A stretch of DNA of 64,000 nucleotides, from the NCBI GenBank assembly GCA_004295015.1, contig SHNE01000026.1, positions 8,675 through 72,674 of the forward strand, in the 5' to 3' direction. The DNA is from Bacteroidota bacterium (GTDB lineage: Bacteria > Bacteroidota > Bacteroidia > AKYH767-A > 2013-40CM-41-45). Below the pieces are notes generated by a model that saw nothing but the letters and a program-made list of their open reading frames with translations, did not search any database and was not told where the DNA came from. Numbering within the stretch: the stretch's first letter is position 1; each line of letters starts with the position of its first letter. Of the stretch, positions 1 through 64,000 are shown piece after piece. Both the position numbers and the translations under genes were made by a program.

Positions 1-99
1 ATTTCAATCGAGAACCTCGTTGTGCATGTTATGGCAAAAGGAAACTATTACGACCTTAAGGAGCGCAGGTTTTTTGCAGAGTCGGTGGAGAATCGATAA
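1..99 (+). CDS. 3' end of an unidentified CDS (...ISIENLVVHVMAKGNYYDLKERRFFAESVENR*), truncated by the window edge
   Basis: Frame 1 is open from position 1 to a TAA at 97..99. No recognisable family. Confidence 0.25.
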   Translation: MSIENLVVHVMAKGNYYDLKERRFFAESVENR

Positions 100-135
100 A
101 ACTTTTAAAATACGATCGAGGTTAAACAATTTGAC

Positions 136-1965
136 TTAGGCATTTTGCTTAAGCCAATAATCCAGCACAACTACCCGCCAAACCAAATTTGCATTTCTGT
201 TATCGCCTTTTTTAAATTCCTGAATCAAGTTCTTAATTTCTTTTTTGTCTAAATTATCAAGGCGCTTAAAATCTGATTCAAGTAAAAAACTCAAGGGGCC
301 TCGCAACCATTTGATTTCTCCGGGAGTCACAAACCCTTTTTTATCCTTACGCTGAGCGATCGTATCAGGAATTATTCCTTCAAGTCCTTTTCTCAAAATC
401 CTTTTCGTTGTCCCTTTATGAATGAGATCATCATCACAAAGCGAAAATGCGAATTCAACAAGCCTGTGATCTAAAAAAGGAACCCTCGATTCAATGGAAA
501 AAGCCATACTGTTTCTGTCTTCGTAATGCAACAGGTTCGGCAAAGATGTATTGAACATCAGGTGATATAAAAATTTCTTCAGAGGGCTTCCATTCAAATG
601 CTTGAACTCGAATGGTGTCTTTTGATCAGGCCCCAGAAAGGGAAAATAGTTTCTGTACTCAAAAGTGTAAAGTTGTTTTTCACTTAATGCAGTGGTTAGA
701 ATACTTTTTAACAACACATCAACACGTTTCGAAAAATTCATTTGTTGCACCTTCGCATGATTTGTCCATTCAGAGATTCCTCCAATAAAATTCAGGTTGC
801 GAAACTTTCCTCCTATCAATCTATAAAATGAATGCATGTAACCGGCAAGATATTCATCACTTCCCTGTCCATCCAACAAAACTTTCATGCCATTCTCTTT
901 GGCGAGCTTCATTACAAAATATTGGGATATTGGTGATGATCCGGCCATTGGAACTTCTGAATGAAAAAGTGCATGATCAAATACCTCGGCCACATCTTGT
1001 TCCTTCGGCATTAAAAAATGCGGTGACAAATTCGGATTACCCTTCAACACTTCATTCACCCACGGTCTTTCATCGACTTCATTCTTCCCATCATAATAAA
1101 TAGTGAAAGTTTTAAACTTCTTCTCAGTAAATTCTTTTGAAACTACTGATACTATTGATGAACTGTCCAGACCTCCACTGAGACATGCTCCTACTTCCAC
1201 ATCACTGCGCATGTGTAGACGTACACTGTCAATGAAAAGTTCACGAAAACGTTCTGCTTTTTCATAGAAACTTCCTTTTGAAGATTCAGCCGTAGAAATA
1301 TCCCAATAATGTCTGACTGTAGCTTTACCATTAGCAAAAACAAGATTGCACGCTGCAGGAAGTGATTTCAGATTACTATAATATGTTTCATCCTTAAAAC
1401 CGATCCAACCTAACTGTAAGCCACGTGATACTTGTGCCCAATTTAATTCTTTAGAAAAAAGAGGGCATAATTTGAGCTGACGGTACTCTGAACCAAAATA
1501 AAAACGATCATTCTCATGGATATAATAAAACGGCTTTATCCCAAAACGGTCCCTGCTACAGAAAAGAAATTCTTCCTTGATGTCCCAAAGTGCAAAGGCC
1601 CACATACCGACGAATTTCTCAACACAGGCTTCCCCATACTCCCTGTATGAGGCAAGGATCACTTCTGTATCTGATTCAGTCCGAAATTCATAGCCTTTAA
1701 GTCGAAGATCATCGCGCAGTTCTTTATAATTATATATTTCTCCGTTAAAAACAATGACTGCCCCGAAATATTCCATGGGCTGATTGCCATCTTCCGAGAG
1801 ATCTATAATGCTGAGTCGGTTATGCCCGAGCGATAAAGGCCGGATATACCTCGTTGATCTGGCATCCGGTCCTCGGTGTCCAATACTCTTCAACATCCCT
1901 TGAATCAAGCTCTCTGCTGATTCCGGGGAGATATGACTATCATAAAACCCTGCTATACCACACAT
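136..1965 (-). CDS. asnB: Asparagine synthase (glutamine-hydrolysing) family amidotransferase, class II Ntn glutamine amidotransferase plus AsnB synthetase domain
   Basis: 609 aa. N-terminal MCGIAGF has the Cys2 nucleophile. The SGGLDSS PP-loop is present, and the overall length and architecture match AsnB/WbpS-like amidotransferases. Confidence 0.8.
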   Translation of the reverse strand: MCGIAGFYDSHISPESAESLIQGMLKSIGHRGPDARSTRYIRPLSLGHNRLSIIDLSEDGNQPMEYFGAVIVFNGEIYNYKELRDDLRLKGYEFRTESDTEVILASYREYGEACVEKFVGMWAFALWDIKEEFLFCSRDRFGIKPFYYIHENDRFYFGSEYRQLKLCPLFSKELNWAQVSRGLQLGWIGFKDETYYSNLKSLPAACNLVFANGKATVRHYWDISTAESSKGSFYEKAERFRELFIDSVRLHMRSDVEVGACLSGGLDSSSIVSVVSKEFTEKKFKTFTIYYDGKNEVDERPWVNEVLKGNPNLSPHFLMPKEQDVAEVFDHALFHSEVPMAGSSPISQYFVMKLAKENGMKVLLDGQGSDEYLAGYMHSFYRLIGGKFRNLNFIGGISEWTNHAKVQQMNFSKRVDVLLKSILTTALSEKQLYTFEYRNYFPFLGPDQKTPFEFKHLNGSPLKKFLYHLMFNTSLPNLLHYEDRNSMAFSIESRVPFLDHRLVEFAFSLCDDDLIHKGTTKRILRKGLEGIIPDTIAQRKDKKGFVTPGEIKWLRGPLSFLLESDFKRLDNLDKKEIKNLIQEFKKGDNRNANLVWRVVVLDYWLKQNA

Positions 1966-2025
1966 TGTATCTTAAAAAAACAAATGTAAAACAATTAAAT
2001 TTACCTTTGCATCAAAATCAAATCT

Positions 2026-2655
2026 ATGACTGCTAAAAGGATTTTAGTGCTTGCCCCTCATACTGACGATGGCGAACTAGGTTGTGGCGGAAGTATCGTT
2101 CGCTATGTGGAAGAGGGCTGCACAGTAACGTATGTTGCCTTTTCAATCTGCACTAAATCTTTGCCTGAAGGCTGGGATCCTTATACACTTGAAAAAGAAG
2201 TTAAAGTGGCAACGAAAATTATGGGACTTAAAGAGGAGAATCTGATTCTTTATGACTATGATGTTCGCAAATTCAAGCAATTCAGACAGGAAATATTAGA
2301 AGAGCTCGTAAAAATAAAAAAGCAAATTGAACCTGATTTAGTTTTCGTCCCATCGCCGACAGACATTCATCAAGATCATCAGGTTATATCTGAAGAAGGG
2401 CTACGTGCATTTAAAAATACATCTATTCTTGGCTACGAATTACCATGGAATAATGTCTCTTTCAATACACGGTGTTTTATTAAATTGGAAGAAAGACACA
2501 TAGAAAAAAAGGTGGAGGCTCTTACAGCTTATAAAAGTCAGCAACACAGAACCTACCTCAACGCGCAGTTCATCCGCTCCCTGGGTATTACACGCGGTGT
2601 ACAAATTAACACTCAATTTGCAGAAGCTTTTGAAGTCATTCGTTGGATAATCTGA
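2026..2655 (+). CDS. PIG-L (LmbE-like) family N-acetylglucosaminyl deacetylase
   Basis: 209 aa. APHTDDGELGCGG resembles the AHPDDE metal-binding motif of PIG-L/LmbE/BshB/MshB deacetylases. A downstream HQDH motif is also present. Confidence 0.7.
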   Translation: MTAKRILVLAPHTDDGELGCGGSIVRYVEEGCTVTYVAFSICTKSLPEGWDPYTLEKEVKVATKIMGLKEENLILYDYDVRKFKQFRQEILEELVKIKKQIEPDLVFVPSPTDIHQDHQVISEEGLRAFKNTSILGYELPWNNVSFNTRCFIKLEERHIEKKVEALTAYKSQQHRTYLNAQFIRSLGITRGVQINTQFAEAFEVIRWII

Positions 2656-2664
2656 AATATCATT

Positions 2665-3627
2665 ATGATGAATAAATCATTTAAAATTGAAGAACTATCG
2701 AATGAAAGCTATTTCATAGCAGGACAATTCATTGGTAATGCTAACAGCAGCATTTCCGATGTTGTTGGAATTAAGGAATCACAAGGTAAAGCTTGCTCTC
2801 ATCATCTTAGTTGGATCAACGACAAGAATGTTAGCCTGATAAACAAACCACTTGAGCTTGGACTCCTCATACTAAACCAATCTTCCTTTGACTCTTTAAA
2901 GCATCATAAGTGTAATTTTCTAATTGTCGAAAATCCCCGATCAGTCTTTCAAAAAATTCTAAAACAATATTTCTCCCGTAAAAAAAGTGCAGGAATTGAA
3001 CCTTCGGCTTTTATACACCCTACGGTTAAAATACCCGGCGGATCTTACATAGGCCACAATGTGGTGATTGAAGAAGGATGTACCATTGGTAATGATTGTG
3101 AAATTTTGCATAATAGTGTAATCATGCAGAATACCAAAATCGGTGATCGTGTCCGCATCGGATCCAATTGTACCATTGGAAATTTTGGTTTTGGCTACGA
3201 AAAAAATGAGCATAACGACTATGACCTTATCGAACATTTAGGAAATGTCGTCATACAAAACGACGTACACATTCATAACAATACATGTATAGACAGAGGT
3301 GTTTTGGGAGAAACATATATTGGAGAAAATGTTAAAGTTGATAACCTGGTACACATAGCCCATGGAGTTCGGATTGAACGCAACAGTCTTATCATCGCCA
3401 ATGCAATGGTAGCCGGAAGTGTTTTAATTGGTGAAAACAGTTGGATCGCCCCCAGCACTTCTATTAAAAATCAACTCACCATTTCCTCTGGTACTTTAAC
3501 CGGCATTGGTGCTGTTGTCTTAAAAAGCTCAGAAAAAAATGACGTATTAATCGGAGCACCTGCTACTACCATGGAAGAATATAAAAAATGGAGTGTAATC
3601 AGGAAAAGCCTTCTTGATCAAAAATAA
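2665..3627 (+). CDS. LpxD-like hexapeptide-repeat (left-handed beta-helix) N-acyltransferase
   Basis: 320 aa. A roughly 100-aa N-terminal domain is followed by many [LIV]-G-x-x-x-x hexapeptide repeats (IGHNVVIEEGCTIGNDCEILHNSVI...), as in UDP-3-O-acylglucosamine N-acyltransferase. Confidence 0.6.
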   Translation: MMNKSFKIEELSNESYFIAGQFIGNANSSISDVVGIKESQGKACSHHLSWINDKNVSLINKPLELGLLILNQSSFDSLKHHKCNFLIVENPRSVFQKILKQYFSRKKSAGIEPSAFIHPTVKIPGGSYIGHNVVIEEGCTIGNDCEILHNSVIMQNTKIGDRVRIGSNCTIGNFGFGYEKNEHNDYDLIEHLGNVVIQNDVHIHNNTCIDRGVLGETYIGENVKVDNLVHIAHGVRIERNSLIIANAMVAGSVLIGENSWIAPSTSIKNQLTISSGTLTGIGAVVLKSSEKNDVLIGAPATTMEEYKKWSVIRKSLLDQK

Positions 3628-3680
3628 AAACGGATATATTTTTTTCAACCTTAGAATTATTCGAGAGTTAAGTAATTGAA

Positions 3681-5003
3681 TTATCCCTTAAGGTCATTTT
3701 TTTCCAACTGCTCAATCAACCCGGCATAAATCCTGGTTGTTTCATATCGGCTGTATATCTCCATACCACTTTTTGGATAACGGTCACCCTTAACCCACTT
3801 ACTATAAATCTCCTCTATAAAAGTCGCAATTGCACTTTCGTTATCTCTGCTGAAAACCTCTGCTCTGTCAACGCTACTTAATAGTTTGGCTGCATCGCCA
3901 ACAGGATTTCCAAGAGCAAGTATAGGATTTCCGGTAGCTACATACTCCATTAACTTTCCTGAAATTAGAAGTTCACTCTCCTTGGTTTCGGCAAGTGAAT
4001 TCAATAAAAGATTTGCATTCAACATATATTGAATGGCTTCGTGATGTGGGACATATTCAATCTGAGTGAATGTTATATCCGGTAAAAACATCTTCACCTG
4101 ATTGATAATCGACGGAGATACTTTACCAACAAAAAGGAGATTTACTTTTTCCTGCATGCCTTCAAGCTTATCAAGAACTTTCCGTAAAGCATGTATAAAA
4201 GGTAAAATGGGTTGGTTTTCGCTGAGTATACCTAAATGAAGAATGTTGAATAGTTCCGACTCTTCCTTCTCGAGACCTTTGAATAATTCGGCATCATAGC
4301 CATTATATACAAAATGCACTTTTGCCTGCTCTTCAACCGAAAGTTTACTCCTTAATAATTTAGCCATCCCGGGGCCGATAGTCGTAATCATATCTGCTTT
4401 GGACAATACTTCATGCTCAAGACGAGCGTCCATTTTTTGGGCAAGAGAAGTCCTGTACATGTCTTTGTTATAGTAGGCCTCCGTCCAGGGATCCCTAAAA
4501 TCACAGATCCACTTGATATTGTTTTTCTTTTTCAACTTTAACCCGACAAGATGTGTTGAATGAGGTGTGCCATTGGTTATGACAATGTTTATCTTCTCGT
4601 TTTTAATCAGTTCTTTCGCTTTTAAATAAGCGTACCTGTTCCATCCTTTTCTGGCATCAGGAATAAAAAAATTTCCACGGATAAAGCGACTGATCTTTCT
4701 AAACAATCCGGGTTTCGACTCACCTGCAAATCCCTGTGGAATTTCAGCACGCTCATCTCCTCCAACCATTTTGGAATAAAATTTTAATGGCTCCATCGTA
4801 GAGGTGCGATAGACCTTCACATCCTTCACATGCTCTAAAAATTTCTTATCCAAAAACTTGTAAGATGCCTTTTCAGGATCAACCGTTAGAACGATAGGTT
4901 CTATTCCGAATTCTTTCAGATACCTTGAAAAATACATCCAACGCTGAACGCCACTCCCTCCGCTGGGCGGAAAATAATAAGTCAGAATGAGTACTTTTTT
5001 CAA
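3681..5003 (-). CDS. Glycosyltransferase family 4 (GT-B fold)
   Basis: 440 aa. It starts with YYFPPSGGSGVQRW, typical of GT4 N-termini. A C-terminal EX7E-like region is present (GKLMEYVATGNPIL). Confidence 0.7.
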   Translation of the reverse strand: MKKVLILTYYFPPSGGSGVQRWMYFSRYLKEFGIEPIVLTVDPEKASYKFLDKKFLEHVKDVKVYRTSTMEPLKFYSKMVGGDERAEIPQGFAGESKPGLFRKISRFIRGNFFIPDARKGWNRYAYLKAKELIKNEKINIVITNGTPHSTHLVGLKLKKKNNIKWICDFRDPWTEAYYNKDMYRTSLAQKMDARLEHEVLSKADMITTIGPGMAKLLRSKLSVEEQAKVHFVYNGYDAELFKGLEKEESELFNILHLGILSENQPILPFIHALRKVLDKLEGMQEKVNLLFVGKVSPSIINQVKMFLPDITFTQIEYVPHHEAIQYMLNANLLLNSLAETKESELLISGKLMEYVATGNPILALGNPVGDAAKLLSSVDRAEVFSRDNESAIATFIEEIYSKWVKGDRYPKSGMEIYSRYETTRIYAGLIEQLEKNDLKG

Positions 5004-5054
5004 TCGGTAGATTTCGAATTAATTAATTCACATCGGAACTTCACTAAATGGCTA

Positions 5055-7586
5055 CTAAGCCTCTTTACCTGAACGATGTTGTCTCCATGCCATAAAGGCT
5101 AAGCCTGCAACGCAAATCAGAAGCAAAGATGAACCCGCAAGTGCGATCTTCTCTCCTGTCTTCACCACTGTCGGTTCAAACTTCCATTCAATCTTATGCT
5201 GTCCGGGAGGAATACGCATACCTCTCAATACATAGTTGACACGGAAATACGTTGATGGATTACCATCCACATACACATTCCAGCCTTTATCATAATAAAT
5301 TTCTGAAAACACAGCAAGCTGTTCGCTGGTTGCATTGCTGGTATAAATTAAATTATCCGGCTGATATTGATTCATTACTATACTTGCAGAAGAATCAGAT
5401 TGGAATTGAAAGCCATTTAGCTGATCCTTGTAACGTTGATCAACAATTGCAGTAGTAGATGGATCAAAACTGTTTAATGCAGCAATCTCTGAATCTGAAT
5501 TTGCGACAATTTCATATTGATTCACAAACCAGGCATTACCCAAGGCAGACTTATTAATCAATGGCGCTGCATCCGGATTGAAAATTATATACTTTGTGTT
5601 AAGCATATTTAAAACATCCTGTTTTGCTAAGAGCACATCCACGCCTGAGTCCGGGCTCTGCAATCCATTACGTAATGCCGTCAACTCAGGGATCAATTCG
5701 TAATCGATTAACTCCTTGTATCTTTTAAGCTTCGCTCCATGGTATCCACCTATAGACTGATGGTAATAAGAAGTGCTTGCATCATTAAAAGTATTCACAC
5801 TTATGTTCAATACCCTCTTACTTGGACTTTTATCACTTAAAATATATTGATCAGCTGGCGTTATCGGAAAGGGAATTTCATTCCCACCCTTCCTGATAAA
5901 ATTTTCCTGATGCAGGTAACGTTTGCCGACAAGAGAAAGGTCTAAAACGAGGAGTGCCATGAGCACATAAATAAAAATCTCTTTGCTGTACTTAAATCTC
6001 AAGTATGTCCAAATCAATGCTCCTGCAATCAATGCAAAAAGAAGGCTTCGCATTACATCACTTGTCATGATGTGCTTACGGGCAATTGTAACATTATCAA
6101 AAAATGCCTGGATTACATCCGATGAGATATTTTGTCCCTGTACGCTTGCCGTTACCTGATCAAATTCAGAAGCTGAATAAAAATCCGTAAACATACCCGG
6201 GGCGGCCATCATAATAACAAGTATTCCAATGAATCCAATTATGGAATAGGTAACAGGTTTTCTAAACCTTGCAAAAAAATCATTCTCCTTAACCATTTTA
6301 TCAATGGCAAGAACTGCCAGTAAAGGCACTGTGAACTCTGCAATAACAAGGGTCATCGAAACTGCTCTGAACTTATCGTATCCCGGAAGTATGTCGAGAA
6401 ATAAATCCGTTAGGGGCATAAAATTCTTTCCCCAACTTAACATGACAGATAAAATGGTTATAAAAACCAAGCCCCACTTCACGGGACCTTGCACAGTAAA
6501 TGCTCCAAGAATAAAGAGTAAACATACAATTACTCCCAGATAAACCGGACCAGAAGTAAAAGGTTGGTCTCCAAAATAAGCACTGAAGGATGCTATGTTT
6601 TGCTTATACGCAGCATCCACATCTTTTAATGCATCTTTATTATTCTTTGATATCACCTCAGAGCCTCCACCTTTGAAATCGGGAACTATAAATGTCCAAC
6701 TCTCTCCCACCCCATAACTCCAATCGGTTATATAATCCCGATCCAATCCACTTGTTTTATTCTCTTCATTAATTGTTAATTCAGATGGTCCACGAGTGGA
6801 ATATTTAGCGTACTCCTGTGTTGCCCAAATATTAGTTATGTTCGTTGAAACGGCCAGTGCAGCCATGCCTAATAACAGAAAGCTTGATTTAACAAAAGCA
6901 GGAAGTCGCTTTTCTTTTAATGCACTAATAAACTCTGCTACAGCAAGAGATACAACTATTAACATAAGGTAATAGCTAATCTGTAAATGATTTGTGTTTA
7001 ACTCAAGTGCCAGAGCAAGGCCGGCAATAGAGGCACCAAGCATCCATCTCCCTCGATAGGTCAACAATACACCGGCGACAACCGGTGCCATATATCCTAT
7101 GGCATGCGCTTTGGTATTATGGCCAGCTTCCAGAATTATTATAAAATAAGAACTAAAGGCAAAAGCAAAAGCTCCCATGATTGCTACTCTTTTATCAACC
7201 CCAAGAACAATGAGAAGAAAATAAAAACCAATCAGATAAAGAAAAAAGAAATTCGCAGGTGATGGGAAAAACATAATAGCCTTGTCTATGTATTGAACAA
7301 GGTTGGCTCCATACACAGCCGATATCTGATAAGCCGGCATTCCACCGAACATAGAATTTGTCCAAAGTGGCATGTGTCCGGTAGCCTCTTTAGTACTCAG
7401 GATCTCCTGAGCCATCCCTTTCCAATTATTTATATCCGTCTGGCGTAGATCCTTACCTTGAAATAAAGGCATAAAGTACAGCCAGGTTACAAATACGAAT
7501 GCAAGAATAGCAAGTGCGTAGGGCAAACATTTTTTCATAAAATACTGGTTTAAAGTCAAATTGGCTTGTTCTGTTCCCAAACCCAA
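5055..7586 (-). CDS. YfhO-family polytopic membrane protein (GT-C-like glycosyltransferase candidate)
   Basis: 843 aa. A dozen or more predicted TM helices in the N-terminal two-thirds are followed by a large C-terminal soluble domain. The length and architecture match Bacteroidota YfhO proteins. An alternative start at the MKK codon at 7538 would give a cleaner first TM. Confidence 0.55.
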   Translation of the reverse strand: MGLGTEQANLTLNQYFMKKCLPYALAILAFVFVTWLYFMPLFQGKDLRQTDINNWKGMAQEILSTKEATGHMPLWTNSMFGGMPAYQISAVYGANLVQYIDKAIMFFPSPANFFFLYLIGFYFLLIVLGVDKRVAIMGAFAFAFSSYFIIILEAGHNTKAHAIGYMAPVVAGVLLTYRGRWMLGASIAGLALALELNTNHLQISYYLMLIVVSLAVAEFISALKEKRLPAFVKSSFLLLGMAALAVSTNITNIWATQEYAKYSTRGPSELTINEENKTSGLDRDYITDWSYGVGESWTFIVPDFKGGGSEVISKNNKDALKDVDAAYKQNIASFSAYFGDQPFTSGPVYLGVIVCLLFILGAFTVQGPVKWGLVFITILSVMLSWGKNFMPLTDLFLDILPGYDKFRAVSMTLVIAEFTVPLLAVLAIDKMVKENDFFARFRKPVTYSIIGFIGILVIMMAAPGMFTDFYSASEFDQVTASVQGQNISSDVIQAFFDNVTIARKHIMTSDVMRSLLFALIAGALIWTYLRFKYSKEIFIYVLMALLVLDLSLVGKRYLHQENFIRKGGNEIPFPITPADQYILSDKSPSKRVLNISVNTFNDASTSYYHQSIGGYHGAKLKRYKELIDYELIPELTALRNGLQSPDSGVDVLLAKQDVLNMLNTKYIIFNPDAAPLINKSALGNAWFVNQYEIVANSDSEIAALNSFDPSTTAIVDQRYKDQLNGFQFQSDSSASIVMNQYQPDNLIYTSNATSEQLAVFSEIYYDKGWNVYVDGNPSTYFRVNYVLRGMRIPPGQHKIEWKFEPTVVKTGEKIALAGSSLLLICVAGLAFMAWRQHRSGKEA

Positions 7587-7686
7587 AAGACCATGCGAAT
7601 ATAAAGTATTCTATGAAAGAAGATAGAAAATGACGAAAAATGAAGTTGAAATATTACTTAACAGTTCATAAAATTCACTAAAAATT

Positions 7687-7932
7687 CTAGTCCACTTCTT
7701 CATAATCCACATACTCCCCCGGCTGAATTTTTCCGGTCTTTTTGTCCTTAATACTCTCAACGGTAACACTGCCCTCAGGCTTACGGTCGGCTTGTTGTGA
7801 TTGCTGAGCTTGCTGTTGCTTAGCCATTTCTTCTGCCGCTTTTTGCAATGCCTTAGCTGCACCAAAAACTAAAAATCTACGCAACCAACCTAAAATAATA
7901 ATGATTAGAAGTATGATGAGAATATATTTCAT
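7687..7932 (-). CDS. Small membrane protein, DUF4834-like (N-terminal TM, Gln-rich linker, acidic C-terminus)
   Basis: 81 aa. It starts MKYILIILLIIIILGWL and ends GEYVDYEEVD. It lies immediately downstream of carB on the same strand. Confidence 0.45.
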   Translation of the reverse strand: MKYILIILLIIIILGWLRRFLVFGAAKALQKAAEEMAKQQQAQQSQQADRKPEGSVTVESIKDKKTGKIQPGEYVDYEEVD

Positions 7933-7970
7933 GCTTATCTATCCGTTTAGTTGATTCTCCAATGACTATA

Positions 7971-10787
7971 CTATCTCGAGAGGTAAAGATTCCGTTCTGA
8001 ATAAACTTTCTGGAAAAACTCGTCCTCCAAATCATCAATAAAGTAAATAGCTTCCCCTGTTGATTTCATCTCAGGACCGAGTTCCTTATTTACATCAAGG
8101 AATTTATCGAATGAGAAAACAGGAACCTTAATTGCATAACCTTTCTTCGTCGGAGCGAATATAAAATCTTTTAGCTTTTTTGCACCAAGCATAAGTTTAG
8201 TTGCGTAGTTGACATAAGGCTCATCGTAAGCCTTTGCAATAAACGGCACCGTTCTCGAGGCGCGTGGATTTGCTTCAATCACATAAACCTTTTCATCTTT
8301 AATGGCAAACTGAATATTAATCAAACCTTTCACTTTCATGGCTAATGCAATCTTTCTTGTAATCGTTTCGATTTGATGGATGATATCATCGCTCAAATCA
8401 AATGGAGGGAGAACCGCATTACTGTCGCCACTATGAATTCCGGCCGGTTCAATATGTTCCATAATACCGATAATGTACACATCTTCGCCATCACATATCG
8501 CATCGGCCTCCGCTTCTATTGCCTTTTCCAAAAAATGATCCAGCAATATTTTATTGTCAGGTATATCTTGAAGGATTTGTACAACGTGCGACTCCAATTC
8601 CTCTTCATTAATAACAATCTTCATGCTTTGTCCTCCTAAAACATAGGAAGGTCTTACAAGAAGTGGAAAACCCAAATCCCTTGCTATTCCGACAGACTGA
8701 TCAGCATTTTCTACTACGCCGAATTTCGGATAAGGTATGTTCAGATCTCTTAATAATGTTGAGAACTGACCTCTATCTTCAGCAAGGTCTAATGATGCAA
8801 AGCTGGTACCAATAATTTTGATGCCGTATTTATTCAATTTCTCTGCTAACTTCAATGCGGTTTGCCCACCAAGCTGAACAATTACCCCTTCAGGTTTTTC
8901 ATGTTCGATGATCTCATAAATATGTTCCCAGAAAACAGGTTCGAAGTATAATTTATCAGAGATATCGAAATCTGTTGATACTGTTTCCGGATTACAATTG
9001 ATCATGATCGTTTCATATCCACATTCCCTGGCAGCTAAAACACCATGGACACAACTATAATCAAATTCAATTCCCTGTCCAATTCGATTTGGTCCTGATC
9101 CAAGAATGATGACTTTCTTTTTATCTGAAACAACACTTTCGTTTTCTTCATCGAATGTGGAATAATAATACGGAGTGCTTGCCTCGAATTCTGCTGCGCA
9201 GGTATCCACTAATTTCCATACCCTGCGAATTTTTAACTCGCCCCTCTTTTTGAATACCTGACTTTCCAAACAACGGAGCAAATGTGCTACTTGTCTGTCG
9301 GCATAACCTTTTTTCTTTGCTTCCATCAACAATTCCTTCGGAATTGTATCGACGGTGTATTTCTCAATTTGTTTTTCAAGGACTATCAACTCTTCGATTT
9401 GACGAAGGAACCAAGGGTCAATCTTTGTAAGCTTATAAATAGTATTGAAAGGAATTCCTAATTTGAATGCATCGTAGATATGAAACAGCCTATTCCAACG
9501 TGGCCTTTCAAGACTATCCAAAATATCTGCCTGGTCTCTTATTTCACGTCCATCAGCCCCCAATCCATTTCTCTTAATTTCCAAAGACTGACAAGCTTTC
9601 TGCAATGCCTCCTGGAAGGAGCGACCAATTCCCATGGCTTCTCCGACAGACTTCATTGATAAACCGAGATGGCGATCACTTCCTTTGAACTTATCGAAAT
9701 TCCAACGTGGTACTTTTACAATAACATAGTCTAAAGTTGGTTCAAAAAAAGCGGAGGTGCTTTTTGTAATTTGATTCTTCAATTCGTCGAGGTGGAAGCC
9801 GATTGATAATTTAGCAGCAATCTTTGCAATCGGATAACCGGTGGCCTTTGATGCAAGAGCAGAAGATCGGGACACACGCGGATTGATTTCGATGACAATA
9901 ATTTCATTCTCATCGTTAGGATTCACCGAAAACTGAATGTTACATCCCCCGGCAAAATTCCCAATTCCGTTCATGCATTTAATTGCGAGGTCACGCATTT
10001 TTTGATAGGTGACATCCGACAAAGTCATTGCCGGAGCAACGGTAATGGAATCTCCGGTATGGATTCCCATTGGATCAAAATTCTCGATGGAACAAATGAT
10101 GATGACATTTCCGGCAGCATCACGCAGCAATTCCAATTCAAATTCTTTCCATCCCATGATTGACTTCTCAATCAATACTTCGTGTGTTGGTGAAGCGTGC
10201 AATCCTCTGTTTAACGCGCCGTCAAACTCTTCTCTTGTATTTACAAAGCCTCCACCTGTTCCTCCAAGAGTGAAGGATGGACGAATAACCAATGGAAATC
10301 CAATTTCCTGTGCAATTTCTTTTCCCTCTAAGTATGACGTAGCGGTTCTGCCTTTACAAACACCTGCGTCAAGTTCCAGCATTCTAAGACGAAATTTCTC
10401 CCTGTCTTCTGTCATCTGAATGGCCGCAATGTCTACGCCTATCATTTTTACTCCATACTTATCCCAAATACCTGCCTTCTGACAATCAATGGCAAGATTT
10501 AAGGCAGTTTGTCCTCCCATCGTTGGAAGAACAGCATCAATCTTATGCTTTTCAAGAATTTGAATGATGGATTTCTTTGTCAGTGGCTTGAGATAAATAT
10601 TATCAGCAGTCACCTTATCCGTCATAATAGTAGCCGGATTCGAGTTAATAAGGGTAACTTCTATCCCTTCCTCCTTTAATGACCGTGAAGCCTGAGAGCC
10701 TGCATAATCAAATTCACAAGCCTGTCCGATAATAATAGGACCGGAACCGATGATCAATACTGATTTTATGGATTTGTCGCGAGGCAC
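7971..10787 (-). CDS. carB: Carbamoyl-phosphate synthase large subunit
   Basis: 938 aa. IIGSGPIIIGQACEFDYAGSQA at the N-terminus, duplicated ATP-grasp halves and an MGS-like C-terminus are unmistakable for CarB. Confidence 0.95.
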   Translation of the reverse strand: MPRDKSIKSVLIIGSGPIIIGQACEFDYAGSQASRSLKEEGIEVTLINSNPATIMTDKVTADNIYLKPLTKKSIIQILEKHKIDAVLPTMGGQTALNLAIDCQKAGIWDKYGVKMIGVDIAAIQMTEDREKFRLRMLELDAGVCKGRTATSYLEGKEIAQEIGFPLVIRPSFTLGGTGGGFVNTREEFDGALNRGLHASPTHEVLIEKSIMGWKEFELELLRDAAGNVIIICSIENFDPMGIHTGDSITVAPAMTLSDVTYQKMRDLAIKCMNGIGNFAGGCNIQFSVNPNDENEIIVIEINPRVSRSSALASKATGYPIAKIAAKLSIGFHLDELKNQITKSTSAFFEPTLDYVIVKVPRWNFDKFKGSDRHLGLSMKSVGEAMGIGRSFQEALQKACQSLEIKRNGLGADGREIRDQADILDSLERPRWNRLFHIYDAFKLGIPFNTIYKLTKIDPWFLRQIEELIVLEKQIEKYTVDTIPKELLMEAKKKGYADRQVAHLLRCLESQVFKKRGELKIRRVWKLVDTCAAEFEASTPYYYSTFDEENESVVSDKKKVIILGSGPNRIGQGIEFDYSCVHGVLAARECGYETIMINCNPETVSTDFDISDKLYFEPVFWEHIYEIIEHEKPEGVIVQLGGQTALKLAEKLNKYGIKIIGTSFASLDLAEDRGQFSTLLRDLNIPYPKFGVVENADQSVGIARDLGFPLLVRPSYVLGGQSMKIVINEEELESHVVQILQDIPDNKILLDHFLEKAIEAEADAICDGEDVYIIGIMEHIEPAGIHSGDSNAVLPPFDLSDDIIHQIETITRKIALAMKVKGLINIQFAIKDEKVYVIEANPRASRTVPFIAKAYDEPYVNYATKLMLGAKKLKDFIFAPTKKGYAIKVPVFSFDKFLDVNKELGPEMKSTGEAIYFIDDLEDEFFQKVYSERNLYLSR

Positions 10788-10990
10788 CTTGCTTTGTTTT
10801 AGAGATGAAAAAATCTAATCTGATAGCAAACAGGTTGTACCTTTCGGAATCAACAATTTCTCCTGTTTATACCGGCGGCAAAGGTAGCTTTTTCGCAGCT
10901 ATATTTTAACAGAATCGTCGATTGTTGAAAATTCATTTCCGAAAAAGAGCGTATTTTGGTGTTTCTTTACCTTTTATCTATAATGTACAA

Positions 10991-11824
10991 ATGTCATTGT
11001 CAATAAGTGCTCAGGGATTTTCCTGGGAATACATTAAATTCGGAAAAGGGCCTGAAATACTGTTCGCCTTTCATGGCTTTGACAATGATGCAAATGACTT
11101 TAGGATATTCGAAAAAGCATTTGGTGAACGATACACTATTGTAGCGGTAAACTTATTTTTTCATGGAAAAAGTGATACGCCAACGCACCATGCAGAAGAT
11201 GAATTTACAGGTGAAATTCTGCAAGACTTATTCAACCGCCTCCTTTACGCAATTTCCTGCGAGCGATTCTCTTTTCTTGGTTTCAGTTTAGGGGGAAGAA
11301 TAATTATGGAACTGACGAAGCATTTTGCGCATCGAATCGATAGAATTTTACTTCTTGCTCCTGATGGATTAAAAATCAGTCCCTGGTATGTATTTATTAC
11401 CAATTCAGCTTTCGGCAAGAAACTCTTCAAACGAATCGTCTACAATCCTAATCGATTTCTCCGGCTATCGAAGTTCTTTTACAAAACAGGCATCATTGGT
11501 GAGAAGCAATACCTCTTCGCTCTAGCCAATTTTGACACCCTCGAGAAACGAAAAAAGGTATTTAATGTGTTGATGATTTTCCGAAACATTTTACCAAAAC
11601 CTGAAGATGTAGGGACTGCACTGAAAAAAAATCCGGTTCCTATTGACATTTACTTCGGGAGAAGGGATACCATTATAAGAGAAACCTTTGGCAAACGATT
11701 CAATAAAAAATCAGACTATGAAACGAAAATTCATTTACTGGATGCAGGCCATAATCTGATGAAAGACAGAATCGTTGAAGAGCTGATTCCCTGGTTGCAG
11801 GACAAAAAAAAAGTGTCAGAATAA
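10991..11824 (+). CDS. Alpha/beta-hydrolase fold protein
   Basis: An HGF oxyanion motif and a GFSLGG nucleophile elbow are present. The ORF is open from 10922, but the Met at 10991 gives the usual spacing ahead of the HG motif. Confidence 0.7.
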   Translation: MSLSISAQGFSWEYIKFGKGPEILFAFHGFDNDANDFRIFEKAFGERYTIVAVNLFFHGKSDTPTHHAEDEFTGEILQDLFNRLLYAISCERFSFLGFSLGGRIIMELTKHFAHRIDRILLLAPDGLKISPWYVFITNSAFGKKLFKRIVYNPNRFLRLSKFFYKTGIIGEKQYLFALANFDTLEKRKKVFNVLMIFRNILPKPEDVGTALKKNPVPIDIYFGRRDTIIRETFGKRFNKKSDYETKIHLLDAGHNLMKDRIVEELIPWLQDKKKVSE

Positions 11825-11857
11825 TCTGACACTTTCAAATGTTATTTAATAGAACAA

Positions 11858-12013
11858 TTATTTGCTGCTCATACTGTCGGAAACAGTCAATACGCGACGA
11901 CCTCTTTTACGACGTGCTGCAAGAATACGACGGCCATTGGCAGTGCTCATGCGCTCACGAAATCCGTGCTTGTTCTTTCTTCTTCGGTTGGATGGTTGAT
12001 ATGTCCTTTTCAT
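11858..12013 (-). CDS. rpmH: 50S ribosomal protein L34
   Basis: Manual translation of the minus strand gives [51 protein letters not shown] (51 aa), the canonical L34 sequence. It falls below the ORF track's length cutoff and is antisense to the spurious 93-aa ORF at 11839..12120. Confidence 0.85.
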
Positions 12014-12221
12014 TGGAATTCCTTTGTTTAATCTTCAAAATCAGGACGGCAAAGGTAAATTATTTTTCCTTTTTACCAAAACATCCACACATTTTTAGCT
12101 TTTCTTTTCAAAATGATTGAATTTTCCGAAAATATTCATACTATACTTATATTCAATGCTTTAAAAATAGGCAAAACAGCCATTCAACTGAGTCCGGGCA
12201 CAAACAGAGAAAGAACGCATC

Positions 12222-12560
12222 TTATTTTTCAAACATTTTTTTTAGATGCCGCTCAGTAAAATAAATCAGACAGAAGGCAGAACCCAAAATACAGGTCATT
12301 CCGGCAATAAACCCAAGAGACTCATTTTCGGGGATAATTTGACCTAAGACGGACAACAGTAACATTGAATAGCCAAACCTGAACAACAACTTTGTAGAAT
12401 AGCGATTCCCTTCATCCCAATTTTCCTGGTTCTTCATTGAACGCGGTGTTCTGTAACCATAGACCCGATTGATCTGACCCGGTGGTCGTTTTTTCATGAT
12501 GAATGCTACCAGCAAATATATCAATCCTACAAGCAGGGTGAGGATGCTAAACGAATGCAT
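12222..12560 (-). CDS. SdpI/YhfL-family small membrane protein
   Basis: 112 aa with 3 predicted TM helices. The GYRTPRSMKNQENWDEGNRY segment matches the SdpI/YhfL family signature. Confidence 0.45.
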   Translation of the reverse strand: MHSFSILTLLVGLIYLLVAFIMKKRPPGQINRVYGYRTPRSMKNQENWDEGNRYSTKLLFRFGYSMLLLSVLGQIIPENESLGFIAGMTCILGSAFCLIYFTERHLKKMFEK

Positions 12561-12627
12561 AGTTGGAATCTGTATTGAGAATCAAATTCTGATAACTCAA
12601 ATTTAAATCTTTTATGTGAAAATAAAC

Positions 12628-13236
12628 TTAATGACTAAGGATTGCACTTTTAAAGCCAATCCTTTTCCTTGGCATTGGCGGAGGAGAAATCAATTGCTTG
12701 AGCGTCCTGAAAATTAGTTGTATTTCATTGTCGTGCTTACCGGCTAAAATTTCCTGAGAATTTATTTTCTTCTCCATTTGTTCTAACTTTATTAAAATGT
12801 CTTTATTCTTCAATAACATTTCACGAAGCTTAGCATACACTCTGATGATTTTCAAATTTACTTGAATCGCAGTTTCACTATTCAAAACTCCTGAGAGCAT
12901 GAGTACACCATAATCAGTAAATGCAAAAGGCCGCCCTCGTCTACCTCCCCAACTTGAACTTGAAGTCGCAAATTGCGACTTCAAGTTTTCGAACTCTTTC
13001 TTCGACAATTGAAACATAAAATCCTTGGGAAACCTTCCAGGATTTCGTTTCACCTGTTCATTTAATCTTTTCGTTTCTACTCCATACATTACAGCGAGGT
13101 CTTCATCAAGAATTACCTTTTGACCTCTGATGAAATGAATTTTACTCAGAACGAATGATTCATTTATTTGTGTCTTCTTACCGATTGGGTTAAACTTAAA
13201 TCTTTGACAAAAATGAATTAAATTAACAGGCAACAC
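12628..13236 (-). CDS. ORF6N-domain (KilA-N-related) protein with C-terminal coiled coil
   Basis: 202 aa. The IRGQKVILDEDLAVMYGVETKRLNEQVKRNPGRFPKDFMFQLS...GGRRGRPFAFTDYGVLMLSGVL region is the hallmark of Bacteroidota ORF6N-domain proteins. The true start may lie inside the ORF. Confidence 0.7.
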   Translation of the reverse strand: MLPVNLIHFCQRFKFNPIGKKTQINESFVLSKIHFIRGQKVILDEDLAVMYGVETKRLNEQVKRNPGRFPKDFMFQLSKKEFENLKSQFATSSSSWGGRRGRPFAFTDYGVLMLSGVLNSETAIQVNLKIIRVYAKLREMLLKNKDILIKLEQMEKKINSQEILAGKHDNEIQLIFRTLKQLISPPPMPRKRIGFKSAILSH

Positions 13237-13303
13237 AATCTCAAAGAAGAGGGTTTATATTTGATGAACCTGATAATAATTCAATAGTGCTCAATAATAA
13301 AAA

Positions 13304-13939
13304 TCAAACGTTTACCCGGATATAGATGACCCTTTTAGTCTCAAAAAACTCTTCCTTAAAAAAATCGTTCAAGTCAAAAGTTAAAACTTTCCTGCTAAGC
13401 TCACGAATTTCCTGATGCAGGTCTCCACCCTTTAAAAACAGCATTCCATTCTGAAGTGTATTCTTTCCTCCCGGTTGAATAAGCTTATTCGTCCAGCTAT
13501 ACATTTCTTTTAATGATGTGACAGCGCGGCTTACTACAAAATCAAATTTATCTTTAATCTCCTCCACTCTTACTTTCTCGGCACTTAAATTTGTCAATCC
13601 CAATTCTTCAGCAATAGCCTTCACAACTGTGATTTTCTTGCCGACTGAATCTACCAGATGAAAGGTACATTCAGGGAACAGAATCGCCAGGGGAATGCCG
13701 GGAAATCCTCCGCCGGTGCCTGCATCAAGAATACGAGTTCCTTTCTCGAACTGGATTACTTTTGCAATCCCAAGCGAATGTAGCACATGATGCACGTAAA
13801 GGTTTTCCATATCCTTACGTGAAATAACATTTATCTTTTGATTCCAATCAGCATACAAAACTGAAAGTTTTTTGAACTGTTCTTTTTGCAATGCACTTAG
13901 CTCAGGGAAATACTTTTCTAAAACTGAAATGTCATTCAT
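13304..13939 (-). CDS. rsmG: 16S rRNA (guanine527-N7)-methyltransferase
   Basis: 211 aa. The SAM-binding motif ILDAGTGGGFPGIPLAI and the overall GidB/RsmG pattern are present. Confidence 0.9.
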   Translation of the reverse strand: MNDISVLEKYFPELSALQKEQFKKLSVLYADWNQKINVISRKDMENLYVHHVLHSLGIAKVIQFEKGTRILDAGTGGGFPGIPLAILFPECTFHLVDSVGKKITVVKAIAEELGLTNLSAEKVRVEEIKDKFDFVVSRAVTSLKEMYSWTNKLIQPGGKNTLQNGMLFLKGGDLHQEIRELSRKVLTFDLNDFFKEEFFETKRVIYIRVNV

Positions 13940-14022
13940 AATGATACGGTATTGCTAAAAAGATATCCTTCCCCGAAAAAAAATCAGAGAATCCATGATA
14001 AATCGATTCATTCTTTCGTAGA

Positions 14023-14628
14023 CTAGATCTGCTCTTCCTGATTTTTTAAAATCTGGTACAGAAATTCGCGGGCTCTGAAAAGCTGAGCTTTTACAGTTCC
14101 TAATGGTAACTGCAACTCGTCTGCAATTTCCTCATAAGAACGCTCCTGAAAATAGCGCAACTCAACCAGTCGTTTGTATCTGGGCTTTAGCTTTTCAACA
14201 ACGTCCCGCATCAAGAGTGCCTTTTGCTTTTTAATCATATTCTCCTCCGGATCAAGCATGGGGGATTTGATTTCAAACTGCATCTCTTGCCCGTCGCTAT
14301 TCTCAAAATTCTTGTCAATCGAAAAAGTGTATTTCCGTTTACGACGAATGAAATCAATGCAATTATTCGTTGCTATTTTGAACAACCATGTACTGAAAGC
14401 AAAATCCGGAGTATACTGATGCAGGTTTTTAAATGCTTTTCCAAATGCTTCGATAGTAAGATCGTCTGCATCATCCCGATTATTCACCATCTTCAGCAAC
14501 ATGAAGTAGATCGAATCTTTATAGCGTTGCATCAATTCCGCGTAGGCTTTTTGGTCACCTGTCACGGCCAACTGGACGAGCTTAAAGTCCACTTGTGCTT
14601 TCTCGGAAAGATTAGGATTTACTTCCAT
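14023..14628 (-). CDS. RNA polymerase sigma-70 family factor (ECF-type, regions 2 and 4)
   Basis: 201 aa. Region 2 (FSTWLFKIATNNCIDFIRRKRK) and the region 4 HTH (SYEEIADELQLPLGTVKAQLFRAR) are recognisable. The start overlaps the upstream GT2 gene by 10 nt. Confidence 0.8.
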   Translation of the reverse strand: MEVNPNLSEKAQVDFKLVQLAVTGDQKAYAELMQRYKDSIYFMLLKMVNNRDDADDLTIEAFGKAFKNLHQYTPDFAFSTWLFKIATNNCIDFIRRKRKYTFSIDKNFENSDGQEMQFEIKSPMLDPEENMIKKQKALLMRDVVEKLKPRYKRLVELRYFQERSYEEIADELQLPLGTVKAQLFRAREFLYQILKNQEEQI

Positions 14629-15740
14629 GCTTTTTGTTTTGTAAATAGATTAGTTATATAAAATAGCGGTTGTACCAAAAGGTGCACCGGCTCGAGGATA
14701 GGAAAGATCCAGAATAAATCTTTTTCTCTCAGACGTGAGGTATTCCTCCAAAGAATTGGGAGTTTCAGCAGTAAAACGCCTCCATACAAAGATAAGAGAA
14801 TTCTCCAATCTAACTCAAGAACGAGTAATGTGATTAATAATCCATAAAAAACCCATCCACTGAATGGCACCATAAAGAGACGAAACTTATCGTAAAATTT
14901 ATAATGTGAAGCCGTACTCATATGCCTCACTTTTTGATTTTGCCACTCAGAAAAACCCGATTTAACTTCTGAAACAGTAAATGATTTCGGGTCAATTTCT
15001 ATGGCAGTATTTTTTGATGTTGAATTGGAGTTTACAAAGAGATCATCATCCCCGGAAAACAAATGATTATGCTTGGCAAAACCCTTATTCCTGAAAAACA
15101 AGGATCGTCGATAAGCTAAATTTCTTCCGACACCCATGTAAGCTTTTCCACCTAATGCTGCAGAGAGATAATTCATCGCAATAAAAAATCCATCGAAGCG
15201 AATCAGCTTATTTAAAAAACCCTTTGTCTTCATGTATGCACCATAACCAAGAACTATCTCAGTCTCAGTATTAAAGTGTGATTGCATTATGGAACACCAT
15301 TCCTTGCTTTCAACCGAACAGTCGGCATCTGTCATAAGCAACAATTCATTCTTTGCTGCTTTGATTCCAAGAGTCAATGCAAACTTTTTTCCATGCCTGT
15401 ATTTTTCCTGCTCCACCAAAGTCACTACTTTTAGATGCGGGTACTTTTTGGACATTTCTTCCAGATATTCTCCGGTCTCATCCCACGAGCAATCATTGAC
15501 AACGATTACTTCAAAATCAGGATAATTTTGTTCCAATACACCGGTTAAATTTTTTCTGAGATTCAGCACTTCATTCTTTGCACAAATAATCACGGACACA
15601 GGCTGAACGTTCGTTCCTTCGGCTTTCCTTTTATAAAAAGCCAAACGTCGGAAAGCAATCCAAAATTGTCCCAATTGCATAAGTGCCGCTACTGACAAAA
15701 TAAAGAGCAGGATTAAATTCGTTGATTCGTTGATTTCCAT
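14619..15740 (-). CDS. Family 2 glycosyltransferase, membrane-anchored
   Basis: 373 aa. An N-terminal TM is followed by VSVIICAKNE...VIVVNDCSWDETGEY (the GT2 DxD region), then QxxRW-like features and C-terminal TM helices. Confidence 0.75.
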   Translation of the reverse strand: MEINESTNLILLFILSVAALMQLGQFWIAFRRLAFYKRKAEGTNVQPVSVIICAKNEVLNLRKNLTGVLEQNYPDFEVIVVNDCSWDETGEYLEEMSKKYPHLKVVTLVEQEKYRHGKKFALTLGIKAAKNELLLMTDADCSVESKEWCSIMQSHFNTETEIVLGYGAYMKTKGFLNKLIRFDGFFIAMNYLSAALGGKAYMGVGRNLAYRRSLFFRNKGFAKHNHLFSGDDDLFVNSNSTSKNTAIEIDPKSFTVSEVKSGFSEWQNQKVRHMSTASHYKFYDKFRLFMVPFSGWVFYGLLITLLVLELDWRILLSLYGGVLLLKLPILWRNTSRLREKDLFWIFPILEPVHLLVQPLFYITNLFTKQKAWK

Positions 15741-16046
15741 CTGACAATTTGTGATCCAAACTTGTGGAAATCACATTCCGACAAATTTAAAATAGTGCTT
15801 CATCCTAAAGTCTCTATCTTTGGGGAGATATTAACGCTATAATGTTGATGAGATTGAAGGAATTATACTGCATTTATTCTCCGGATTTGTGTTCTTCCTA
15901 TCCGTTCTTAACGATTCAACAAAGACAATTTTAATTGAATATTATACAAAATCAAAAAGCTATCCATCAACTAGTCAGCAACTTAACAAATGTTCTGGGA
16001 ACTTGAGATCTCCTGATTTTTAGGATTAATACATCGACTAAATTTT

Positions 16047-17177
16047 ATGCAATTCAAAATTCATCACAAAGACCCCGGCTCAAAGGCAAGGGCAGGCGAA
16101 GTTCACACGGCTCATGGGAAAATTAAGACACCCATTTTTATGCCGGTTGGAACTGCCGGAACAGTCAAGGCAGTCCATCAACGTGAATTAAAAGACGATA
16201 TCCTGGCCCAGATAATTCTTGGAAATACATACCACCTTTACCTCCGTCCCGGACTTAACATTTTGGAAAAGGCAGGTGGCCTTCATCAGTTCATCAATTG
16301 GGATCGTCCTATTTTAACTGATAGTGGTGGCTATCAGGTTTATTCTCTTGCGGACAAACGCAAAATCAAGGAAGATGGAGTTTCCTTTACTTCACATATC
16401 GATGGCTCCAAGCATTTTTTCTCTCCCGAAATCGTTATGGACATACAACGTACTATCGGTGCTGACATTATCATGGCATTTGATGAATGTACTCCTTACC
16501 CTTGCGATTACAACTATGCTAAAAAGAGCATGGAAATGACTCACCGTTGGCTCAGTCGTTGTTGTGCCAGAATTGATGAAACAGAAAATAAGTATGGCTA
16601 TGAGCAGAGCTTATTTCCTATTGTGCAGGGAAGTGTATATAAAGACTTAAGAATAAAATCGGCAGAATATATCGCATCAACAGGACGAGAAGGAAATGCC
16701 ATCGGCGGACTATCGGTTGGAGAACCTGTTGAGATCATGTACGAAATGACTGAAGTTGTTTGCGGTATATTGCCGGAAGATAAACCACGTTACCTGATGG
16801 GTGTCGGAACTCCAATCAACATCCTGGAGAATATTGCGTTAGGCGTAGACATGTTCGATTGTGTGATGCCAACCAGAAATGGCAGAAACGGAATGCTATT
16901 CACCAAAAACGGAATCATTAATATCCGCAATGAAAAATGGAAAGATGATCTATCGCCAATAGACCCCGATGGGACATCCCATGTTGACTCAACTTATTCC
17001 AAAGCGTACCTTCGTCACCTGATAATAAGCAAAGAAATCCTTGGAGCACAAATTGCGACAATACATAACCTGGCATTTTATCTTTGGCTTGTAACCGAGG
17101 CGCGCGAAAAAATTATTGATGGCACATTTACAACCTGGAAAAATAAAATGGTGAAGGTGCTAGGACAAAGACTGTAA
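16047..17177 (+). CDS. tgt: Queuine tRNA-ribosyltransferase (tRNA-guanine transglycosylase)
   Basis: 376 aa. ARAGEVHTAHGKIKTPIFMPVGTAGTVK, LTDSGGYQV, and Zn-site cysteines and histidine near the C-terminus are all present. Confidence 0.95.
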   Translation: MQFKIHHKDPGSKARAGEVHTAHGKIKTPIFMPVGTAGTVKAVHQRELKDDILAQIILGNTYHLYLRPGLNILEKAGGLHQFINWDRPILTDSGGYQVYSLADKRKIKEDGVSFTSHIDGSKHFFSPEIVMDIQRTIGADIIMAFDECTPYPCDYNYAKKSMEMTHRWLSRCCARIDETENKYGYEQSLFPIVQGSVYKDLRIKSAEYIASTGREGNAIGGLSVGEPVEIMYEMTEVVCGILPEDKPRYLMGVGTPINILENIALGVDMFDCVMPTRNGRNGMLFTKNGIINIRNEKWKDDLSPIDPDGTSHVDSTYSKAYLRHLIISKEILGAQIATIHNLAFYLWLVTEAREKIIDGTFTTWKNKMVKVLGQRL

Positions 17178-17184
17178 TTTTTTG

Positions 17185-17295
17185 GCCACGAATACGAATA
17201 AAAGCACATTGAAATCAATATTTAAAAACTCAAGATTCATAAAGATTAATGATGAGGACCAGTCAAATAGCAGACTATATTCGTGCATTCGTGGC
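17185..17295. repeat. Solo, diverged copy of a structured repeat element with terminal inverted repeats (5' gccacgaatacgaat ... attcgtgcattcgtggc 3')
   Basis: It begins 8 nt after the tgt stop codon. The arms at 17185-17199 and 17279-17295 are reverse complements, with a 2-nt deletion in the 5' arm. The interior aligns at roughly 75% identity with the array units at 17863-18460. Confidence 0.7.
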
Positions 17296-17423
17296 AAAAT
17301 AAAAAGCCAATCTTAGCAAGCATTAATCACTAACCTAAAAATGAAAAACCCTAATATAAAACACACACCAAACTATTAATTACAACTCCAGATAACATTA
17401 TTTTCGCAAGAAATTAGTAACGT

Positions 17424-17798
17424 TTGGAAAACATACTACTTAAAGAAGAAAGTTTCCTCATAATTGGCAAATGCTTTGAAGTACACAATAATCTTGGAGC
17501 AGGATTCTTAGAAATTGTTTATAAAGACGCTTTAGAATATGAATTTAGAAAAGCAGGCATTCCATTCGAACGTGAAAAAAGATATGAAGTGAACTACAAA
17601 GGAATAATTCTGGCACATAAGTTTTATGCTGACTTTGTTATATATGACAAAATAATTCTTGAAGTAAAAGGAATTTCAGCAATAAGCGAAGAGTTTGTGG
17701 CACAGGCTATTAATTACTTAAAAGTTTCCAAAAACAAATTAGCTATAATTGCAAACTTCGGTGAATTGAAAATGAATTATAAAAGAATAGTTTTGTGA
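17424..17798 (+). CDS. GxxExxY protein (PD-(D/E)XK nuclease-like superfamily)
   Basis: 124 aa. IIGKCFEVHNNLGAGFLEIVYKDALEYEF contains the family-defining G-x-x-E-x-x-Y motif, and the length is typical for the family. Confidence 0.85.
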   Translation: MENILLKEESFLIIGKCFEVHNNLGAGFLEIVYKDALEYEFRKAGIPFEREKRYEVNYKGIILAHKFYADFVIYDKIILEVKGISAISEEFVAQAINYLKVSKNKLAIIANFGELKMNYKRIVL

Positions 17799-17862
17799 TA
17801 ATTTAAAGAGTGGATGCAAGTGAACATAAGGGTGCTACTTTATAACTAGCCTATATATTCTG

Positions 17863-18460
17863 CCACGAATGCACGAATAAAATCGCATCGAAATTGGTGA
17901 TCAAAACCTCAAGATGGACAAAACTTAATGATGAAGAATAATCAGACAGCAGAAAACATTCGTGCATTCGTGGCAAAATAAAAAGACAAAATTAATGCTC
18001 TATAAAAAGTCAATCGCAGAATGCACTAATTACGAATAAAAACACCTTGAAACTGTTGATTAAACCTCAAGATGGACAAAACTTAATGATGAAGAATAAT
18101 CAGACAGCAGAAAACATTCCTGCATTCGTGGCAAAATTAAAAGACAAAATTAATGCTCTATAAAAAGCCAGTCGCAGAATGCACTAATTACGAATAAAAA
18201 TACCTTGAAACTGTTGATTAAACCTCAAGATGGACAAAACTTAATGATGAAGAATAATCAGACAGCAGAAAACATTCCTGCATTCGTGGCTAAATTAAAA
18301 GACAAAATTAATGCTCTATAAAAAGCCAATCGCAGAATGCACTAATTACGAATAAAAACACCTTGAAACTGTTGATTAAACCTGAAGATGGACAAAACTT
18401 AATGATGAAGAATAATCAGACAGCAGAAAACATTCCTGCATTCGTGGCAAAATAAAATAA
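17863..18460. repeat. Tandem array of about 3.8 units of a 158-bp structured repeat, same family as 17185-17295 and 53544-53658
   Basis: Unit phase points (acctcaagatggacaaaac) fall at 17906, 18064, 18222 and 18380, a period of exactly 158 bp. Units are roughly 97-99% identical. The leading partial unit, 17863-17974, is bounded by perfect 17-bp inverted repeats: gccacgaatgcacgaat at 17863-17879 and attcgtgcattcgtggc at 17958-17974. Confidence 0.85.
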
Positions 18461-18464
18461 GCAA

Positions 18465-19541
18465 TTGAAAATTTTAGATAAATATATCATTCGGAAATTC
18501 CTGGGGACATTTTTTTTCTCCCTGACGCTTATTATAGTAATTGCTATTGTCTTTGACATCTCTGAGAAACTCGATGACTTTATAGAACGAAAAGCTCCAA
18601 TAAGAGCGATCATTTTCGATTATTACCTGAATTTCATCCCCTATTTCGCAGACCTCTTCGCGCCGCTGTTTATCTTCATCTCAGTAATTTACTTCACAGC
18701 CAGAATGGCTGCCAATACAGAGATTGTTGCCATTCTCAACAGTGGAATAAGTTTCCGAAGAATGCTATTTCCCTATTTTCTATCTGCAGGAATTCTTGCA
18801 GCCCTATCCTTCTACTTCAACGGATGGGTGATTCCACATTCAAACAAAGTAAAACTGGAATTTGAAAATACGTATATAAAAAACCCTGTAGAATTTAAAG
18901 ACAGAAACCTGCACCGCCAAATTAGTCCAGGTGTTTTCATGTATCTTGAAAGTTATAATAACTCCGAAAACATAGGCTACCGTTTTTCATTGGAAAAAAT
19001 TGAAAATAAAAAAAGAGTCTGGTTCCTTGCTTCAGACAGAATCCTTTGGGATAGCACTGAGAGTAAATGGAGAATTGAAAATTATTACACAAGGGGTGTT
19101 GATGGTTTTAACGAATACCTCAGGAGTGGAAAAAGTTTAGACACTGTTCTCCCTATCTCACCTGCTGATTTCAAGAGACGACTAAATATTATCCAGGCCA
19201 TGGACACGCCTGCGCTGAATGAATTTATTAAAGAAGAGCGATTATCCGGCAGTGGGAATGTGAACGCATACCTCGTAGCCAAATTCAGAAGAATATCTGT
19301 TCCGTTTTCAACTTTTATTTTAATGCTTATCGGAGTCTCACTCTCAAGTCGAAAGGTACGCGGAGGGATTGGAGCCCAGCTGGGGCTGGGAATAACTATC
19401 AGCTTTGCATATATACTCTTTATGCAAATCGCCGATACCTTTGCAATTAATGGAAGTATTCCACCATTACTGGCAGTATGGACTCCAAATATTGTGTTTG
19501 CAGGAATTGCAGTAGCTCTCCTACGCAATGCGCCAAAGTAA
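18465..19541 (+). CDS. LptF/LptG-family (YjgP/YjgQ) LPS export permease
   Basis: 358 aa. The N-terminus MKILDKYIIRKFLGTFFFSLTLIIVIAIVFD is characteristic. Three N-terminal TMs, a periplasmic beta-jellyroll region and three C-terminal TMs are predicted. Confidence 0.8.
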   Translation: MKILDKYIIRKFLGTFFFSLTLIIVIAIVFDISEKLDDFIERKAPIRAIIFDYYLNFIPYFADLFAPLFIFISVIYFTARMAANTEIVAILNSGISFRRMLFPYFLSAGILAALSFYFNGWVIPHSNKVKLEFENTYIKNPVEFKDRNLHRQISPGVFMYLESYNNSENIGYRFSLEKIENKKRVWFLASDRILWDSTESKWRIENYYTRGVDGFNEYLRSGKSLDTVLPISPADFKRRLNIIQAMDTPALNEFIKEERLSGSGNVNAYLVAKFRRISVPFSTFILMLIGVSLSSRKVRGGIGAQLGLGITISFAYILFMQIADTFAINGSIPPLLAVWTPNIVFAGIAVALLRNAPK

Positions 19542-19542
19542 T

Positions 19543-21168
19543 TTAGTCAAGGATAATTTTGATCAATTTGACTGAAGCTCCTGCTTGAACCCGGCAGTAG
19601 TAGATGCCGCTCTTTATACCCTCTGTGTTCAATACCAGATGCTGCTCTCCTGATAATTTTTTCTCCGGCAAAAGTACCCGAACAATTTTCCCCGGGTTGT
19701 TATACAAAGTGATCGAACAAATTTGTTCACTCGGCAAACTGAAGTCCATGAACAACTTGTTGTTAGCAGGATTTGGATAAACCATCAGGTTATTGAGAAC
19801 GTTTTTAATCGGCAAATCAGATCGTGAGCTAATTGTCTTGTCAATGAAAACGTCGTAAACTAAAGCATGCGGACGACTCATCCCTTCAGGATCGATGTCG
19901 GCAATGTTCGGAAAATCACTTTCAATTCCTCCTACAATATAGCCGACGTGAGTCTGTCCTGACAAGGAGTTTAAATCGATTATCTTATTATGAATAAGAG
20001 GGACAGAATCCTTCAAAATAAAAAATGCATTTGATCCAAGCAGTCCGGGCATTTCTACCGGCAATTTATATTCAGTAAGATTTCCGTTTGACTCACGTGT
20101 CACCTTACTTATGGTTCTCACAAAAGGAACGAGTGTATCCTGAATTAATACCTGGTTAACTGTATCTAAAGTATACAAACTCATTCCCCCGAAAAAGACC
20201 GAATGCATCGTATTGTTTAACGAGTCAAACACAGGCATTGCAGCTGAGGTGTATTGACTTAAATTCTGATTGAAAGCTGCCTGATGTATCGTAGAGTTAG
20301 CTGTAATATCTATAGGTGTGAGAAAAGGTAAATCAGCATTTTTCTGAAAGACTCCTCCAAATGCCGTAAATCCAAAATCGCCATTTGGAAATATTTGAGG
20401 CAATAGATTTAAATCACGACGATGGAAATTAGTAGTATCAATTTCCGTGTGATAGTTGCTGATCGCCAAATTCACTCCGTCATCTGAGATTCCAAATTTT
20501 CTTATTTCATGTGTATAGGTCTGAGTAAAAGTTCCAAGAGTGGTGTTCCTTGCATAGCGCCCATCAAACCGGTGACCAAATACGAGATAATAAGTTGAAT
20601 CAATTTTTTCCAACATCCCTCCTGCTACAGCCATGTTGCTATCAATCACCTGCCGGAAACAAGATGAGATCGGACCGGAGGAAGCAATACTGCTCAACAG
20701 GCACGAAAGATCTACCGAGATCAAACTATGAAAAGTCAGCCATGTATTCTGACTTGCCATCTTCCCATAGCCGCCTATCATATAGAGGTAGTTGCCATCC
20801 TGATAAAACTGCATGTTCGCCGAACTTATGGCTTCAAAGACTGATGGAGGTAGTTGTGAGGCATCGGCAGCCATGAGTACATTAGTGCCAGGGTCAAGGA
20901 TATAGATTGAATCATTTCTTCCATAAGCCGGAAATGCCTGATTGCTTTGCATGATATGCAAGCCATCAATTCTTCCTCCTATAAAAATCCATTTATTATT
21001 CCATTTAGCCACCGCACCCGAGTGCAAAGGTGGAACAGCATTAACCGTAGAAGGCTGGATACTTATACCAAAACCATGCTGTGCTTCGGTAAATGAAGGC
21101 GACAGAACTATAAGACAAAACAAAACAAACTGAAGAATCTGAATTTTACTTACCTGATTATACGTCAT
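19543..21168 (-). CDS. T9SS type A cargo protein with a Kelch/galactose-oxidase-like beta-propeller
   Basis: 541 aa with a signal peptide. Repeated WIFIGGR, YMIGGY and VFFGGM blades are present. The C-terminal roughly 80 aa (VYPNPANNKLFMDF...GIYYCRV...KLIKIIL) match the T9SS Por C-terminal sorting domain. Confidence 0.7.
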   Translation of the reverse strand: MTYNQVSKIQILQFVLFCLIVLSPSFTEAQHGFGISIQPSTVNAVPPLHSGAVAKWNNKWIFIGGRIDGLHIMQSNQAFPAYGRNDSIYILDPGTNVLMAADASQLPPSVFEAISSANMQFYQDGNYLYMIGGYGKMASQNTWLTFHSLISVDLSCLLSSIASSGPISSCFRQVIDSNMAVAGGMLEKIDSTYYLVFGHRFDGRYARNTTLGTFTQTYTHEIRKFGISDDGVNLAISNYHTEIDTTNFHRRDLNLLPQIFPNGDFGFTAFGGVFQKNADLPFLTPIDITANSTIHQAAFNQNLSQYTSAAMPVFDSLNNTMHSVFFGGMSLYTLDTVNQVLIQDTLVPFVRTISKVTRESNGNLTEYKLPVEMPGLLGSNAFFILKDSVPLIHNKIIDLNSLSGQTHVGYIVGGIESDFPNIADIDPEGMSRPHALVYDVFIDKTISSRSDLPIKNVLNNLMVYPNPANNKLFMDFSLPSEQICSITLYNNPGKIVRVLLPEKKLSGEQHLVLNTEGIKSGIYYCRVQAGASVKLIKIILD

Positions 21169-21182
21169 TGCTGATCTTCAAT

Positions 21183-23060
21183 TTAATTCACCTGCATCCT
21201 ACGAACAGAAGTATTCAGACCATCATTCAATTTAACCAAATACATCCCACGATCTTTTATTTTGTAATCCGGTCGAAACTTTGTTGTACCTGCGTTTACT
21301 TCTATACTTTCAGAATACAATACTTGTCCCAACATAGTACTGATCTCGATATTCAGACTTTTGGTTCGATCACTGGAGATTTCCAAAGTAAAAGTACCAT
21401 GGTTAGGGTTCGGGAATAATGAAACGGTTTTCAACCAGGTATTATCATAAATTCCGACACAAGCATCAACACGAACTATTTGCGAAGTTTCGTAACGGCA
21501 TCCGGCCGGTGTTATGTAGGTGTATTTAATTTCATGCAATCCTTCACCTGCAACAGGCGGTTCGAAAACGAAACATGTAACACCTGTACCTGAAAATGTT
21601 CCGCCGGGTATGGAGGGCTGCAAATTAACCGACTGCGTATAGGTACAATACAAGGTATCTAAACCAACAATTTGAACATTCACCGGCGTTCCCAGAACTA
21701 CTTCTATCGTATCAGAATTGCTGCATAGTGTGTTTGGATTTGTAACTTCAACAATATAAGTGCCCGCCTGAGTCGTTAGCAGCTCGCTGCTATCTTCAGG
21801 TAAAACGTTTCCGTTATGGTACCACGTATAGGTAAAATCCCGGCCTGCCGGAACACTTAAATTAGCAAATCCATATCCACAATCATTCAAGGTATCCAAG
21901 TCACAATTTATACTCGCAACCGGGGTACAATCATTAGACATAAATTTATAAATAGATCCACCCAATGATGCGATATATAAATCACCCCATTTATCTTCTC
22001 CAAAACTTGAATAAGAAGAGCCTAATAAAGTTCCGAGTGTAGTTTTATTAAAACCACCCATGCCATCACTTTCCAAAGTATACATTGTTGGAGTGCAATA
22101 GTCTGTGAAAAAATACTTTCCAAACATATCATTGTAGCGTGAGCCTCTGTAAACATAGCCTCCTGTCACAGAACAACCAAAAGAATGTGAATAGGTGGAA
22201 ACGGGAGCCACATAATTGCTCATTGGCAGACAACCGCCGGCAAGATTATAAGTAGAGTTCCCCTCATAACAACGCCATCCATAATTTAAGCCTCCAGGTG
22301 CATTTGCAGGCTGAAAATCTATTTCTTCAGCTGCCCCCTGTCCAACATCACCTATCCAAAGATCACCGGTACAGCGATCAAAACTCCATCTCCATGGATT
22401 ACGAAGTCCCAATGCCCAAATCTCAGCCCGGCCTTGTGATCCACCACACAGGTATGGATTGGTGGGAGGAATTTTATATCCGGGATATGCAGGATTTACT
22501 TCAATACGTAACATTTTACCAAGTAATGAATCCGGATTCTGTGAACGGTTCTCCGGATCACCTCCTGAACCACCATCACCGGTGCCTATATACAAGTAAC
22601 CATCGGCACCAAAGGCAAGATGACCACCATTATGATTTGAATATGGCTGCCAGATTTCCAAAAGAATTTCTTCGCTTGAATCATTGGCAATATTCGAATC
22701 AAGAGGAGTAACTTTAAACCTGGATATCCTCGTGTTGCCTCTCGTTTGAGCAGTATAATTGACATAAAAAAATCCACTCTCCTGATAATCCGGAGCGAAA
22801 GCTAGTCCAAGAAGACCTTGTTCACTACCTGTCTTCACACGGGTGTGAATATCAAGAAAAGGAGTGCTAAGCCGATTTCCGGCTGTATCAAAAATATAAA
22901 TGTAACCGGGTTGATCAACGACGAAGAGCCTTTCATCTCCACAATTTTTTATATCGACAGGGCTGGATAAACCGGAAGCGAAAGGAACCAGAGATACCTG
23001 GGCCTTGGTAAAAAAACAAGAAAGTATTAGGATAGAACTCAGAGTAATTATACGACGCAT
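21183..23060 (-). CDS. PQQ-dependent sugar dehydrogenase (soluble glucose/sorbosone dehydrogenase fold) fused to Ig-like domains and a T9SS type A C-terminal domain
   Basis: 625 aa. GLLGLAFAPDY, NHNGGHLAFGADGYLYIGTGDGG and NPWRWSFD are SGDH beta-propeller signatures. The C-terminus LFPNPNHGTFTLEI...GMYLVKL is a T9SS C-terminal domain. Confidence 0.75.
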   Translation of the reverse strand: MRRIITLSSILILSCFFTKAQVSLVPFASGLSSPVDIKNCGDERLFVVDQPGYIYIFDTAGNRLSTPFLDIHTRVKTGSEQGLLGLAFAPDYQESGFFYVNYTAQTRGNTRISRFKVTPLDSNIANDSSEEILLEIWQPYSNHNGGHLAFGADGYLYIGTGDGGSGGDPENRSQNPDSLLGKMLRIEVNPAYPGYKIPPTNPYLCGGSQGRAEIWALGLRNPWRWSFDRCTGDLWIGDVGQGAAEEIDFQPANAPGGLNYGWRCYEGNSTYNLAGGCLPMSNYVAPVSTYSHSFGCSVTGGYVYRGSRYNDMFGKYFFTDYCTPTMYTLESDGMGGFNKTTLGTLLGSSYSSFGEDKWGDLYIASLGGSIYKFMSNDCTPVASINCDLDTLNDCGYGFANLSVPAGRDFTYTWYHNGNVLPEDSSELLTTQAGTYIVEVTNPNTLCSNSDTIEVVLGTPVNVQIVGLDTLYCTYTQSVNLQPSIPGGTFSGTGVTCFVFEPPVAGEGLHEIKYTYITPAGCRYETSQIVRVDACVGIYDNTWLKTVSLFPNPNHGTFTLEISSDRTKSLNIEISTMLGQVLYSESIEVNAGTTKFRPDYKIKDRGMYLVKLNDGLNTSVRRMQVN

Positions 23061-23224
23061 AGGAATGGGGATTTATTTGAAAGCAAAAATAGCATTTCAA
23101 ATGATATTCCCAATAAAATCCCTTGACCGGACAGAACTAATCTGCTAAAAAGATGCACAGATGGCCACTAATAGAAAAGTCCGGATAAACCGGACTTCTT
23201 TCTGCGTTAATTCAGAGAGCTAAT

Positions 23225-23449
23225 TCAGAAAATAACAGTGAAAGAGAAGAAAACAATCGCCGATACAAGGATTGCGTCTACGACCAATATCATGTACAGA
23301 CTAATTGGCAGCCTTTCTTCTTCCAAATCATTCTGAATCGGATAGGTTTTAGGCTCATCTTCTTGCATGTGATTGTACGTTACAACCGGCTCATTTTTCA
23401 TAGGAGAACTTTTTTCTAAGAATACAACGTTTGAGAAAGCTCTGGCCAT
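23225..23449 (-). CDS. Hypothetical small protein with a C-terminal TM helix
   Basis: 74-aa ORF in an otherwise empty interval. A hydrophobic C-terminus is the only supporting feature. Confidence 0.25.
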   Translation of the reverse strand: MARAFSNVVFLEKSSPMKNEPVVTYNHMQEDEPKTYPIQNDLEEERLPISLYMILVVDAILVSAIVFFSFTVIF

Positions 23450-23709
23450 CAGAAAGCGCTGAACTATTACATGTGTAACATTTCATACTAAGAAATGTTC
23501 ATTTTATCAGGCAGTATTTCAATCCTGTATAAAGTTCAACAATAGCGTAACTTTCACTCTGAAAAGGACTGTAAGATTATCACCAAAAATGAGCTATCTT
23601 GTAGCCAAGCCATTTAACCGCAACGAATTTACTTTCTACTTACAATCGTTCGGCAAATTTCGATTCAAAAGAAATCTTCGTCTACAATAAACAACTAAAA
23701 ATTTCGATT

Positions 23710-24606
23710 ATGGCCTTCGCCAAAAACGTACTTCTTATTGAACCAATAAAATTCCATTCCAACCCGCAGACTGCAGCTGATAATAACTTTCAAATTAAAA
23801 GCAATGAAAACAAAAACGTTCAGGAGCTGGCAATGATTGAATTTAACGGACTGGAAAGGCTGCTTAAGGAGCATGGAATTGGTGTAGAAATAATTAAAAT
23901 TACTGACGAGCACCAAACACCCGATGCACTATTTCCCAATAATTGGTTTTCAACCCATGCAAACGGAACCATGGTACTTTATCCGATGAAGGCACAAAAC
24001 CGGCGACTGGAGCGAAGACCTTCGATTATTGAAAAACTGCACACCAAGTATCCAAACCTGATAGACCTGAGCAGAAATGAAGACCGTGGTTTATACCTGG
24101 AAGGAACAGGAAGTATAATAATTGATACAAAAAACAATAGGGCTTATGCTGCACTTTCAGAAAGGACAAGTTCAAATCTTCTCTATGAATGGAGTAAAAA
24201 AACAAACTACGAAACCATCACATTCACCGCATATGATCAGAATGAAAAAGTAATATATCATACTAACGTCCTAATGACTATTGGCGAAGGCTTTTGTATA
24301 ATTTGCACCTTGGCAATCAAGGACACCGATGAAAAGAGACTTGTTCGAAAATCCTTAACAGAAACAGGGCATGAAATAATCGACATCAGCTTTGATCAGT
24401 TGAATAAATTTTGCGGAAATTGTCTTCAACTGGTGAATGAGAGCGGAGAAAAATTGTTACTAATGTCTTCTCAGGCTTTTGAAGCCTTTAACGAAAAACA
24501 GCTAATGACAATTCAGAAATACAGCAAAATAATTCACACACCTCTCTACACAATCGAATCACATGGCGGTGGAGGAGCACGATGTATGGTGGCGGAATTG
24601 TTTTAG
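23710..24606 (+). CDS. Amidinotransferase-superfamily protein (arginine deiminase-related, CtlX-like)
   Basis: 298 aa. The C-terminal ESHGGGGARCMVAELF carries the catalytic Cys motif of the amidinotransferase/ADI/DDAH superfamily. Confidence 0.6.
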   Translation: MAFAKNVLLIEPIKFHSNPQTAADNNFQIKSNENKNVQELAMIEFNGLERLLKEHGIGVEIIKITDEHQTPDALFPNNWFSTHANGTMVLYPMKAQNRRLERRPSIIEKLHTKYPNLIDLSRNEDRGLYLEGTGSIIIDTKNNRAYAALSERTSSNLLYEWSKKTNYETITFTAYDQNEKVIYHTNVLMTIGEGFCIICTLAIKDTDEKRLVRKSLTETGHEIIDISFDQLNKFCGNCLQLVNESGEKLLLMSSQAFEAFNEKQLMTIQKYSKIIHTPLYTIESHGGGGARCMVAELF

Positions 24607-24716
24607 AAGAACCAGTACATTTTTCTTCCAAATAATTGCCAAAAAACGATCTATACAAAAACAATATTATTTATTTTTACCCTTAACTTCAGGACTTAAG
24701 ATTAATTCCTCTTCAC

Positions 24717-26273
24717 ATGAAAAAAATTATACTCCTGCTCCTTGCTCTTCCTTGTATCAGCCATGCACAAACAACATGGTCGAATTCCGTAGCGAATATT
24801 TTGTATTCCAGATGCACTTCCTGCCATCATAATGGAGGGATAGCACCATTTTCACTAATGACTTACAGTGATGCGAATTCAAACAGCGGAGATATAGAAG
24901 ATGTCATTCTCAGTGGAGAAATGCCACCCTGGCCTCCCGATTCTCAATTCGCACGCTATGCACATGAAAGGTTACTCACGATCCAGGAACGAAACGACAT
25001 TCTGGATTGGGTGACACAAGGCGCTTTGTCAGGAGACACCAGCCTTGCCCCTGCTGCTCCGATCTATACAGGTTTGGGAGAGATTCAGAATCCTGACCTG
25101 ATCAGCAGAATGCCAACCTTTGCCGTAAATACAGTAAATGATTTGTATCGGTGCTTTGTAATTCCATCCGGAATTACCACAGATCAGTACATAACAGAAC
25201 TTGAAGCTCTGCCGGGAAACAGAAGCATAGTCCATCATATTCTAATCTATGAAGATACGAGCTCTGTTCCCGCGCAACTTGACGCATCTGATCCCGGTCC
25301 CGGTTACACCAATTTTGGAGGTACCGGCTCCTTTGCTTCCAAATTGATAGGAATCTGGGTACCCGGACAACAAGTATCAAGACTCCCTGCAGGGATGGGA
25401 ATAAAATTATCTGCCAACACCAATATTGTGATTCAGGTTCATTATCCCGGTGGAACAACTGGTCAGAGCGACAGTACCGAAATACGTTTTAAATTGACCG
25501 GTACTCCATTAAGAGAAATTTCAATTAATCCTCCATTAAATCATTATCAACTGGACAACGGTCCTCTGTTTATCCCGGCCAATACCACAAAAACCTTTAC
25601 TGCGCAATATACTTTACCTGTTGATGTAAGTGTTCTTGCAGTCGGACCACACATGCACCTCATAGGGAAAAGCATCACTTCCTATGGTGTTACCCCTACG
25701 CAGGATACGATACCGTTCATTCACATACCGCATTGGGACTTTCACTGGCAAGGCACCTATTCTTTTCAAAAGGTTCTTCATGTTCCTGCCGGAACTACAC
25801 TCTATTCATCTGCATTTTATGACAACACCACTGCAAATCTTCACAACCCGAACAATCCTCCACAAAATGTGAGTTTGGGTGAATCTACGACTGATGAAAT
25901 GATGTTGGTTTACTTTGCCTATACTGCCTACCAACCGGGTGATGAAAATATTATTCAGGACAGCTCAATAATTTTGAGTAATCAGGAAATTGCATTTACT
26001 GATATAGTTAGTACTGTTCAGCTTTATTCTCCAAGTCCAAATCCTGCAAGGAACAGGACGAGTATAAAATTCCTTTTACCCTACAAAACGAAAGCCCATT
26101 TGTCTATCACTGATATTCAAGGAAAAGTGCTGTGGCTTGACAAACAAAATAATGAGCGAGGTGCAGGATATCATACTGTAGAAGTTTCTTTATCGGATTT
26201 CGGCAGAGGAATATACACGGTAACCTTAAGTGGTCCTGATTTTATCAAATCAAAAAAACTGATCCTGGACTAA
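24717..26273 (+). CDS. Secreted copper type II ascorbate-dependent monooxygenase-like protein (PHM/DBH fold) with an N-terminal CxxCH motif and a T9SS type A C-terminal domain
   Basis: 518 aa with a signal peptide. His173-His174 and His242 fit the CuH site. H312-M-H314 and Met395/396 fit the CuM site. The 68/70/81-residue spacings are close to the 64/70/70 spacings of PHM. Y-R-C-FVIP lies upstream. CTSCH at residues 33-37 is a CxxCH heme-attachment-like motif. The C-terminus LYSPSPNPARNRTSIKF...GIYTVTL is a T9SS C-terminal domain. Confidence 0.7.
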   Translation: MKKIILLLLALPCISHAQTTWSNSVANILYSRCTSCHHNGGIAPFSLMTYSDANSNSGDIEDVILSGEMPPWPPDSQFARYAHERLLTIQERNDILDWVTQGALSGDTSLAPAAPIYTGLGEIQNPDLISRMPTFAVNTVNDLYRCFVIPSGITTDQYITELEALPGNRSIVHHILIYEDTSSVPAQLDASDPGPGYTNFGGTGSFASKLIGIWVPGQQVSRLPAGMGIKLSANTNIVIQVHYPGGTTGQSDSTEIRFKLTGTPLREISINPPLNHYQLDNGPLFIPANTTKTFTAQYTLPVDVSVLAVGPHMHLIGKSITSYGVTPTQDTIPFIHIPHWDFHWQGTYSFQKVLHVPAGTTLYSSAFYDNTTANLHNPNNPPQNVSLGESTTDEMMLVYFAYTAYQPGDENIIQDSSIILSNQEIAFTDIVSTVQLYSPSPNPARNRTSIKFLLPYKTKAHLSITDIQGKVLWLDKQNNERGAGYHTVEVSLSDFGRGIYTVTLSGPDFIKSKKLILD

Positions 26274-26287
26274 ATAGTTAAATTCCA

Positions 26288-26635
26288 ATGAACATTGAAG
26301 AGCTTCGAAAACTTTGCACGTCTTTGCCGGATGTAACAGAAGACATCAAATGGGAGAATCACTTGTGTTTCAATATTGGCGGCAAAATGTTTTGCATTTT
26401 AGGACTTGACCAAGTTCCTGTCACTGCATCATTTAAAACAAGTGATGAAGATTTTACACTTCTGTCCACACGTGAAGGATTTCGTCCTGCGCCCTACCTG
26501 GCAAGGTATAAGTGGATACATACATCAGACATAAATAATCTAAGTACGAAGGATTGGAAAAAACTAATTTCGGAATCTTACAGGCTGATAAAATCAAAGC
26601 TTCCTAAGAAAATTCTAATTACTCTTGAGAATTAA
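26288..26635 (+). CDS. MmcQ/YjbR-family protein
   Basis: 115 aa. LPDVTEDIKWENHLCFNIGGKMFCIL is the conserved MmcQ/YjbR core. Confidence 0.7.
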   Translation: MNIEELRKLCTSLPDVTEDIKWENHLCFNIGGKMFCILGLDQVPVTASFKTSDEDFTLLSTREGFRPAPYLARYKWIHTSDINNLSTKDWKKLISESYRLIKSKLPKKILITLEN

Positions 26636-26661
26636 CCCGAAAAAAAAATTTTTCAATTGCT

Positions 26662-27357
26662 ATGTCTGAAAGTTTTAAAACCCGGAACGAATTAGATAAA
26701 AAACTTATTGAACTAAGAGAAGCTTTTCTTGAGGCAGGTGACCCTTCGAAGGTTGAAACCATGTCTTCTTATATGAAAAACAAATTCGCATTTCTCGGTC
26801 TCCAAAAACCGGTTCGTGAAAAAATCGTAAAACCATGGATTAAAACAATGTCAGATCTGACTTGGCCGGAAATGAAAAGAGCAGCGACCTGGCTGTGGGA
26901 ACAGGAAGAAAGAGAATTTCAATATGTGGCAATGGAACTCCTTTTCAGGAATAAAAAACAGTGGAATGAAGAGAGTATAAATTATTTTGAGAAGCTCATT
27001 CAAAAGAAAGCTTGGTGGGATACAGTGGATAATATCGCTTCAACATTAATTGGCTACTACTTTAAAAAATTTCCATCTGCTAAAAATACCAAGGTAAAAG
27101 AGTGGATAAGAAGCAAGAATATGTGGCTTAACCGCACAGCCATGATTTTTCAACTTAAGTACAAAACCGATACGGATACAAAACTTCTATTTGAAGCCAT
27201 CACAGCACATCTGAACTCCCACGAATTTTTTATTCAAAAAGCAATAGGCTGGTCACTTCGACAATTAGCATACACCGATCAGGCTTTGGTAAAAAAATTT
27301 GTAAGAGAACACGAATTGAAGCCATTGAGCAAGAGAGAAGCTCTCAAACATTTTTAA
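26662..27357 (+). CDS. DNA alkylation repair protein (AlkD/AlkC-like HEAT-repeat glycosylase family)
   Basis: 231 aa. It is all-helical with WW/WxxRxA repeats (AWWDTVDNIA, KAIGWSLRQLA) typical of AlkD-like proteins. Confidence 0.7.
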   Translation: MSESFKTRNELDKKLIELREAFLEAGDPSKVETMSSYMKNKFAFLGLQKPVREKIVKPWIKTMSDLTWPEMKRAATWLWEQEEREFQYVAMELLFRNKKQWNEESINYFEKLIQKKAWWDTVDNIASTLIGYYFKKFPSAKNTKVKEWIRSKNMWLNRTAMIFQLKYKTDTDTKLLFEAITAHLNSHEFFIQKAIGWSLRQLAYTDQALVKKFVREHELKPLSKREALKHF

Positions 27358-27525
27358 ACCCCTTGTTTCAGGAGCTTTTGCTGAGAAGCTTAACGAAATG
27401 ATCATTTTATTATCTCGTAAAAATTCCTCATTTTTGCTGGATATTCAATGAGAATTTGAGGTGAAAACCTGTTTTATTCAATAAAAACAAGGCTAACACT
27501 TCTGCTTTTTCGGTAATTCAGCAAA

Positions 27526-29568
27526 ATGACGACAATCAGGCAAAGTTTAATTATTATATTTCTTCTCATAGGGGTGAACCTGGAAGCGCAGACACCGAGC
27601 ACTTGTTTTGAAATCCAAAGTATCCTTGTTGACGCTTGTGGTAATCCTGAAGGGGCCAATGAAATGGCCCGATTTATTATCGGTCCCGCTGATATGAACA
27701 CGGCAGATTTAAGCATTAACTGGCCCAATAATCCTTATCGAAATATATGTCAGAATGCGAATACCGCATCCAAGGTTGCACAATTGAACGCAACGATTCA
27801 GGCATGTGGACTGATACTCGAACCTGTGGGCGGAGTGTTGCCTGCAGGTGCAACTGTTCTGATTGTCACCAGCGAAGATATGGATCCATCGTTTAACTCC
27901 TTTGCAGGATTAACGGACACCTTGTATATGATTTTTCAATGTAGCGGGAATACACAAGGGCATTTTAGAAATTACTCGTCTACTACAGCAATACGTACGT
28001 TGAGCATGTCGTTCACCGGATTTTGCTCCGATCAGGTTGACTATGATGCATCATTACTCGTTGACGCTAACGGAACTCCAACCACAGCTGATGGCAGTAC
28101 AGTAAATTATGATTTCGCAGGAAATGCCACATATACGAATCCGGGATGCCAGGCTCCCATTTCTGCATTGCTTGTAAATCTCTCGGCCAATAGTTCAACT
28201 GTTTGTAACGGAGATCTGATTACGGTCAATGCAACTATTGTTTCAGGAAACTTTTTATCCTATTTCTGGACAGGAGGCGCAGGCACTTACGCAAATCCAA
28301 CTCAACTTAGTACCGCTTATCAGACAGATCCGGGATTTCAGGGAACAGATGTTTTAAGGTTTGGAGTGATCGGAATATGCAATGATACATCTTACACCGA
28401 TTTACAAATTACGATTGGAAGCGGATCAGCTGCCAGCATCAATACAAGTGGACCTAGCACCTTCTGTGCAGGCGATTCAGTAGTTTTAACAGCATCAGCA
28501 GGATCGACCTATTTATGGTCGACTTCAGAAACCACCCAATCGATTACCGTAAACTCTTCAAACACATATACTGTTACTGTTACAGGAAGCTGCGGTACCA
28601 GCACTGCATCTCAAAGTGTAACCGTTAACCCACTTCCATTTGCAAGCATTACTGCAAATGGACCAACGAATTTCTGTCAGGGCGGCTCGGTGACATTAAC
28701 AGCTGCAGGAAGCGGACCTTTTCTATGGTCAACAGGAGCTACAACAGCAAGCATTAGTGCAAATACCACAAATACATATATACTTAGCGTTACAAATGGT
28801 TGCGGAACGGATACCGCCTCTCAAAGCGTGCTGGTCGACCCTGCTCCATCGGCAATGATCAGCGGAGCGCCAACAGTTGTATGCCCGAATGAAACAATCA
28901 CTCTTATTGCTAGCGGAGGAACAGGTTATTTATGGTCAACAGGAGCTACCACTACATCGATCACCATTAACACCGGAGGAACCTATAGTGTAACTGTGAA
29001 TACATCTTGCGGTTCTGACATGAGCAGCGTTATCATTGGCAGCAGTAATCTTAATGTCGGCTTTAGTGCAGACACATTAAGCGGCGCCTTTCCGCTCGAT
29101 GTAAACTTTAGCAATACTTCTGTTGGTGGAAATATTTTCAGCTGGAATTTTGGTGATGGAAATACAACATCTGCGAACAACCCACAACACACATTTCAAT
29201 CAAACGGCACATACAATGTGATATTAACAGGAACAGACGTTTTAGGGTGTACAGACACTGCACAGATTACAATCGTTGTATATGACGACACTCAAATTAC
29301 CATACCAAATGTATTCACACCGAATAATGATGGTAAAAATGAGTTCTTTAATATTTTCACAAACAAAACAAACCTTGGTGTGAACGGTCAAATATTTAAT
29401 CGCTGGGGAAAGGAAATTGCCACATGGAATTCGTTGACTGAAGGATGGAACGGAAAAACTAAAGGAGGAAGCGATGCGGCAGAAGGAGTTTATGTTTATA
29501 TCGTGAAAATTATTTTTCCCGATGGAAATATTGATGAACGAAACGGAGCCGTTAGTCTAATCCGGTAA
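27526..29568 (+). CDS. T9SS type B (gliding-motility-associated C-terminal domain) cargo protein with repeated Ig-like domains and a PKD domain
   Basis: 680 aa with a signal peptide. Four consecutive repeats of about 75 aa (FCxGxSVxLTA...YLWSTGATTxSIT...) are present. A PKD-like segment follows (FSWNFGDGNTTSANNPQHTFQSNGTYNVILTGTD). The C-terminus NVFTPNNDGKNEFFNI...GVYVYIVK matches the type B sorting domain. Confidence 0.75.
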   Translation: MTTIRQSLIIIFLLIGVNLEAQTPSTCFEIQSILVDACGNPEGANEMARFIIGPADMNTADLSINWPNNPYRNICQNANTASKVAQLNATIQACGLILEPVGGVLPAGATVLIVTSEDMDPSFNSFAGLTDTLYMIFQCSGNTQGHFRNYSSTTAIRTLSMSFTGFCSDQVDYDASLLVDANGTPTTADGSTVNYDFAGNATYTNPGCQAPISALLVNLSANSSTVCNGDLITVNATIVSGNFLSYFWTGGAGTYANPTQLSTAYQTDPGFQGTDVLRFGVIGICNDTSYTDLQITIGSGSAASINTSGPSTFCAGDSVVLTASAGSTYLWSTSETTQSITVNSSNTYTVTVTGSCGTSTASQSVTVNPLPFASITANGPTNFCQGGSVTLTAAGSGPFLWSTGATTASISANTTNTYILSVTNGCGTDTASQSVLVDPAPSAMISGAPTVVCPNETITLIASGGTGYLWSTGATTTSITINTGGTYSVTVNTSCGSDMSSVIIGSSNLNVGFSADTLSGAFPLDVNFSNTSVGGNIFSWNFGDGNTTSANNPQHTFQSNGTYNVILTGTDVLGCTDTAQITIVVYDDTQITIPNVFTPNNDGKNEFFNIFTNKTNLGVNGQIFNRWGKEIATWNSLTEGWNGKTKGGSDAAEGVYVYIVKIIFPDGNIDERNGAVSLIR

Positions 29569-29727
29569 AAACGAGGATAAAAACATATCCCGGAAATATT
29601 TAGAATTTTTTTGTCCGGACTAAAATTAGCATTGATTTGTCATGCCGATTGCAATGCATTAGTGATATTCGTCATAAGATAAATAGATCTTCTCGGCTAA
29701 CTTTGTCAGTAGCTTAAAAAAATTGAC

Positions 29728-30540
29728 ATGCAAAATTATTTACAGGAATTATTCGGGTTAAATGGAAAAACAGCCATTGTAACCGGTGGGGCGATGGGAA
29801 TCGGAAAAGGCATTGCCATTTCTCTGGCAAGTGCGGGGGCAACAGTCTTGATTGCCGACAGAGTTTCAACTGATGATGCCTCTGAAACGATGAAAGAACT
29901 TCGTTCAATCAATGCATCTTGTTCCTATTATCAAATTGATTTAACGGACATAAATAAACTACCCGCACTGGTAAAAAAAGCTGTCTCTGAATATGGAGCA
30001 CTGGATATTCTGGTGAACAATGCCGGCATCTACAAATACCAGGCGATGCTGGATATGAGTGAAGACATGTGGGACAAAGTCCTTGATTTGAATTTAAAGT
30101 CGGCCGTCTTCCTGTCAAAAGAAGCAGCTACTGCCATGAAGCAAAAAGGAAATGGAGGCCGGATAATCAATATAACATCGGTTGACGCCATGAAACCTGT
30201 TGCACCAAATCTTGCCCACTACGATGCATCCAAAGCAGCATTAAGAATGTTCACTAGATCATTTGCAAAAGAAGTAGCACCCTTTGGTATTCTGGTCAAC
30301 GATATAGCACCCGGTGGCGTTAACACACCCGGAACAAAACTGATTGCCGGAGAAAACCCAAGTGCAGAACAATTAAAAGCATTGGAAGCCCAAACTGCAG
30401 GCTTCATTCAAATGTTGCCAATAAAAAGATTTGGAGAACCTGAAGATATTGGAAGTGCAACTCTCTTCCTTGCAGGCAAGGCAGCAACTTATATAACGGG
30501 AACTACACTTGTAGTCGACGGCGGCATGCTGATAATGTAA
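29728..30540 (+). CDS. Short-chain dehydrogenase/reductase (SDR) family oxidoreductase
   Basis: 270 aa. The TGGAMGIGKG Rossmann motif, NNAG, and a Y-x-x-x-K catalytic dyad (YDASK) are present. Confidence 0.85.
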   Translation: MQNYLQELFGLNGKTAIVTGGAMGIGKGIAISLASAGATVLIADRVSTDDASETMKELRSINASCSYYQIDLTDINKLPALVKKAVSEYGALDILVNNAGIYKYQAMLDMSEDMWDKVLDLNLKSAVFLSKEAATAMKQKGNGGRIINITSVDAMKPVAPNLAHYDASKAALRMFTRSFAKEVAPFGILVNDIAPGGVNTPGTKLIAGENPSAEQLKALEAQTAGFIQMLPIKRFGEPEDIGSATLFLAGKAATYITGTTLVVDGGMLIM

Positions 30541-30653
30541 TCTGTCGACAGCAGATTCAAAACTGTGAAGAAATAATCAGGCTCTATTTTGCTACAGGCA
30601 TGTGAGCAACCTGATATGACAAATCACTTTCATCTAAACCATTAATAAAACAT

Positions 30654-33600
30654 TTACATATTGCGTCGGTATTCCCCACCCACCTCAAACAAAGCATGTG
30701 TAATCTCACCAAGGGAGCAATACTTGGCTGCTTCCATCAATTGTTCAAAAATATTTTTATTATGAATGGCTGCCGCCTGAACTTTTGCAAGAATTTCTTT
30801 TGCTACTGCCCCATTACCTTTATGCAAGGACTCAAGCATCTGAATCTGATATTCCTTTTCTTCTTTTTCTGCACGAATAACTTCTCTTGGCAATACAGTA
30901 GGTGAACCTTTAGAACTTAGAAAGGTATTAACTCCTATTATAGGGAATTCTCCATTATGTTTTAAAGTTTCATAGTACAATGATTCCTCCTGGATTTTAC
31001 CCCGCTGATACATTGTCTCCATTGCACCTAACACCCCTCCTCTTTCAGTGATACGGTCAAACTCTTTGTAGACGGCTTCTTCAACCAATTCCGTCATCTC
31101 TTCAATAATGAACGACCCTTGCAGGGGATTTTCATTTTTAGCCTGACCTAATTCTTTATTTATAATCAGCTGAATGGCCATGGCACGTCGAACGCTTTCT
31201 TCCGTCGGTGTGGTAATTGCTTCATCGTATGCATTTGTGTGCAACGAATTACAATTATCGTATATAGCATACAAAGCCTGCAAAGTGGTACGTATATCAT
31301 TGAAGTCGATTTCCTGGGCATGAAGCGATCGACCGGATGTTTGTATGTGGTACTTGAGCATTTGAGAACGTTCGTTGCCGCCGTATTTTAATTTAATTGC
31401 TTTAGCCCATATTCGTCGCGCCACCCGACCGATGACTGCATATTCCGGGTCAATTCCATTGCTGAAAAAGAAGGAAAGGTTAGGAGCAAAATCATCTATA
31501 TGCATTCCCCTGCTCAGATAGTACTCAACATACGTGAATCCATTTGAAAGAGTAAAGGCTAATTGAGTGATTGGATTGGCTCCTGCTTCTGCAATGTGAT
31601 ATCCACTTATTGACACACTATAGAAATTACGAACCTTTTGCTCAATAAAATACTTCTGAATGTCGCCCATCATCCGAAGTGCGAACTCAGTACTGAAGAT
31701 GCATGTATTCTGTGCCTGATCCTCTTTTAAAATATCCGCCTGAACTGTACCTCTTACTTTGGTGAGTGTTTCGGTCTTTATCTTTTCATATACATCCGAA
31801 GGCAATACTTCATCACCGGTTACACCCAGGAGAAACAGTCCGAGTCCATTGTTCCCTTCGGGTAAATCTCCCTGATAGGAAGGACGCTTAACACCTTTCT
31901 CCTTATAAATACCGAGAATCTTTTTCTCAACTTCTTTTTCAAGTCCCTTCTCGTGAATGTAAATTTCACATTGTTGATCAATTGCAGCATTCATAAAATA
32001 GCCCAACAACATCGGTGCGGGACCATTGATAGTCATAGAGACTGATGTGCTTGGAGATGATAGATCAAAACCCGAATACAGTTTCTTTGCATCATCAAGA
32101 CAACATATATTTACACCGGAATTTCCGATTTTCCCGTAAATATCCGGGCGCCAATCAGGGTCATTTCCGTAAAGTGTTACGGAGTCAAATGCTGTTGATA
32201 GTCTTGCGGCAGGCATGCCTTTACTGACATAATGAAATCGCCTGTTCGTTCGCTCCGGTCCACCTTCACCGGCAAACATTCGTGTTGGATCTTCTCCTTC
32301 CCTTTTAAAAGGATAAATTCCTGCAGCAAATGGAAATTCTCCGGGAACATTTTCTGTAAGAATCCAATGCAATATCTCTCCCCAACTGTTATAAGATGGA
32401 GTTACCACTTTAGGGATTTGAGAATGAGAAAGTGATTCAGTGTGTGTTTGTATACTGATTTCCTTGTTGCGAACTTTGAACGTGTAGACATCGTCTTTAT
32501 ATAGCTTACGCTTCGCTTGCCATTCTTGCAACAATTTCCAGTTTATCGGATCAAGATGAAGTTTTTCATTCTCAAAAGTTTCCTGCAATCCTTTAATAAG
32601 TCGGTCCTTATCTACCAGTTTTCCTGCTTTAATTGCAGCCATTGATAGGTGCAGCGCATATAATTTTTCAGCGATATCACTTTGATCTCTGGCCCACTTT
32701 TCATAACTGCGATTCGTCTCCGTAATTTCGCTTAAGTAACGTGTACGATTCGGAGGGATGACATATATCTTTTCCGACATCTCTTTTGAAATCTTATATC
32801 CTGATTTCAAAGAAGTATTTGTTTTTTCAACAATGGTATTCATTACTGCCAGGTAAAGGTTATTCATACCCGGATCATTAAATTGAGAAGCGATAGTGCC
32901 AAAGACCGGCATAGACTCATCATCCTTGTCCCATAGTTGATGATTTCTCTTATACTGCTTCTTCACGTCGCGCAAGGCATCCAGTGCTCCCCGCTTATCA
33001 AATTTATTGAGTGCAATAAGATCAGCAAAATCGAGCATGTCAATTTTCTCCAACTGCGTGGCAGCACCATATTCAGGTGTCATTACATACAAAGAAACAT
33101 TACTATGATCCAGTATTTCGGTATCACTCTGACCAATGCCTGAAGTTTCTAAAATAACCAGATCATATTTTGCGGCTTTTAAAATATCGACTGCTTCGCT
33201 TACATGTTTTGAAAGTGCCAGATTACTTTGTCGGGTAGCAAGTGAACGCATATACACTCTGGGATTCCTGATGGCATTCATACGTATACGATCACCCAAT
33301 AATGCCCCACCTGTTTTTCTTTTTGATGGGTCAACAGAAACAACAGCAATAAATTTTTCCGGAAAATCAATAAGGAATCTTCTGACCAGCTCGTCAACCA
33401 GCGAAGATTTTCCTGAGCCTCCGGTACCTGTAATACCTAAGACAGGTGTCTTACTCTTCGAGGCCAATTCTTTCACTCTTTGCATTTCCGGTTTGGCCAT
33501 CTCCGGATTATTTTCGGCTGCCGAAATTAATGTTGCAATAGATCGCCAGTTTCTTTCCAGTAGATGTCCAACTTCCCCATTTAATTTTGCTCCTGTTGGA

Positions 33601-34034
33601 AAATCGCTTTTCATGAGCAGATCGTTAATCATACCCTGCAATCCCATATGCCGTCCGTCATCAGGATGATAAATCCTTGTAACGCCGTACTTCTGAAGTT
33701 CATCAATTTCGTCAGGCAATATTGTTCCTCCTCCTCCTCCAAATACTTTAATATGTCCGGCTCCTTTTTCGTTTAGGAGATCGACCATGTATTTAAAATA
33801 TTCCACATGTCCGCCCTGATAGCTCGTCATTGCAATGGCTTGTGCATCCTCCTGAATGGCACAATTCACCACTTCTTCAACGCTTCTGTCGTGACCTAAA
33901 TGAATCACTTCCGCACCACTCGATTGAATGATTCGACGCATGATATTGATAGCTGCATCATGACCATCAAACAGCGAGGCAGCCGTTACAATGCGGATTT
34001 TGTTTTTAGGCTTATAAACTTCGATTTTTTGCAT
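30654..34034 (-). CDS. icmF: Fused B12-dependent acyl-CoA mutase of the IcmF type (B12-binding domain, MeaB-like G-protein, mutase TIM-barrel)
   Basis: 1126 aa. The N-terminal B12-binding domain has the DxHxxG motif ([10 protein letters not shown]). The central P-loop GTPase ([16 protein letters not shown]) is MeaB-like. The large C-terminal region has the mutase substrate-binding barrel. The domain order matches IcmF. Confidence 0.8.
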
Positions 34035-34322
34035 ATTTTAAACTATACGGTGAACAAAGATATGAATTTCATCGAGCTTAAAATGGCCAATTTAATGAGT
34101 CACTTCAATGGCTCAACGGCATATTTTAATTCGAACACACTCAGTCAACATGGTATAATCTCTGCAAATTATTTTCAACTAAAATTTTATCTTCTCTGAA
34201 GGCCAGGATTGACGAGCCTTTCCGTAGAATCGACAAAAACATGCTTTTATACCAAGTGAATTATCCCACTCGCCATAAATACAATTTAATCCTGAGTTAT
34301 TTCTTCAATTTTTCATAAACTC

Positions 34323-37300
34323 GTGTTTCTAAAGGGCTTTCAAGGCCATTCTAACATCTCTTCAGTTTTGAAAAAGGTTTTTATTGGAGTACTTCTTATG
34401 CCGTTTTTGATTGAAACAGCATACTCGCAGCTGCTTATCAATGAGATTTGCCCTGCAAATATCACTGTTATCCAAAATTCAACGGGCAACTACTTTGACT
34501 ATATAGAATTATACAATGCAGGTACAGCTCCTTTAAACATTTCCGGATTTGCACTCAATGATGAACCTATAGTTGAATCAGAATCTATCCTGCCCGACTA
34601 CGTCCTGGCCGCCGGATCCAGACTTTTAATTTATGCTTCAGGCTCAAATGACGTTGACGTGGTTGATCATTATGAAATGCCTGTAGATGCCTATCAATCC
34701 TGGAGGTATATGGTAGGTTCTGCCGCACTTGATCCCAACTGGAGGGAATTGAATTTTGATGACAGCCAATGGTCTCTCGGCAATGGCGGTATCGGATATG
34801 GAGATGGCGACGATGCTACTGTAGTATCGCAAGAAATTTCTGTAATGATGCGTAAAACATTTACTATTACTGATTCTGCTTCAATCCTTGAAGCCATCTT
34901 AATGATGGACTTTGATGATGGTTTTAAAGCATACCTCAACGGAGTTGAGATTGCTTCTGTAAATATGTGGTCAGGCAATTTAGATTGGGACATATGGGCT
35001 AAGGATGCACATGAGGCGCAAATCTACCAGGGACTCCCTCCCGATTCTTTCTATATTGACAAAGATCTCCTGAAATCATTATTGATTAACGGAAAAAATG
35101 TTCTTGCAATTCAAACACACAATGTCGAGCCAAATTCCTCAGATCTTTCCTCCATTCCATTTTTAATTTTTGGGACAAAAGATTCTGCCTATAATTTCCC
35201 TGCTCCACCAACATGGTTCAGATCTCCGGACAACTCATCCCTCTACGTAAAATTCAAATTAGGAAGAAATGGAGAAAGCATATATTTATTTGATCCGAAC
35301 GGGAACATAATTGACCAACAGGTCTACCCACCTCTTGAGTCAGATCATTCCTATCAACGCAGCTATGACGGAGCAGGCAGTTGGTCTGTAAGTTACTCTC
35401 CAACACCTGCTGCTTCAAATAATTCCTTTGCATGTTACACCGGCTATACATTGAATCCTCTGTTTTCAATTGACGGTGGCTTTTATCCTTCTACACAATC
35501 TCTGGCAATAACGACAGCTCAAATTGGTGGAATTATTCGCTACACGAGCAACGGCGACATTCCAACTGCAACCGATTCCATTCTTAGTAGCACAATAAAT
35601 ATTTCGTCATCTTCAACCATCCGTGCACGAGTTTTTGCAAGCGGATACCTGCCGGGAAAAACAGTTACTCATACTTTTCTAATTAATGAAGTAAGCAAAC
35701 TACCTGTCTTTGCCTTAACAACCGATTCGTTAAATCTGTGGGACGAAAACACAGGAATATATGTACTAGGGCCGAATGCTGACAGCCTATGGCCACATTT
35801 CGGTGCAAACTTCTGGCAAGAATGGAAAAAACCTGTCACGGTAGAGTACTATGATAGATCAAAACAAAATGTTTTAAATTTTAATGCAGGTTTTGAAATT
35901 TACGGAAACTATTCAAGGGCAAAGGCACAGAAAAGTTTTGAAATACACCTGGAAGATCAATATGGCTTGCATGACATTCACTACCCACTAATCAATGACA
36001 AATCCTGGATAAGCGAATATGAAAACATAGTCCTACGTAACTCGGGTACCGACTGGAATGTTGTTCATTTCAGAGATGCGATGATGCAACGCATAATGAA
36101 AAATACGCATAGCAGTTATCTGGCAGCCGAATCTGTCCGAGTTTTTCTCAATGGAAAAGACTGGGGGGTTTATAATGTGCACGAGAAAAATAACCACAAA
36201 TGGGTAGAAACAAATTATGATTTAAAAAAATCAGAATTCTCCTTTTTAAGTGAGCAAGGAAGTAAAATAACTGCTGAAAACGGAACCGCCGATGAGTTTT
36301 GGAAACTTTATGAGTATGCTACAACTGAGGCTCAAGATTCAACTAAATATTACGAATACATCAATCAACACCTGGATTTAAAAAACTACGCTGATTATTT
36401 TATTGCTGAAACATATTACGATAACGGAGACTGGATTGGAGAATGGACCAATAATATTAAAATGTGGAAACCTAACAAAGAGGGATCACGATGGAAGTAT
36501 TTACTCCTTGATCTTGATTTCGGGCTTGGCCTTTTTGGAAACACGCAGGAGAACAGATTAGAGATGGCAAGAAATCCCATGGCTAACAGCAACTCTTCAA
36601 ACATGTTTGATGCCATTCTTAAAAACCCAATATTTAAAAGATATTTCATTAACCGGTATGCAGATCTAATAAACACCATTTACCTTCCATCAAGCATCAA
36701 TGCCGTTATGCATCAGTTTAAAGACTCGATGGAAACTGACATGAAATACCATTTCAACAAATGGGGCAGTGATTCGGCCACATGGAACAATAATATAGCA
36801 AGTATGATGAGCTACGTAGCTCAAAGGCCTTCGTTCATGAGATCAGTTTTGAATAATGACTTTTCTCTTGCCGGAGAAGTGACACTGACTTTAAATACAG
36901 TACCGGCCGGCTCAGGTCGCATTGAAATAAATACGATTACTCCCCTTAGTTATCCATGGAACGGAGTTTACTTTAACGGGAACCCTGTTACAATTACAGC
37001 AATTCCAAATCCCGGATACAGTTTCGATCATTGGACTGCCGGCAATATAAACACAAACGCAGGTGCAGATCAATTGACTGTCAACTTCACGGGCAACGAT
37101 CAAATTACGGCACATTTTACAGGTTCTGATGAAGATCCCCTCATCAACATAAGTGAATTCAACTACCATTCAGATTCTACTTTCGATTCAGGCGATTGGA
37201 TAGAGTTATTTAATTATGGATCATCAGAAATCGATCTTTCAGGATGGAAATTCAGAGATGAGGAGGAAAATCATGTGTTTACGATTCCTACAGGGACAAA

Positions 37301-38345
37301 AATTCCCTCTAATTCTTACCTCGTACTATCAGAAGACACATCCAGGTTTGACCTGATATATCCTGATGTTCGAAATAGAATCGGACAATTTGAATTTAGT
37401 TTGAATAATTCAGGTGATGAAATACACCTTTACAATTACATCGACGAACCCTATATTTCATTTGCATACGAAACCAGCCAACCTTGGCCTGTGGAAGCAG
37501 ATGGTGATGGCTATACATGTGAATTAAAAAGTAACCAAACCTATCATGCTGACGGTAACAACTGGCAAATTGGTTGCTTTGGAGGTTCTCCGGGCAAAGC
37601 AAAAGACAATAACCTATCCATAGCGATAAATATTATTGGCGAAAATTATTTCTGTAAGAACTCAAGCAATCTTCTGAGCACAAATGAAATTGCGGATGCT
37701 ACCTATCAATGGAAACTAAACGGTATAAACATAGGATCAGCGATAACACCATCATATAATGTTGACGAAGAAGCAAGCTATCAGGTGCGTGTTCAGGTTA
37801 AATCTTGCAGCGGAATATCCGCACCTGTAGATATTTCACAGGCTCCACTATCGATTGAACCAATCGTTAAAAACGGAAATCGTTGTGGTAATGGTCAGGT
37901 GCTATTACAGGCTTCTTCTAATGAATTAATTCAATGGTATGACGCACCCGGAGGAAATCTAATAGGGTCCGGAAATAAATTTGCGACTCCTTCAATTTCA
38001 CAAACCACAAAATATTATGCTTTGAGTGGCGGCCGCTGTCCAAGCAAGTCCGTCGAAGTATTGGCATCAATAAACAATGCGTGTGAAAGTCCTGTAATGG
38101 CTTTCCCAAATCCTTCTAATTCTTCAACTGTGAATGTACTGCTCGACAATTCCTATCAGACCGGAAAAATATTAGTCAGCATAGTTGACTGTATGGGCAG
38201 AATAGTACAAAGCAAAGAGGAGGATTTGTCTGAATTGCAAACACTGCTGGAAATAAATACCGGAAACTTATCACAAGGTATTTATTCATTGAGCGTAAGA
38301 CAGGGAGATAATTATAATGCCACCAAACTATTAAGGCAAAAGTAA
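34323..38345 (+). CDS. CotH kinase-family protein with two lamin-tail domains, Ig-like domains and a T9SS type A C-terminal domain
   Basis: 1340 aa. The first LTD is LLINEICPAN...DYIELYNAGTAPLNISGFAL. The second is LINISEFNYHSDSTFDSGDWIELFNYGSSEIDLSGWKF. The central region (YENIVLRNSGTDWNVVHFRDAMMQRI...LDLDFGLG) is CotH-like. The C-terminus AFPNPSNSSTVNVLL...GIYSLSV is a T9SS C-terminal domain. Confidence 0.7.
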   Translation: MFLKGFQGHSNISSVLKKVFIGVLLMPFLIETAYSQLLINEICPANITVIQNSTGNYFDYIELYNAGTAPLNISGFALNDEPIVESESILPDYVLAAGSRLLIYASGSNDVDVVDHYEMPVDAYQSWRYMVGSAALDPNWRELNFDDSQWSLGNGGIGYGDGDDATVVSQEISVMMRKTFTITDSASILEAILMMDFDDGFKAYLNGVEIASVNMWSGNLDWDIWAKDAHEAQIYQGLPPDSFYIDKDLLKSLLINGKNVLAIQTHNVEPNSSDLSSIPFLIFGTKDSAYNFPAPPTWFRSPDNSSLYVKFKLGRNGESIYLFDPNGNIIDQQVYPPLESDHSYQRSYDGAGSWSVSYSPTPAASNNSFACYTGYTLNPLFSIDGGFYPSTQSLAITTAQIGGIIRYTSNGDIPTATDSILSSTINISSSSTIRARVFASGYLPGKTVTHTFLINEVSKLPVFALTTDSLNLWDENTGIYVLGPNADSLWPHFGANFWQEWKKPVTVEYYDRSKQNVLNFNAGFEIYGNYSRAKAQKSFEIHLEDQYGLHDIHYPLINDKSWISEYENIVLRNSGTDWNVVHFRDAMMQRIMKNTHSSYLAAESVRVFLNGKDWGVYNVHEKNNHKWVETNYDLKKSEFSFLSEQGSKITAENGTADEFWKLYEYATTEAQDSTKYYEYINQHLDLKNYADYFIAETYYDNGDWIGEWTNNIKMWKPNKEGSRWKYLLLDLDFGLGLFGNTQENRLEMARNPMANSNSSNMFDAILKNPIFKRYFINRYADLINTIYLPSSINAVMHQFKDSMETDMKYHFNKWGSDSATWNNNIASMMSYVAQRPSFMRSVLNNDFSLAGEVTLTLNTVPAGSGRIEINTITPLSYPWNGVYFNGNPVTITAIPNPGYSFDHWTAGNINTNAGADQLTVNFTGNDQITAHFTGSDEDPLINISEFNYHSDSTFDSGDWIELFNYGSSEIDLSGWKFRDEEENHVFTIPTGTKIPSNSYLVLSEDTSRFDLIYPDVRNRIGQFEFSLNNSGDEIHLYNYIDEPYISFAYETSQPWPVEADGDGYTCELKSNQTYHADGNNWQIGCFGGSPGKAKDNNLSIAINIIGENYFCKNSSNLLSTNEIADATYQWKLNGINIGSAITPSYNVDEEASYQVRVQVKSCSGISAPVDISQAPLSIEPIVKNGNRCGNGQVLLQASSNELIQWYDAPGGNLIGSGNKFATPSISQTTKYYALSGGRCPSKSVEVLASINNACESPVMAFPNPSNSSTVNVLLDNSYQTGKILVSIVDCMGRIVQSKEEDLSELQTLLEINTGNLSQGIYSLSVRQGDNYNATKLLRQK

Positions 38346-38381
38346 ACTTCAGCCCTTTCGCTTCTAAACTGACGATTTCAT

Positions 38382-38930
38382 TTAATTTTTGTTGAGCAAA
38401 CCTGCTTTTTCAATTCGCTTACACTCTGCCTTACTGGCAACTGATCTATTTTGTTGAAACCAGGCATTGAGTTCTTGCAATAAATCAGGATACTTTTTTG
38501 AAAGATTCACAATTACCGTAATCGAAAAAGCCTTTATTGCCGGAGCTGCATTCGCCTCAAGGAGCAAATCAAAACAATGACTGACTAAAGCAGCTTCATG
38601 TTTCACAGGAATATCAACATACTGAAATACTCTCAGTATATTTCTTTTCACGGCATCATGAACCGGCCGGGAAAGCAAAGGAATTAAGTTAGATAAATGA
38701 CCAAGAAACAATTGAGGATGATTTTCACCATGCGTTCCCATTACCCAAGCGGCTCTTTGAGCAATCATCGGATCATTACTTCTGACTAAATTCACGATTT
38801 CCGAAAAGCGTTGCCGGTCATTGCCGATGTATTTACCAATACGAAGAGTTTGAGCCTTTGAATGCTCCTTCTTCAATGCTTCAGATAAATTCATTTTGAT
38901 ATTGAAATATTTTGGTTCCGGATTTACCAC
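38382..38930 (-). CDS. Hypothetical all-alpha (HEAT/ARM-like) protein
   Basis: 182-aa ORF with a likely start at the internal Met at 38894 (MNLSEALKK). No confident family assignment. Confidence 0.4.
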   Translation of the reverse strand: MVNPEPKYFNIKMNLSEALKKEHSKAQTLRIGKYIGNDRQRFSEIVNLVRSNDPMIAQRAAWVMGTHGENHPQLFLGHLSNLIPLLSRPVHDAVKRNILRVFQYVDIPVKHEAALVSHCFDLLLEANAAPAIKAFSITVIVNLSKKYPDLLQELNAWFQQNRSVASKAECKRIEKAGLLNKN

Positions 38931-38978
38931 TTGCAGAAATAAAATCAGCTCAGTTTAAATCCATTTTCATAGACGGCC

Positions 38979-40016
38979 TCACTTATTTCTAAGTCTCACC
39001 ACTTCAAGATACCTTGCAATATTATCATCAAATCCATTTTTTAATTCCTCTCTCATAGTAGCCTTCTGTGCATCGTATCGAACAAAGCCAAGAAAGTATG
39101 CATTATTGGGTAACCTTGTTTTAAACATTCCTGAAAATCTCTCCGGAGAATGAAACTTGAGTGTATCAAGAGATCGGATGATTTCCCCTATTCTATCATA
39201 CTTGAATTTATATTTCAGGCTTTCATCAAGACCGGAAATTCTTTCATACAATGTATCCAGCGACTTGCTGGCCAAAAGCATTTGTCGGGTGAACAACTCC
39301 GAGTCTTCTTTTCTAAAAGTATACTCCTCCAATTGACGGGAATCATGACCATAATGATGGTTTAAAAACTGCACCGCACCTGCCTCGCCTACTGCACTTG
39401 CAAGATTCTCGTTGAAGTTCACATCACTTTTAATATAAAGTGTTGAATGTGTCATTTCGTGAATGATTAATTCAGCCAGCGCTCCATCAGATCTTTTTAG
39501 CATCCCTGATAAAATTGGATCCTTAAACCATCCTAATGTGCTCCATGCGCTAACTTCACCAAAATCTGTGTCAAAACCCTTTGCTCGCAATATAGAATCT
39601 TCAAACAAGCCTCTCTCCTTATCAAAAAAACCTTTGTAAGACACCCGTCCGACAACAGGAAACTTCCATTCATATGAATTCAACCGATATGCTTCACCGG
39701 CAGTTAATACCCAAAGAAGAGGCTTGGATTGTTGATCAAAAAAAGTGGTGTAATTGGGGGAATCTTTTAAGCCCAAAGAATCAATGGCAAATTCCCGGAT
39801 TGCTTGAATCAATCTTATCCTTGCTTTGACACTGTCCGGGGTAGCAGGCTCTTTAAAGACTTCATCTATAGGTTTGGCAGCAAAAATAATATGCGCCTGT
39901 CCTTTAAGTTGCATCCAACCGTAGGAGACCAAATCTCTATTCCACAATGCCCAGATAACAAGCATCACAACAAACAGCAAAAGGATACGGCCTATGTACT
40001 TAACTATTCTTCTCAT
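38979..40016 (-). CDS. Predicted zinc aminopeptidase-like protein with an HExxH motif and an N-terminal membrane anchor
   Basis: 345 aa. An N-terminal TM is present. IIHEMTHSTLYIK carries the HExxH zincin motif. Confidence 0.5.
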   Translation of the reverse strand: MRRIVKYIGRILLLFVVMLVIWALWNRDLVSYGWMQLKGQAHIIFAAKPIDEVFKEPATPDSVKARIRLIQAIREFAIDSLGLKDSPNYTTFFDQQSKPLLWVLTAGEAYRLNSYEWKFPVVGRVSYKGFFDKERGLFEDSILRAKGFDTDFGEVSAWSTLGWFKDPILSGMLKRSDGALAELIIHEMTHSTLYIKSDVNFNENLASAVGEAGAVQFLNHHYGHDSRQLEEYTFRKEDSELFTRQMLLASKSLDTLYERISGLDESLKYKFKYDRIGEIIRSLDTLKFHSPERFSGMFKTRLPNNAYFLGFVRYDAQKATMREELKNGFDDNIARYLEVVRLRNK

Positions 40017-40068
40017 TGGGCATACATAAACCGGGAAAATATTCTGTACAGCAATAAAACTATGTTAA

Positions 40069-42801
40069 TCAACCAAGACTAGCCAACTGCTCTTCAATGG
40101 CTTTGATCTTCGCTTCGGCATCTGCCTTTTTTCTCATCTCAGTTTCTACAATTTCAGGTTTTGCATTGGAGACGAATCGTTCGTTTGCCAATTTTGATTG
40201 AACTGATTTCAAAAATCCTGTATTGTATTCAAGTTCCTTCTTCAATCTTTCTTTTTCTGCACCCACGTCGAAATTCTCTGTCATTGGCACAAAAAACTCA
40301 TGATGACCGATGATAAAACTGGAAGCATTCTCGATTTTGTCGGAGCTTAACTCAAGCTTATCAAGGTTGGCAAGTTTAATAATTTGTCCGTCAAAACGAG
40401 GATCCATTTTTTCAGAGGACTTAATAAAGAGAGATAATTTTTCTTTCGGAGAAATATTCTTTTGAACACGAACATTTCTGAGCTGAGAGACTATTTCTGA
40501 TGCCAAGTTAAAAGCCGACAAAAGTGTAGCATCCGGTTTTTCAAGTACAGGCCATTTCGCTAGAATAATACAATCAGACGAACGCTTTTCATCCAGTAGG
40601 TGCCATAACTCTTCCGAAATAAATGGCATGAATGGATGAACCACCTTCAAGAGTTTTTCAAAATTCGCTATTGTAGCTTTGTAAGTAACACTGTCAATAG
40701 GCAAAGAGGTTCCATCAACAAATTCAGGCTTTACCATTTCAAGATACCATGCACAGAAATCATCCCAAATTAATTTGTAGGTTGACATCAATGCATCACT
40801 CACTCTGTATTTTGAATAATGATCATTAATTTGATCTAACTGCTCATTGAAGCGTGCATTAAACCATTCAACGGCTATTGCACTTTCTTTACTCTGAGTC
40901 ATTTTAGGATCCACAGTCCAGCCATTTACAAGCCTGAATGCATTCCATATTTTATTCGCAAAATTTCTCCCTTGCTCACACAGTCCTTCATCGAATGGCA
41001 AATCATTTCCTGCAGGAGAAGAAAATAACATACCTGTTCTTACTCCATCGGCGCTATACTTATTAATCAGATCCAAAGGATCAGGAGAATTGCCGAGTGA
41101 CTTAGACATTTTACGTCCCTGTTTATCACGTACGATACCCGTTAGATAAACATTGCTAAAAGGTTTTTTACCCGTGTACTCATAGCCTGCAATGATCATC
41201 CTTGCCACCCAGAAAAATAAGATTTCCGGAGCAGTGATAAGGTCATTTGTAGGATAATAATATTTTATGTCTTTGTTGTTCGGATCCTTGAAACCATCGA
41301 ATACAGATATCGGCCAGAGCCATGAGCTGAACCAGGTATCAAGAACATCTTCATCCTGACGAATATCTTTTGCTGAATAATTAGCAGAAGGATTTTTCTT
41401 CTTGAGAAGTTCCAAAGCTTCCTCTTCAGTCTTACAAACGACCGTAGCACCGTCCGGTGCATACCAGGCAGGAATACGTTGTCCCCACCAAAGCTGACGG
41501 GAAATACACCAGTCGTGTACATTCTCCATCCAATGCTTGTAAGTGTTGATGAATTTCTCCGGGATTAATTTAATCTCGCCATTCAGAACATTATCCAAAG
41601 CAGGTTTAGAAATATCACTCATCTTCAAAAACCACTGCATGGACAATTTTGGTTCGATGACGGCATCCGTTCTTTCAGAGTAACCAACTTTATTCTTGTA
41701 ATCATCCGTCTTCACAAGATTGCCCATCGCATCAAGATCTTTTACGATCTTCTTGCGAACTATGAAGCGATCTTCTCCAATATAAAACTTAGCATTCGGA
41801 CTCATCGTCCCGTCATCGTTGATAGTATCGATAACTTCCAAACCAAACTTTTGTCCGATGGTATAGTCATTAATATCATGCGCAGGAGTGATCTTCAATG
41901 CACCCGTTCCAAATTCAATATCGATATATGTATCAGCAACAATAGGAACAGGACGATTTACCATTGGGATAACGGCAAATTTACTTTGCATCTTCTTGTA
42001 GCGCTCATCATCAGGATGAACGCAAACACCGGTATCACCTAAAATAGTTTCAGGACGAACAGTGGCGATATGAATAAACTCATTTCCATTGTATGACTTC
42101 CCTCCTGCTCTAACGGTCCATGAGTCTCCTTCAATTGTCCAATCCGATTTTTCTGCTTTGAGAACTTTAGCAAGTTCAGCATCTACAATCGCATAGCGAA
42201 CATAGTAGAGCTTTGAATTAACTTCTTTATAGATAACTTCTTCATCACTCAAGGCAGTTTTGCCTGCAGGATCCCAGTTCACCATACGAACGCCTCGGTA
42301 GATGCTTCCTTTATTGAAGAGATCAATGAACACATCAATGACAGCTTCGCTCAGATCATCTTCCATGGTGAAACGAGTACGGCTCCAATCGCAAGATGCA
42401 CCGAGTTTTTTTAATTGATCGAGGATAATGCCGCCATACTTCTCTTTCCATTCCCAGGCATATTTTAAAAACTCGTCGCGCGTGAGGTCCTTCTTGGCTA
42501 TACCTTTTTCTTTTAACATCGCCACCACCTTCGCTTCGGTCGCAATGGAAGCATGATCCGTTCCCGGCACCCAGCAAGCATTCTTACCAAGCATACGCGC
42601 ACGACGAATCAGTACATCCTGAATTGTATTGTTCAGCATGTGCCCCATGTGCAGTACACCCGTAACGTTAGGCGGCGGGATCACGATGGTATATGGCTCC
42701 CTGTCATCCGGAACAGATTTAAAATAACCGTGTTCCATCCAGTAGGTGTACCACTTGTCTTCAATAGAGGAAGGATCGTATGTTTTGGCGATTTCTTTCA
42801 T
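40069..42801 (-). CDS. valS: Valine--tRNA ligase
   Basis: The class I HIGH motif (PPPNVTGVLHMGHMLNN), KMSKS (GRKMSKSLGN) and a C-terminal coiled coil are present. The ORF is open to 42867, but the conserved N-terminus starts at MKEIAKTYDP (42801). Confidence 0.95.
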   Translation of the reverse strand: MKEIAKTYDPSSIEDKWYTYWMEHGYFKSVPDDREPYTIVIPPPNVTGVLHMGHMLNNTIQDVLIRRARMLGKNACWVPGTDHASIATEAKVVAMLKEKGIAKKDLTRDEFLKYAWEWKEKYGGIILDQLKKLGASCDWSRTRFTMEDDLSEAVIDVFIDLFNKGSIYRGVRMVNWDPAGKTALSDEEVIYKEVNSKLYYVRYAIVDAELAKVLKAEKSDWTIEGDSWTVRAGGKSYNGNEFIHIATVRPETILGDTGVCVHPDDERYKKMQSKFAVIPMVNRPVPIVADTYIDIEFGTGALKITPAHDINDYTIGQKFGLEVIDTINDDGTMSPNAKFYIGEDRFIVRKKIVKDLDAMGNLVKTDDYKNKVGYSERTDAVIEPKLSMQWFLKMSDISKPALDNVLNGEIKLIPEKFINTYKHWMENVHDWCISRQLWWGQRIPAWYAPDGATVVCKTEEEALELLKKKNPSANYSAKDIRQDEDVLDTWFSSWLWPISVFDGFKDPNNKDIKYYYPTNDLITAPEILFFWVARMIIAGYEYTGKKPFSNVYLTGIVRDKQGRKMSKSLGNSPDPLDLINKYSADGVRTGMLFSSPAGNDLPFDEGLCEQGRNFANKIWNAFRLVNGWTVDPKMTQSKESAIAVEWFNARFNEQLDQINDHYSKYRVSDALMSTYKLIWDDFCAWYLEMVKPEFVDGTSLPIDSVTYKATIANFEKLLKVVHPFMPFISEELWHLLDEKRSSDCIILAKWPVLEKPDATLLSAFNLASEIVSQLRNVRVQKNISPKEKLSLFIKSSEKMDPRFDGQIIKLANLDKLELSSDKIENASSFIIGHHEFFVPMTENFDVGAEKERLKKELEYNTGFLKSVQSKLANERFVSNAKPEIVETEMRKKADAEAKIKAIEEQLASLG

Positions 42802-42874
42802 AAAAAGGGCATTTTTGGGTAGCGAAGGTAAGAAAATTTGGGGAAAATTCAGGTAGCAAACTCTCATTATTAAG

Positions 42875-42917
42875 CACCAAGATTTCTATGTTATAAACCA
42901 ACATAGAAATCTTGGTG
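42875..42917 (-). promoter_or_regulatory. Perfect 18-bp inverted repeat (caccaagatttctatgtt / aacatagaaatcttggtg, 7-nt loop) in the valS 5' leader
   Basis: Read directly from the sequence. It lies about 75-115 nt upstream of the valS start. On the valS transcript a U-run precedes the hairpin rather than following it, so it is not a canonical intrinsic terminator. Confidence 0.35.
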
Positions 42918-43074
42918 TCAAAAAATAATTATGAACGCGACGAATATTTAAGGTTGCAAAATGAAACCTTAAAGAATGACAGTGCGAAACATTGAATTAA
43001 CCAATCTGAAAATTTTCAAAATAAGGCCAAATTGTAATGACTAATTTTGTTTTTACCAGGCTTTATAAAATTGA

Positions 43075-43317
43075 AACACTTTCTCTCAATCAACCTTAAA
43101 ATGGAATATTAATCGCTCTCCAAAGAGATTCATGTTCCAATTATCAAATGAGGAATGTCTTTTTTTGATATCACAAACTGTGACATCAAAAAAAGAAAAA
43201 AGAGGTGGGAGACGAAAACCAGCAATGGCCTTTACAGAACATGGAGTCACCATGCTTACCAGCATTTTAAAAAGTCAAAAGGCACAAAGTCCGCAAAGAT
43301 TTTCTCCGAAATTATAA
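43075..43317 (+). pseudogene. Remnant of an ORF6N-domain gene (C-terminal half of the domain only)
   Basis: The frame open from 43075 translates to ...LKWNINRSPKRFMFQLSNEECLFLISQTVTSKKEKRGGRRKPAMAFTEHGVTMLTSILKS. This aligns with [63 protein letters not shown] of the intact paralogue at 12628-13236. The N-terminal IRGQ...half and the C-terminal coiled coil are absent. Confidence 0.5.
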
Positions 43318-43515
43318 CTGATTCATACCATACTACAAGCCACTTGTGTACATAATGATCCTTGCCTTTCCTTGCATGCGTGGCCTTGGTAATTTTCTGA
43401 AAATTGAAACCGAAAGACAATGCATTTCATTTTTGCTTTCAGCACAGACAACTAAAAATCTAAAATTGAAGGTTAAAATCTTTAAATTGCACTTATGTAT
43501 TGAACACGGCTACCT

Positions 43516-44871
43516 ATGAAATTTAAAAGTATCAATCCCTTTAACGGAGATGTTCTTGCGACCTATGAAGAACAGGACGAGAAATCTGTATTAAATACTT
43601 TATCAAAATCACAAAAAGCATATCAAGGCTGGAGGAAGACGAGTGTGACTGATCGTACTTCCATGATGAAAAAGGCAGCCAAGGTACTTCGGGACAATGC
43701 TGAAGAGTATGCAATGATGATCACACTCGAAATGGGAAAACCCATTACTGAATCGAGAGCAGAAGTGAATAAATGCGCCTGGGTCTGTGATTATTATGCA
43801 GATAATGCAGCTGAATTTCTAAAAGATGAAATCATCAAAACAGATGCTCAGCAAAGCTTTGTCAGACATGATCCCATAGGAGGAATACTGGCCATCATGC
43901 CATGGAATTTTCCATTCTGGCAAGTGTTCAGATTTGCTGCTCCTACTCTTATGGCAGGTAATGTCGGACTACTCAAGCATGCATCAAATGTTTTTGGCTG
44001 CGCAAAACAGATAGAAGAGGTTTTCATCAAAGCCGGCTTTCCTGAGGGAGTATTTCAAAATATTATTTTACATCATGACAAAACAGAAATGCTCATTTCA
44101 CATGAGGCGATTCGTGCAGTAACACTTACCGGCAGCGAAAGAGCAGGATCATCGGTAGCTTCCTTAGCCGGGAAATACATAAAGAAATCTCTTTTAGAAT
44201 TGGGAGGAAACAATTCTTTCATTGTTTTGGAAGATGCTGACATAGACAAAGCAGTTGAGACCGCATTAGTAGCACGAATGCTCAACTGCGGACAAAGTTG
44301 TATTGCTGCGAAAAGATTTATTCTAATCGGAGATGTTTACGAAAAATTCACAAAGAAATTTATTGAATCAGTGACCAAATTAAAATCAGGTGATCCGCGC
44401 GATGAATCCACTATGGTAGGAACACTAGCACGTAAAGATCTGGCAGACGAACTGCAGGATCAAATGTCAAGATCAATAAAAGCAGGTGATCAATGATTGT
44501 ATGGGGGAAAACAAAACGGTGCTTACCATGAACCTACAGTTCTTGGAAATGTTGTACCCGGCATGGCCACCTTTGACGAAGAGACTTTCGGGCCATTGGC
44601 ATCAATGATCAGAGCCAAAGACATCAATGAAGCAATATCACTTTCTGAAAATTCGAAATTTGGTTTAGGCGTCACCCTCTGCACAAGTAATATTGAAAAA
44701 GGACTTGCTCTTGCAGAACATTTTAGCGATGGAGCTTATTTCATCAATGAATTAGTGAAGTCAGATCCTCGCCTTCCATTTGGTGGTGAAAAAACATCGG
44801 GCTTTGGAAGAGAGTTAGCAAGAGACGGGATGATGGCTTTCATAAACAGGAAAACTGTTTATGTAAAATAA
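43516..44871 (+). pseudogene. NAD(P)-dependent aldehyde dehydrogenase (succinate-semialdehyde dehydrogenase-like) interrupted by one in-frame TGA at 44494-44496
   Basis: The ORFs 43516-44496 and 44497-44871 are in the same frame and abut across a single TGA. Together they give a full-length ALDH of about 451 aa with catalytic Glu (LELGGNNS) and Cys (GQSCIAAKR) motifs. The stop falls where homologues have a hydrophobic residue (GA-x-V-V-x-GG). Confidence 0.6.
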
Positions 44872-44884
44872 ATTGGAAATGATA

Positions 44885-46231
44885 TTAATCTTTCTCAGGA
44901 TGGTATTCTTTCAAAACCCGCATTTCATTAGGGAAATAATTATTGACCCTCCCATCCAACACTTTCATCCAACCCAAAGGAAAATTATCAAATGCAGCAA
45001 GAGTCCAGCCTTTTTTGGTGCCCGGACAAAGGACAGCATCACAACGCAAATAGCGAATAGCATCTTCAAGAGAAAAACTGTAAGCAGAAATATCGGATCT
45101 CAAGGAAGAACTGAGTGCCAACTCGTGCGCCGGCTGAAGAGAAGAACCTTTCATCTCGCCTATTCTTATTCCTGCTTGTCGAATATAAAACCTCTTTTCC
45201 ATGAACTGAAAAAGTGCAAGAATGTGATTGGGAATAGCAAAGATTACCTCATCTTTTTGAATGGCTGTAAATGACTCTGCCATAACTAAGAACGACTTTA
45301 GTAATTCTTTATAAATCAGTGGTGCTTTAGACGGCTTTGCTTTTTTTAACACGAATTCTTCTCCCTCTGTCCGTCTAATTGCACTGATAAAAAACCCTTC
45401 TCCGGAAATTCGATGCGGATAAAAACGTATTCCATATTCCGTTTTAACCAATCCGGGAAATGAAGTGGTCAATGAAATCATTTCAGCTGAATCATTTTTA
45501 ATCAAAGTCCTTGTTTGATTTTCATTTTCCGCTTCCTCAAATGTACACGTACTGTAAATCAACACTCCTCCCGGTCTTAAGAGTTTAAATGCGTCTTCCA
45601 GAATTTTCCCTTGCCGTGTCGAACAATGTTTGACTGCATCAACACTCCATTCCTCGGCAGCATCAGGATCGCGTCGAAATAATCCTTCTCCGCTACAGGG
45701 TGCATCAACTACTACCAGATCAAAATATCCTGTAAGGGAAAGAAAGTCTTCAGTTTCATTTTGTGTTACAATCACATTCGGACTGCCCCACTTTACTATA
45801 TTTTGTCGTAGTACTTTATTCCTGCTTGAAATTAATTCATTGCTGACAAGCAAACTCCCTTCAGCTAATAAAGAAATTAAATGCGTTGATTTCCCACCGG
45901 GTGCAGCACAGAGGTCAAGTACTCTTAATGCTTTTTTCTCCGGAAAACATTGATAAAAAACAGATTCGAGAAACATAGAACTGGCTTCCTGTACATAATA
46001 GGTTCCAGCATGAAACAAGGGATCAAATGTAAAAGAAGGTCTATGAGAAAGGTATCGTCCTGTTTCGCACCATACAACTTTTTGTTCCCCTTCGAACTTC
46101 TTTATCGGTTTGGCAGGATTAAGTCTTATTGATACCGGTGCTTGAGTAGATAAACCCTGAAGAAATGCGGGGTACTCTGCGCCCAGTAGACTCTGCATTC
46201 TTACTAAAAAATCGTCCGGCCACTTCTGCAT
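44885..46231 (-). CDS. rRNA cytosine-C5 methyltransferase, RsmB/RsmF (NOL1/NOP2/Sun) family
   Basis: 448 aa. The SAM-binding motif DLCAAPGGKST, the catalytic motifs DAPCSGEG and TCT(F), and a PUA-like C-terminus are present. Confidence 0.75.
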   Translation of the reverse strand: MQKWPDDFLVRMQSLLGAEYPAFLQGLSTQAPVSIRLNPAKPIKKFEGEQKVVWCETGRYLSHRPSFTFDPLFHAGTYYVQEASSMFLESVFYQCFPEKKALRVLDLCAAPGGKSTHLISLLAEGSLLVSNELISSRNKVLRQNIVKWGSPNVIVTQNETEDFLSLTGYFDLVVVDAPCSGEGLFRRDPDAAEEWSVDAVKHCSTRQGKILEDAFKLLRPGGVLIYSTCTFEEAENENQTRTLIKNDSAEMISLTTSFPGLVKTEYGIRFYPHRISGEGFFISAIRRTEGEEFVLKKAKPSKAPLIYKELLKSFLVMAESFTAIQKDEVIFAIPNHILALFQFMEKRFYIRQAGIRIGEMKGSSLQPAHELALSSSLRSDISAYSFSLEDAIRYLRCDAVLCPGTKKGWTLAAFDNFPLGWMKVLDGRVNNYFPNEMRVLKEYHPEKD

Positions 46232-46271
46232 AAATTCGACTAGTCTTATTCCAATGAAAACTGATTAAGCA

Positions 46272-46988
46272 TTACAATTTCCCCATCCTGTACAGTTCAA
46301 ACTTATACTTAATATAGACACAGAAATCATATTGTGTTGCCGTTTTCATAAAATGTTCGGGTACATTACAGTAATCTACGAAATCGTCAAACTCACGTGC
46401 GTCCAGATAAAAAATATCACCGGCAACATAGCTGGCAAGCAATTCTTTCAGAAGCGTTCTTCGCTTGTCGTTGTTGATCCGCTCGGCATTATGACGTCGC
46501 AGCTGCTCATACTTGCTGAACTCCTGATATAAAAATGTAATTGGACTACTTAAAGCATCTGTACCTCCAATTTGCATCTCCCGTTTATTGTAGCCTAGCT
46601 TTTCTATATCACTGTATATTTTTTCCAAATCTCGTGCAGAAAAAATCACGACTTCACGGAGATTGACATTTAATTTTGTCAGTGGGACATCCAGATAATA
46701 CGTCGACTTCTCTAAAGAATCAAAGACCATTATCCGCTTGTATTCATAACCGGTTGATGCAACAAGAATAGTATCTGTTCGTCCGGCTTGAACTGAAAAT
46801 GTTCCATCGGCTTTTCCAAAAACACCCTGTCCTGTGTTCAAATTAATAATCATCAAATCATCCAGGCGTCTGGCTGATTCTTTATCATCAAAAGCACGAC
46901 CTGATATATGAACCGTGTGTATAGTATCCTGAGCGGACAGAATCATTCCCTGAATCAGAATGAATACAACAATGAGAACTTTTTGCAT
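46272..46988 (-). CDS. Hypothetical secreted protein with a carboxypeptidase-regulatory-like (CarbPepD_reg) N-terminal domain
   Basis: 238 aa with a signal peptide. VHISGRAFDD...GKADGTFSVQAGRTDTILVASTGYEY resembles the CarboxypepD_reg beta-sandwich. Confidence 0.45.
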   Translation of the reverse strand: MQKVLIVVFILIQGMILSAQDTIHTVHISGRAFDDKESARRLDDLMIINLNTGQGVFGKADGTFSVQAGRTDTILVASTGYEYKRIMVFDSLEKSTYYLDVPLTKLNVNLREVVIFSARDLEKIYSDIEKLGYNKREMQIGGTDALSSPITFLYQEFSKYEQLRRHNAERINNDKRRTLLKELLASYVAGDIFYLDAREFDDFVDYCNVPEHFMKTATQYDFCVYIKYKFELYRMGKL

Positions 46989-47229
46989 ATCGGGTAAAAG
47001 TACTTGATAAAATTTAACATCCGGCCAAGGCGAATCAGGGTTTTAACGAAAACACAATCAAAATATTCATGCCCGGCAAGAGCATCCCCGGAATGGAGAT
47101 ATTTGAAACAAGCGTAAATAATGCAGCCATTATTGCGGTTGAATGCTGAATATATATACTTGACAAAGCACGATAAAAACACTATTTTTGCATTCTTAAA
47201 ATCCTTCAAAAACACTAAATTTCAATCAA

Positions 47230-47790
47230 ATGGCTGATATTGGCGATGCTCGCGTGGGCTCTATACTGCGTTTTAACGGTGAATTGTGCCTGGTAACTGA
47301 ATATATGCACCGGACACCCGGAAACCTTAGAGCATTTTATCAGCTCAAAATGAAGAATCTAACGAGCGGAAAAGTAGTTGAAAACAGATTCCGCGCAGGA
47401 GAGCAAATTGAAATTGCACGGGTTGAGTTCAAAGAGATGCAATTCATTTTTCCGGAAGGAGATCATATTGTTGTAATGGATAATGAAACCTTCGAGCAGG
47501 TTTATGTACCGGCAACGATGTTCGGTGATAACGGTAAGCTGCTCAAAGAAGGCATGACTGTAAAAATTGCTTTCGAAAATGAACAACCTATAACTGCTGA
47601 AGCTCCTACCTTTGTTGAGCTTGAAGTAACCTATACGGAGCCCGGACTTAAAGGGGATACTGCTACAAATACACTTAAGCAAGCTACGCTTGAAACCGGA
47701 GCTGTCGTGAATGTACCATTGTTTGTGAATATAGGTGAAGTGATCAAGATCGACACCCGTGATTGGAGTTATACAGGAAAAGTGAAATAA
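47230..47790 (+). CDS. efp: Elongation factor P
   Basis: 186 aa. The KOW-like N-terminus (ADIGDARVGSILRFNGELCLV) and the EF-P OB domains are present. Confidence 0.95.
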   Translation: MADIGDARVGSILRFNGELCLVTEYMHRTPGNLRAFYQLKMKNLTSGKVVENRFRAGEQIEIARVEFKEMQFIFPEGDHIVVMDNETFEQVYVPATMFGDNGKLLKEGMTVKIAFENEQPITAEAPTFVELEVTYTEPGLKGDTATNTLKQATLETGAVVNVPLFVNIGEVIKIDTRDWSYTGKVK

Positions 47791-47855
47791 TAGCTTTTTT
47801 AAATACTGCGTCATAAACATCCTAAGATGTTTATTAAATATTTATTTCAATAAGA

Positions 47856-48311
47856 ATGAAGAAATCCGGAGGTCGTAAACCTGAAAGTTTTATTAAACAA
47901 CCGAATTTTCCGGGAGGTAAAATGGCAATGGATCAGTTTATTAAATCCAACATGCGCTATCCGGATGAAGCCCTGGAAAATAAAATCGAAGGAACTGTTG
48001 CCGTTGATCTTGACATAGATGTTTTTGGAGATGTGATTGAGGCGAAGGTGAAACACAAGCTAGGATATGGTTGTGATGAAGAAGCTATCCGAATCGTCAA
48101 ACTATTGAAATTTGAAAAGAAGAGATATATGGGATTGCGCGTTGTCTTTCATCGCACCCTAAATATACATTTTCGATTGCACAATGCTTCTAAGCCACCT
48201 GTTAAAGAAGAGACATTGAAATACAATTATACATCCACTCCTTCACCGGTAAAACCTCCGGAGAAGGAAGGAGGAAAAGAAACATACAATATCAAAATTA
48301 ATCTCGATTGA
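47856..48311 (+). CDS. TonB C-terminal-domain (energy transducer) family protein
   Basis: 151 aa. FPGGKMAMDQFIKSNMRYPDEALENKIEGTVAVDLDIDVFGDVIEAKVKHKLGYGCDEEAIRIVK matches the TonB_C fold signature. Confidence 0.55.
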   Translation: MKKSGGRKPESFIKQPNFPGGKMAMDQFIKSNMRYPDEALENKIEGTVAVDLDIDVFGDVIEAKVKHKLGYGCDEEAIRIVKLLKFEKKRYMGLRVVFHRTLNIHFRLHNASKPPVKEETLKYNYTSTPSPVKPPEKEGGKETYNIKINLD

Positions 48312-48391
48312 TTTTCAATCCTGCTATAGATTAATTACGGAGGCCTTCATTTGCCTTTTTAATTTGAACAAGTTTAAATCCTATTCCATTA

Positions 48392-48844
48392 ATGAAATTT
48401 CGTGAAGCAACTATTGAAGATATTGATCCTATTCATACAGTAAGAATGTCTGTAAAAGAAAACATACTCGTAAACCTGTCACTGGTAACAAAAGATGATT
48501 ATATACGGCTGTTAACACAAGACGGAAAAGGCTGGGTCTGCGAAACAGATTTCGGAATTGTGGCATTTTCTATTGTGGATACCATTAAAAAAAATGTTTG
48601 GGCGCTTTTTGTTCACCCTGATTTCGAAGCAAAGGGAATTGGTTCAACCATTCATAATTTAATGCTCGATTGGTATTTTTCTCATGAACAAGAAACTCTT
48701 TGGCTGAGCACTGATGCAGAGACCAGGGCAGACAAGTTCTATCGTGAAGCAGGCTGGAAAGAAGTAATGCGTTTTGGAAAAAACGAAATTAAATTTGAAA
48801 TGACATTTGAAGAGTGGAAAAATCAGGAGAAAAATATATCCTGA
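48392..48844 (+). CDS. GNAT-family N-acetyltransferase
   Basis: 150 aa. Acetyl-CoA-binding motif A-like region: FVHPDFEAKGIGSTIHNLMLDW. Confidence 0.7.
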   Translation: MKFREATIEDIDPIHTVRMSVKENILVNLSLVTKDDYIRLLTQDGKGWVCETDFGIVAFSIVDTIKKNVWALFVHPDFEAKGIGSTIHNLMLDWYFSHEQETLWLSTDAETRADKFYREAGWKEVMRFGKNEIKFEMTFEEWKNQEKNIS

Positions 48845-49122
48845 CTCTTAAATCCAAGATTGAGACGACAACTCTGATCCTATCAGAATTAACTGATTTT
48901 TTATACACAGACAATTTCAAATAACAATGCCAAAACAGCATTTGATTTCGGTTGATTAGTCGGTGAGGATCAGAGTATTGAAATATTTTCAGGCTGGCAA
49001 GAATCATGGCTTATCAACAGTAAAAAAAAAGGAAAGTCGACAGGATATGCTTGGTTGATTAATAAAATGGAGATTCTTTTTAATTTAGCAGGTCAAACAG
49101 ATTAGCTCTTAATAAATTCACT

Positions 49123-50961
49123 ATGAAAAATTATTTATTATTTCTGACCCTGATATTCAGTGCACCGGTTTTTTCAACAACTACGAGTGTCACAAGTTTA
49201 GGTGATGCAGGTACAGGTTCCTTAAGGGAAATCATCAACACCGCCACAGCAGGTGATACAATCGACTTTTTAGTTGCCGGAACAATCACTTTATCCGGCG
49301 GTGAAATTATTATTAATAAAGACCTTGTTATCCTATCTTCCGGACCTGCAAATCTGACATTGAGCGGAAACAGCAGCAACAGAATACTAAACATAACCGG
49401 AGGCAATGTATTCATCAGCAGTGTTTCTTTCGAGAATGGTGTTTTAAGCGGATCAGGTGGCGCAATCCAAAACTCTTCTCCGGATACGGTCACAATTGAA
49501 AAAAGCGTATTCAATTCCTGTGCTGCCGGTATTGATGGTGGTGGAATAAAAAATACGGGTATGTTTTTAAGAATAATTGACTGCACATTCACCAACAACC
49601 ATGCAGGTTTTGACGGTGGTGGCTTATATAGCAGCACAGGTTTGGTAACAATAATCGGCTCTACATTTAATGGAAACAGCTGTTCGATTTCCGGAGCAGG
49701 TATCAGGACGGTCGGCGGTACCTGCAAACTAATTAACAGCACTCTTTCAGGAAATAATGCAACAGTAAGTGGTGGTGGATTTGAGGGAATCCTAGATATT
49801 ATGAATAGTACGATCACGGAAAATAATTCTCAGAATGGAGGTGGTGCAAAAACCACAGGGGCGGTTTTTCAAAATACAATTGTATACAACAATCATGTTT
49901 CCGGTAATAGCCCTGATATTGCAGGTCCAATAAACTCTAACGGAAATAATATATTCGGTGATACATCAGGATGTAGCGGTGCGATTTTCAGCGATCTCAT
50001 TAATATCAATCCAATGCTGGATATCTTAGGCCTAAATGGAGGTTATACCGCCACCCATGCAATAATGAGTACAAGTCCGGCTATTGATGCAGGAACCTGT
50101 CTGGGTGCACCATCAACAGACCAAAGAGATATAAATCGTGTTGGCTTTCCTGATATTGGAGCATATGAATTTGGTGGCACACCATTCGTTATAAATCAAA
50201 TATCAGAATCGATTTGCAACGGAGATGTATATGTTTTTGGCAACCAAAACCTGGATACGGCAGGTGTATATATGGAAACTTTTCAAACATTGGCTGATTG
50301 TGATTCAACAGTTGAGCTCACTCTAAGCATTAAACAAATCTATAATGAAACTGCCAACGCCACGATCTGCATAGGTGACTCCTTAATTTTCGGATCACTG
50401 ACACTCCTTAGTTCAGGTACTTATACTGAACAATTTTCAAGTTCATTAAATTGCGATTCAACGGTGGAGTTAACTTTGACAGTAACAGAACCCGACATTA
50501 CAGTAAGTCAAAGCGGCAAAACATTGAGTGCGGCCGGAACTGCAGAATCCTATCAATGGATCGACTGCAACACAAATCAGATAATACCCAATGACACAAG
50601 CCGTGTATTTATTGCACTTGCTAATGGTCAATATGCAGTGATAGTTACTGAGAATGGCTGCTCTGATACATCAGCCTGCTATAATGTGACTACGGTCGGT
50701 ATTGCAACAGAAAATTTTTCATCAGGAATTTCAGTCTATCCTACAATGGTAAAAAGTAAGACTTCGGTACGATTCATCGAGTCTCAAAAATTTGTCAACA
50801 TAATATTGATGGATATAAGCGGCAGAGAAATTCACAGAGAGAAATATTCAGAAACAAACACATTAACTCTTGATCTCAGCATTTGCAAGCCCGGAAACTA
50901 TTTTATCCAAGTGGAATCAGGAGAGAAAAACAGCATTCATCGGGTAGTTAAAATAGAATAA
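49123..50961 (+). CDS. Right-handed parallel beta-helix protein with Pmp-type (GGA[IL]...FxxN) repeats and a T9SS type A C-terminal domain
   Basis: 612 aa with a signal peptide. LGDAGTGSLREIINTA is an N-terminal motif. Repeats GGAIQNS/IDGGGIKNTG/FDGGGLYSS/SGGGFEG alternate with F-x-x-N. The C-terminus SVYPTMVKSKTSVRF...GNYFIQV is a T9SS C-terminal domain. Confidence 0.7.
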   Translation: MKNYLLFLTLIFSAPVFSTTTSVTSLGDAGTGSLREIINTATAGDTIDFLVAGTITLSGGEIIINKDLVILSSGPANLTLSGNSSNRILNITGGNVFISSVSFENGVLSGSGGAIQNSSPDTVTIEKSVFNSCAAGIDGGGIKNTGMFLRIIDCTFTNNHAGFDGGGLYSSTGLVTIIGSTFNGNSCSISGAGIRTVGGTCKLINSTLSGNNATVSGGGFEGILDIMNSTITENNSQNGGGAKTTGAVFQNTIVYNNHVSGNSPDIAGPINSNGNNIFGDTSGCSGAIFSDLININPMLDILGLNGGYTATHAIMSTSPAIDAGTCLGAPSTDQRDINRVGFPDIGAYEFGGTPFVINQISESICNGDVYVFGNQNLDTAGVYMETFQTLADCDSTVELTLSIKQIYNETANATICIGDSLIFGSLTLLSSGTYTEQFSSSLNCDSTVELTLTVTEPDITVSQSGKTLSAAGTAESYQWIDCNTNQIIPNDTSRVFIALANGQYAVIVTENGCSDTSACYNVTTVGIATENFSSGISVYPTMVKSKTSVRFIESQKFVNIILMDISGREIHREKYSETNTLTLDLSICKPGNYFIQVESGEKNSIHRVVKIE

Positions 50962-50976
50962 TCGCATTTCCTGGAA

Positions 50977-51012
50977 TAAAAAAAACCACGACGAATAGCC
51001 GTGGTTTTTTTT
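50977..51012. terminator. Bidirectional rho-independent terminator between convergent genes
   Basis: An A8 run precedes a ccacg/cgtgg stem (50986-50990 pairs with 51000-51004) with a 9-nt loop, followed by a T8 run. It is symmetric, so it can terminate transcripts from both strands. Confidence 0.6.
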
Positions 51013-51030
51013 ATTCCATAGAAAGAGATA

Positions 51031-51474
51031 TTATTTCCGGGTTCCTTTAATCTCACTATAAATTTCGTCGCCATGATGATTGAAGTGTTTACTCCACATT
51101 TTGTCATAGGGCGCACGGGCTTTCTTGTCGGGCCAGAGAGCTTTTTCAGTGGCATCGTCTATTTCAAAAGCGGCTTCCATGTCTGTCAGACTTTTGTACT
51201 CCATAATGTAGACATACTCCCTGCTATCACCGGAAAAAAAGTGCGACATGGTACGTGCACTGAGTAGTTTAGGGTTTTTCATGGCTACATTTTCATGATA
51301 ATAGCGCACGAGAGAATCGGCTTGCGCTCTGTCGATGTCCGGACCTGTATTTCGTACCCAGGTTTGAACTACGAAAATATGCGGCGCTTCCTCCTCTTGT
51401 GCAAAGACAGAGAACGATCCACAACAAGTAAATACAGCAACTACAGCTGCGAAGAGTAATTTTTTTGTTTTCAT
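51031..51474 (-). CDS. Hypothetical secreted protein
   Basis: 147 aa with a signal peptide (MKTKKLLFAAVVAVFTCCGSFSVFAQ). No recognised family. Confidence 0.45.
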   Translation of the reverse strand: MKTKKLLFAAVVAVFTCCGSFSVFAQEEEAPHIFVVQTWVRNTGPDIDRAQADSLVRYYHENVAMKNPKLLSARTMSHFFSGDSREYVYIMEYKSLTDMEAAFEIDDATEKALWPDKKARAPYDKMWSKHFNHHGDEIYSEIKGTRK

Positions 51475-51661
51475 GTTTTAGGTTTTTAGTTAAACAATAT
51501 AATAAGAACTTTAAGCCTAAATTAGTCATTAACTTAATACCGGGTGAAATCTCTCCATATTTCTTAATTTAAAATTCAACAAAGTATATTCATATAAATT
51601 GTTCAAATAATATAATAATACCGGTCATTTTGGGAAGAAATAATTGTGTACCTTTTCTACC

Positions 51662-53479
51662 ATGAAAAAATGTATCCTTCTATTGGCAACTTATTTTGTT
51701 GCCACTACTCTTTATGGTCAAACAATTCCCTCTAACCGCATCAGTACATGGAGTGAGACGGGATATGGCGATAGCATTCCGGAACCGGGCAACATTGTTG
51801 ATGTAATGAACTTCGGAGCAGTTGCAGATGGTATTGCTGACGACTACGCTGCCGTGAACGCAGCCATAAATTCACTAGGCGGAATGCAGGGCGTAGTTTA
51901 TTTTCCTCCCGGAATATATAAGATAGGTGCAAGTATTAATCTACCCGATAGTGTCGTTCTTCGAGGTGCCTCATCTGATTCCACTCATTTAAAATTTGAT
52001 TTGCAAGGTGCTGTTGGAAATTGTATTAATATAACCGGATCTATCTCAGGGCCATTTGATACAATTGTAGCTGCGTTCCGTGGTACTAGTCATATCAGCG
52101 TTTTGGATCCGCTGCCTTACCAACCAGGAATGTACCTGGAATTGATGGAGGATAATGGCTCCTGGGACACTCAGCCTGTCTCCTGGGCTGATAATTCCGT
52201 AGGTCAGATAGTGAAAATTGTAAGTATTACTCCATCCGGAGTAGGAGCCGCTCTCGAAACACAAAGCCCGATTCGAGCAGACTATGGAAGTGGATGGGGA
52301 ACCAATGCACGCATCCGAATAATTAATCCTGCACGGGAAGTTGGTATTGAATGTCTTCAAATAAGCAGAGCTGACAGTGTACATACCGGGGTTTGTTTTA
52401 ATATATATTTCAACTACGCGGTTCATTGCTGGATACGCGGTGTAGAAAGCTCTAAAAGTATTGGCAGTCATGTTGAAATCGATGCTTCCTCGAGGATAAC
52501 AGTTACCGGAAGCTATTTTCATCATGCCTATGAATACGATGGTGCTTCGACACATGGTTATGGAATAACATTATTCAATCATACGGGAGAATGTAGAGTA
52601 GAAAATAATATCATGAAACACTTGAGACATTCTTTTTCATTTCAGGCCGGCGCAAACGGAAATGTGAATGCATACAATTACAGTCTTGAACCGAACAGAT
52701 CGGAAGTTCCAGCGGATGCAGGAGCTGATATTTCCATGCACGGACACTTTCCTTTTGCAAATCTTTTCGAAGGAAACATTGTTCAGACTATTCAAATCGA
52801 TCAGACATGGGGACCAAGCGGACCTTACAATACTTTTTTTAGAAATCGGGCTGAACTTTATGGAATACTTATGTCTTCGGGAACAGTCGAAAGCAATGAG
52901 CAGCATTTTGTCGGGAATGAAGTAACGAGCACCGTAATTTTCACCGGAAACTATATCCTTGCCGGTACCGGTCATATAGAATTTGGAAATATGATAAGAG
53001 GAGTACTTACTCCTGCCGGCACTACTCCACTTACGGAATCATCCTATTATTTGACGGCAGCACCGGGCTTTTGGGGAAGCACAGCAAGCTGGCCATCTAT
53101 AGGAATTCCGAACAGTCCGGGTTCAGGCACAAATCCGGCTAAAGCCAGATACCTAGCCGGTGCATCCATGACTGTTTGCAGAGAAGACTTTACAACCGGC
53201 ATCCCTGCAATCCTTCCAAGCCAAAATGTTTATAGTATTTCACCAAATCCAATCAAGCAAGAACTCAACATCTATTCTTCAGGTCAGAATAAAGAATCCG
53301 TTGAAATTTATTGCCATGATATCAGTGGAAGATTGGTATTTATAAAAGCAATCACATTGAATCCGGGAAGAAATGAGATCAACTTAAACTCTTCTGTAAA
53401 ACTTCAAAATGGAATATATCTGCTAACGATTACATCAGAAAACATCATTCAAAAATTGAAATTGATTAAGCAGGAATAA
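51662..53479 (+). CDS. Pectate-lyase-superfamily (right-handed beta-helix, PL3/GH28-related) protein with a T9SS type A C-terminal domain
   Basis: The N-terminal motif VDVMNFGAVADGIADDYAAVNAAI matches the [FGA]-x-GDG-x-x-DD-x-x-A-[IF] start of pectate-lyase-superfamily proteins. The C-terminus VYSISPNPIKQELNIY...GIYLLTI is a T9SS C-terminal domain. The ORF is open from 51644, but MKKCILLL at 51662 is a better signal peptide. Confidence 0.65.
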   Translation: MKKCILLLATYFVATTLYGQTIPSNRISTWSETGYGDSIPEPGNIVDVMNFGAVADGIADDYAAVNAAINSLGGMQGVVYFPPGIYKIGASINLPDSVVLRGASSDSTHLKFDLQGAVGNCINITGSISGPFDTIVAAFRGTSHISVLDPLPYQPGMYLELMEDNGSWDTQPVSWADNSVGQIVKIVSITPSGVGAALETQSPIRADYGSGWGTNARIRIINPAREVGIECLQISRADSVHTGVCFNIYFNYAVHCWIRGVESSKSIGSHVEIDASSRITVTGSYFHHAYEYDGASTHGYGITLFNHTGECRVENNIMKHLRHSFSFQAGANGNVNAYNYSLEPNRSEVPADAGADISMHGHFPFANLFEGNIVQTIQIDQTWGPSGPYNTFFRNRAELYGILMSSGTVESNEQHFVGNEVTSTVIFTGNYILAGTGHIEFGNMIRGVLTPAGTTPLTESSYYLTAAPGFWGSTASWPSIGIPNSPGSGTNPAKARYLAGASMTVCREDFTTGIPAILPSQNVYSISPNPIKQELNIYSSGQNKESVEIYCHDISGRLVFIKAITLNPGRNEINLNSSVKLQNGIYLLTITSENIIQKLKLIKQE

Positions 53480-53543
53480 ATCAAGTCATACATAGGTTTG
53501 GTCGAGCTGACATTCGCCTCCTATATGCAAATCCGCTTTTATA

Positions 53544-53658
53544 CCACGAATGCACCTGTAAAAGCTCCGAAATTTTGTGATCGCTAAAGCAATTTGACGA
53601 AAATAAATTTAAAACTGATGCGCAAGAATTAAATGCGACGTCATTCGTGCATTCCTGG
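53544..53658. repeat. Solo copy of the structured inverted-repeat element (ccacgaatgcac ... gtgcattcctgg)
   Basis: It lies in the convergent intergenic region between 53479 and 53737. The arms are reverse complements with one mismatch and enclose about 90 nt. It shares the cacgaatgcac/attcgtgcattc motif with the elements at 17185-17295 and 17863-18460. Confidence 0.6.
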
Positions 53659-53736
53659 CAAAAAAATTTCAATCAGCTCCTGAACGACTATCATCTGCAA
53701 ATAGTAGCACGTGTGTATGCAGTTCTGACCTCTTCA

Positions 53737-54405
53737 TTAATTCATTGAAGAGTTTCCTGAGTGCTCGGGCTCCCGTGCAGAACCTTTTTTGCGATTAAAG
53801 GTGGTTTTAAAAACAAGATCCCAAAATGCAGAACTAACCCCAAAACCGTTGTGCATATCCTGATAATGATGCAACATGTGATGCTGCTTTAATTTCAACC
53901 AAAATTTACTCTTGAAATTGTAGTGATGAATAGCATAGTGAGTCATGTCATAAAAGAGATATCCTGACAGGAATCCCACAAAGAAAGGAGCCACATTAAT
54001 CGGCCCAAGCAGCGCACGAAATAAAAAATAAAAGAGTATAGCCAATGGAATACTGACTGTCGGAACCATCACCAGACGTTTACTGTCGCTCGGAAAATCA
54101 TGGTGCACACCATGAAAAATAAAATGAATCCTGGCCCCTATTTTGCCCGGTGCTTTCCAATGAAACACGAAGCGATGCAGCATATACTCAGTAAAGGTCC
54201 AGACGCAAATACCCAAAATTGTAAAGACGAAAAAGTTTTGGAACCCTAATCCATGAATCCGGAAGCTTTGGAAAATAAAATAAATGATTACCGGAATATA
54301 AATAAAAAGCGGCACAGAGAAGTGGATTCTCGATAATCCCTCAAGCAAATTATTGCTGAACATCCTCTCGGTTTGATCCTTATTGCTGATGAAGTTTTTT
54401 GCCAT
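53737..54405 (-). CDS. Sterol desaturase / fatty acid hydroxylase superfamily membrane protein
   Basis: 222 aa. His boxes HRFVFH, HGVHH and HHMLHH lie between TM helices. Confidence 0.7.
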   Translation of the reverse strand: MAKNFISNKDQTERMFSNNLLEGLSRIHFSVPLFIYIPVIIYFIFQSFRIHGLGFQNFFVFTILGICVWTFTEYMLHRFVFHWKAPGKIGARIHFIFHGVHHDFPSDSKRLVMVPTVSIPLAILFYFLFRALLGPINVAPFFVGFLSGYLFYDMTHYAIHHYNFKSKFWLKLKQHHMLHHYQDMHNGFGVSSAFWDLVFKTTFNRKKGSAREPEHSGNSSMN

Positions 54406-54477
54406 GAAACCTCCGAAACCTAAAATTAGGAATTTTTCAATGAATTACAAAACAGCATGCAGGGTGATGAGGAAAAA

Positions 54478-57400
54478 TCAGCGAATCAAGGTGAGTCTCC
54501 CAACAATTACTTTTTCTCCAAACTTCTCCTGTTTTAAATCAACACGATAAAGATAAACCCCATTTTGTGCAGGGGTGTGTCCTCTTTGTATATGGCCATC
54601 CCAGGCAATACTCTGATCGCCCTCAAAAATCAATTGTCCCCAACGGTCCCAAATTGTGTAGCTGTAATCAATGAGGCTGACACCCATTGGCTGCCATGTT
54701 TCATTTTGAAAATCACCGTTAGGAGAAAATGCGCTTGGAAAAAATACAGAAATGTCTTCTTTAACTACAATATTATAACGCAATGTGTCCGTGCAACCAT
54801 TTACGGATTGCGTGATCAACATTACCTGATAAGTTCCTATTGAATCGTATGTATGCTCAGGATTCAACTGGGAACTAAAAGTGCTGTCACCAAAATCCCA
54901 AAGCCACGAAACTGCGTTCTGTGATAAATTCTGAAATGCAACTGTATTGTTCAGGCTTGAAACTTCGTCAGGCGAATATGTCAAGGCTGAAGTCGGGCCA
55001 CTAAGTACAGGTATGCGAATTGTTCCGGTTGCAATTGTGCTTGCACAATTATCCTGAACATGTACCACAAAATCACCTGTAACTTTCGGTCGTACAATTA
55101 CTGTATCTGTCAATTCCGGAGAATGATCCCAGAAGTAGGTATAAGGCCCTCCATCTCCTCCACTCACCTGAACACTTAACATCACCGGCGTACCCGGACA
55201 ATTATTACCGGTTCCATTTACCTGAACATTTATTGGCTGATACGTTATGATACGAATAATATTAGATAATGTATCCTGCCGGGTGAGACATTCTGCATTT
55301 GAAGTAAAACTTAACTGAATCTGATCACTATTTGCATAATTGCTTGCCGGAAGAGACGATGAATTTGTACCGGTAACTATTCCATTCACTCTCCAGATAT
55401 AGACAGGTGAAGTTCCGCCATTCTGAGATTGTGATGTAATAGTAACATTCTGTCCCGGACAAATCGTGTCGGAAGGACTGGCATGAATACTAACAGAAGG
55501 TGTAACGTATGGTTTTAAATCAACTGTAAATATATTCGATTGAGCAGTTGGCACAAGAGCACAAGGACTATTCGATGTAAGCGAAACTTTTATCTGATCA
55601 CCATCCTGAGGCATATAGGAAAAAGTCGCTGCATTCATTCCCTGCAATACTCCATTGACCGTCCATTGAAATGAGGGTGTTGTCCCCCCGTTAGCTGCAG
55701 TTGCAGTCCAACTAATTGTATCACCAACACATGTTCCGTTAGCTGAATTACTAATCGTGACAGATGGATTAGCAACAGGAGAAACATTCACAATAACAGA
55801 ATCGCTGTCTGAAGGCAGAATAGCACAAGACAGAGACGAAACTACTTCAACCCATACAAGATCCTGATCATTGAGTGTATGAACATTAAAAACAGAATCT
55901 GTTGCAGGTTGCAAGATGCCATTTATGTACCAACGATATATTGGTATGGATCCGGCTGCAGTTGCCGATGCCCTAAAGTAAGCAGTATCCCCTGCACAAA
56001 GATTGAGCGATGGAGAAACACTAAGATTTACTGAAGGAGAAGCAGCAGAAGTGACCGTAATGACAGTCCAACTTTGAGCATTGTTACTGAGCAAACACGT
56101 ATGCGATGAGTTTAAACTTACACTTACCGAATCACCATTCACAGGATTCTGTACAACAAAACTTGAATTTGATGTAGGCACGCCGCTGGCAACACCATTA
56201 AGATACCACTGATAGGATGGAGACAAACCTCCCCCACCAGCTAAAGCTGTATAGCTAATTGAATCACCGGCACAGACTGCACCTGCGGGAAGAGCAGTCA
56301 ACGAAACGACCGGAGTAATCTGAGGTTCAAATAAAATACGTGTACTGTCAAATGCGATTGCTGAAATTACACATCCAAGAGAAGATATCATTTCTACGCT
56401 AACAAGACTGTCATTTGCAGTAATAGCAGAACTAAATGTACTTGCATTTGCTCCGGGAACAGGAAGCCCATTTACATACCACCGGTAAGCAGGTGAGGCG
56501 CCTCCATTCAAAGGGCTTGCATTAAAAGTAACAGTAGAACCGGGGCAGATAGTCGTATCAGGACTAATACTTACTCCGGGACTCACTGCATTACTAAACA
56601 CAACAAACAATGCAGCTGTATCAACCTGAGGATTTGAACATGGGGAATTTGAAGTCAATACTACCTGCACTAAGGATCCATTGATGAAGGCATTGCTCTT
56701 GAGAGTGTCAGAGGCTCCGGACTGAACCAGAATTCCATCAATGTACCAATCATAAACAGGAGCACTTCCGCCGTTAACCGGTGAAGCAAGAAACCGAATA
56801 CTATCACCCGGACAAATGGCGCCAGGAGGTGATGAAGAAAGGCTAACATCAGTGGCTGATGCCCCATCAATTACAATATTTAACGTTGAATCAAAGACAC
56901 ATGAATTGGAAGTATAACGTAAAGTAATTGGATACACTGCCGGAATTCCATATTGAATAATCGGAGATTTAGAATTTGTAATCACCCCACCAGGTGCATT
57001 ACTACCAGGCATTGTCCAATCATAGGAAGAGACTGGTCCTGATCCCAGACCAAGTAAGGTGACCGCTTGTCCGATACAGGCCGGATTAGGACTAATCGTA
57101 AATCCGGGATTGTTATAAGGCGTCACCTGCACAGTACTTGACCCGGTTGCAACTGTTCCACATGCATCAGTAACAGTAACTGTATAGTTTGTTGTTGAAG
57201 CAGGACTAACTCTGATCGTATCATTGTTTGGTGCAATTGGAGACCAAACGTTTTGATACGGAGGAACTCCAAACTGTGTAATCGTAATAACATTCACTGA
57301 ATCACCTGCACAAATAATCTGCGTTGGACTATTATAAATCATTTCCATAGTCCTTCCTTCAATCGTCATCATCCAGGGTTGTGAAGCACGAATACATGAA

Positions 57401-58752
57401 TTCCCGCAAACGATAGCAGGATCATTGTTACAACGATAGAAGTGCAAAGTGAAGTCCAGGTTCTGTGGCGCACATTGTGGGGAAGGTAAACATGAAGTGA
57501 AATCCGGAAGGGTTGTAGCATTGAGAACGCCACAGTTGAAATTCGAAATTGCAAATGCACAAGTTATTACTCCCGGGGCAGCCGATGGATATTTGCATGA
57601 GGCAAAATCCACACTAAAGCCTCCATCCTGAGCAAAGCAGGCACCGGTTGCAAAATACTCAAAGGATGTATATATATTCGTAATTGTTGTATTGGCAGGA
57701 GTTGGCACGGTGAGAAAGTAGTCACAGCTGTTGGTCCAACAAACAGGAGAGAATCTTGTACCGGTAATTGAGCCGGCTGCTAAAGAATTTTGGGTAGTAA
57801 CAACCGGATCAATAACAACCGGATAAACTGTAGATGGATCATTTAACCAAGAGACAGATGTAAATACGTCTAAAGTTTTCTCATTCGTAATTCTACTCCT
57901 TAATTCTTTTCGTTGTGGCGTGGAACTATTATCATAAGCGTAGCATTTTTCTATGGTAAAGTGAGGACTATGATCAGTACTCCCTACATACAAATCAATA
58001 TGCTCTCCATATTCAGAACCCGGGATTGAAAGGAATCGCATCGAATCAGGGAATTCAAAATTCTGTCTCATCACCAAATATCCATTGCTGAGGAGCAGCT
58101 TACTCTTCAATATAAAACTTGTCTCTATAGTACCTGTTGAAAGAGTAAAGACTGCATCAATTCCCGGATAAAAGTCAATGATCTTTAATCCATCATCACC
58201 GGCAGTAAAGTGACTCCAGTCGGCAGTACCAAGAATTGTCTCCTTACCCTCATCATCAACATGAACAAGCTTTAAATCATGATTAAAGCTTAAAATTTTT
58301 CCATTAAATTCAATCGTCGAAAATCGTTTATCCAAATTTAAGACAATGGGTGTAGGTTGATTTGAAGCAGTGAAAATTTGATTGTTGTTTACATCAGGTG
58401 TCAATCGATAGTTAATCTCCCGCCAGTTTCCTTTCTTATCCAAGTAGTTAATTGGAGAATAAGCCTGCTGTTTGAAAAAATGACTCCCTCCACTACCTGA
58501 TTTCACAAAATACCTGGTATAAGCATCCCGCTTTGAGAGCAATTCAAAACAATTTTTCTCAGGTGGAATCTGATAAGGCATCACCCCAAAATCAGGATGC
58601 GATTGATATTCTTTGGAAAGTTCCAAAAGTTCTGTACTTACTTTCTTTTCTGTCCCGGAAAAAGAAAATAAATTCTTACCCTCTATCCGTGCAATCTGAG
58701 CCTGCAACTGGATGATAAAGAGAAATGGAAATAAAATGACAAATCTTCTCAT
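54478..58752 (-). CDS. Giant T9SS type B (gliding-motility-associated C-terminal domain) cargo protein with many Ig-like/SprB-type repeats and a PKD domain
   Basis: 1424 aa with a signal peptide. Many Cys-bounded repeats of about 90 aa are present (…CxGDSIxxxA...YxWYxNG...). A PKD segment follows (WLWDFGDSTFSSQLNPEHTYDSIGTYQVMLI). The C-terminus FFPSAFSPNGDFQNETW...GVYLYRV matches the type B sorting domain. Confidence 0.75.
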   Translation of the reverse strand: MRRFVILFPFLFIIQLQAQIARIEGKNLFSFSGTEKKVSTELLELSKEYQSHPDFGVMPYQIPPEKNCFELLSKRDAYTRYFVKSGSGGSHFFKQQAYSPINYLDKKGNWREINYRLTPDVNNNQIFTASNQPTPIVLNLDKRFSTIEFNGKILSFNHDLKLVHVDDEGKETILGTADWSHFTAGDDGLKIIDFYPGIDAVFTLSTGTIETSFILKSKLLLSNGYLVMRQNFEFPDSMRFLSIPGSEYGEHIDLYVGSTDHSPHFTIEKCYAYDNSSTPQRKELRSRITNEKTLDVFTSVSWLNDPSTVYPVVIDPVVTTQNSLAAGSITGTRFSPVCWTNSCDYFLTVPTPANTTITNIYTSFEYFATGACFAQDGGFSVDFASCKYPSAAPGVITCAFAISNFNCGVLNATTLPDFTSCLPSPQCAPQNLDFTLHFYRCNNDPAIVCGNSCIRASQPWMMTIEGRTMEMIYNSPTQIICAGDSVNVITITQFGVPPYQNVWSPIAPNNDTIRVSPASTTNYTVTVTDACGTVATGSSTVQVTPYNNPGFTISPNPACIGQAVTLLGLGSGPVSSYDWTMPGSNAPGGVITNSKSPIIQYGIPAVYPITLRYTSNSCVFDSTLNIVIDGASATDVSLSSSPPGAICPGDSIRFLASPVNGGSAPVYDWYIDGILVQSGASDTLKSNAFINGSLVQVVLTSNSPCSNPQVDTAALFVVFSNAVSPGVSISPDTTICPGSTVTFNASPLNGGASPAYRWYVNGLPVPGANASTFSSAITANDSLVSVEMISSLGCVISAIAFDSTRILFEPQITPVVSLTALPAGAVCAGDSISYTALAGGGGLSPSYQWYLNGVASGVPTSNSSFVVQNPVNGDSVSVSLNSSHTCLLSNNAQSWTVITVTSAASPSVNLSVSPSLNLCAGDTAYFRASATAAGSIPIYRWYINGILQPATDSVFNVHTLNDQDLVWVEVVSSLSCAILPSDSDSVIVNVSPVANPSVTISNSANGTCVGDTISWTATAANGGTTPSFQWTVNGVLQGMNAATFSYMPQDGDQIKVSLTSNSPCALVPTAQSNIFTVDLKPYVTPSVSIHASPSDTICPGQNVTITSQSQNGGTSPVYIWRVNGIVTGTNSSSLPASNYANSDQIQLSFTSNAECLTRQDTLSNIIRIITYQPINVQVNGTGNNCPGTPVMLSVQVSGGDGGPYTYFWDHSPELTDTVIVRPKVTGDFVVHVQDNCASTIATGTIRIPVLSGPTSALTYSPDEVSSLNNTVAFQNLSQNAVSWLWDFGDSTFSSQLNPEHTYDSIGTYQVMLITQSVNGCTDTLRYNIVVKEDISVFFPSAFSPNGDFQNETWQPMGVSLIDYSYTIWDRWGQLIFEGDQSIAWDGHIQRGHTPAQNGVYLYRVDLKQEKFGEKVIVGRLTLIR

Positions 58753-58904
58753 CCGAAAAACATCAAGTGCCGGCTGACTGAATTAGCTTTAATTAATTTC
58801 TTTAAAATTAACAGAAATACCGTAATCTTGATTGATTCACCCGGGTATATCTTAGCATTCAACGTAAAACCGGAATGTTAGATACAGTAAATAATGAGTT
58901 TTTC

Positions 58905-60386
58905 TTAAAAAGAAAGTAGAAATTCCCTTGAATTACGGATTTCTGTGTATAATACTTTATCCTTTTTCATGAATGGCACCTCTTTTCTGAAGGCTTCTAT
59001 AAACTCCTCCACCATGGAAGAACTTTTTAAAGGACGTCTGAATTCCAAGCCTTGAGCTGCTGTCATCAATTCTATAGCCAGAATTGTAAAAACATTCTCA
59101 ACAACTTTGTACAATTTTGTGGCCGCATTAGCTCCCATACTGACATGATCTTCCTGCCCGTTTGAAGATACAATTGAATCAACGGATGCAGGACTGCATA
59201 ACTGCTTATTCTGACTTACAATGGAAGCAGCAGTATATTGCGGAATCATAAAACCGGAATTAAGTCCGGGGTCAGAAACTAAAAATGGAGGGAGTCCTCT
59301 GCTTCCTGAGATAAGCTGATATGTTCTACGCTCTGAAATATTTCCCAATTCAGAAATTGCAATTGCAAGAAAATCCATAGCCAACGCAAGCGGCTGACCG
59401 TGAAAATTTCCTGCAGAAATAATTTTATCTTCTTTTGGAAATAATGTAGGATTGTCGGTCACCGAATTTATTTCTGTGAGAAAAACATTGGCTGCATAAT
59501 TAATTGCATCACGCGAAGCACCATGAACCTGAGGAATACAACGGAAGGAATAAGGATCCTGAACATGTGCTTTCTTCCGCTTGATCAGTTCGCTACCTTT
59601 CAAAATACTCCGGATATTCTCCGCTACATCAACTTGTCCTTGATGGGGTCTGATCTTATGTATCAAACTGTCAAAAGGCTCTGAACGACCATCAAATGCT
59701 TCCAGTGATATTGCTCCGATAAAATCAGAAAGCGATGCAAGCTGATAGCTTCTATTTAAGGCATGAACTCCGTACGCTGACATAAATTGCGTTCCATTCA
59801 ATAGAGCCAACCCTTCCTTCGATTGTAATTCTATAGGCTTCCAATTTAATTTCTTGAGAACCGCTTTGGCCGGCTGTACTTTATTCTGATAAAAGACTTC
59901 GCCTTCACCTATAAGTGGTAAACACAAATGTGCCAAAGGTGCCAAATCACCTGAGGCACCTAGAGACCCTTGCTGATAAACAATTGGAATCACATTCTCA
60001 TTGAACATGTCAATGAGACGATTTACAGTCTGCAATTGCACACCCGAATTACCGTATGATAATCCCTGGATTTTCAGCAACAACATTATTTTTACAATAT
60101 CGAGTGGTACTTCTTCTCCTGCCCCACATGCATGAGACATCACAAGATTCTTCTGCAATTGTGAAAGGTCAGATTCAGAAACAGATTTATCATACAAGGA
60201 ACCGAAACCGGTATTGATACCATAAATTGGCTCCTTATGCTTTTTTAATTTCTGGTCAAGGTAATTTCTTCCTTCCTGAATGGATTTCTTAGATTCATCA
60301 GACAATACTAATTTTTGATCTTCCTGTAAGATGCTTTCTATAGTTTCGAAGTCAAGTCCGGCAGAGGATATTTTATATTGGCTCAT
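58905..60386 (-). CDS. hutH: Histidine ammonia-lyase
   Basis: 493 aa. GSLGASGDLAPLAH contains the Ala-Ser-Gly triad that forms the MIO cofactor. The remainder matches the aromatic amino acid lyase fold. Confidence 0.9.
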   Translation of the reverse strand: MSQYKISSAGLDFETIESILQEDQKLVLSDESKKSIQEGRNYLDQKLKKHKEPIYGINTGFGSLYDKSVSESDLSQLQKNLVMSHACGAGEEVPLDIVKIMLLLKIQGLSYGNSGVQLQTVNRLIDMFNENVIPIVYQQGSLGASGDLAPLAHLCLPLIGEGEVFYQNKVQPAKAVLKKLNWKPIELQSKEGLALLNGTQFMSAYGVHALNRSYQLASLSDFIGAISLEAFDGRSEPFDSLIHKIRPHQGQVDVAENIRSILKGSELIKRKKAHVQDPYSFRCIPQVHGASRDAINYAANVFLTEINSVTDNPTLFPKEDKIISAGNFHGQPLALAMDFLAIAISELGNISERRTYQLISGSRGLPPFLVSDPGLNSGFMIPQYTAASIVSQNKQLCSPASVDSIVSSNGQEDHVSMGANAATKLYKVVENVFTILAIELMTAAQGLEFRRPLKSSSMVEEFIEAFRKEVPFMKKDKVLYTEIRNSREFLLSF

Positions 60387-60401
60387 AATGAAAGAATAAA
60401 T

Positions 60402-61754
60402 TTACTTCAGGATATGTAATAATTCGTTCAGACTTACAATGGATTGCTCACCTGATTTCATATTTTTTATTGCTATTTCACCTCTTGTCATCTCGTCCAT
60501 GCCAATGAGTGCGACATAAGGAATCTTCTTAGCATCTGCATAGGACATTTGCTTTTTCATTTTGGCGGCATCAGGGTATAATTCCGCAGCAATTCCATCG
60601 TCTCTGAGTTGATTAACAATCCTGAGGCAGTGCATTGCCTCATCCATTCCAAAATTCACGAACAAAATTCGGGTAGTCCCCCCGCTAAAATCAGGGTAAC
60701 CATTTACCTCATCCAGCACATCACAAATTCTGTCTGCACCAAAAGAAATACCTACTCCTGACACGTTAGGTAAACCAAATATCCCTGTAAGATCATCATA
60801 GCGTCCGCCCCCGCAAATACTGCTTGTAAATGAAGATCGCTTATCATGAGTCTTCACTTCGATAATTGCTCCGGTATAATAATTCAGCCCCCTGGCAAGG
60901 GAGATGTCGAGTTCAGGTAGTTTAAAATCAGGATCAATTTTCTTAAGGATGTTAAATATCAGTTCCATCTCCTCAATTCCTTTCATTCCGATTTGAGAAC
61001 CTTGCAGAAACTTCTTCAATGCTTCAAGCTTTTCTGCATTGCTTCCATGGAGAAGCAGAAGTGGTTGAATTTTATCAATTGCTTTCTGACTTATCCCTTT
61101 ACTAATTAATTCTTCATTCACTTTATCCTGCCCTATCTTATCTAGCTTGTCAAGTGCAACGGTGATATCAATAAGTTTATCCGGAGCTTCAATCACCTCA
61201 GCGATACCTGCCAATATTTTTCGATTATTCAATTTAATCGTAATACCAATGATAAGTGTTCGAAATACCTCATCAATAATCCGGATTAACTCTACTTCAT
61301 TAAAAAGCGATGTGCTTCCGATCACATCAGCATCACATTGATAGAATTCCCGGTATCTTCCTTTTTGTGGACGATCTGCTCTCCAAACCGGTTGAATCTG
61401 ATAGCGTCGAAAGGGAAAGGTTATTTCATTCTGATGCATCACCACATAACGGGCGAAAGGCACAGTGAGATCATAGCGTAATCCTTTTTCTGTAATATCT
61501 GACTGACGAATTGAATCCTGCTTCTCCCGAATCTGATCGATGACAGGACCGGAATTTAATATTCGAAACAATAGTTTATCACCTTCTTCGCCATATTTAC
61601 CTTCAAGAGTACTGAGATTCTCCATAGATGGAGTCTCAATTTCCTCGAAACCGAATTTCCGGAAGACGACCTTGATCACATCAAAAACGTGATTACGACG
61701 GATCATTTCCGCCGGTGAAAAATCTCTGGTACCCTTGGGAATTCCTGGTTTCAT
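60402..61754 (-). CDS. hisS: Histidine--tRNA ligase
   Basis: 450 aa. Class II motifs are present ([44 protein letters not shown]), together with a C-terminal anticodon-binding domain. Confidence 0.95.
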
Positions 61755-61833
61755 TAATTATGAAATACGCTGAAATTAATAATGATCAATTTTTCAGGAC
61801 TTGTCAAAATCCCTGAAATAAACTGCTTTAAAA

Positions 61834-63510
61834 TTACCTCACGAGATTTTTGTATCGAATACGATGAGGCTGCGTGTCTCCAAGTCTTTGTTTCTTGTTC
61901 TCTTCATATTCTGAGAAGTTTCCATCAAAGAAATAAACCTGAGAATCACCTTCAAAGGCAAGTATATGAGTCGCCACCCGATCCAGGAACCAACGATCGT
62001 GGGAAATAATTACTGCACAGCCTGCAAAATTTTCAATCCCTTCTTCAAGCGCACGCAATGTATTAATATCGATATCATTTGTCGGCTCGTCAAGCAGAAG
62101 AACATTCGAACCTTCACGAAGAGCAATGGCCAGGTGAACACGATTTCTTTCTCCGCCTGATAAAACTTCGAGTTTCTTACTTTGGTCTGTGCCATTAAAG
62201 TTAAAACGGGATACATATGCTCTCGAGTTCAATTGCCGGCCTACCACCATCATTGAATCTGTACCTCCGGAAATAATTTCATACACAGATTTTCCGGGAG
62301 TTAAGTCATCGTGCGACTGATCTACATAAGCTGTCTTTACTGTCTCTCCGATTTTTATTGTACCGGAATCGGGTTTTTCCTGACCCATGATCATTCTGAA
62401 CAAGGTAGTTTTACCCGCACCATTTGGGCCAATAACACCAACGATTCCGGCAGGAGGTAATGAGAATGTCAGATTTTCAAATAATAATTTATCACCATAT
62501 GCCTTAGTCACATTACCAAAATCAATAACGACAGATCCCAGACGAGGCCCCGGTGGAATGAAGAGCTCCAATTTTTCTTCGCGCTCACGTCCATCTTCAC
62601 TCACCATTTTATCATAGGCTTGCAACCTTGCTTTAGATTTTGCATGACGGCCCTTTGGAGACATTCTTACCCATTCCAACTCACGTTGCAAGGTCTTCTG
62701 TCTCTTGCTTTCTGTTTTTTCTTCTTGTGCGAGACGATTTGACTTTTGTTCTAACCAGGAAGAATAATTTCCTTTCCATGGAATACCTTCTCCACGATCA
62801 AGTTCCAATATCCAACCTGCAACATTGTCGAGAAAATACCTATCGTGCGTTACTGCGATTACCGTTCCCTTGTATTGCTTTAGATGTTGCTCAAGCCAAA
62901 GTACGGATTCCGCATCAAGGTGATTGGTTGGCTCATCGAGCAAAAGAATCTCCGGCTCTTGAAGAAGTAAACGGCACAATGCAATTCTTCGTTTCTCACC
63001 TCCGGATAAATTGGCAACAGATGCCTCAGGATCCGGACAACGAAGAGCGTCCATGGCAATTTCAATTTTATTGTCGATCTCCCATCCCTCGGCTGCATCG
63101 ATTGCATCCTGAACTTTTCCCTGACGATCGATGAGTTTGTTCATTTCTTCATCACTCATCGGCTCGGCGAATTTATTGTTGATCTCTTCAAATTCCTTCA
63201 GCAAGTCAACAACCTTTTGTGCACCCTCCATGACAATTTCACGAGCGGTTTTTGTCGGATCCAAATCCGGTTCCTGAGACAAATAACCAACTGCGTAGCC
63301 CGGAGAAAATACCACTTCACCCTGAAATGATTTTTCCAATCCGGCAATAATTTTCATCAATGTGGATTTACCTGCTCCGTTCAATCCCAGGATTCCAATT
63401 TTGGCCCCGTAGTAGAAGGAGAGATATATGTTTTTTAAAACCTGCTTACCGGGTGAAAATGTCTTGCTGACACCCACCATTGAAAATATGACTTTCTTAT
63501 CGTCTGACAT
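61834..63510 (-). CDS. ettA: ABC-F ATPase, energy-dependent translational throttle protein EttA
   Basis: 558 aa with two ABC cassettes. It aligns closely with E. coli EttA throughout ([48 protein letters not shown]…). It is soluble, with no TM domains. Confidence 0.9.
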
Positions 63511-63777
63511 GGATTAATTATTTTGTGTTTTACTTTTTTGCTGTAGCGCACCCAGAACATCGAGGTAATCTGCTAGTTTTCAATACTATACACTCACACA
63601 TTAATAGTTTGAATTACCTTCGATGGATCTATATGACCGAATGCAAATTTCGCAAAATTGTTCAATAAAACAGCATAGAATTGACTCAAAAACAGATCCT
63701 TTTATTGAAGAGGCTTGCAACAAAAAGTCCAAATTTCAGTATTAGTAGGGATTATTGATTCCTGAACAAAGTCAGCC

Positions 63778-64000
63778 ATGAAAATCCAAAAATTAAGTCT
63801 CCTTTTTCTTCTCTGTTTTAGCATTAACAGTATTGCTCAAAATTCTCACAAACTGAATTTTGATTTACAAAAGAAACTTTCGATTGCCAGACATGCAGAT
63901 TATGAAATAGCATTATTTGTAAAAGGAAATGTTGATGATATACGAAGAGAAACCGAAGCCCTGGGAGGTTTTTTCAAATATGCTGCAGGAGATATTGCAG
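63778..64000 (+). CDS. 5' end of a secreted protein (signal peptide MKIQKLSLLFLLCFSINSIAQ), truncated by the window edge
   Basis: The ORF is open from the ATG at 63778 to the end of the window. Only 74 aa are visible, so the family cannot be assigned. Confidence 0.3.
   Translation, partial: MKIQKLSLLFLLCFSINSIAQNSHKLNFDLQKKLSIARHADYEIALFVKGNVDDIRRETEALGGFFKYAAGDIA

Follow-up and report, generated by a model that had tools for sequence, protein, structure and literature searches.

A candidate layered envelope-glycosylation module with a YfhO-GT4 core and an exchangeable PIG-L/LpxD-like cassette in a Bacteroidota bacterium

Five contiguous genes in the window (the whole stretch of 64,000 nucleotides of Bacteroidota DNA that was analysed) most likely serve to modify a single sugar residue in a glycan of the cell envelope. 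With a probability of approximately 0.55, they belong to a layered envelope-glycosylation module, in which a PIG-L-family de-N-acetylase, an LpxD-like left-handed beta-helix (LbH) acyltransferase and an AsnB-family amidotransferase tailor the sugar, a GT4 glycosyltransferase places it, and a YfhO-family protein transfers it to a periplasmic acceptor. In the best reading of the locus, the tailored residue is a hexosamine (uronic acid) of a lipid-linked glycan that is transferred by YfhO in the periplasm, possibly onto proteins.

Gene content and layout of the locus

The five open reading frames and the families to which an earlier note, made from the letters alone, had assigned them were recovered by means of the ORF list, Pfam and NCBIfam (Table 1). 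The same five proteins are deposited in GenBank as TAH42207.1 to TAH42211.1 (Bacteroidetes MAG), where the GT4 and YfhO proteins are labelled 'hypothetical', the hexapeptide protein LpxD and the AsnB protein asparagine synthase. The genes are arranged in three transcription units: AsnB forms one by itself, PIG-L and the LpxD-like gene share a second, and YfhO and GT4 a third. The public records give YfhO as the shorter of the two lengths in Table 1, and translation therefore probably begins with the ATG at position 7538. With respect to the direction of transcription, carB is located upstream of YfhO and not downstream, as had been stated previously. A DUF4834 gene is located between carB and YfhO. 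The cluster in the window is without an initiating phosphoglycosyltransferase, a flippase or a UDP-sugar dehydrogenase.

Table 1 Features of the locus (positions within the window)
Feature	Position	Strand	Details
AsnB-family amidotransferase	136-1965	-	609 aa; N-terminal MCGIAG; ORF list and Pfam/NCBIfam
Divergent AsnB/PIG-L intergenic region	1966-2025		60 bp; three TAnnTTTG matches
PIG-L/LmbE-family de-N-acetylase	2026-2655	+	209 aa; ORF list and PF02585
LpxD-like hexapeptide / LbH N-acyltransferase	2665-3627	+	320 aa; Hexapep, NF002060
Divergent GT4-like GT-B glycosyltransferase	3681-5003	-	440 aa; TTG start; Glyco_transf_4
YfhO-family membrane protein, predicted GT-C	5055-7538	-	827 aa from ATG; ORF to 7586 = 843 aa
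DUF4834 small protein	7687-7932	-	81 aa; hydrophobic N-terminus; directly upstream of YfhO
carB (carbamoyl-phosphate synthase large subunit)	7971-10787	-	NF003671, 1426 bits

The matches to the Bacteroidetes -7 box (TAnnTTTG) in the divergent intergenic region, at 1981-1988 (-), 2002-2009 (+) and 2019-2026 (-), constitute weak evidence because the motif is not enriched across the window (59 observed versus 70.7 expected); a search for this box upstream of YfhO returned none.

A conserved core and an exchangeable cassette

Neighbourhood counts were obtained from tblastn searches of short contigs from MAGs and metagenomes. Co-conservation in relatives, which the earlier note had proposed as a check, was indeed found: the five-gene arrangement of the window recurs in L174/L175 and L092 at approximately 75% identity, and a co-linear YfhO-GT4-PIG-L-LbH(-AsnB) operon, whose genes overlap or nearly abut, is present in distant Bacteroidota and in Balneola (L033, L035, L036, L090 and L029), with all five genes in L033. 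Of 21 metagenome loci that were anchored on GT4 and extend at least 9 kb on each side of it, 16 encode a YfhO homologue; in 14 loci, YfhO is located immediately upstream of GT4 on the same strand. Among 23 loci with an LbH protein at least 44% identical, 18 have PIG-L at most 400 bp from LbH.

The genes do not represent the single five-gene unit previously envisaged, but rather a conserved core of DUF4834, YfhO and a dedicated GT4, often beside carB, to which AsnB is joined in the clade of the window, together with a swappable PIG-L/LbH cassette. DUF4834 is a sixth conserved member of the cluster, being encoded directly upstream of YfhO and in the same orientation in four non-syntenic loci (L090, L036, L101 and L168) and also in L172 to L175 (tblastn), with the Pfam family assigned in L173 and L089. 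AsnB is syntenic with YfhO-GT4 in L172, L173, L174 and L033. carB, which adjoins YfhO/GT4 in at least 13 divergent loci and in several different arrangements, is a deeply conserved syntenic neighbour for which no functional part is claimed.

PIG-L and the LpxD-like transferase constitute a two-gene cassette inserted in this conserved backbone. Both genes are missing from L172, though its YfhO, AsnB and carB are 78%, 75% and 95% identical to those of the window, and likewise from L173; in these close relatives the synteny is otherwise shared, but their GT4 proteins exhibit just 35-36% identity to that of the window. YfhO-GT4-PIG-L is found without LbH in L089 and L093. Other loci have the order YfhO-GT4-DUF7033-GNAT (L106) or YfhO-GT4-AsnB-DUF7033-GNAT (L173), in which DUF7033 matches the NCBIfam VimE deacetylase model (E 1.4e-16). 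The same operon slot is thus filled by an unrelated pair, a VimE-like deacetylase and a GNAT, which supports the logic of deacetylation followed by re-acylation that had been proposed from the window alone. In a neighbour-joining tree of GT4 proteins, drawn without support values, PIG-L is adjacent in all eight members of the subclade of the window and LbH in six of the eight, with YfhO as a further constant neighbour; the GT4 subtype appears to co-evolve with PIG-L. The operon of L029 is flanked by a Wzx flippase, a UDP-GlcNAc 2-epimerase and further GT4s, while in L119/L131 Wzx and nonulosonic-acid genes are located between GT4 and YfhO.

Enzyme families and the proposed pathway

The PIG-L protein matches PF02585 (63.5 bits, Pfam cutoff 28.2), and its metal-binding and catalytic motifs, read from the translation and from an alignment to TT1542/BcZBP, are intact (H12-T-D14-D15 and H115-Q-D-H118). 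Its assignment as BshB was rejected, the score on the NCBIfam BshB1 model being 73.7, far under the cutoff of 182.5. The LpxD-like protein scores 254 bits on the LpxD subfamily model NF002060 (cutoff 207), and its best PDB matches are LpxD structures, the alignment including the N-terminal domain and pairing H233 with the His of the conserved LpxD IAH motif. On the LpxD equivalog TIGR01853, however, it reaches 202.3 bits, under the cutoff of 242.5, whereas true Bacteroidota LpxDs attain 333-348 bits, i.e. 130-145 bits more, and identification as the housekeeping LpxD was rejected on these grounds. Judged by these model scores, the protein is an LpxD paralogue. Neither protein of the cassette thus belongs to the housekeeping orthologue groups that the earlier note had named as its counter-explanation, as both the LpxD equivalog and the BshB cutoffs are missed. 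Relatives of LbH paired with PIG-L are located in glycan clusters, among them Wzx/Wzy clusters, in many phyla; the pair is also present in archaeal and actinobacterial MAGs.

AsnB contains Asn_synthase and GATase_7 domains (Pfam) and obtains 459.6 bits on TIGR01536 (NCBIfam cutoff 267), the second-best model being TIGR03108 eps_aminotran_1 (362.6, under its cutoff of 817). Amidation of a sugar carboxylate is its proposed role by analogy with the AsnB-type WbpS, for which uronamide formation was shown by deletion (PMC7468200); given that it passes a generic asparagine-synthase equivalog model, it could in principle be a housekeeping enzyme. For GT4, the sole Pfam detection is the GT4 N-terminal domain (Glyco_transf_4, 43.7 bits, cutoff 28.5); the top Foldseek matches of its AF2 model (pLDDT 87.9) are glycogen synthase, MshA, GlgM, BshA, WaaG and PimB', and no match was obtained to the NCBIfam BshA and MshA models. 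YfhO matches PF09586 (35.9 bits, cutoff 28.5) over its last 77 residues only and is predicted to be a glycosyltransferase with a GT-C fold, which, of the two activities suggested earlier, favours transfer of the product and not flipping. According to an in silico prediction (2026 preprint), Bacteroidota YfhO is the missing O-OTase; both the OTase and the core-glycan machinery are described as not known in a 2025 review. P. gingivalis O-glycosylates proteins, reportedly without YfhO (2026 preprint). Firmicute YfhO glycosylates teichoic acids and not proteins (PMC5836110).

We infer from these data the substrates, the step order, the acyl group, the acceptor and the product. PIG-L would remove the N-acetyl group of a hexosamine, probably UDP-activated GlcNAc or ManNAc and possibly in uronic-acid form; the freed amine would be re-acylated by the LpxD-like enzyme with a non-acetyl group from acyl-ACP or acyl-CoA; and AsnB would convert a carboxylate to an amide. 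The dedicated, cytoplasmic GT4 would then put the tailored residue onto a lipid-linked glycan, and after flipping, YfhO, as a GT-C enzyme that uses a polyprenyl-linked sugar donor on the periplasmic side of the membrane, would move the glycan or sugar to a periplasmic acceptor. Ser/Thr residues of exported proteins are the most probable acceptor, as in Bacteroidota general O-glycosylation, LPS or another glycolipid being less likely. Alternatively, PIG-L may act on a HexNAc just installed by GT4. To our knowledge, all characterised PIG-L enzymes act on glycosides made by a GT4 enzyme, and none on nucleotide sugars. Two candidate step orders are retained because these precedents act on glycosides while the N-terminal domain of LbH suggests a UDP-sugar. 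The order GT4 then PIG-L, as initially proposed, is one of the two; the LpxD-type N-terminal domain retained by LbH (UDP-binding in LpxD) suggests instead that the sugar is tailored while still nucleotide-activated.

It is conceivable, if rather unlikely, that a polyprenyl-linked amino sugar is the joint product of GT4 and the tailoring enzymes and is transferred by YfhO to lipid A, the LPS core or another outer-membrane lipid. In the analogous systems ArnC-ArnD-ArnT, LgmA-LgmC-LgmB and FlmF2-NaxD-FlmK, a lipid-linked N-acyl sugar is deacylated prior to transfer by a GT-C enzyme. A GT4 paired with a PIG-L-superfamily de-N-acetylase has been proposed for the P. aeruginosa LPS core, where WaaG is followed by PIG-L-type DnpA and N-alanylation (PMC10579960), and PIG-L/LbH pairs do occur in O-antigen-like Wzx/Wzy clusters. 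Against this, a GT2 polyprenyl-phosphate glycosyltransferase is not adjacent, and the Wzx and nonulosonic-acid genes near YfhO resemble O-glycan clusters, although this is not decisive.

The product is still less likely to be a linking sugar for type IX secretion (T9SS) cargo, i.e. a functional equivalent of that made by the P. gingivalis Wbp/Vim pathway. The alternative VimE-like/GNAT cassette accompanied by a WbpS-like AsnB would fit such a role, as would the variation of linking sugars by genus (N-seryl, N-glycyl, N-alanyl) and their synthesis by different enzymes; yet amino acid transfer is not expected of an LpxD-like enzyme, the attachment chemistry requires a free amine, no NCBIfam Vim model is matched by GT4 or AsnB, and P. 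gingivalis has the Vim pathway while reportedly missing YfhO. Cargo genes adjoin the module in L090, L035, L033 and L173, and at least eight T9SS cargo proteins are encoded in the window, but such genes are very common in these genomes, so that adjacency is weak evidence.

That the genes are chance neighbours with separate housekeeping duties (LbH serving lipid A synthesis as an additional LpxD, AsnB making asparagine, PIG-L being an unrelated deacetylase), as the NCBI labels and the passes on NF002060 and TIGR01536 might imply, is highly improbable given the LpxD equivalog scores, the conservation of the PIG-L/LbH pair between phyla, with archaeal and actinobacterial MAGs among them, from which lipid A synthesis is not expected, and the persistence of the module through rearrangements.

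Comparison with known systems

The envelope-glycosylation module preferred here shares its proposed chemical logic with the Wbp/Vim pathway of P. gingivalis and Tannerella forsythia (VimE, VimA, WbpS, VimF), in which an activated hexosaminuronic acid is 2-N-deacetylated, its amine re-acylated with a group other than acetate, an AsnB-family enzyme performs amidation and a GT4 carries out installation; VimE is the proposed deacetylase and VimA determines the added amino acid (PMC7468200). The families are, however, unrelated, as CE4-like VimE corresponds to PIG-L and VimA to an LpxD-like beta-helix enzyme; no Wbp genes are near the module, which is tied to YfhO, reportedly absent from P. gingivalis. 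The PIG-L/LbH pair also resembles LpxC-LpxD, where removal of the N-acetyl group from a UDP-HexNAc derivative is followed by N-acylation through a trimeric beta-helix enzyme, but the deacetylase is PIG-L instead of LpxC, and acyltransferases of the window type occur in glycan contexts and not in lpxD-fabZ/lpxC-lpxA.

Coupling of a retaining GT-B enzyme to PIG-L is known from PIG-A/PIG-L (GPI), MshA/MshB (mycothiol), BshA/BshB (bacillithiol) and the proposed WaaG/DnpA. The window differs in that re-acylation of the amine is probable and that a GT-C enzyme completes the pathway, and the BshB1, BshA and MshA model results give no sequence-level membership. In CsbB/GtrB-type systems, a cytoplasmic glycosyltransferase supplies a lipid-linked donor to a YfhO-family GT-C enzyme. 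The pairing of such an enzyme with a cytoplasmic glycosyltransferase in teichoic acid modification of Bacillus and Listeria (PMC5836110) is like that of the window, except that the partner in the window is a GT4-like GT-B and not a GT2, that a GtrA-type flippase is not adjacent (some related loci having a Wzx flippase), and that the host is Gram-negative, without teichoic acids.

Finally, the variable genes beside YfhO-GT4 resemble the O-glycosylation loci of Bacteroidota, i.e. lfg of B. fragilis and the 27-kb cluster of T. forsythia, the latter comprising wzx, pse genes, a 605-aa AsnB, wecB and wecC (PMC6120980). The metG-wzx organisation of these loci is absent from the window, and the role of YfhO and GT4 in protein glycosylation is putative; what the variable genes and these loci share are Wzx, GT4s, UDP-GlcNAc 2-epimerase, nonulosonic-acid genes and an AsnB of approximately 605-609 aa.

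Gene layout and sequence setting

The earlier note on this DNA had described five contiguous genes, the coordinates of which proved exact and the family assignments of which were all upheld by Pfam and NCBIfam; carB, which it had placed downstream of YfhO, lies upstream when the direction of transcription is considered. In public gene calls YfhO starts at the ATG at position 7538, corresponding to a protein of 827 aa. GenBank holds identical proteins, TAH42207.1 to TAH42211.1, from a Bacteroidetes MAG, in which GT4 and YfhO are labelled ‘hypothetical’ and LbH (the LpxD-like protein) is labelled LpxD.

Features of the cluster and its immediate neighbours (window coordinates)
Feature	Position	Strand	Basis or location
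AsnB	136-1965	-	ORF list; Pfam + NCBIfam
PIG-L	2026-2655	+	ORF list; Pfam + NCBIfam
LbH, LpxD-like hexapeptide protein	2665-3627	+	ORF list; Pfam + NCBIfam
GT4	3681-5003	-	ORF list; Pfam + NCBIfam
YfhO	5055-7586	-	ORF list; Pfam + NCBIfam
DUF4834, 81 aa, hydrophobic N-terminus	7687-7932	-	between YfhO and carB
carB	7971-10787	-	

The remainder of the window is an ordinary Bacteroidota chromosome rich in cargo genes of type IX secretion (T9SS). C-terminal T9SS sorting domains (Por_Secre_tail or CHU_C) are present on at least eight proteins between 19543 and 58752, including a CotH-kinase/lamin-tail protein (1340 aa) and a PKD protein (1424 aa), and T9SS cargo genes also border the YfhO module in L090, L035, L033 and L173 (L numbers denote homologous loci on other genome or metagenome contigs). 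Elsewhere, an aldehyde dehydrogenase gene (43516-44871, + strand) contains a single in-frame TGA at 44494-44496 (...IKAGDQ*LYGGKQNG...), past which the frame runs on for 124 codons; the stop could be due to a nonsense mutation or an assembly error, or the gene could be a pseudogene.

No Rfam matches were found in the window at gathering thresholds, and the scan for sigma-70 promoters and terminators was uninformative, since shuffled sequence yields at least as many sites as the window itself. The Bacteroidetes -7 motif TAnnTTTG is not enriched window-wide (59 observed versus 70.7 expected); three matches cluster locally in the AsnB/PIG-L intergenic region, which constitutes weak evidence. The window shows no GC shift across the PIG-L/LbH pair, and composition thus gives no sign of recent transfer.

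The YfhO-GT4 core and its neighbourhood

Co-conservation, on which the earlier reading of the cluster depended, was borne out, as the window arrangement recurs in relatives of approximately 75% identity (L174/L175 and L092), which retain it despite other genes being inserted nearby. Between the window and L174, PIG-L (9359-9988 in L174) is 97% identical, equal to carB, the corresponding values being 74% for LbH, its operon partner, 75% for GT4, 80% for YfhO and 82% for AsnB; conservation within the cassette is uneven. A co-linear operon of the order YfhO-GT4-PIG-L-LbH-AsnB is found in L033, and one of the order YfhO-GT4-PIG-L-LbH in L035, L036, L090 and the Balneola locus L029, the reading frames of these distant-lineage operons overlapping or nearly abutting. 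The gene order of the window is that of L033 with the PIG-L/LbH pair inverted.

The deepest association, as revealed by a metagenome scan performed with the GT4 alignment, is that between GT4 and YfhO: a YfhO homologue is present in 16 of the 21 listed GT4 loci whose contigs extend 9 kb or more to either side, and in 14 listed loci YfhO is located directly upstream of GT4 on the same strand. DUF4834 is positioned directly upstream of YfhO in the non-syntenic loci L090, L036, L101 and L168 as well, so its product may work with YfhO, as a subunit or otherwise as its partner. A chance association of carB can be dismissed for the YfhO-GT4 core, given that at least 13 divergent loci of varied gene order, with YfhO 31-80% identical, have carB next to YfhO/GT4 (carB lies by YfhO/GT4 in L106, L135, L142, L148, L150, L151, L157, L164, L166-L168 and L172-L175).

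Two of these loci, L172 and L173, are from close relatives and share with the window the synteny carB-DUF4834-YfhO-GT4-AsnB-peptidase S51 (L172: YfhO 78%, AsnB 75% and carB 95% identical; L173: YfhO 67% identical). Neither contains PIG-L or LbH, and their GT4 proteins are only 35-36% identical to that of the window. In an NJ tree of the 96 GT4 homologues listed, calculated without support values, YfhO and PIG-L are adjacent in all eight members of the window GT4 clade, and LbH is also adjacent in six of these. Within a conserved frame, the GT4 subtype and the deacetylase seem to form an exchangeable block that is passed on as a whole, which speaks for their being directly linked in metabolism. 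The view of the five genes as a single unit gives way to that of a core with a swappable cassette, although the logic of the original interpretation was largely right.

The GT4 protein matches Glyco_transf_4 (43.7 versus 28.5) and has no Pfam match to Glycos_transf_1. Considering that a PDB sequence search returned no match for either GT4 or YfhO, AF2 models and fold searches were employed for both. The GT4 model (pLDDT 87.9) has a GT-B fold, and its nearest structural matches are retaining GT4/GT5 enzymes such as MshA, BshA, WaaG and PimB’ (Foldseek E ~1e-13, 11-15% identity), so that a two-Rossmann GT-B architecture with an N-terminal GT4 domain and a nucleotide-sugar-binding C-terminal domain is predicted. 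For YfhO, the PF09586 score is 35.9 versus 28.5 bits, but the match involves only residues 735-811, aligned to the profile end; its homologues carry precomputed PF09586 assignments and several are named YfhO family by NCBI. For YfhO a GT-C fold is predicted, the first periplasmic loop of which contains a conserved acidic residue; an invariant Asp (D35) comes just after the first predicted helix. No GT2 (CsbB/GtrB-type) donor synthase or GtrA-type flippase is adjacent to YfhO, the partner of which is GT4-like. The sole GT2 of the window (14619-15740, - strand, 373 aa) is located 7 kb from YfhO and has GT21-like (ceramide glucosyltransferase-type) matches; a similar GT2/GT21 gene is found ~5 kb from the PIG-L/LbH pair of L008.

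The proposed tailoring genes and their alternatives

PIG-L scores 63.5 bits against PF02585 (gathering score 28.2), and its metal/catalytic motifs PHTDD (H12, D14, D15) and HQDH (H115 to H118) are intact and line up with those of TT1542 and BcZBP. It falls well short of the equivalog cutoffs (those of curated single-function NCBIfam models) for bacillithiol BshB1 and BshB2 (73.7 versus 182.5 and 37.8 versus 195.25, respectively), and curated cutoffs likewise exclude GT4 from BshA.

The best PDB matches of LbH are LpxD structures, and its family profile aligns to 4e75, 2iu8 and 3eh0 over both domains. In LpxD the catalytic His is H239 (E. coli), the uracil is stacked by F41 and the N-terminal domain is UDP-binding. 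Two residues are invariant in the LbH family: H233 falls on the histidine of the IAH motif of LpxD, and W50 falls at or beside the phenylalanine of its ‘TF’ motif, the profile alignment thus recovering the beta-helix, the N-terminal domain and the catalytic-His position of LpxD. LbH clears the broad LpxD subfamily model (254 versus a cutoff of 207), but not the LpxD equivalog TIGR01853 (202.3 versus 242.5 bits). With this model, scores of 333-348 bits are reached by four true LpxDs, which are Bacteroidota proteins from genome-scan loci of low identity that lack PIG-L, and five other PIG-L-linked LbH homologues score 191-239 bits (L026 was left out due to an in-frame stop in its coordinates). 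LbH is thus not the housekeeping LpxD. Judged from sequence, LbH is an LpxD-derived N-acyltransferase, and its retention of the N-terminal domain of LpxD leads us to suspect a UDP-linked amino sugar as its substrate. The protein (TAH42209.1, window 2665-3627) and its PIG-L-linked homologues are publicly named ‘UDP-3-O-(3-hydroxymyristoyl)glucosamine N-acyltransferase’ despite failing the equivalog cutoff. This LpxD naming is probably a systematic over-annotation, and PIG-L-linked beta-helix acyltransferases in public records are flagged here as such.

To survey the pair, the LbH family alignment was searched against species-representative genomes, yielding at least 80 loci, which were then examined by tblastn with the window proteins. 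PIG-L was located no more than 400 bp from LbH in 18 of the 23 listed loci where LbH is at least 44% identical to that of the window, in 14 of 31 at 37-43% identity and in 1 of 26 at 36% or less, these counts, like those of the metagenome scan, representing samples rather than a census. The pair occurs in Bacteroidota, Chlorobiota, Glaciecola, Pseudoalteromonas and Smithella, often inside classical Wzx/Wzy glycan clusters (e.g. L007 and L008). In the window, LbH has PIG-L and GT4 as neighbours and no lipid A gene context. The LbH family is not restricted to lipid A producers, as PIG-L-paired homologues are present on Acidimicrobiia and Heimdallarchaeota MAG contigs; on a Methanomassiliicoccales contig, PIG-L and LbH homologues are ~5 kb apart. 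Based on this wide taxonomic spread and the frequent Wzx/Wzy setting, PIG-L and LbH form a mobile two-gene unit for the tailoring of surface glycans. Full-text searches in polysaccharide and O-antigen contexts retrieved no account of a PIG-L plus LpxD-like gene pair.

AsnB begins with MCGIAG, which provides the N-terminal Cys of its class II glutamine amidotransferase domain, and is composed of GATase_7 and Asn_synthase domains (TIGR01536, 459.6 versus 267). It remains below the cutoff of TIGR03108 (eps_aminotran_1; 362.6 versus 816.9 bits), and it is consequently the gene context alone that points to a sugar-amidating role.

In other loci a different pair accompanies YfhO-GT4. In L173, a DUF7033 protein and a GNAT follow AsnB, and L106 contains the operon YfhO-GT4-DUF7033-GNAT (DUF7033 plus Acetyltransf_9 GNAT: L173, 15861-18192; L106, 5303-7595). 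The DUF7033 protein matches, well under the equivalog cutoff, the NCBIfam VimE model (UDP-2,3-diacetamido-2,3-dideoxy-glucuronate deacetylase) with an E value of 1.4e-16 over residues 86-395 of 434. The role proposed for VimE in the Wbp/Vim pathway is removal of the 2-N-acetyl group. With T. forsythia vimA in place of its own, P. gingivalis added Gly instead of Ser, and no uronamide was formed once wbpS, which codes for an enzyme of the AsnB family, had been deleted (PMC7468200). Two unrelated deacetylase and acyltransferase pairs thus fill one slot next to YfhO-GT4, with AsnB close by, the pattern expected if this slot encodes deacetylation followed by re-acylation, and the VimE-like plus GNAT pair of L106 and L173 lends independent support to the same logic as originally put forward. 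A DUF7033 plus GNAT pair is also found in L006 (11696-14034), where an LbH homologue and a sulfotransferase lie next to it.

In further lineages, YfhO-GT4 is accompanied by Wzx flippases, UDP-GlcNAc 2-epimerase, extra GT4s and nonulosonic-acid genes. In L119 (10001-20530) and L131 (10001-19961), a TagF-like (Glyphos_transf) protein follows GT4, with NeuB, a HAD phosphatase, a CMP-sugar cytidylyltransferase, a CN-hydrolase and Wzx encoded between GT4 and YfhO; the locus appears to be the YfhO-GT4 module in a nonulosonic-acid form.

Proposed pathway and known systems

The reading we favour, with a probability of about 0.55 for the mechanism as a whole, is that a tailored hexosamine is built onto a lipid-linked glycan and transferred by YfhO. 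A hexosamine, possibly in uronic-acid form, would be de-N-acetylated by PIG-L, the freed amine would receive a non-acetyl acyl group from the LpxD-like enzyme, and a carboxylate would be converted to an amide by AsnB. The residue would then be placed onto a lipid-linked glycan by the co-evolving GT4, followed by periplasmic transfer by YfhO, most probably to proteins. The analysis establishes gene content, predicted folds, co-conservation and cassette swapping; the substrates, the step order, the acyl group and the acceptor are inferred. As to the order, the PIG-L precedents act, to our knowledge, after a GT4, whereas the N-terminal domain of LbH suggests a UDP-sugar.

Decoration of LPS or a glycolipid, in the manner of Arn/Lgm/NaxD or WaaG/DnpA, is an unlikely alternative, for which the WaaG/DnpA precedent surfaced in the LmbE/O-antigen literature (PMC10579960). 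It is improbable that the module produces the T9SS linking sugar. The likeness to Wbp/Vim is functional only, the VimE and VimA combination being absent from the window, in which tblastn detected no homologue of the L173 DUF7033 or GNAT. Very doubtful is a bacterial counterpart of GPI anchoring, in which the module would build a glucosamine glycolipid anchor at the inner membrane for attachment of exported proteins such as T9SS cargo, the swappable cassettes supplying lineage-specific acyl or amide decoration. Eukaryotic GPI assembly proceeds from PIG-A (a GT4) through PIG-L to a GT-C mannosyltransferase, enzyme types matched by GT4, PIG-L and YfhO of the window; if true, this would reveal how Bacteroidota other than Porphyromonas anchor their cargo. 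That the genes are unrelated housekeeping neighbours is the least credible account in view of their co-conservation.

What is new is that YfhO has two constant companions, GT4 and the small DUF4834 protein, together with interchangeable cassettes (PIG-L/LpxD-like, VimE-like/GNAT and nonulosonic-acid genes) flanking the YfhO core. These cassettes offer genetic handles, with a predictable mass shift, on what YfhO transfers and onto what. A role for YfhO as an O-glycosylation transferase was proposed very recently and in silico only, a July 2026 preprint predicting Bacteroidota YfhO to be the missing O-oligosaccharyltransferase; according to a 2025 review, the OTase, ligase and core-glycan enzymes of phylum-wide Bacteroidota protein O-glycosylation are still unidentified. 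The gene content accompanying YfhO-GT4 in other lineages resembles that of the cluster for protein O-glycosylation in T. forsythia, where a 605-aa AsnB is likewise encoded (PMC6120980). The system described here is known tailoring chemistry in a new form, tied to a conserved, uncharacterised YfhO module.

Follow-up and report, generated by a model that had tools for sequence, protein, structure and literature searches.

The DNA analysed here, called the window throughout, is a stretch of 64,000 nucleotides from a Bacteroidota genome, in which a small nuclease gene and a set of palindromic repeats lie between two host genes of the forward strand. The upstream gene is tgt (16047-17177, +, in the ORF list; TIGR00430, E 2.3e-146), which encodes tRNA-guanine transglycosylase. 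The downstream gene, starting with a TTG at 18465, encodes a LptF/LptG-family permease (18465-19541, +; TIGR04408, E 1e-48). Its score against TIGR04408, 165.7 bits, is under the curated cutoff of 240 bits, and the corresponding gene of relatives matches PF03739. The interval between them contains a 111-bp hairpin element, a 124-aa GxxExxY gene and a tandem array of 3.7 copies of a 158-bp unit. The initial annotation had read the same order from tgt to the lptG-like gene, with solo element, GxxExxY gene and array in between, and all its main features are found again with small coordinate offsets: the solo element does follow the tgt stop, at 7 nt instead of 8, and the array does end just before the lptG-like start, at 7 nt instead of 4.

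The 'solo' element (17185-17295) is a long hairpin composed of a left arm (17185-17199), a 79-nt loop and a right arm (17279-17295). Its right arm is ATTCGTGCATTCGTGGC, and its left arm, GCCACGAAT--ACGAAT, is 2 nt short. The palindrome runs on into a T-run and an A-run, covering 17178-17302 in all, and its RNA fold reaches -27.8 kcal/mol (z -4.5). The tandem array (17873-18457; period 158, 3.7 copies) was delimited by TRF with 95% matches and a score of 1056, and displays right arms at 17958, 18116, 18274 and 18432. Its first hairpin (17862-17974) indeed has the perfect 17-bp inverted termini that had been noticed, at 17862-17878 and 17958-17974, on either side of a 79-nt loop, and folds at -39.6 kcal/mol (z -7.1). 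No other unit of the array has a perfect left arm; units 2-4 carry degenerate left arms (GCACTAATTACGAAT) at 18023, 18181 and 18339 and fold poorly on their own (z = -1.0). Near-identity of the units holds, with pairwise values of 96.2-98.1% where 97-99% had been estimated. This level fits the recent local amplification proposed at the same time, and by their similarity the units are young copies. The solo element, previously placed at about 75% identity to the array units, matches unit 1 at 78% identity and units 2-4 at 62-66%. As a side observation, arrays of the 17-mer also generate long spurious ORFs, and short-read contigs terminate in or close to the repeat block, these repeats breaking such assemblies.

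Downstream of the solo element, positions 17299-17333 correspond to a shortened spacer and a degenerate left arm, 77-80% identical to 18002-18036, 18160-18194 and 18318-18352 of the array. This segment is the beginning of a second array unit, truncated by the gene segment. Since this segment follows the solo element, the sequences on the two sides of the gene are pieces of one array. Thus repeats do border the gene on both sides as first described, but the GxxExxY gene sits inside a single array, not between a solo copy and a separate array. Self-comparison also reveals a 34-nt inverted repeat, 85% complementary (17273-17884), of which one copy is the solo element's right end and the other the array's left end; the two copies face outward on either side of the gene (GTGGC ... 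gene ... GCCAC).

A third long hairpin element is located at 53543-53659 (nhmmer E 2e-23), with ACCACGAATGCAC... as left arm and ATTCGTGCATTCCTGGC as right arm. Its neighbours, a T9SS-tail gene and a fatty-acid hydroxylase gene, converge on it with their 3' ends, and it folds at -27.8 kcal/mol (z -2.9). Allowing up to 3 mismatches, the 17-mer occurs seven times in the window against 0.12 expected, a number reached in none of 100 shuffles. The intrinsic terminator at 50986-51004, whose stem had been thought to recall the element's terminus, has only the 5-bp CCACG/CGTGG in common with it, and belongs to an ordinary bidirectional terminator (50961-51029, A8-CCACG-loop-CGTGG-T8).

The gene itself (17424-17798, +, TTG start, 124 aa) encodes a member of the GxxExxY or PDDEXK_3 family, with matches to TIGR04256 (E 2e-37; 128.1 bits for a cutoff of 35) and PF13366 (E 6e-34; 117.3 bits for a cutoff of 22). 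The predicted fold is that of PD-(D/E)XK enzymes (model pLDDT 93), the top structural matches being Cas4 and Hjc. Residues E30, D70, E80 and K82 are invariant, and both the catalytic D...E-x-K and the glutamate of the N-terminal helix are intact. Judged by this model and these residues, the nuclease of the window looks active. No PF13366 member is known to have an enzymatic activity, and a survey of the superfamily lists the function of PF13366 as unknown (PMC3424549). The family is large, with 6,685 relatives at E <= 1e-5 in a word-limited search; a solved structure was searched for among the sequence relatives of GxxExxY and not found, and a PADLOC search of GxxExxY as a defence gene returned 0 matches. 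Proteins 77-88% identical are labelled Bacteroidia, Saprospiraceae, Chlorobi, Ignavibacteriales and Thermodesulfobacteriota. As taxon labels of MAG proteins can be wrong, we take this as suggestive of cross-phylum spread.

Orthologous tgt-lptG intervals, whose comparison had been recommended, differ by the presence or absence of the gene and the array. In two relatives, with Tgt proteins 93% and 89% identical, the gap contains hairpins only and measures 196 and 173 bp respectively; in a third one (Tgt 87%), hairpins and an intact GxxExxY gene occupy a gap of 865 bp. The orthologous site thus always retains a hairpin, and gene and array come or go. From one relative, P0243, only the spacing of the genes entered the analysis. 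The solo element has an orthologue in L205, the relative with 93% Tgt identity, the third element is found at the same site in L214 and L216, and the solo element and gene are unchanged in independent assemblies. In two orthologous pairs of elements, right arms are 88-94% conserved versus 62.5% for loops. The genes of the window and of L209 are 78% identical in protein and 74% in DNA, which also counts towards an active nuclease; this divergence is comparable to that of host genes. Because hairpins persist at orthologous sites and the gene has diverged about as much as host genes, the tgt-lptG and 53543 elements look long-resident and vertically inherited, and not recently mobile. In the cases of the ychF-idi and sua5-cca sites, GxxExxY proteins are 64-67% identical versus about 80-98% for the neighbouring host proteins, and at ychF-idi the two arms are built from different words, signs of turnover at sites that are shared. 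We also considered an invertible segment and dropped this idea because the orientation of the gene is identical at three out of three orthologous site pairs. The long loops, considered as possible remnants of a deleted GxxExxY gene, displayed no similarity to it.

Beyond these relatives, the motif recurs both within the genome, at the third site, and in other genomes: the 17-bp arm ATTCGTGCATTCGTGGC is present in more than 120 genome stretches, mostly of Bacteroidota, Ignavibacteria and Chlorobi, where it makes up hairpins, both short and long, as well as arrays, chiefly at the 3' ends of genes. The refuting checks set out with the initial annotation, among them this recurrence and the comparison of tgt-lptG intervals, all speak for a real element. 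In 120 stretches picked for the 17-mer only, each covered over 8 kb, five of the six GxxExxY genes encountered lie 7-374 bp from the 17-mer, with arms or arrays on both sides of the gene; 115 of the 120 have no GxxExxY gene inside their 8 kb. The motif-flanked proteins are 62-75% identical to that of the window, and the one unflanked GxxExxY protein 35%. No other small ORF family, including transposase-like ones, is enriched near the motif at the 120 loci, among which GxxExxY is the sole recurrent cargo.

The association is equally visible from the side of the protein. When 77 metagenome loci were picked by protein only and the best inverted repeat between their 200-bp flanks was scored, 69% reached a score of at least 12, versus 1.9% of 265 control ORFs. 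For the family as a whole, these brackets are inverted repeats of tandem CAC-N-RATT words, and the GxxExxY stop codon frequently abuts or overlaps the right arm. Moreover, arrays of such units adjoin GxxExxY genes in unrelated MAGs (L045, L119, L129 and L162). The view that the nuclease gene and the repeats belong together, first formed on the window, holds well beyond it, for the GxxExxY family generally: at the level of sequence, the gene family is associated with the arms.

Which arm is used depends on the lineage. With up to 3 mismatches allowed and a distance to the gene of at most 600 bp, the 17-mer accompanies 8 of the 10 loci whose protein is at least 65% identical to that of the window, and about 1 of 55 loci below 56% identity. 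A Mantel test of protein identity versus shared flank 8-mers gives a rho of 0.27, with 0 of 2000 permutations as high. On this evidence the exact 17-mer is tied to the subclade to which the window's protein belongs. For arms chosen by inverted-repeat score, 93.6% of cells are paired across the family, compared to 71.9% in shuffles, and cells changed on both sides number 88, compared to 30.6 +/- 5.9 (0 of 500 shuffles as high). By these counts, the two arms of an element keep their complementarity while diverging between elements. A scan of 2.9 million viral contigs yielded 4 stretches only with the motif and does not back a phage-borne origin. No description of the gene-arm association was found in the searchable literature, and the module is apparently undescribed.

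The recurrent pairing of one gene family with inverted repeats suggests an undescribed kind of selfish DNA element. We give about half of our belief to the proposal that the block is a local instance of a widespread module, consisting of a PF13366 PD-(D/E)XK nuclease gene and its own palindromic flanks. This module is best read as REP/RAYT-like or homing-like and selfish; the gene-arm association is what we observe, and from it we infer the action of the nuclease. The flanks are inverted arms with GCCAC at their outer end and 2-4 tandem CAC-N-RATT words of 8-10 nt, the pair in the window's subclade being GCCACGAATGCACGAAT / ATTCGTGCATTCGTGGC, and the usual layout in the family is left arm, gene, right arm. 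Without the gene, the same arms make up short or long hairpins and tandem arrays, scattered between genes and mostly located at their 3' ends. Among these gene-less copies are the 158-bp array of the window and its 111-bp elements at 17185 and 53543, and gene-less palindromes would be derivatives or targets of the nuclease. The enzyme, probably a symmetric dimer, would recognise and cut the palindrome or its extruded cruciform, and repair from a gene-bearing copy would spread or maintain the gene inside palindromes in a homing-like manner. The same break-repair cycle, or simple unequal recombination, could produce arrays and seed gene-less copies. As to specificity, the window protein would cut its own arms and not CACAGATT-type arms, and the protein of the CACAGATT clade would do the reverse. 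Several observations go against this model, among them the 115 stretches with the motif and no GxxExxY gene, the apparent long residence of the elements at orthologous sites and the lack of a visible target-site duplication. Moreover, the 124-aa protein has no obvious separate domain for reading a 17-bp arm, and in the window, L095 and L209 the gene is located between two complete hairpins and not in the centre of one, so that the simple picture of a gene splitting its own target does not fit.

We advance more tentatively, and would not expect to hold in full, the wider proposal that GxxExxY proteins are palindrome- or cruciform-specific nucleases which create, spread and maintain REP-like palindromes in Bacteroidota, Ignavibacteriota, Chlorobiota and beyond. 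If true, they would represent the PD-(D/E)XK counterpart of RAYT/REP, or a homing endonuclease targeting a dispersed repeat, and this would be the first role proposed for the family.

Does the element act as DNA or as RNA? A structured sRNA family was among the candidates of the initial annotation. In such an RNA-level element, the arms of the transcript would pair to form an RNase III-type processing stem, or an sRNA or attenuator regulating GxxExxY and its neighbours. The stems are strong (z -4.5 to -7.1), intervening sequences similarly house an ORF inside the loop of a long stem, and the block is probably co-transcribed, since the flanking genes are co-directional and a promoter and terminator scan of the block gave nothing exceeding shuffles. 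Yet Rfam 15 returned 0 matches at gathering score over the whole window, the one match in the region being a chance one (E = 1). For the five long elements, RNAalifold retains the terminal stem alone, with 0 compensatory pairs and an unstructured interior; a loop-only HMM has no matches beyond the species and its closest relative, and array units 2-4 are unable to fold alone. A comparison of G.U with A.C mismatches in the arms displays no G.U bias towards the sense strand (10 vs 7), and of 105 arm mismatches, 49 disrupt pairing for both strands. Lacking a match in Rfam, a strand bias of G.U wobble and loop conservation, the sRNA candidate did not find support, and we consider action at the RNA level improbable. 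Likewise, the arms show no strand bias (23 vs 30 loci) and the exact arms no preferred orientation relative to transcription (p 0.41). These tests support a symmetric element that would act at the DNA level.

A second alternative considers the palindromes as REP-like functional sites of a domesticated housekeeping system, such as 3'-end mRNA stabilisers, sites for nucleoid proteins or gyrase, or transcription punctuation, and GxxExxY as an enzyme retained by the host to maintain or process them, as was proposed for some RAYTs. It accounts for the bias of hairpins to gene 3' ends (15 convergent, 2 divergent and 18 co-directional neighbour pairs vs 72, 61 and 202 in the background; Fisher p 0.008), for their persistence at orthologous sites and for the better conservation of right arms than of loops. 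However, an A-run takes the place of the U-run after the stem, whichever strand is read, so that the hairpins are no terminators of the intrinsic type. Moreover, arm words vary widely by lineage and track the protein subclade, which is unexpected for a site of conserved host factors, and some close relatives have the gene while others lack it. We regard domestication as unlikely. Rather less credit goes to a MITE with cargo, in which the arms would be transposon ends moved in trans by a transposase, GxxExxY a passenger, such as a nuclease serving defence or anti-restriction, and the hairpins without a gene ordinary MITEs. Terminal inverted repeats, small size and many copies agree with it, and the subterminal tandem words recall the multiple transposase-binding sites of some transposon ends. 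Yet the 120 loci offer GxxExxY as sole cargo and no enriched transposase-like ORF family, the right arm overlaps the stop codon in many loci, target-site duplication is not visible and PADLOC gives no match to GxxExxY. A purely local tandem duplication devoid of wider meaning, or an assembly artefact, could explain units 96-98% identical and the breaks of short-read assemblies in or near the block, but we judge it very improbable: the arm recurs at the window's third site and in over 120 stretches from other genomes, the solo element and gene do not change between independent assemblies, and arrays adjoining GxxExxY genes recur in unrelated MAGs.

The consistent link between the gene and a specific palindrome that covaries with it provides a direct and cheap functional hypothesis for a large family, namely that each protein binds or cuts the arms flanking its own gene. 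Should the link prove functional, it would add a second, unrelated enzyme class to the RAYT/REP paradigm of small-palindrome spread, and would account for one group of the intergenic repeats of Bacteroidota and allied phyla. Tool builders could also find such nuclease-palindrome pairs of interest, as sequence-programmable and available in many natural variants.

Several known systems share part of these features. The CRISPR array was rejected on anatomy: identity of 96-98% extends over the whole 158-bp unit and leaves no unique spacers. Integron attC sites are similar in that they are imperfect palindromes, 57-141 bp long, conserved at the ends and variable in between, which adjoin ORFs and form arrays. 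However, the arms here are GCCAC/GTGGC and lack the R''/R' core (RYYYAAC / GTTRRRY), no cargo other than GxxExxY recurs, and the elements are scattered instead of forming one array. The integron cassette was therefore also rejected on its anatomy, as attC core, diverse cargo and single array are all absent. The ORF-carrying intervening sequences of 23S rRNA (four-helix-bundle 'S23p') resemble the present elements in that a long inverted-repeat stem encloses, in its loop, a small ORF whose function is unknown, and in their sporadic, multi-copy distribution, but our elements lie outside rRNA, encode another protein fold and gave no sign of RNA-level selection.

Correia/NEMIS, ERIC and RUP elements are, as here, non-coding units of 100-160 bp with terminal inverted repeats, multi-copy, intergenic and co-transcribable. 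They differ in that no target-site duplication has been recognised here, that only the arms and not the interior are conserved between genomes, and that the coding counterpart with the same arms is a nuclease and not a transposase. Correia elements, too, are not known to have a cognate transposase. The suggestion of MITE or REP/BIME type made from the window was right as to form, since the units are bounded by inverted repeats, non-coding and multi-copy. As in MITEs, 17-bp arms delimit non-coding units of 111-158 bp at three sites of the window. A parent encoding a transposase between the same arms is lacking, its place being taken by the PD-(D/E)XK nuclease. No direct duplication was recognised at the element flanks, where T- and A-runs extend the palindrome, the sites available to compare all carrying arms.

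Free-standing and intron-borne homing endonuclease genes, among which that of the PD-(D/E)XK enzyme I-Ssp6803I, offer another parallel: a small nuclease gene is found inside a pseudo-palindromic site that is uninterrupted elsewhere, a given site may have or lack the gene, and variants replace one another there. The GxxExxY gene is likewise present or absent at the fixed tgt-lptG site among close relatives. They differ from the present case in their target, a unique conserved gene and not, as putatively here, a dispersed repeat, and at several loci, including the window, the gene stands between hairpins of which none is split. As for REPs, these are defined as palindromes of 20-40 bp with a conserved GTAG or CGTC head (PMC3733652). 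Here the arms start with GCCAC, contain tandem CAC-N-RATT words and have no such head, and loops may extend up to about 170 nt. Concerning the enzyme, RAYTs are Y1 HUH transposases of the IS200/IS605 TnpA type, whereas the flanked gene belongs to PD-(D/E)XK; its Pfam scan gives PF13366 and no match to Y1_Tnp. In distribution, nevertheless, the elements behave as REP/BIME, with three sites in 64 kb, arrays, a 3'-end bias and a gene flanked by inverted arms. Like REP/RAYT systems, they combine many short extragenic palindromes, often arrayed and biased to gene 3' ends, with one small enzyme gene flanked by inverted copies of a repeat that varies with the enzyme lineage.

The tgt-lptG interval contains all the main features that the initial annotation had described, with offsets of a few bases. 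A 111-bp solo element (17185-17295) starts 7 nt past the stop of tgt (16047-17177), the upstream host gene. It is bounded by a left arm GCCACGAAT--ACGAAT (17185-17199) and a right arm ATTCGTGCATTCGTGGC (17279-17295), and is followed by a shortened spacer and a degenerate left arm (17299-17333). Then come the 124-aa GxxExxY gene (17424-17798, TTG start), matching TIGR04256 and PF13366, a tandem array (17873-18457; period 158, 3.7 copies, 95% matches by Tandem Repeats Finder) whose first hairpin has perfect 17-bp arms (17862-17878 and 17958-17974), and an LptF/LptG-family gene starting at 18465. Pairwise identity among the array units is 96.2-98.1%. In units 2-4 the left arm is the degenerate GCACTAATTACGAAT; folding fails for these units alone (-16.8 kcal/mol, z -1.0) but succeeds for the solo element (z -4.5) and for unit 1 of the array (z -7.1). 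Repeats do lie on both sides of the gene, as had been proposed, but solo copy and array are not separate: 17299-17333 is 77-80% identical to 18002-18036 of the array and, since the same degenerate arm follows the solo copy, the gene segment lies inside one array. With up to three mismatches, the 17-bp arm occurs seven times in the window, against 0.12 expected.

The lptG-like gene has an apparent TTG start both here and in relatives (L205:5328), and scores below the curated cutoffs of both LptG and LptF. Three Logan short-read contigs (L001, L002, L004), independent assemblies of the same organism, stop within a few to ~135 bp past the GxxExxY gene and resume 41 bp before lptG; the repeat block breaks these short-read assemblies.

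The GxxExxY protein (TIGR04256, E 2e-37; PF13366 PDDEXK_3, E 6e-34) is modelled confidently by AlphaFold2 (pLDDT 93.3) as a minimal PD-(D/E)XK core, with invariant residues E30, within the GxxExxY motif, D70, E80 and K82. It has no sequence relative in the PDB and no PADLOC match, and a survey of the PD-(D/E)XK superfamily gives the function of PF13366 as unknown (PMC3424549). A sub-threshold Pfam match to T7 endonuclease I (E 0.007) is only a hint of a relation. Proteins 77-88% identical to that of the window bear labels from several classes and phyla, which suggests horizontal spread, although MAG labels call for caution.

The arm recurs well beyond this block. A third long hairpin element, missed by the initial annotation, lies at 53543-53659, where a T9SS-tail gene and a fatty-acid hydroxylase gene converge. 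A same-species contig has it too, as does an 81% relative, whose copy has a diverged loop; a 75% relative has a gap of only 79 bp at this site. In the same-species stretch L214, the 17-nt right arm differs by three substitutions and the rest of the interval by only a few changes, which could reflect an arm mutation hotspot or an assembly error at the hairpin. Outside the window, scanning one genome per species with the arm query ATTCSTGCATTCSTGGC yielded at least 120 stretches, some of whose matches within coding sequence look like chance occurrences of a degenerate pattern. Nearly all those listed come from Flavobacteriales, Chitinophagales, Cytophagales, Bacteroidales, Ignavibacteria and Chlorobi, and a few from Acidobacteriota and elsewhere; in 2.9 million viral contigs only four stretches carry the arm. 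Among the stretches listed, arms occur singly as half-sites, in tandem arrays with periods of 23, 51, 57, ~88, ~125 and ~180 bp, and as hairpins that are either tight, with loops of 1-30 nt, or long, with loops reaching 171 nt (median loop 22 nt). The 56 paired hairpins include 15 between convergent, 2 between divergent and 18 between co-directional genes, compared with a background of 72, 61 and 202 (convergent versus divergent, Fisher p 0.008).

Some of these tracts are elaborate. Two Bacteroidales MAGs have satellite-like 17-mer arrays near the start of the stretch (L014:1-810, period 57 bp, at least 14 copies; L038:1-380, period 51 bp, at least 5 copies), which give rise, in several frames, to spurious ORFs as long as 265 aa. 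In a Cryomorpha MAG (L045:1-1800), the ~125-bp array units are composite modules, made of a GCCACGAATGCACGAAT-type hairpin and a second, G+C-rich hairpin (aaaagccgcgagcggctcaaaaaaa) flanked by A-runs. In six other stretches (L030, L053, L087, L089, L097, L121), tracts of other tandem words (e.g. cacagagg, cgcagatt, cacaaagaa, gatcaaagaa, cataactcat) directly adjoin the 17-mer, which may reflect juxtaposition or nesting of arms that differ in word type.

A physical coupling joins the GxxExxY genes to a family of covarying palindromes, whose gene-less members are dispersed and form arrays. The suspected association of motif and gene is borne out from both directions. The 120 stretches selected by motif contain 1834 ORFs, six of which are GxxExxY genes; five of the six lie at 7-374 bp from a motif copy, and near the motif no further family of small ORFs is enriched. 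All five have arms or arrays on both sides: hairpin, gene, hairpin (L095); two left arms, gene, two right arms (L056); three left arms spaced 23 bp, gene, at least two right arms (L031); or arrays of ~88-bp or ~125-bp units (L119, L045). Conversely, 80 metagenome loci were chosen by protein alone, 77 of them usable, and the 200 bp upstream and downstream of each gene were compared for the best ungapped inverted repeat. A score of at least 12 was reached by 69% of the GxxExxY loci and by 1.9% of 265 control ORFs (medians 14 and 8). The arms of these loci share a grammar with different letters: an outer (G)CCAC or CCGC, then two to four tandem words such as CACGAAT, CACAGAT, CACGGAT, CACTAAT, CACGGAA, CGCAGAT or GGCGAAT. 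Left arm, gene, right arm is the usual layout, the stop codon often abutting or overlapping the right arm; a complete hairpin on each side is found in a minority, including the window, L095, L140 and L209. In L129 the gene sits in the loop of one unit of a hairpin array.

Arm sequence also follows protein sequence. The 17-mer, counted when within 600 bp of the gene with at most three mismatches, accompanies the gene at 8 of 10 loci when the protein shares at least 65% identity with that of the window, at about 5 of 14 when it shares 57-62%, and at about 1 of 55 below 56%. Proteins whose genes the motif flanks, drawn from different orders, share 62-75% identity with the window protein, and the single unflanked one 35%. 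Protein identity correlates with shared flank 8-mers (Mantel rho 0.27, 0/2000 permutations as high). In 24 arm pairs, which had been picked by inverted-repeat score, complementarity is kept within elements while letters differ between them: 93.6% of cells are paired versus 71.9% in shuffles, and 88 cells changed on both sides versus 30.6 +/- 5.9 (0/500 shuffles as high).

At the orthologous site, gene and array come and go while the hairpin is kept, and the comparison of relatives proposed initially does show presence or absence. In L205 and L206 (Tgt 93% identical) the 196-bp tgt-lptG gap lacks gene and array, and contains one long hairpin orthologous to the solo copy and a decayed second unit; in L207 and L208 (Tgt 89%) it measures 173 bp, with two short hairpins. 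In L209, a Flavobacteriales MAG (Tgt 87%), the gap spans 865 bp, and a GxxExxY gene of 124 aa, intact and with a GTG start, is found there alongside one long and one short hairpin and further arms. Compared with L209, the window shows 76.8% DNA and 87.3% protein identity for tgt, and 73.6% and 78.4% for the GxxExxY gene, whose stop codon lies 63 nt from the next left arm in both. The gene at this site may be ancestral and lost twice, or gained twice. In two orthologous pairs, identity is 88-94% in the right arm, 65-82% in the left arm and 62.5% in the loop. The ychF-idi (L175/L199) and sua5-cca (L145/L185) gaps each harbour a GxxExxY element in different genomes, with GxxExxY proteins only 64-67% identical and adjoining host proteins ~80-98% identical; at ychF-idi, the arm words of the two elements differ. 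These comparisons suggest that certain sites are used repeatedly, or that gene and arms diverge together at a fast pace.

Other palindromes of the window stand apart. At 50961-51029, between convergent genes, lies an ordinary bidirectional intrinsic terminator (A8-CCACG-loop-CGTGG-T8); its supposed likeness to the element end comes down to the 5-bp CCACG/CGTGG, and it was rejected as kin of the arms. Strong short palindromes at 42866-42926 (27 nt at 85%), 43158-43196 (18 nt at 94%) and 12957-12987 (15 nt at 100%) show no sequence relation to the element, and could act as terminators or bind proteins.

We consider it improbable that the element acts in RNA processing or as an sRNA, the latter suggested initially. 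The elements have no Rfam match, and RNAalifold of five long ones keeps only an 18-bp terminal stem, with an unstructured interior and no compensatory pairs. Loops are conserved only within the source species and in its closest relative. Pairing is lost on both strands at 49 of the 105 arm mismatches, and G.U-compatible changes show no sense-strand preference (10 vs 7), nor do exact arms prefer an orientation relative to transcription (23 vs 30 loci, p 0.41). With a T-run before the stem and an A-run after it, the element does not look like an intrinsic terminator on either strand. These results speak more for a symmetric element at the DNA level than for an sRNA or a terminator.

In the reading that we favour, the predicted nuclease would recognize its own arms, probably by binding the palindrome, or the cruciform that it forms, as a symmetric dimer; break repair would then spread or maintain gene and palindromes in a homing-like or RAYT/REP-like manner, and this repair, or else unequal recombination, would have produced the 158-bp array as a recent by-product. 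We give this proposal as a whole roughly an even chance. Its main weaknesses are that no activity is known for the GxxExxY family, that the hairpin-gene-hairpin layout of the window ill suits a gene splitting its own target, that no target-site duplication is visible, and that elements persist for long at orthologous sites. A domesticated REP-like housekeeping system seems to us unlikely. That GxxExxY is cargo of a MITE, moved in trans by a transposase, is a slightly weaker candidate still, and a meaningless local duplication or assembly artefact is very improbable.

The pairing of GxxExxY genes with matching palindromes is apparently undescribed: neither it nor the long arm strings were found in the searchable literature, subscription journals apart, where GxxExxY comes up in papers on other topics and is named in passing. 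The closest analogues are REP/BIME with RAYT, bacterial MITEs, PD-(D/E)XK homing endonucleases and ORF-bearing 23S IVS elements, and the block departs from each of them. RAYTs are Y1 transposases and REPs have a GTAG/CGTC head, whereas the block lacks the former and its arms the latter; no transposase parent of the kind expected for a MITE was found; the putative target is a dispersed repeat, unlike that of homing endonucleases, although the gene is likewise present or absent at a fixed site; and ORF-bearing 23S IVS elements sit in rRNA, whereas the block lies elsewhere, between tgt and the lptG-like gene.

What the first reader, a model, noticed from the sequence alone, without database searches (positions are those of the whole stretch)
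24717..26273. A T9SS-secreted PHM/DBH-type copper monooxygenase carries an N-terminal CxxCH motif
The protein has both PHM copper sites with correct spacing: H173/H174/H242, and H312/H314/M395 (or M396). It also has the conserved Y-x-C segment. This fold is mainly eukaryotic and ascorbate-dependent. Here a CTSCH motif sits about 15 residues after the signal peptide, in a domain of about 100 aa. That raises the possibility of a covalently bound heme acting as a built-in electron donor in place of ascorbate. The T9SS C-terminal domain implies export to the cell surface or medium. The substrate is unknown; a peptide C-terminus, phenethylamine, or a glycan or lignin-like substrate are all possible.
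Basis: partly seen in the sequence, partly recalled or inferred. Interest (0 to 1): 0.6.

Follow-up and report, generated by a model that had tools for sequence, protein, structure and literature searches.

The report
Secreted bacterial copper monooxygenase with fused cytochrome
This gene encodes a secreted bacterial relative of the animal hormone-processing copper enzymes PHM and DBH, fused to a small domain that is probably a c-type cytochrome and likely supplies the electrons that vitamin C supplies in animals; it belongs to a very large protein family on which I found no published work.

Summary
Window 24717-26273 (+) is an intact 518-aa ORF with four parts:
- a signal peptide (residues 1-17);
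- a ~90-aa helical domain with C33-T-S-C36-H37 and M69-PPWPP;
- a PHM/DBH-type two-domain copper core, with both Pfam models above their curated cut-offs, Foldseek E 1e-13 to DBH/PHM, and ligands H173/H174/H242 and H312/H314/M395;
- a type A T9SS sorting tail.

All heme-motif and copper-ligand residues are invariant in 38 Bacteroidota homologues. They are also invariant in ~27%-identical Planctomycetota relatives. There the same cytochrome-plus-core module sits behind a peroxiredoxin-like domain, and Pfam cytochrome c models pass their cut-offs.

The module is widespread: 17,229 clusters at 50% identity, and 139 of 140 full-length representatives keep CxxCH...MP.

PHM's peptidylglycine-binding R240 and N316 are not conserved, so this is not a peptide-amidating enzyme. 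The substrate is unknown.

Heme binding, heme-to-copper electron transfer and the external reductant are inferred, not shown. The gene neighbourhood is not conserved. No paper on this family turned up in the searchable library.

Verdict: a real feature and a new variant of a known enzyme kind, of moderately high interest.

The parts
24717..26273 (+). Complete gene, 518 codons plus stop
   Evidence: ORF list and translation. An identical protein is in public assemblies (P0001) and there are at least 3,797 homologous 90% clusters.
24717..24767 (+). Signal peptide, residues 1-17 (MKKIILLLLALPCISHA, cleaved before Q18)
   Evidence: Read from the sequence: a KK n-region, a hydrophobic core and an A-Q junction. 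Q18 is invariant in 38 homologues. This fits the Bacteroidota habit of an N-terminal Gln after signal peptidase I cleavage (my own knowledge). No signal-peptide predictor was run.
24768..25031 (+). Putative mono-heme c-type cytochrome domain, residues 18-105
24813..24827 (+). C33-T-S-C36-H37, heme c attachment motif
   Evidence: Invariant in alignments A1 and A4. Present in 139 of 140 full-length 50%-cluster representatives. Chance expectation is 0.001 per protein.
24921..24938 (+). M69-P-P-W-P-P; M69 is the candidate distal heme ligand
   Evidence: M69, P70, P71 and W72 are invariant across both phyla. The alternative ligand H83 is replaced by N, D, Y or G in several members.
25032..25097 (+). 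Conserved linker of fixed length, residues 106-127
   Evidence: 53% mean identity. No length variation between Bacteroidota and Planctomycetota, and G106, P112, P126 and D127 are invariant. A fixed rather than flexible connection is my inference from this.
25098..25511 (+). PHM/DBH N-terminal beta-sandwich with the CuH site (H173, H174, H242) and Y144-R-C146
   Evidence: Pfam PF01082, 35.7 bits against a cut-off of 30. The ligands align to PHM H107/H108/H172. pLDDT is mostly 84-96.
25512..25946 (+). PHM/DBH C-terminal beta-sandwich with the CuM site (H312, H314, M395) and Q345
   Evidence: Pfam PF03712, 31 bits against a cut-off of 23. The ligands align to PHM H242/H244/M314, and Q345 aligns to the Gln of PHM's LPQAFY segment. 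All are invariant across phyla.
25947..26036 (+). Variable spacer, residues 411-440
   Evidence: 41% identity and low pLDDT. In longer homologues this position holds Ig, PKD or Flg_new_2 repeats.
26037..26270 (+). Type A T9SS C-terminal sorting domain, residues 441-518
   Evidence: PF18962, 33.5 bits against a cut-off of 27; TIGR04183, 38.2 bits against a cut-off of 23.

Best explanation
The gene encodes a self-contained heme-copper monooxygenase that is exported across both membranes.

Proposed route. The Sec system exports the protein and the signal peptide is removed before Q18. In the periplasm, heme is attached covalently to C33/C36, with H37 and M69 as the axial ligands. Two copper ions load into a PHM/DBH-type core: CuH at H173/H174/H242 and CuM at H312/H314/M395. 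The folded holoprotein is then carried across the outer membrane by the type IX secretion system, directed by its C-terminal tail. It ends up on the cell surface or in the medium.

Proposed catalysis. The cytochrome domain takes single electrons from an unidentified outside donor and passes them to CuH, the role ascorbate plays in PHM and DBH. CuH relays them to CuM. There O2 is activated and a C-H bond of the substrate is hydroxylated.

What is shown: the domain architecture, the fold, ligand conservation and the secretion signal.

What is inferred: heme attachment, the direction and path of electron flow, monooxygenase chemistry, and the donor.

The substrate is unknown. It is unlikely to be a glycine-extended peptide.
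For: - Copper core. Both Pfam models exceed their cut-offs. Foldseek gives E 1e-13 to DBH 4zel and some 30 PHM entries, with target-normalised TM 0.64-0.69. All six ligands align to the PHM ligands.
- Ligand conservation. The ligands are invariant within Bacteroidota and between Bacteroidota and Planctomycetota at ~27% identity.
- Coupling of the two parts. They stay together in nearly all of the 150 best representatives. The linker has a fixed length and invariant residues across phyla. The cytochrome domain is nearly as conserved as the core.
- Self-sufficiency. No neighbouring gene is conserved across 80 loci, so no separate partner gene is indicated.
- Secretion. The T9SS tail HMMs exceed their cut-offs.
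- Precedent. An X183 c-type cytochrome domain of Cbp2D can reduce a copper LPMO outside the cell, as reviewed in PMC10916295.
Against: - The query's own N-terminal domain stays below the Pfam cut-offs (23.9 and 17.1 bits against 27).
- Foldseek on the domain model finds nothing significant.
- The CxxCH and MPPW loops are the low-confidence parts of the full-length model.
- No coordinates were available, so no heme-to-CuH distance could be measured.
- No electron donor for a cytochrome outside the outer membrane of Bacteroidota is known to me. A single heme delivers only one electron at a time.
- In the related extracellular case, the TtX183 cytochrome domains failed to activate the cognate LPMO (PMC10916295).
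- Cytochrome c maturation genes are not in this window. This protein carries the only CxxCH among the window's large ORFs.
Confidence: 0.55

Rival explanations
1. The N-terminal domain does bind heme c, but it does not feed the copper site. It could be an electron exit, with the copper core oxidising a substrate and passing electrons out through the heme. It could be a redox or gas sensor. Or it could only prime a peroxide-driven (peroxygenase) reaction, as proposed for LPMOs.
For: In Planctomycetota the same module is fused to a peroxiredoxin-like domain with a TxxC motif (TECP), which links the module to peroxide chemistry. A single heme cannot supply both electrons of a monooxygenase cycle at once. 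The extracellular location leaves the reductant unexplained.
Against: All six ligands of the PHM-type site, which consumes electrons, are invariant. So is Q345, which aligns with a PHM Gln. A six-coordinate His/Met heme is typical of electron carriers (my own knowledge). PHM-type chemistry needs electron input.
Confidence: 0.15
2. The CxxCH segment does not bind heme. It is a disulfide or a metal (Cu or Zn) site in a small helical domain, and the enzyme relies on small-molecule reductants such as ascorbate or phenolics from its environment, as PHM and DBH do.
For: The query's domain scores below the Pfam cut-offs. Foldseek finds no significant cytochrome match. The motif loop has low pLDDT in the full-length model.
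Confidence: 0.12
3. It is a true peptidylglycine alpha-hydroxylating monooxygenase that amidates or degrades secreted peptides.
For: PHM entries are among the best structural matches. Y399 aligns with PHM's substrate-binding Y318 and is at least 90% conserved.
Against: By the alignment, PHM R240, which binds the glycine carboxylate, corresponds to G310 (Gly or Ala in the family), and N316 corresponds to L397. No lyase (PAL) partner or other conserved neighbour was found. The best sequence match is DBH, not PHM.
Confidence: 0.05
4. The double beta-sandwich core is a non-catalytic binding or copper-handling module on the cell surface. The fold is shared with PNGase F and with carbohydrate-binding modules.
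For: PHM and PNGase F share a Pfam clan, and the fold resembles that of carbohydrate-binding modules (PMC8812541). Weaker Foldseek matches include jelly-roll domains of glycosidases. Aromatic residues W340, F342, W344 and Y348 are invariant within Bacteroidota.
Against: Strict invariance of both copper sites, together with a fused redox domain, is hard to explain without redox catalysis.
Confidence: 0.06

Closest known systems
Peptidylglycine alpha-hydroxylating monooxygenase (PHM; PDB 1phm, 1opm, 1sdw)
   Same: The same two-domain beta-sandwich fold (Foldseek E ~1e-13, target-normalised TM 0.64-0.69). The same HH...H and HxH...M copper ligand sets in register, and the DEM motif around the Met ligand.
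   Different: About 17% identity. No counterpart of R240 or N316. One Cys in the core, against my recollection of five disulfides in PHM. A fused cytochrome-like domain. A bacterial protein exported by T9SS. No PAL domain or partner.
Dopamine beta-hydroxylase, tyramine beta-monooxygenase and MOXD1 (PDB 4zel)
   Same: The best sequence match (profile E 8e-06) and the best Foldseek match. These also carry an extra N-terminal domain ahead of the copper core.
   Different: Their N-terminal domain is a DOMON beta-sandwich, not a helical CxxCH domain, and they use ascorbate. No DOMON model matched here.
Mono-heme c-type cytochromes PccH (4rlr) and FoxE (5mab)
   Different: 16-19% identity. These are stand-alone periplasmic proteins. 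The query domain is below the Pfam cut-offs.
Cellobiose dehydrogenase cytochrome domain with LPMO, and bacterial X183 c-type cytochrome domains (Cbp2D, TERTU_2913)
   Same: Works alike: an extracellular cytochrome domain hands single electrons to a secreted copper oxygenase (PMC10916295).
   Different: Those systems use separate polypeptides and a mononuclear histidine-brace copper site. Here the cytochrome and a two-copper PHM-type core are on one chain. The TtX183 domains did not activate their LPMO. This is an analogy, with no homology to the LPMO.
Planctomycetota 'redoxin domain-containing protein' / JGI 'peroxiredoxin/mono/diheme cytochrome c family protein' (P0277-P0396)
   Same: A homologous cytochrome-plus-PHM-like module with identical heme and copper ligand positions and the same linker length.
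   Different: It carries an N-terminal peroxiredoxin-like domain and a C-terminal membrane anchor instead of a T9SS tail. Identity is about 27%. The precomputed Pfam annotation does not detect its copper core. It is also uncharacterised.

Membership tests
Copper type II ascorbate-dependent monooxygenases (PHM/DBH/TBM; Pfam PF01082 + PF03712) | Sequence matches to both domain models above the curated cut-offs | tested here: met
   35.7 bits against 30, and 31 bits against 23. All 38 aligned homologues match both models at E <= 0.01.
Copper type II ascorbate-dependent monooxygenases (PHM/DBH/TBM; Pfam PF01082 + PF03712) | Two-domain beta-sandwich fold | tested here: met
   The AF2 core has pLDDT mostly 84-96. 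Foldseek gives E 1e-13 to 4zel and to PHM entries.
Copper type II ascorbate-dependent monooxygenases (PHM/DBH/TBM; Pfam PF01082 + PF03712) | CuH ligands HH...H and CuM ligands HxH...M, in register | tested here: met
   H173/H174/H242 and H312/H314/M395 align to PHM H107/H108/H172 and H242/H244/M314. They are invariant.
Copper type II ascorbate-dependent monooxygenases (PHM/DBH/TBM; Pfam PF01082 + PF03712) | Binds two copper ions and uses ascorbate as reductant | not testable with these tools
   Needs metal analysis and enzyme assays. The fused cytochrome-like domain suggests a different reductant.
PHM in the strict sense (peptidylglycine hydroxylase) | Substrate carboxylate clamp R240, N316 and Y318 | tested here: not met
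   By the alignment, R240 corresponds to G310, N316 to L397 and Y318 to Y399. Only the Tyr is kept.
DBH/MOXD1-type architecture | N-terminal DOMON domain | tested here: not met
   No DOMON match in Pfam even at E <= 1. The N-terminal domain is helical.
Class I-like c-type cytochromes (Pfam clan with Cytochrom_C, Cytochrome_CBB3, Haem_bd) | CxxCH heme attachment motif after an N-terminal helix | tested here: met
   C33-x-x-C36-H37 follows helix 21-32 and is invariant.
Class I-like c-type cytochromes (Pfam clan with Cytochrom_C, Cytochrome_CBB3, Haem_bd) | Distal axial ligand (Met or His) in the C-terminal half | tested here: inconclusive
   M69 is invariant and lies 32 residues after H37. Whether it ligates the heme cannot be shown without a holo structure.
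Class I-like c-type cytochromes (Pfam clan with Cytochrom_C, Cytochrome_CBB3, Haem_bd) | Family HMM above the curated cut-off | tested here: not met
   The query scores Haem_bd 23.9 and Cytochrome_CBB3 17.1 against a cut-off of 27. Homologous modules in P0225 and P0165 score 37.1, 34.1 and 27.4, so membership rests on transitive homology.
Class I-like c-type cytochromes (Pfam clan with Cytochrom_C, Cytochrome_CBB3, Haem_bd) | Cytochrome c fold | tested here: inconclusive
Class I-like c-type cytochromes (Pfam clan with Cytochrom_C, Cytochrome_CBB3, Haem_bd) | Covalently bound heme | not testable with these tools
   Needs a heme stain, a pyridine hemochrome spectrum or mass spectrometry.
T9SS type A cargo | C-terminal sorting domain plus an N-terminal Sec signal | tested here: met
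   TIGR04183 38.2 bits against 23, and PF18962 33.5 bits against 27. The signal peptide was read from the sequence. At least two further proteins with T9SS type A tails lie in the same window.

The most novel reading that the evidence does not exclude
The cytochrome c plus PHM-like module is a large, unrecognised class of prokaryotic, cytochrome-driven two-copper monooxygenases (or peroxygenases). It is possibly the ancestral form of the PHM/DBH family, in which eukaryotes later swapped the fused heme domain for ascorbate. In Bacteroidota the T9SS version would act outside the cell on an abundant substrate such as a polymer or dissolved organic matter. That would make it a single-chain counterpart of the cellobiose dehydrogenase plus LPMO pair, perhaps fed by secreted PQQ dehydrogenases like the one two genes upstream.
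Probability: 0.3. Interest if true: 0.8.

Novelty: new variant of a known kind. Interest (0 to 1): 0.62.

Why it matters
- **Which organisms have these enzymes.** Reviews treat PHM and DBH as eukaryotic cuproenzymes (PMC7435645, PMC8812541). A bacterial branch with thousands of sequence clusters and its own fused electron carrier would change that view. It would also show what replaces ascorbate outside eukaryotic secretory vesicles.
- **Mechanism.** To my knowledge, how an electron crosses the solvent gap between CuH and CuM is a long-debated question. A built-in heme would give an optical and electrochemical handle for injecting single electrons into CuH.
- **Ecology.** The gene occurs in at least 574 Bacteroidota species genomes, mostly freshwater, soil and wastewater lineages. 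A new secreted oxidative enzyme in these organisms could matter for the turnover of polymers or dissolved organic matter, and as a self-sufficient hydroxylation catalyst.
- **Annotation.** Most database names for this family mention only the T9SS tail or a redoxin domain. A few NCBI and JGI names do cite the copper monooxygenase. The Planctomycetota copper core goes undetected by Pfam.

Tried and rejected
- **Domain-only protein search.** Querying with the N-terminal domain alone returned six short fragments and no new architectures.
- **AlphaFold database.** The afdb50 fold library was not available, so UniProt-annotated structural neighbours could not be listed.
- **Profile of the N-terminal domain against PDB sequences.** Only weak hits: hydrazine synthase alpha E 0.017 and cytochrome c6 E 0.97.
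- **Gene neighbourhood in 80 loci.** Nothing is conserved across the family. The second-largest 'family' (42 loci) was an antisense ORF inside the gene itself. The DUF1573 arrays and housekeeping genes are lineage-specific.
- **The GSDH-DDAH-gene order.** It holds only in seven close relatives, so I treat it as a lead and not as evidence of a link.
- **H83 as distal heme ligand.** Considered because it aligns to a His in hydrazine synthase alpha. Rejected in favour of M69, because H83 is replaced by other residues in several members and in all the Planctomycetota sequences.
- **Lipoprotein reading of C13.** Rejected: the Cys is not conserved.
- **Literature.** Ten searches found no paper on bacterial PHM/DBH-like enzymes or on T9SS cytochromes. 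The library holds only open-access papers and bioRxiv preprints.
- **Promoter and terminator scan.** Not run. Bacteroidota promoters fall outside the tool's consensus.
Full report
**1. The observation**

Window 24717-26273 (+) is an uninterrupted ORF of 518 codons.

Pfam places Cu2_monooxygen on residues 131-243 (35.7 bits, cut-off 30). It places Cu2_monoox_C on residues 298-403 (31 bits, cut-off 23) and the T9SS sorting domain on residues 441-516 (33.5 bits, cut-off 27). NCBIfam TIGR04183 gives 38.2 bits against a cut-off of 23.

From the protein's own composition, about 0.001 CxxCH motifs are expected by chance.

**2. The copper core**

A 38-sequence alignment (A1) gave an AlphaFold2 model with mean pLDDT 81. 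The core is mostly 84-96.

Foldseek against the PDB returns human DBH (4zel) and about 30 PHM entries as the top 31 matches, at E 1e-13 to 1e-10 and target-normalised TM 0.55-0.69. The next hits are generic beta-sandwiches at E > 1e-6.

HMM alignments to PHM put the residues in register as follows:

| This protein | PHM |
|---|---|
| H173/H174 | H107/H108 |
| H242 | H172 |
| H312/H314 | H242/H244 |
| M395 | M314 |
| Q345 | the Gln of LPQAFY |

All of these are invariant in 38 homologues of 48-73% identity.

In the same alignment PHM's substrate clamp is not kept. R240 corresponds to G310 and N316 to L397; only Y318 is retained, as Y399. The protein therefore belongs to the PHM/DBH catalytic family but is not a peptidylglycine hydroxylase. 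It also has no DOMON domain, so it does not have the DBH architecture.

**3. The N-terminal domain**

On the query itself Pfam gives only sub-threshold hits: Haem_bd 23.9 bits and Cytochrome_CBB3 17.1 bits, both against a cut-off of 27. Four other lines of evidence point to a c-type cytochrome.

- **Conservation.** C33, C36, H37 and M69-P-P-W are invariant. The domain is almost as conserved as the core, at 54% against 60% mean pairwise identity. The T9SS tail is at 31%.
- **Topology.** The order is helix, CxxCH, two helices, MPPW, C-terminal helix, as in class I cytochromes.
- **Transitive homology.** In distant homologues of the whole module the same domain passes the Pfam cut-offs. Cytochrome_CBB3 scores 37.1 bits (P0225) and 34.1 bits (P0165), and Haem_bd scores 27.4 bits (P0225).

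Two results weigh against. Foldseek on the small model found nothing significant. The profile search of PDB sequences gave only a weak hit to the heme domain of hydrazine synthase alpha.

M69 is the better candidate for the sixth ligand than H83. H83 is replaced by other residues in several Bacteroidota members and in all the Planctomycetota members.

**4. How widespread the module is**

The full-length query finds at least 3,797 clusters at 90% identity. It finds relatives in at least 574 species-representative genomes. The 80 loci kept are almost all labelled Bacteroidota: Flavobacteriales, Chitinophagales and Saprospiraceae, including the cultured Flavipsychrobacter stenotrophus.

A profile of cytochrome plus core, without the tail, was run against 1.84 billion representatives:

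| E-value threshold | Clusters at 50% identity |
|---|---|
| 1e-3 | 17,229 |
| 1e-10 | 10,299 |
| 1e-30 | 3,604 |

Nearly all of the best 150 cover the whole profile. Of those 150, 139 keep CxxCH...MP. Ten are N-terminally truncated gene calls. One has YSSCH.

Longer members insert Ig, PKD or Flg_new_2 repeats before the T9SS tail, as is usual for surface proteins.

A second large lineage lies in Planctomycetota, with 7,028 hits. It is named 'redoxin domain-containing protein', or by JGI 'peroxiredoxin/mono/diheme cytochrome c family protein'. It carries the same module behind a peroxiredoxin-like domain and ends in a membrane anchor.

The two lineages are about 27% identical. Even so, CxxCH, MPPW, all six copper ligands and Q345 are invariant between them. 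The 22-residue linker has the same length in both, with G106, P112, P126 and D127 invariant.

Heme motif, linker and copper sites have thus been kept together across two phyla. This is the strongest computational argument that the two parts work as one unit.

**5. Genomic context**

No neighbouring gene family is conserved across the 80 loci. That fits a self-contained enzyme.

Only in the window and seven close relatives (53-73% identity) is one gene order kept. It runs: T9SS-tailed PQQ-type glucose/sorbosone dehydrogenase, then a DDAH-like gene, then this gene. The dehydrogenase is a candidate external reductase, but this is only a lead.

The window holds no other CxxCH protein among its large ORFs and no cytochrome maturation genes.

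**6. Mechanism**

The best-supported reading has these steps:

1. Sec export, with signal peptide cleavage before the invariant Q18.
2. Covalent heme attachment and copper loading in the periplasm.
3. T9SS export of the folded holoprotein.
4. Outside the cell, single-electron uptake by the heme.
5. Transfer from heme to CuH and then to CuM.
6. O2 activation and hydroxylation of an unknown substrate.

The architecture, fold, ligand conservation and secretion signal are shown. Heme binding, the direction of electron flow, the chemistry and the donor are inferred.

The main weakness is that I know of no electron source for a cytochrome outside the Bacteroidota outer membrane.

Extracellular c-type cytochrome domains that can reduce a copper oxygenase have a precedent in Cbp2D X183. 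However, the related TtX183 domains did not activate their LPMO (PMC10916295).

Four rivals remain:

- a heme with a role other than electron donor, including peroxide-driven chemistry, which the peroxiredoxin fusion in Planctomycetota hints at;
- no heme at all;
- a true PHM;
- a non-catalytic module.

**7. Novelty**

The ten literature searches (two of them on related extracellular cytochromes rather than on this family) found no paper on bacterial PHM/DBH-like enzymes, on a cytochrome fused to one, or on T9SS-secreted cytochromes. Reviews list PHM and DBM as eukaryotic (PMC7435645). One paper states that PHM is widespread in eukaryotes and PNGase F in bacteria (PMC8812541).

Most database names for the family mention only the T9SS tail or a redoxin domain. 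A few do name the copper monooxygenase.

The catalytic fold is known. The fused cytochrome, the prokaryotic distribution and the T9SS export are new. I therefore rate it a new variant of a known kind. The limit on this judgement is that only an open-access library could be searched.

**8. Verdict**

- Confidence in the full mechanistic statement is 0.55. By part: architecture and secretion about 0.9, copper monooxygenase core about 0.85, heme binding about 0.8, heme-to-CuH electron supply about 0.6.
- Interest is 0.62.

Noticed in passing
window 21183-23060 (-): A 625-aa PQQ-type glucose/sorbosone dehydrogenase (GSDH, 131 bits) with its own T9SS tail. The order GSDH, DDAH-like gene, copper monooxygenase is kept in seven related loci (L001, L002, L004, L005, L006, L008, L010) but not across the wider family. 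It could be an extracellular reductase for the cytochrome domain.
   Followed up: partly
window 19543-21168 (-): A 541-aa protein whose only Pfam match is the T9SS sorting tail. It is a secreted protein of unknown function next to the GSDH gene.
   Followed up: no
proteins P0277-P0396 and P0225 (not in the window): A very large Planctomycetota family: peroxiredoxin-like domain (TECP motif), then cytochrome c, then a PHM-like core, then a membrane anchor. The precomputed Pfam annotation sees the redoxin and sometimes the cytochrome, but never the copper core. P0225 is a tandem fusion of two such units, and P0165 has two cytochrome-core units joined by EF-hand segments.
   Followed up: partly
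L047 3204-6331 and L053 6342-9581: Two full-length paralogues of the gene sit side by side in these loci, so the family duplicates locally in some genomes.
   Followed up: no
L011-L019, about 2-8 kb downstream of the gene: Arrays of 4-9 tandem small ORFs of one family with signal peptides. From memory they resemble DUF1573, but they were not scanned. They lie on the opposite strand and are restricted to one sub-lineage.
   Followed up: no
window 25146-25154 (Y144-R-C146): C146 is the only Cys in the copper core of this protein, so the disulfide that the aligned PHM Cys forms cannot exist here. A sub-clade has a second Cys near residue 186 (motif NTC). Planctomycetota members have no Cys at this position, while Y144 is invariant across both phyla.
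   Followed up: partly
window 25174-25458 (-): A 94-aa antisense ORF inside the gene. A similar antisense ORF recurs in 42 related loci, simply because the coding strand is conserved. It is most likely not a gene.
   Followed up: partly
window 27526-29568 (+): A 680-aa PKD-repeat protein with a CHU_C (type B) T9SS signal. With the type A cargoes nearby, this stretch of the window is rich in secreted proteins.
   Followed up: no

Follow-up and report, generated by a model that had tools for sequence, protein, structure and literature searches.

Does an aldehyde dehydrogenase (ALDH) gene that is interrupted by one in-frame TGA represent a recoded gene, a split enzyme, a young pseudogene or an error in the deposited sequence? 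The question is raised by a locus in a metagenome-assembled genome (MAG) of a Bacteroidota bacterium, which we analyzed within a stretch of 64,000 nucleotides of contig SHNE01000026.1 (the whole of this stretch is referred to below as the window; features are listed in Table 1). A first-pass annotation of the same DNA had proposed four explanations for the stop codon, namely a recent nonsense pseudogene, a sequencing error, a strain polymorphism and programmed read-through. Two kinds of explanation survived the present analysis, an error of sequencing or assembly and a nonsense or strain-private allele of recent origin, whereas programmed read-through found no support. We consider that the stop probably belongs to a local assembly or consensus error in the MAG, with a probability of roughly 0.65.

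Table 1. Coordinates of the features discussed (positions in the window) and public protein records identical to window proteins
Feature	Position	Strand	Remarks
Isolated MAG-private difference	3180	+	C>A, synonymous, at the C of a GGC; the only isolated one
Intact 202-aa ORF6N-domain paralog	12628–13236		
1126-aa methylmalonyl-CoA mutase fusion	30654–34034	−	TAH42230.1, 100% identical to the window protein
Patch B, MAG-private	35386–35397	+	35386 G>C, 35394 G>T, 35397 G>T; in a 1340-aa T9SS-sorted surface protein
Imperfect 43-nt palindrome	42875–42917		84% self-complementary
ORF6N-domain gene relic	43096–43284	+	Residues 62–123; 61-aa ORF upstream of ALDH is TAH42235.1 (EYC69_06285)
Succinate-semialdehyde dehydrogenase-like ALDH gene (Sad/YneI type)	43516–44871	+	451 codons, one in-frame TGA; intact allele is P0001
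Patch C, private three-substitution patch	44489–44495	+	44489 C>A, 44491 G>C, 44495 T>G; sole differences from contig L001 over 11,356 bp
In-frame TGA	44494–44496	+	Intact allele TTA (Leu327); Leu in 11/11 aligned homologs
Patch D, intergenic	53648–53660	.	Three substitutions and an A7/A8 homopolymer difference; observed only relative to the SRR274228xx contigs, which are more distant
ValRS			TAH42234.1, 100% identical to the window protein
rsmF-like protein			TAH42236.1 (EYC69_06295), 100% identical to the window protein
PKD-domain protein			TAH42245.1, 100% identical to the window protein

Extent and identity of the interrupted gene

Two open reading frames (ORFs), 43516–44496 (326 amino acids) and 44497–44871 (124 amino acids), abut in the same frame, and the window reads AAA GCA GGT GAT CAA TGA TTG TAT GGG at the stop. 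The pieces are consecutive on the Pfam Aldedh profile (PF00171), the first matching profile positions 8–331 of 461 (E=4.5e-89) and the second positions 337–461 (E=9.8e-31); joined, they give the full-length match of an ALDH superfamily member and align end to end with 451-residue homologs with zero indels. Thus, the region holds one ALDH gene, the frame of which is unshifted and is broken by a single stop. The first-pass annotation had described it in these terms, and its view that the concatenated product is a complete ALDH of ∼451 residues containing the catalytic motifs was equally borne out. The unbroken chain of ∼450 residues expected of the superfamily is interrupted at codon 327 in the window and is present in all eight other contigs from the population.

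The catalytic machinery of ALDHs comprises a nucleophilic Cys in the motif GQSCIAAKR, a general-base Glu in LELGGNN and an oxyanion Asn in PWNFP. All three motifs are located in the 326-residue piece, and the corresponding residues (C262, E228 and N131) are invariant columns among the aligned homologs. The 124-residue piece holds the invariant EETFGP and PFGGxKxSGxGRE segments. Truncation at residue 326 would remove part of the catalytic domain, and the shortened product is expected to have no activity.

With respect to function, the best NCBIfam models were NAD(P)-dependent succinate-semialdehyde dehydrogenases (SSADHs), all of which scored under their equivalog cut-offs (507 bits against a cut-off of 730 for the best match, NF006915, and 456 bits against 855 for NF010575). 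Because of these scores the gene is named here at the family level only. The nearest solved structures were those of the Synechococcus SSADH (4IT9/3VZ1, E=3e-125) and Escherichia coli Sad/YneI (8QMS), and judging from sequence relationships the substrate is probably succinate semialdehyde. The gene is monocistronic, with the divergently transcribed valS on one side and a convergent rsmF-like gene on the other, and gabT is absent from its vicinity.

The stop codon in the deposited record and in independent assemblies

Window proteins are 100% identical to the NCBI proteins of the MAG, which bear EYC69_ locus tags (examples in Table 1). No protein is recorded under EYC69_06290, the tag that falls between EYC69_06285 and EYC69_06295, from which we infer that it is the ALDH locus and that the gene is annotated as a pseudogene in the public record. 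An alteration of the window relative to that record was considered and ruled out, since TAH42231.1 carries the window variant at a second private patch (patch B, described below) and the gap in the locus tags fits an ALDH pseudogene. The window therefore reproduces the public record, and the lesions sit in the deposited MAG.

A protein search revealed an intact allele (P0001) of 451 residues, with 99% identity to the joined product, on seven Logan contigs. At the DNA level its gene differs from that of the window at three positions only, 44489, 44491 and 44495 (one Logan contig has an extra synonymous difference at 44079). The intact form, GCTGAATTA, appears in the window as GATCAATGA, which converts GCT GAA TTA (Ala-Glu-Leu) into GAT CAA TGA (Asp-Gln-stop); all three substitutions of this patch (patch C) are transversions and all three are nonsynonymous. 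Ala325 and Leu327 are both conserved in 11 of 11 aligned homologs. The first-pass annotation had proposed that a single transversion, from TTA to TGA, would produce the stop. The ancestral codon was correctly identified, as TTA is seen in all intact alleles and the aligned homologs have Leu at this site, but the single event is contradicted by two further transversions, 4 and 6 bp upstream of the stop change; at all other positions the gene equals the intact allele. An event that altered three bases within 7 bp differs in kind from a lone nonsense change, and calls for a different explanation.

All 14 fetched loci that cover the site, which represent eight distinct contigs from seven runs (SRR8466245, SRR8466246, SRR27422804, -816, -822, -827 and -829), contain the 40-mer of the intact allele and none contains the TGA 40-mer; elsewhere these contigs hardly differ from the window, with identity reaching 100% over 11.4 kb. 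When the neighboring rsmF-like protein was looked up, no other ALDH allele was seen on any contig found. In its Logan part, a collection of 15 billion proteins contained the ancestral version but neither the 326-residue product, nor the same product with the stop change alone (ending KAGAE), nor any of the three sense variants carrying part of the patch (D-Q-L, D-E-L and A-Q-L). A search using a 40-mer with the three variable positions left open retrieved neither allele from GTDB representative genomes or JGI metagenome contigs and is uninformative.

Private differences compared with natural polymorphism

To place patch C among the other variable sites, we listed all differences between the window and 28 fetched Logan loci, which together cover 58,321 of its 64,000 bases; contigs of the SRR84662xx runs cover 54,702 bp of the window. 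The window has the haplotype of SRR8466245 at every natural polymorphic site covered by that run except 30255. Within the SRR84662xx coverage, seven differences were private to the window, consisting of one single base and two triplets with spans of 7 and 12 bp.

The second triplet, patch B, lies ∼9 kb from the ALDH patch in a WCVSDAPTPAASN stretch, among the LTD and CotH Pfam matches of a 1340-residue LTD/CotH/T9SS surface protein. The window has TCTGTAAGTTACTCT where the intact form is TGTGTAAGTGACGCT, and the resulting changes (Cys>Ser, Asp>Tyr and Ala>Ser) are again all transversions and all nonsynonymous. The window variant of this protein was absent from the whole 15-billion-protein collection including Logan, in which the ancestral version was present, and TAH42231.1 is probably wrong at the three patch-B residues. 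As positions 50120–53738 are outside the SRR84662xx contig coverage, patch D was compared with SRR274228xx only, and it could be either a third MAG-private patch or natural variation.

The private differences were distinguished from the 62 natural polymorphisms in three independent respects. First, they are clustered: the probability of at least one triplet within 12 bp among seven random sites is ∼1.5e-5. Second, the ratio of transitions to transversions is 0:7 for private differences vs 39:23 for natural polymorphisms (Fisher p=0.0019). Third, the ratio of synonymous to nonsynonymous changes is 1:6 vs 36:17 (p=0.010). None of the private differences is an indel. A local assembly error would be expected to be confined to one assembly, to recur in that record and to depart statistically from natural variation; all of this was observed, with two triplets and one single change in 54.7 kb. 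Such a comparison of assembly-private differences with natural polymorphism, in spectrum, coding effect and clustering, provides a cheap flag for artefacts that requires no reads.

It should be noted that tight clusters, of two or three sites in 20–70 bp, also exist among the natural polymorphisms between samples (30501–30525, 11143–11176, 12109–12127 and 3756–3822), and clustering by itself is therefore no proof of error. In coding sequence the clustered natural sites are largely synonymous or at third codon positions. For example, the sites 30501, 30504 and 30525 (patch A) are shared with contig L019 and fully synonymous, and 11143, 11146 and 11176 are exclusively third codon positions and mostly synonymous. 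The natural clusters bear the footprint of variation filtered by selection, and the private patches look like the opposite. One reading is that the natural clusters are very short recombination tracts from diverged relatives, distinct from the MAG-private patches. An apparent regular spacing of ∼9.1 kb between patches vanished when more contigs were included and patch A proved to be a genuine synonymous polymorphism shared with L019.

Origin of the patch

Patch C is private to the deposited record, clustered, composed of transversions alone and unfiltered by selection, and independent assemblies read a sense codon in its place. That its cause is the assembly rather than the cell is our inference from this pattern. 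In the proposed course of events, GCTGAATTA would have been written as GATCAATGA, three wrong bases within 7 bp thereby entering one assembly, and patch B would be a second, equally odd product in another gene of the same record, ∼9 kb away. Several observations favor an assembly error: triple substitutions account for two of the three private events; both patches consist of transversions alone and show no filtering by selection; and no independent assembly has either patch, not even that of the run which otherwise shares the MAG haplotype. It is further favored by documented cases, since uncurated MAGs have been found to contain consensus stretches unsupported by reads. MAGs are reported to harbor local assembly errors that no read supports (for example, 13 in a genome of 1.13 Mb), through which wrong protein-coding sequences are spread into public databases (Chen et al., 2020, Genome Res 30:315; PMC7111523). 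On the other hand, a genuine low-frequency haplotype taken up by the assembler would give the same outcome in every test used here.

Some more specific sources of the patch were considered. The zero indels among the private differences indicate that they are not of the typical long-read error pattern. Each of the three private events has a GG[C/T] motif immediately on its 5' side (post hoc p ∼0.0015). In the sequence-specific errors of the Illumina platform, the miscalled base copies the preceding base (Nakamura, 2011; PMC3141275), and this source is not established by the motif, because the miscalled bases mostly differ from the preceding reference bases. The mutated sequence creates 9-mers that recur nearby (CAGGTGATC, at 97 bp upstream; ATCAATGAT, at 112 bp downstream), and GATCAAT is repeated 16 bp upstream. 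Mutation templated by a nearby repeat was nevertheless rejected as unsupported, since the observed triple ranks only third of the 64 base combinations, which is not significant, and nothing similar was seen for patches A and B.

The strongest competitor, which we regard as possible but clearly the less likely, is a real and very recent multi-nucleotide mutation. One event of error-prone synthesis or repair in a sub-lineage would have altered three positions within 7 bp and so inactivated the SSADH gene, and the MAG would have caught this minor or private haplotype; the gene would then be a brand-new pseudogene with a truncated, presumably inactive product of 326 residues. The stop is indeed present in the deposited record, in which the gene is evidently annotated as a pseudogene, and outside the patch no base separates the gene from the intact allele, an absence of decay that would fit a very young lesion. 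The all-transversion, unselected spectrum also fits fresh damage-type mutations, and a monocistronic gene between valS and the rsmF-like gene, with gabT not nearby, is plausibly dispensable. Multi-nucleotide events make up a small minority of spontaneous mutations. A biological origin would nevertheless require that two of the three private events in 55 kb were triple substitutions. Moreover, the lesion of a genuine pseudogene should be supported by reads or independent assemblies, and the allele is found in none of the eight contigs (seven runs), even in the run that otherwise matches the MAG haplotype, and is absent from the protein collection. If the patch is real, the gene is a routine young pseudogene and the wider interest lies only in the signature of multi-nucleotide mutation. 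In an extension that we consider improbable, a recurrent process in this wild Bacteroidota lineage, such as error-prone synthesis across clustered oxidative lesions, would produce bursts of three transversions within ∼10 bp, one of which has just inactivated the SSADH; in that case the MAG would have captured multi-nucleotide mutation in nature at a point when selection had yet to act.

Programmed recoding, by which read-through, selenocysteine insertion or a genetic code with TGA as a sense codon would yield the full-length enzyme, is effectively excluded. All that speaks for it is that the frame continues through the stop and that the 124 downstream codons are intact. However, the TGA is missing from all other population assemblies and from all homologs, which have Leu and not Cys, and recoding leaves the two flanking substitutions unexplained. 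Read-through in particular calls for a conserved stop in a leaky context; the stop here is private, and its TGA-T context is shared by five of the eight other window genes that end in TGA. These genuine terminators include those of valS and of a gene for 1424 residues. No other interrupted gene was seen: no other pair of adjacent ORFs in the same frame was apparent in the list of window ORFs of at least 120 residues, many of which are long and unbroken, contrary to a code in which TGA is sense (tables 4 and 25). As for selenocysteine, the UGA should be conserved and aligned with Cys or Sec, and 11 of 11 homologs have Leu and the nearest alleles TTA. No SECIS-like hairpin was detected 3' of the UGA, the 67 nt from the TGA folding at −12 kcal/mol vs a mean of −13.1 for shuffled sequences (z=+0.42), and the wider region of 181 nt was equally unexceptional relative to shuffles (z=−0.15). 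Neither tRNA genes nor matches to Rfam families were found in the 64-kb window. The first-pass annotation had taken a TGA common to close relatives, together with evidence of a full-length protein, as the sign of recoding, and none of the eight population contigs carries it; with normal TGA terminators in the window and no structure downstream, its suggestion of programmed read-through can be set aside.

A functional split enzyme, in which translation ends at the TGA and re-initiates at the adjacent TTG (TGATTG) and the two chains assemble into an active ALDH, is just as remote: although a TTG directly follows the stop and both catalytic residues are in the first piece, the downstream piece lacks a convincing independent start, as the first-pass annotation had remarked, no relative is so arranged (120 of the 120 homologs listed are single chains of 451–471 residues), the break falls inside the catalytic domain and parts EETFGP and PFGGxKxSGxGRE from the catalytic Cys and Glu, and conserved residues are altered by the Ala>Asp and Glu>Gln changes that come with the stop.

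Because the stop is private and a second lesion of the same kind lies nearby, the locus should not be read as a case of recoding or as the absence of SSADH; most likely, the SSADH gene of the organism is intact. The locus also serves as a caution, as a seemingly noteworthy in-frame TGA within a conserved enzyme gene proved to be a lesion confined to a single uncurated MAG.

Other features of the region

The 650-bp spacer upstream of the ALDH gene contains a relic of an ORF6N-domain gene, which is 49% identical to the intact paralog elsewhere in the window (tblastn E=2.6e-10) and whose short ORF is recorded as a hypothetical protein in the public MAG. This relic is a genuine old pseudogene fragment. 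An imperfect palindrome lies between it and valS, just upstream of the start of the long valS ORF (42867). Five SRR274228xx Logan contigs (including L003/L006, L004, L007 and L009) start at 43473, 43 bp upstream of the ALDH start, and the SRR84662xx contigs run through this position unbroken, which suggests a structural difference or a repeat boundary in the upstream spacer of the SRR274228xx sister population. In addition, the window encodes a protein of 1126 residues in which Pfam recognizes B12-binding, MeaB-type G-protein and methylmalonyl-CoA mutase domains in one chain, the architecture of fused IcmF-like acyl-CoA mutases; in the MAG it is annotated as methylmalonyl-CoA mutase.

Comparison with known systems

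Apart from the stop, the gene is that of a routine Sad/YneI-type SSADH. Compared with NAD(P)+-dependent enzymes of this type (4IT9/3VZ1, 8QMS and Salmonella YneI, 3EFV), residues 3–451 align to residues 5–456 of 4IT9, the length is similar (∼451–462 residues) and PWNFP, LELGGNN, GQSCIAAKR, EETFGP and PFGGxKxSG are all conserved. The window gene differs from them in the frame broken at codon 327, in the two adjacent conserved residues that are changed and in its sub-equivalog scores.

The lesion itself can be compared with three described situations. With bacterial selenoprotein genes (UGA plus SECIS), it shares an in-frame UGA inside an oxidoreductase gene; unlike them, the window site has homologs with Leu, no hairpin after the UGA and a UGA that occurs in no relative. 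A nonsense pseudogene of the 'internal stop' class annotated by PGAP is likewise full length but for one in-frame stop and, as is evidently the case here, has a locus tag without a protein, whereas in the window the stop is accompanied by two substitutions within 7 bp, no other decay is present and the allele was not found elsewhere in the population. The local assembly errors of MAGs (Chen et al., 2020; PMC7111523) resemble the present case in being short consensus stretches of one assembly within a coding gene, in an uncurated MAG with several patches. There they are defined by the lack of any read that perfectly supports the consensus; the window patches, compared here with assembled contigs, are pure substitutions that leave the length unchanged. 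Nothing in these comparisons suggests a new mechanism, and the lesion is either a MAG artefact of the kind already described or a routine nonsense pseudogene.
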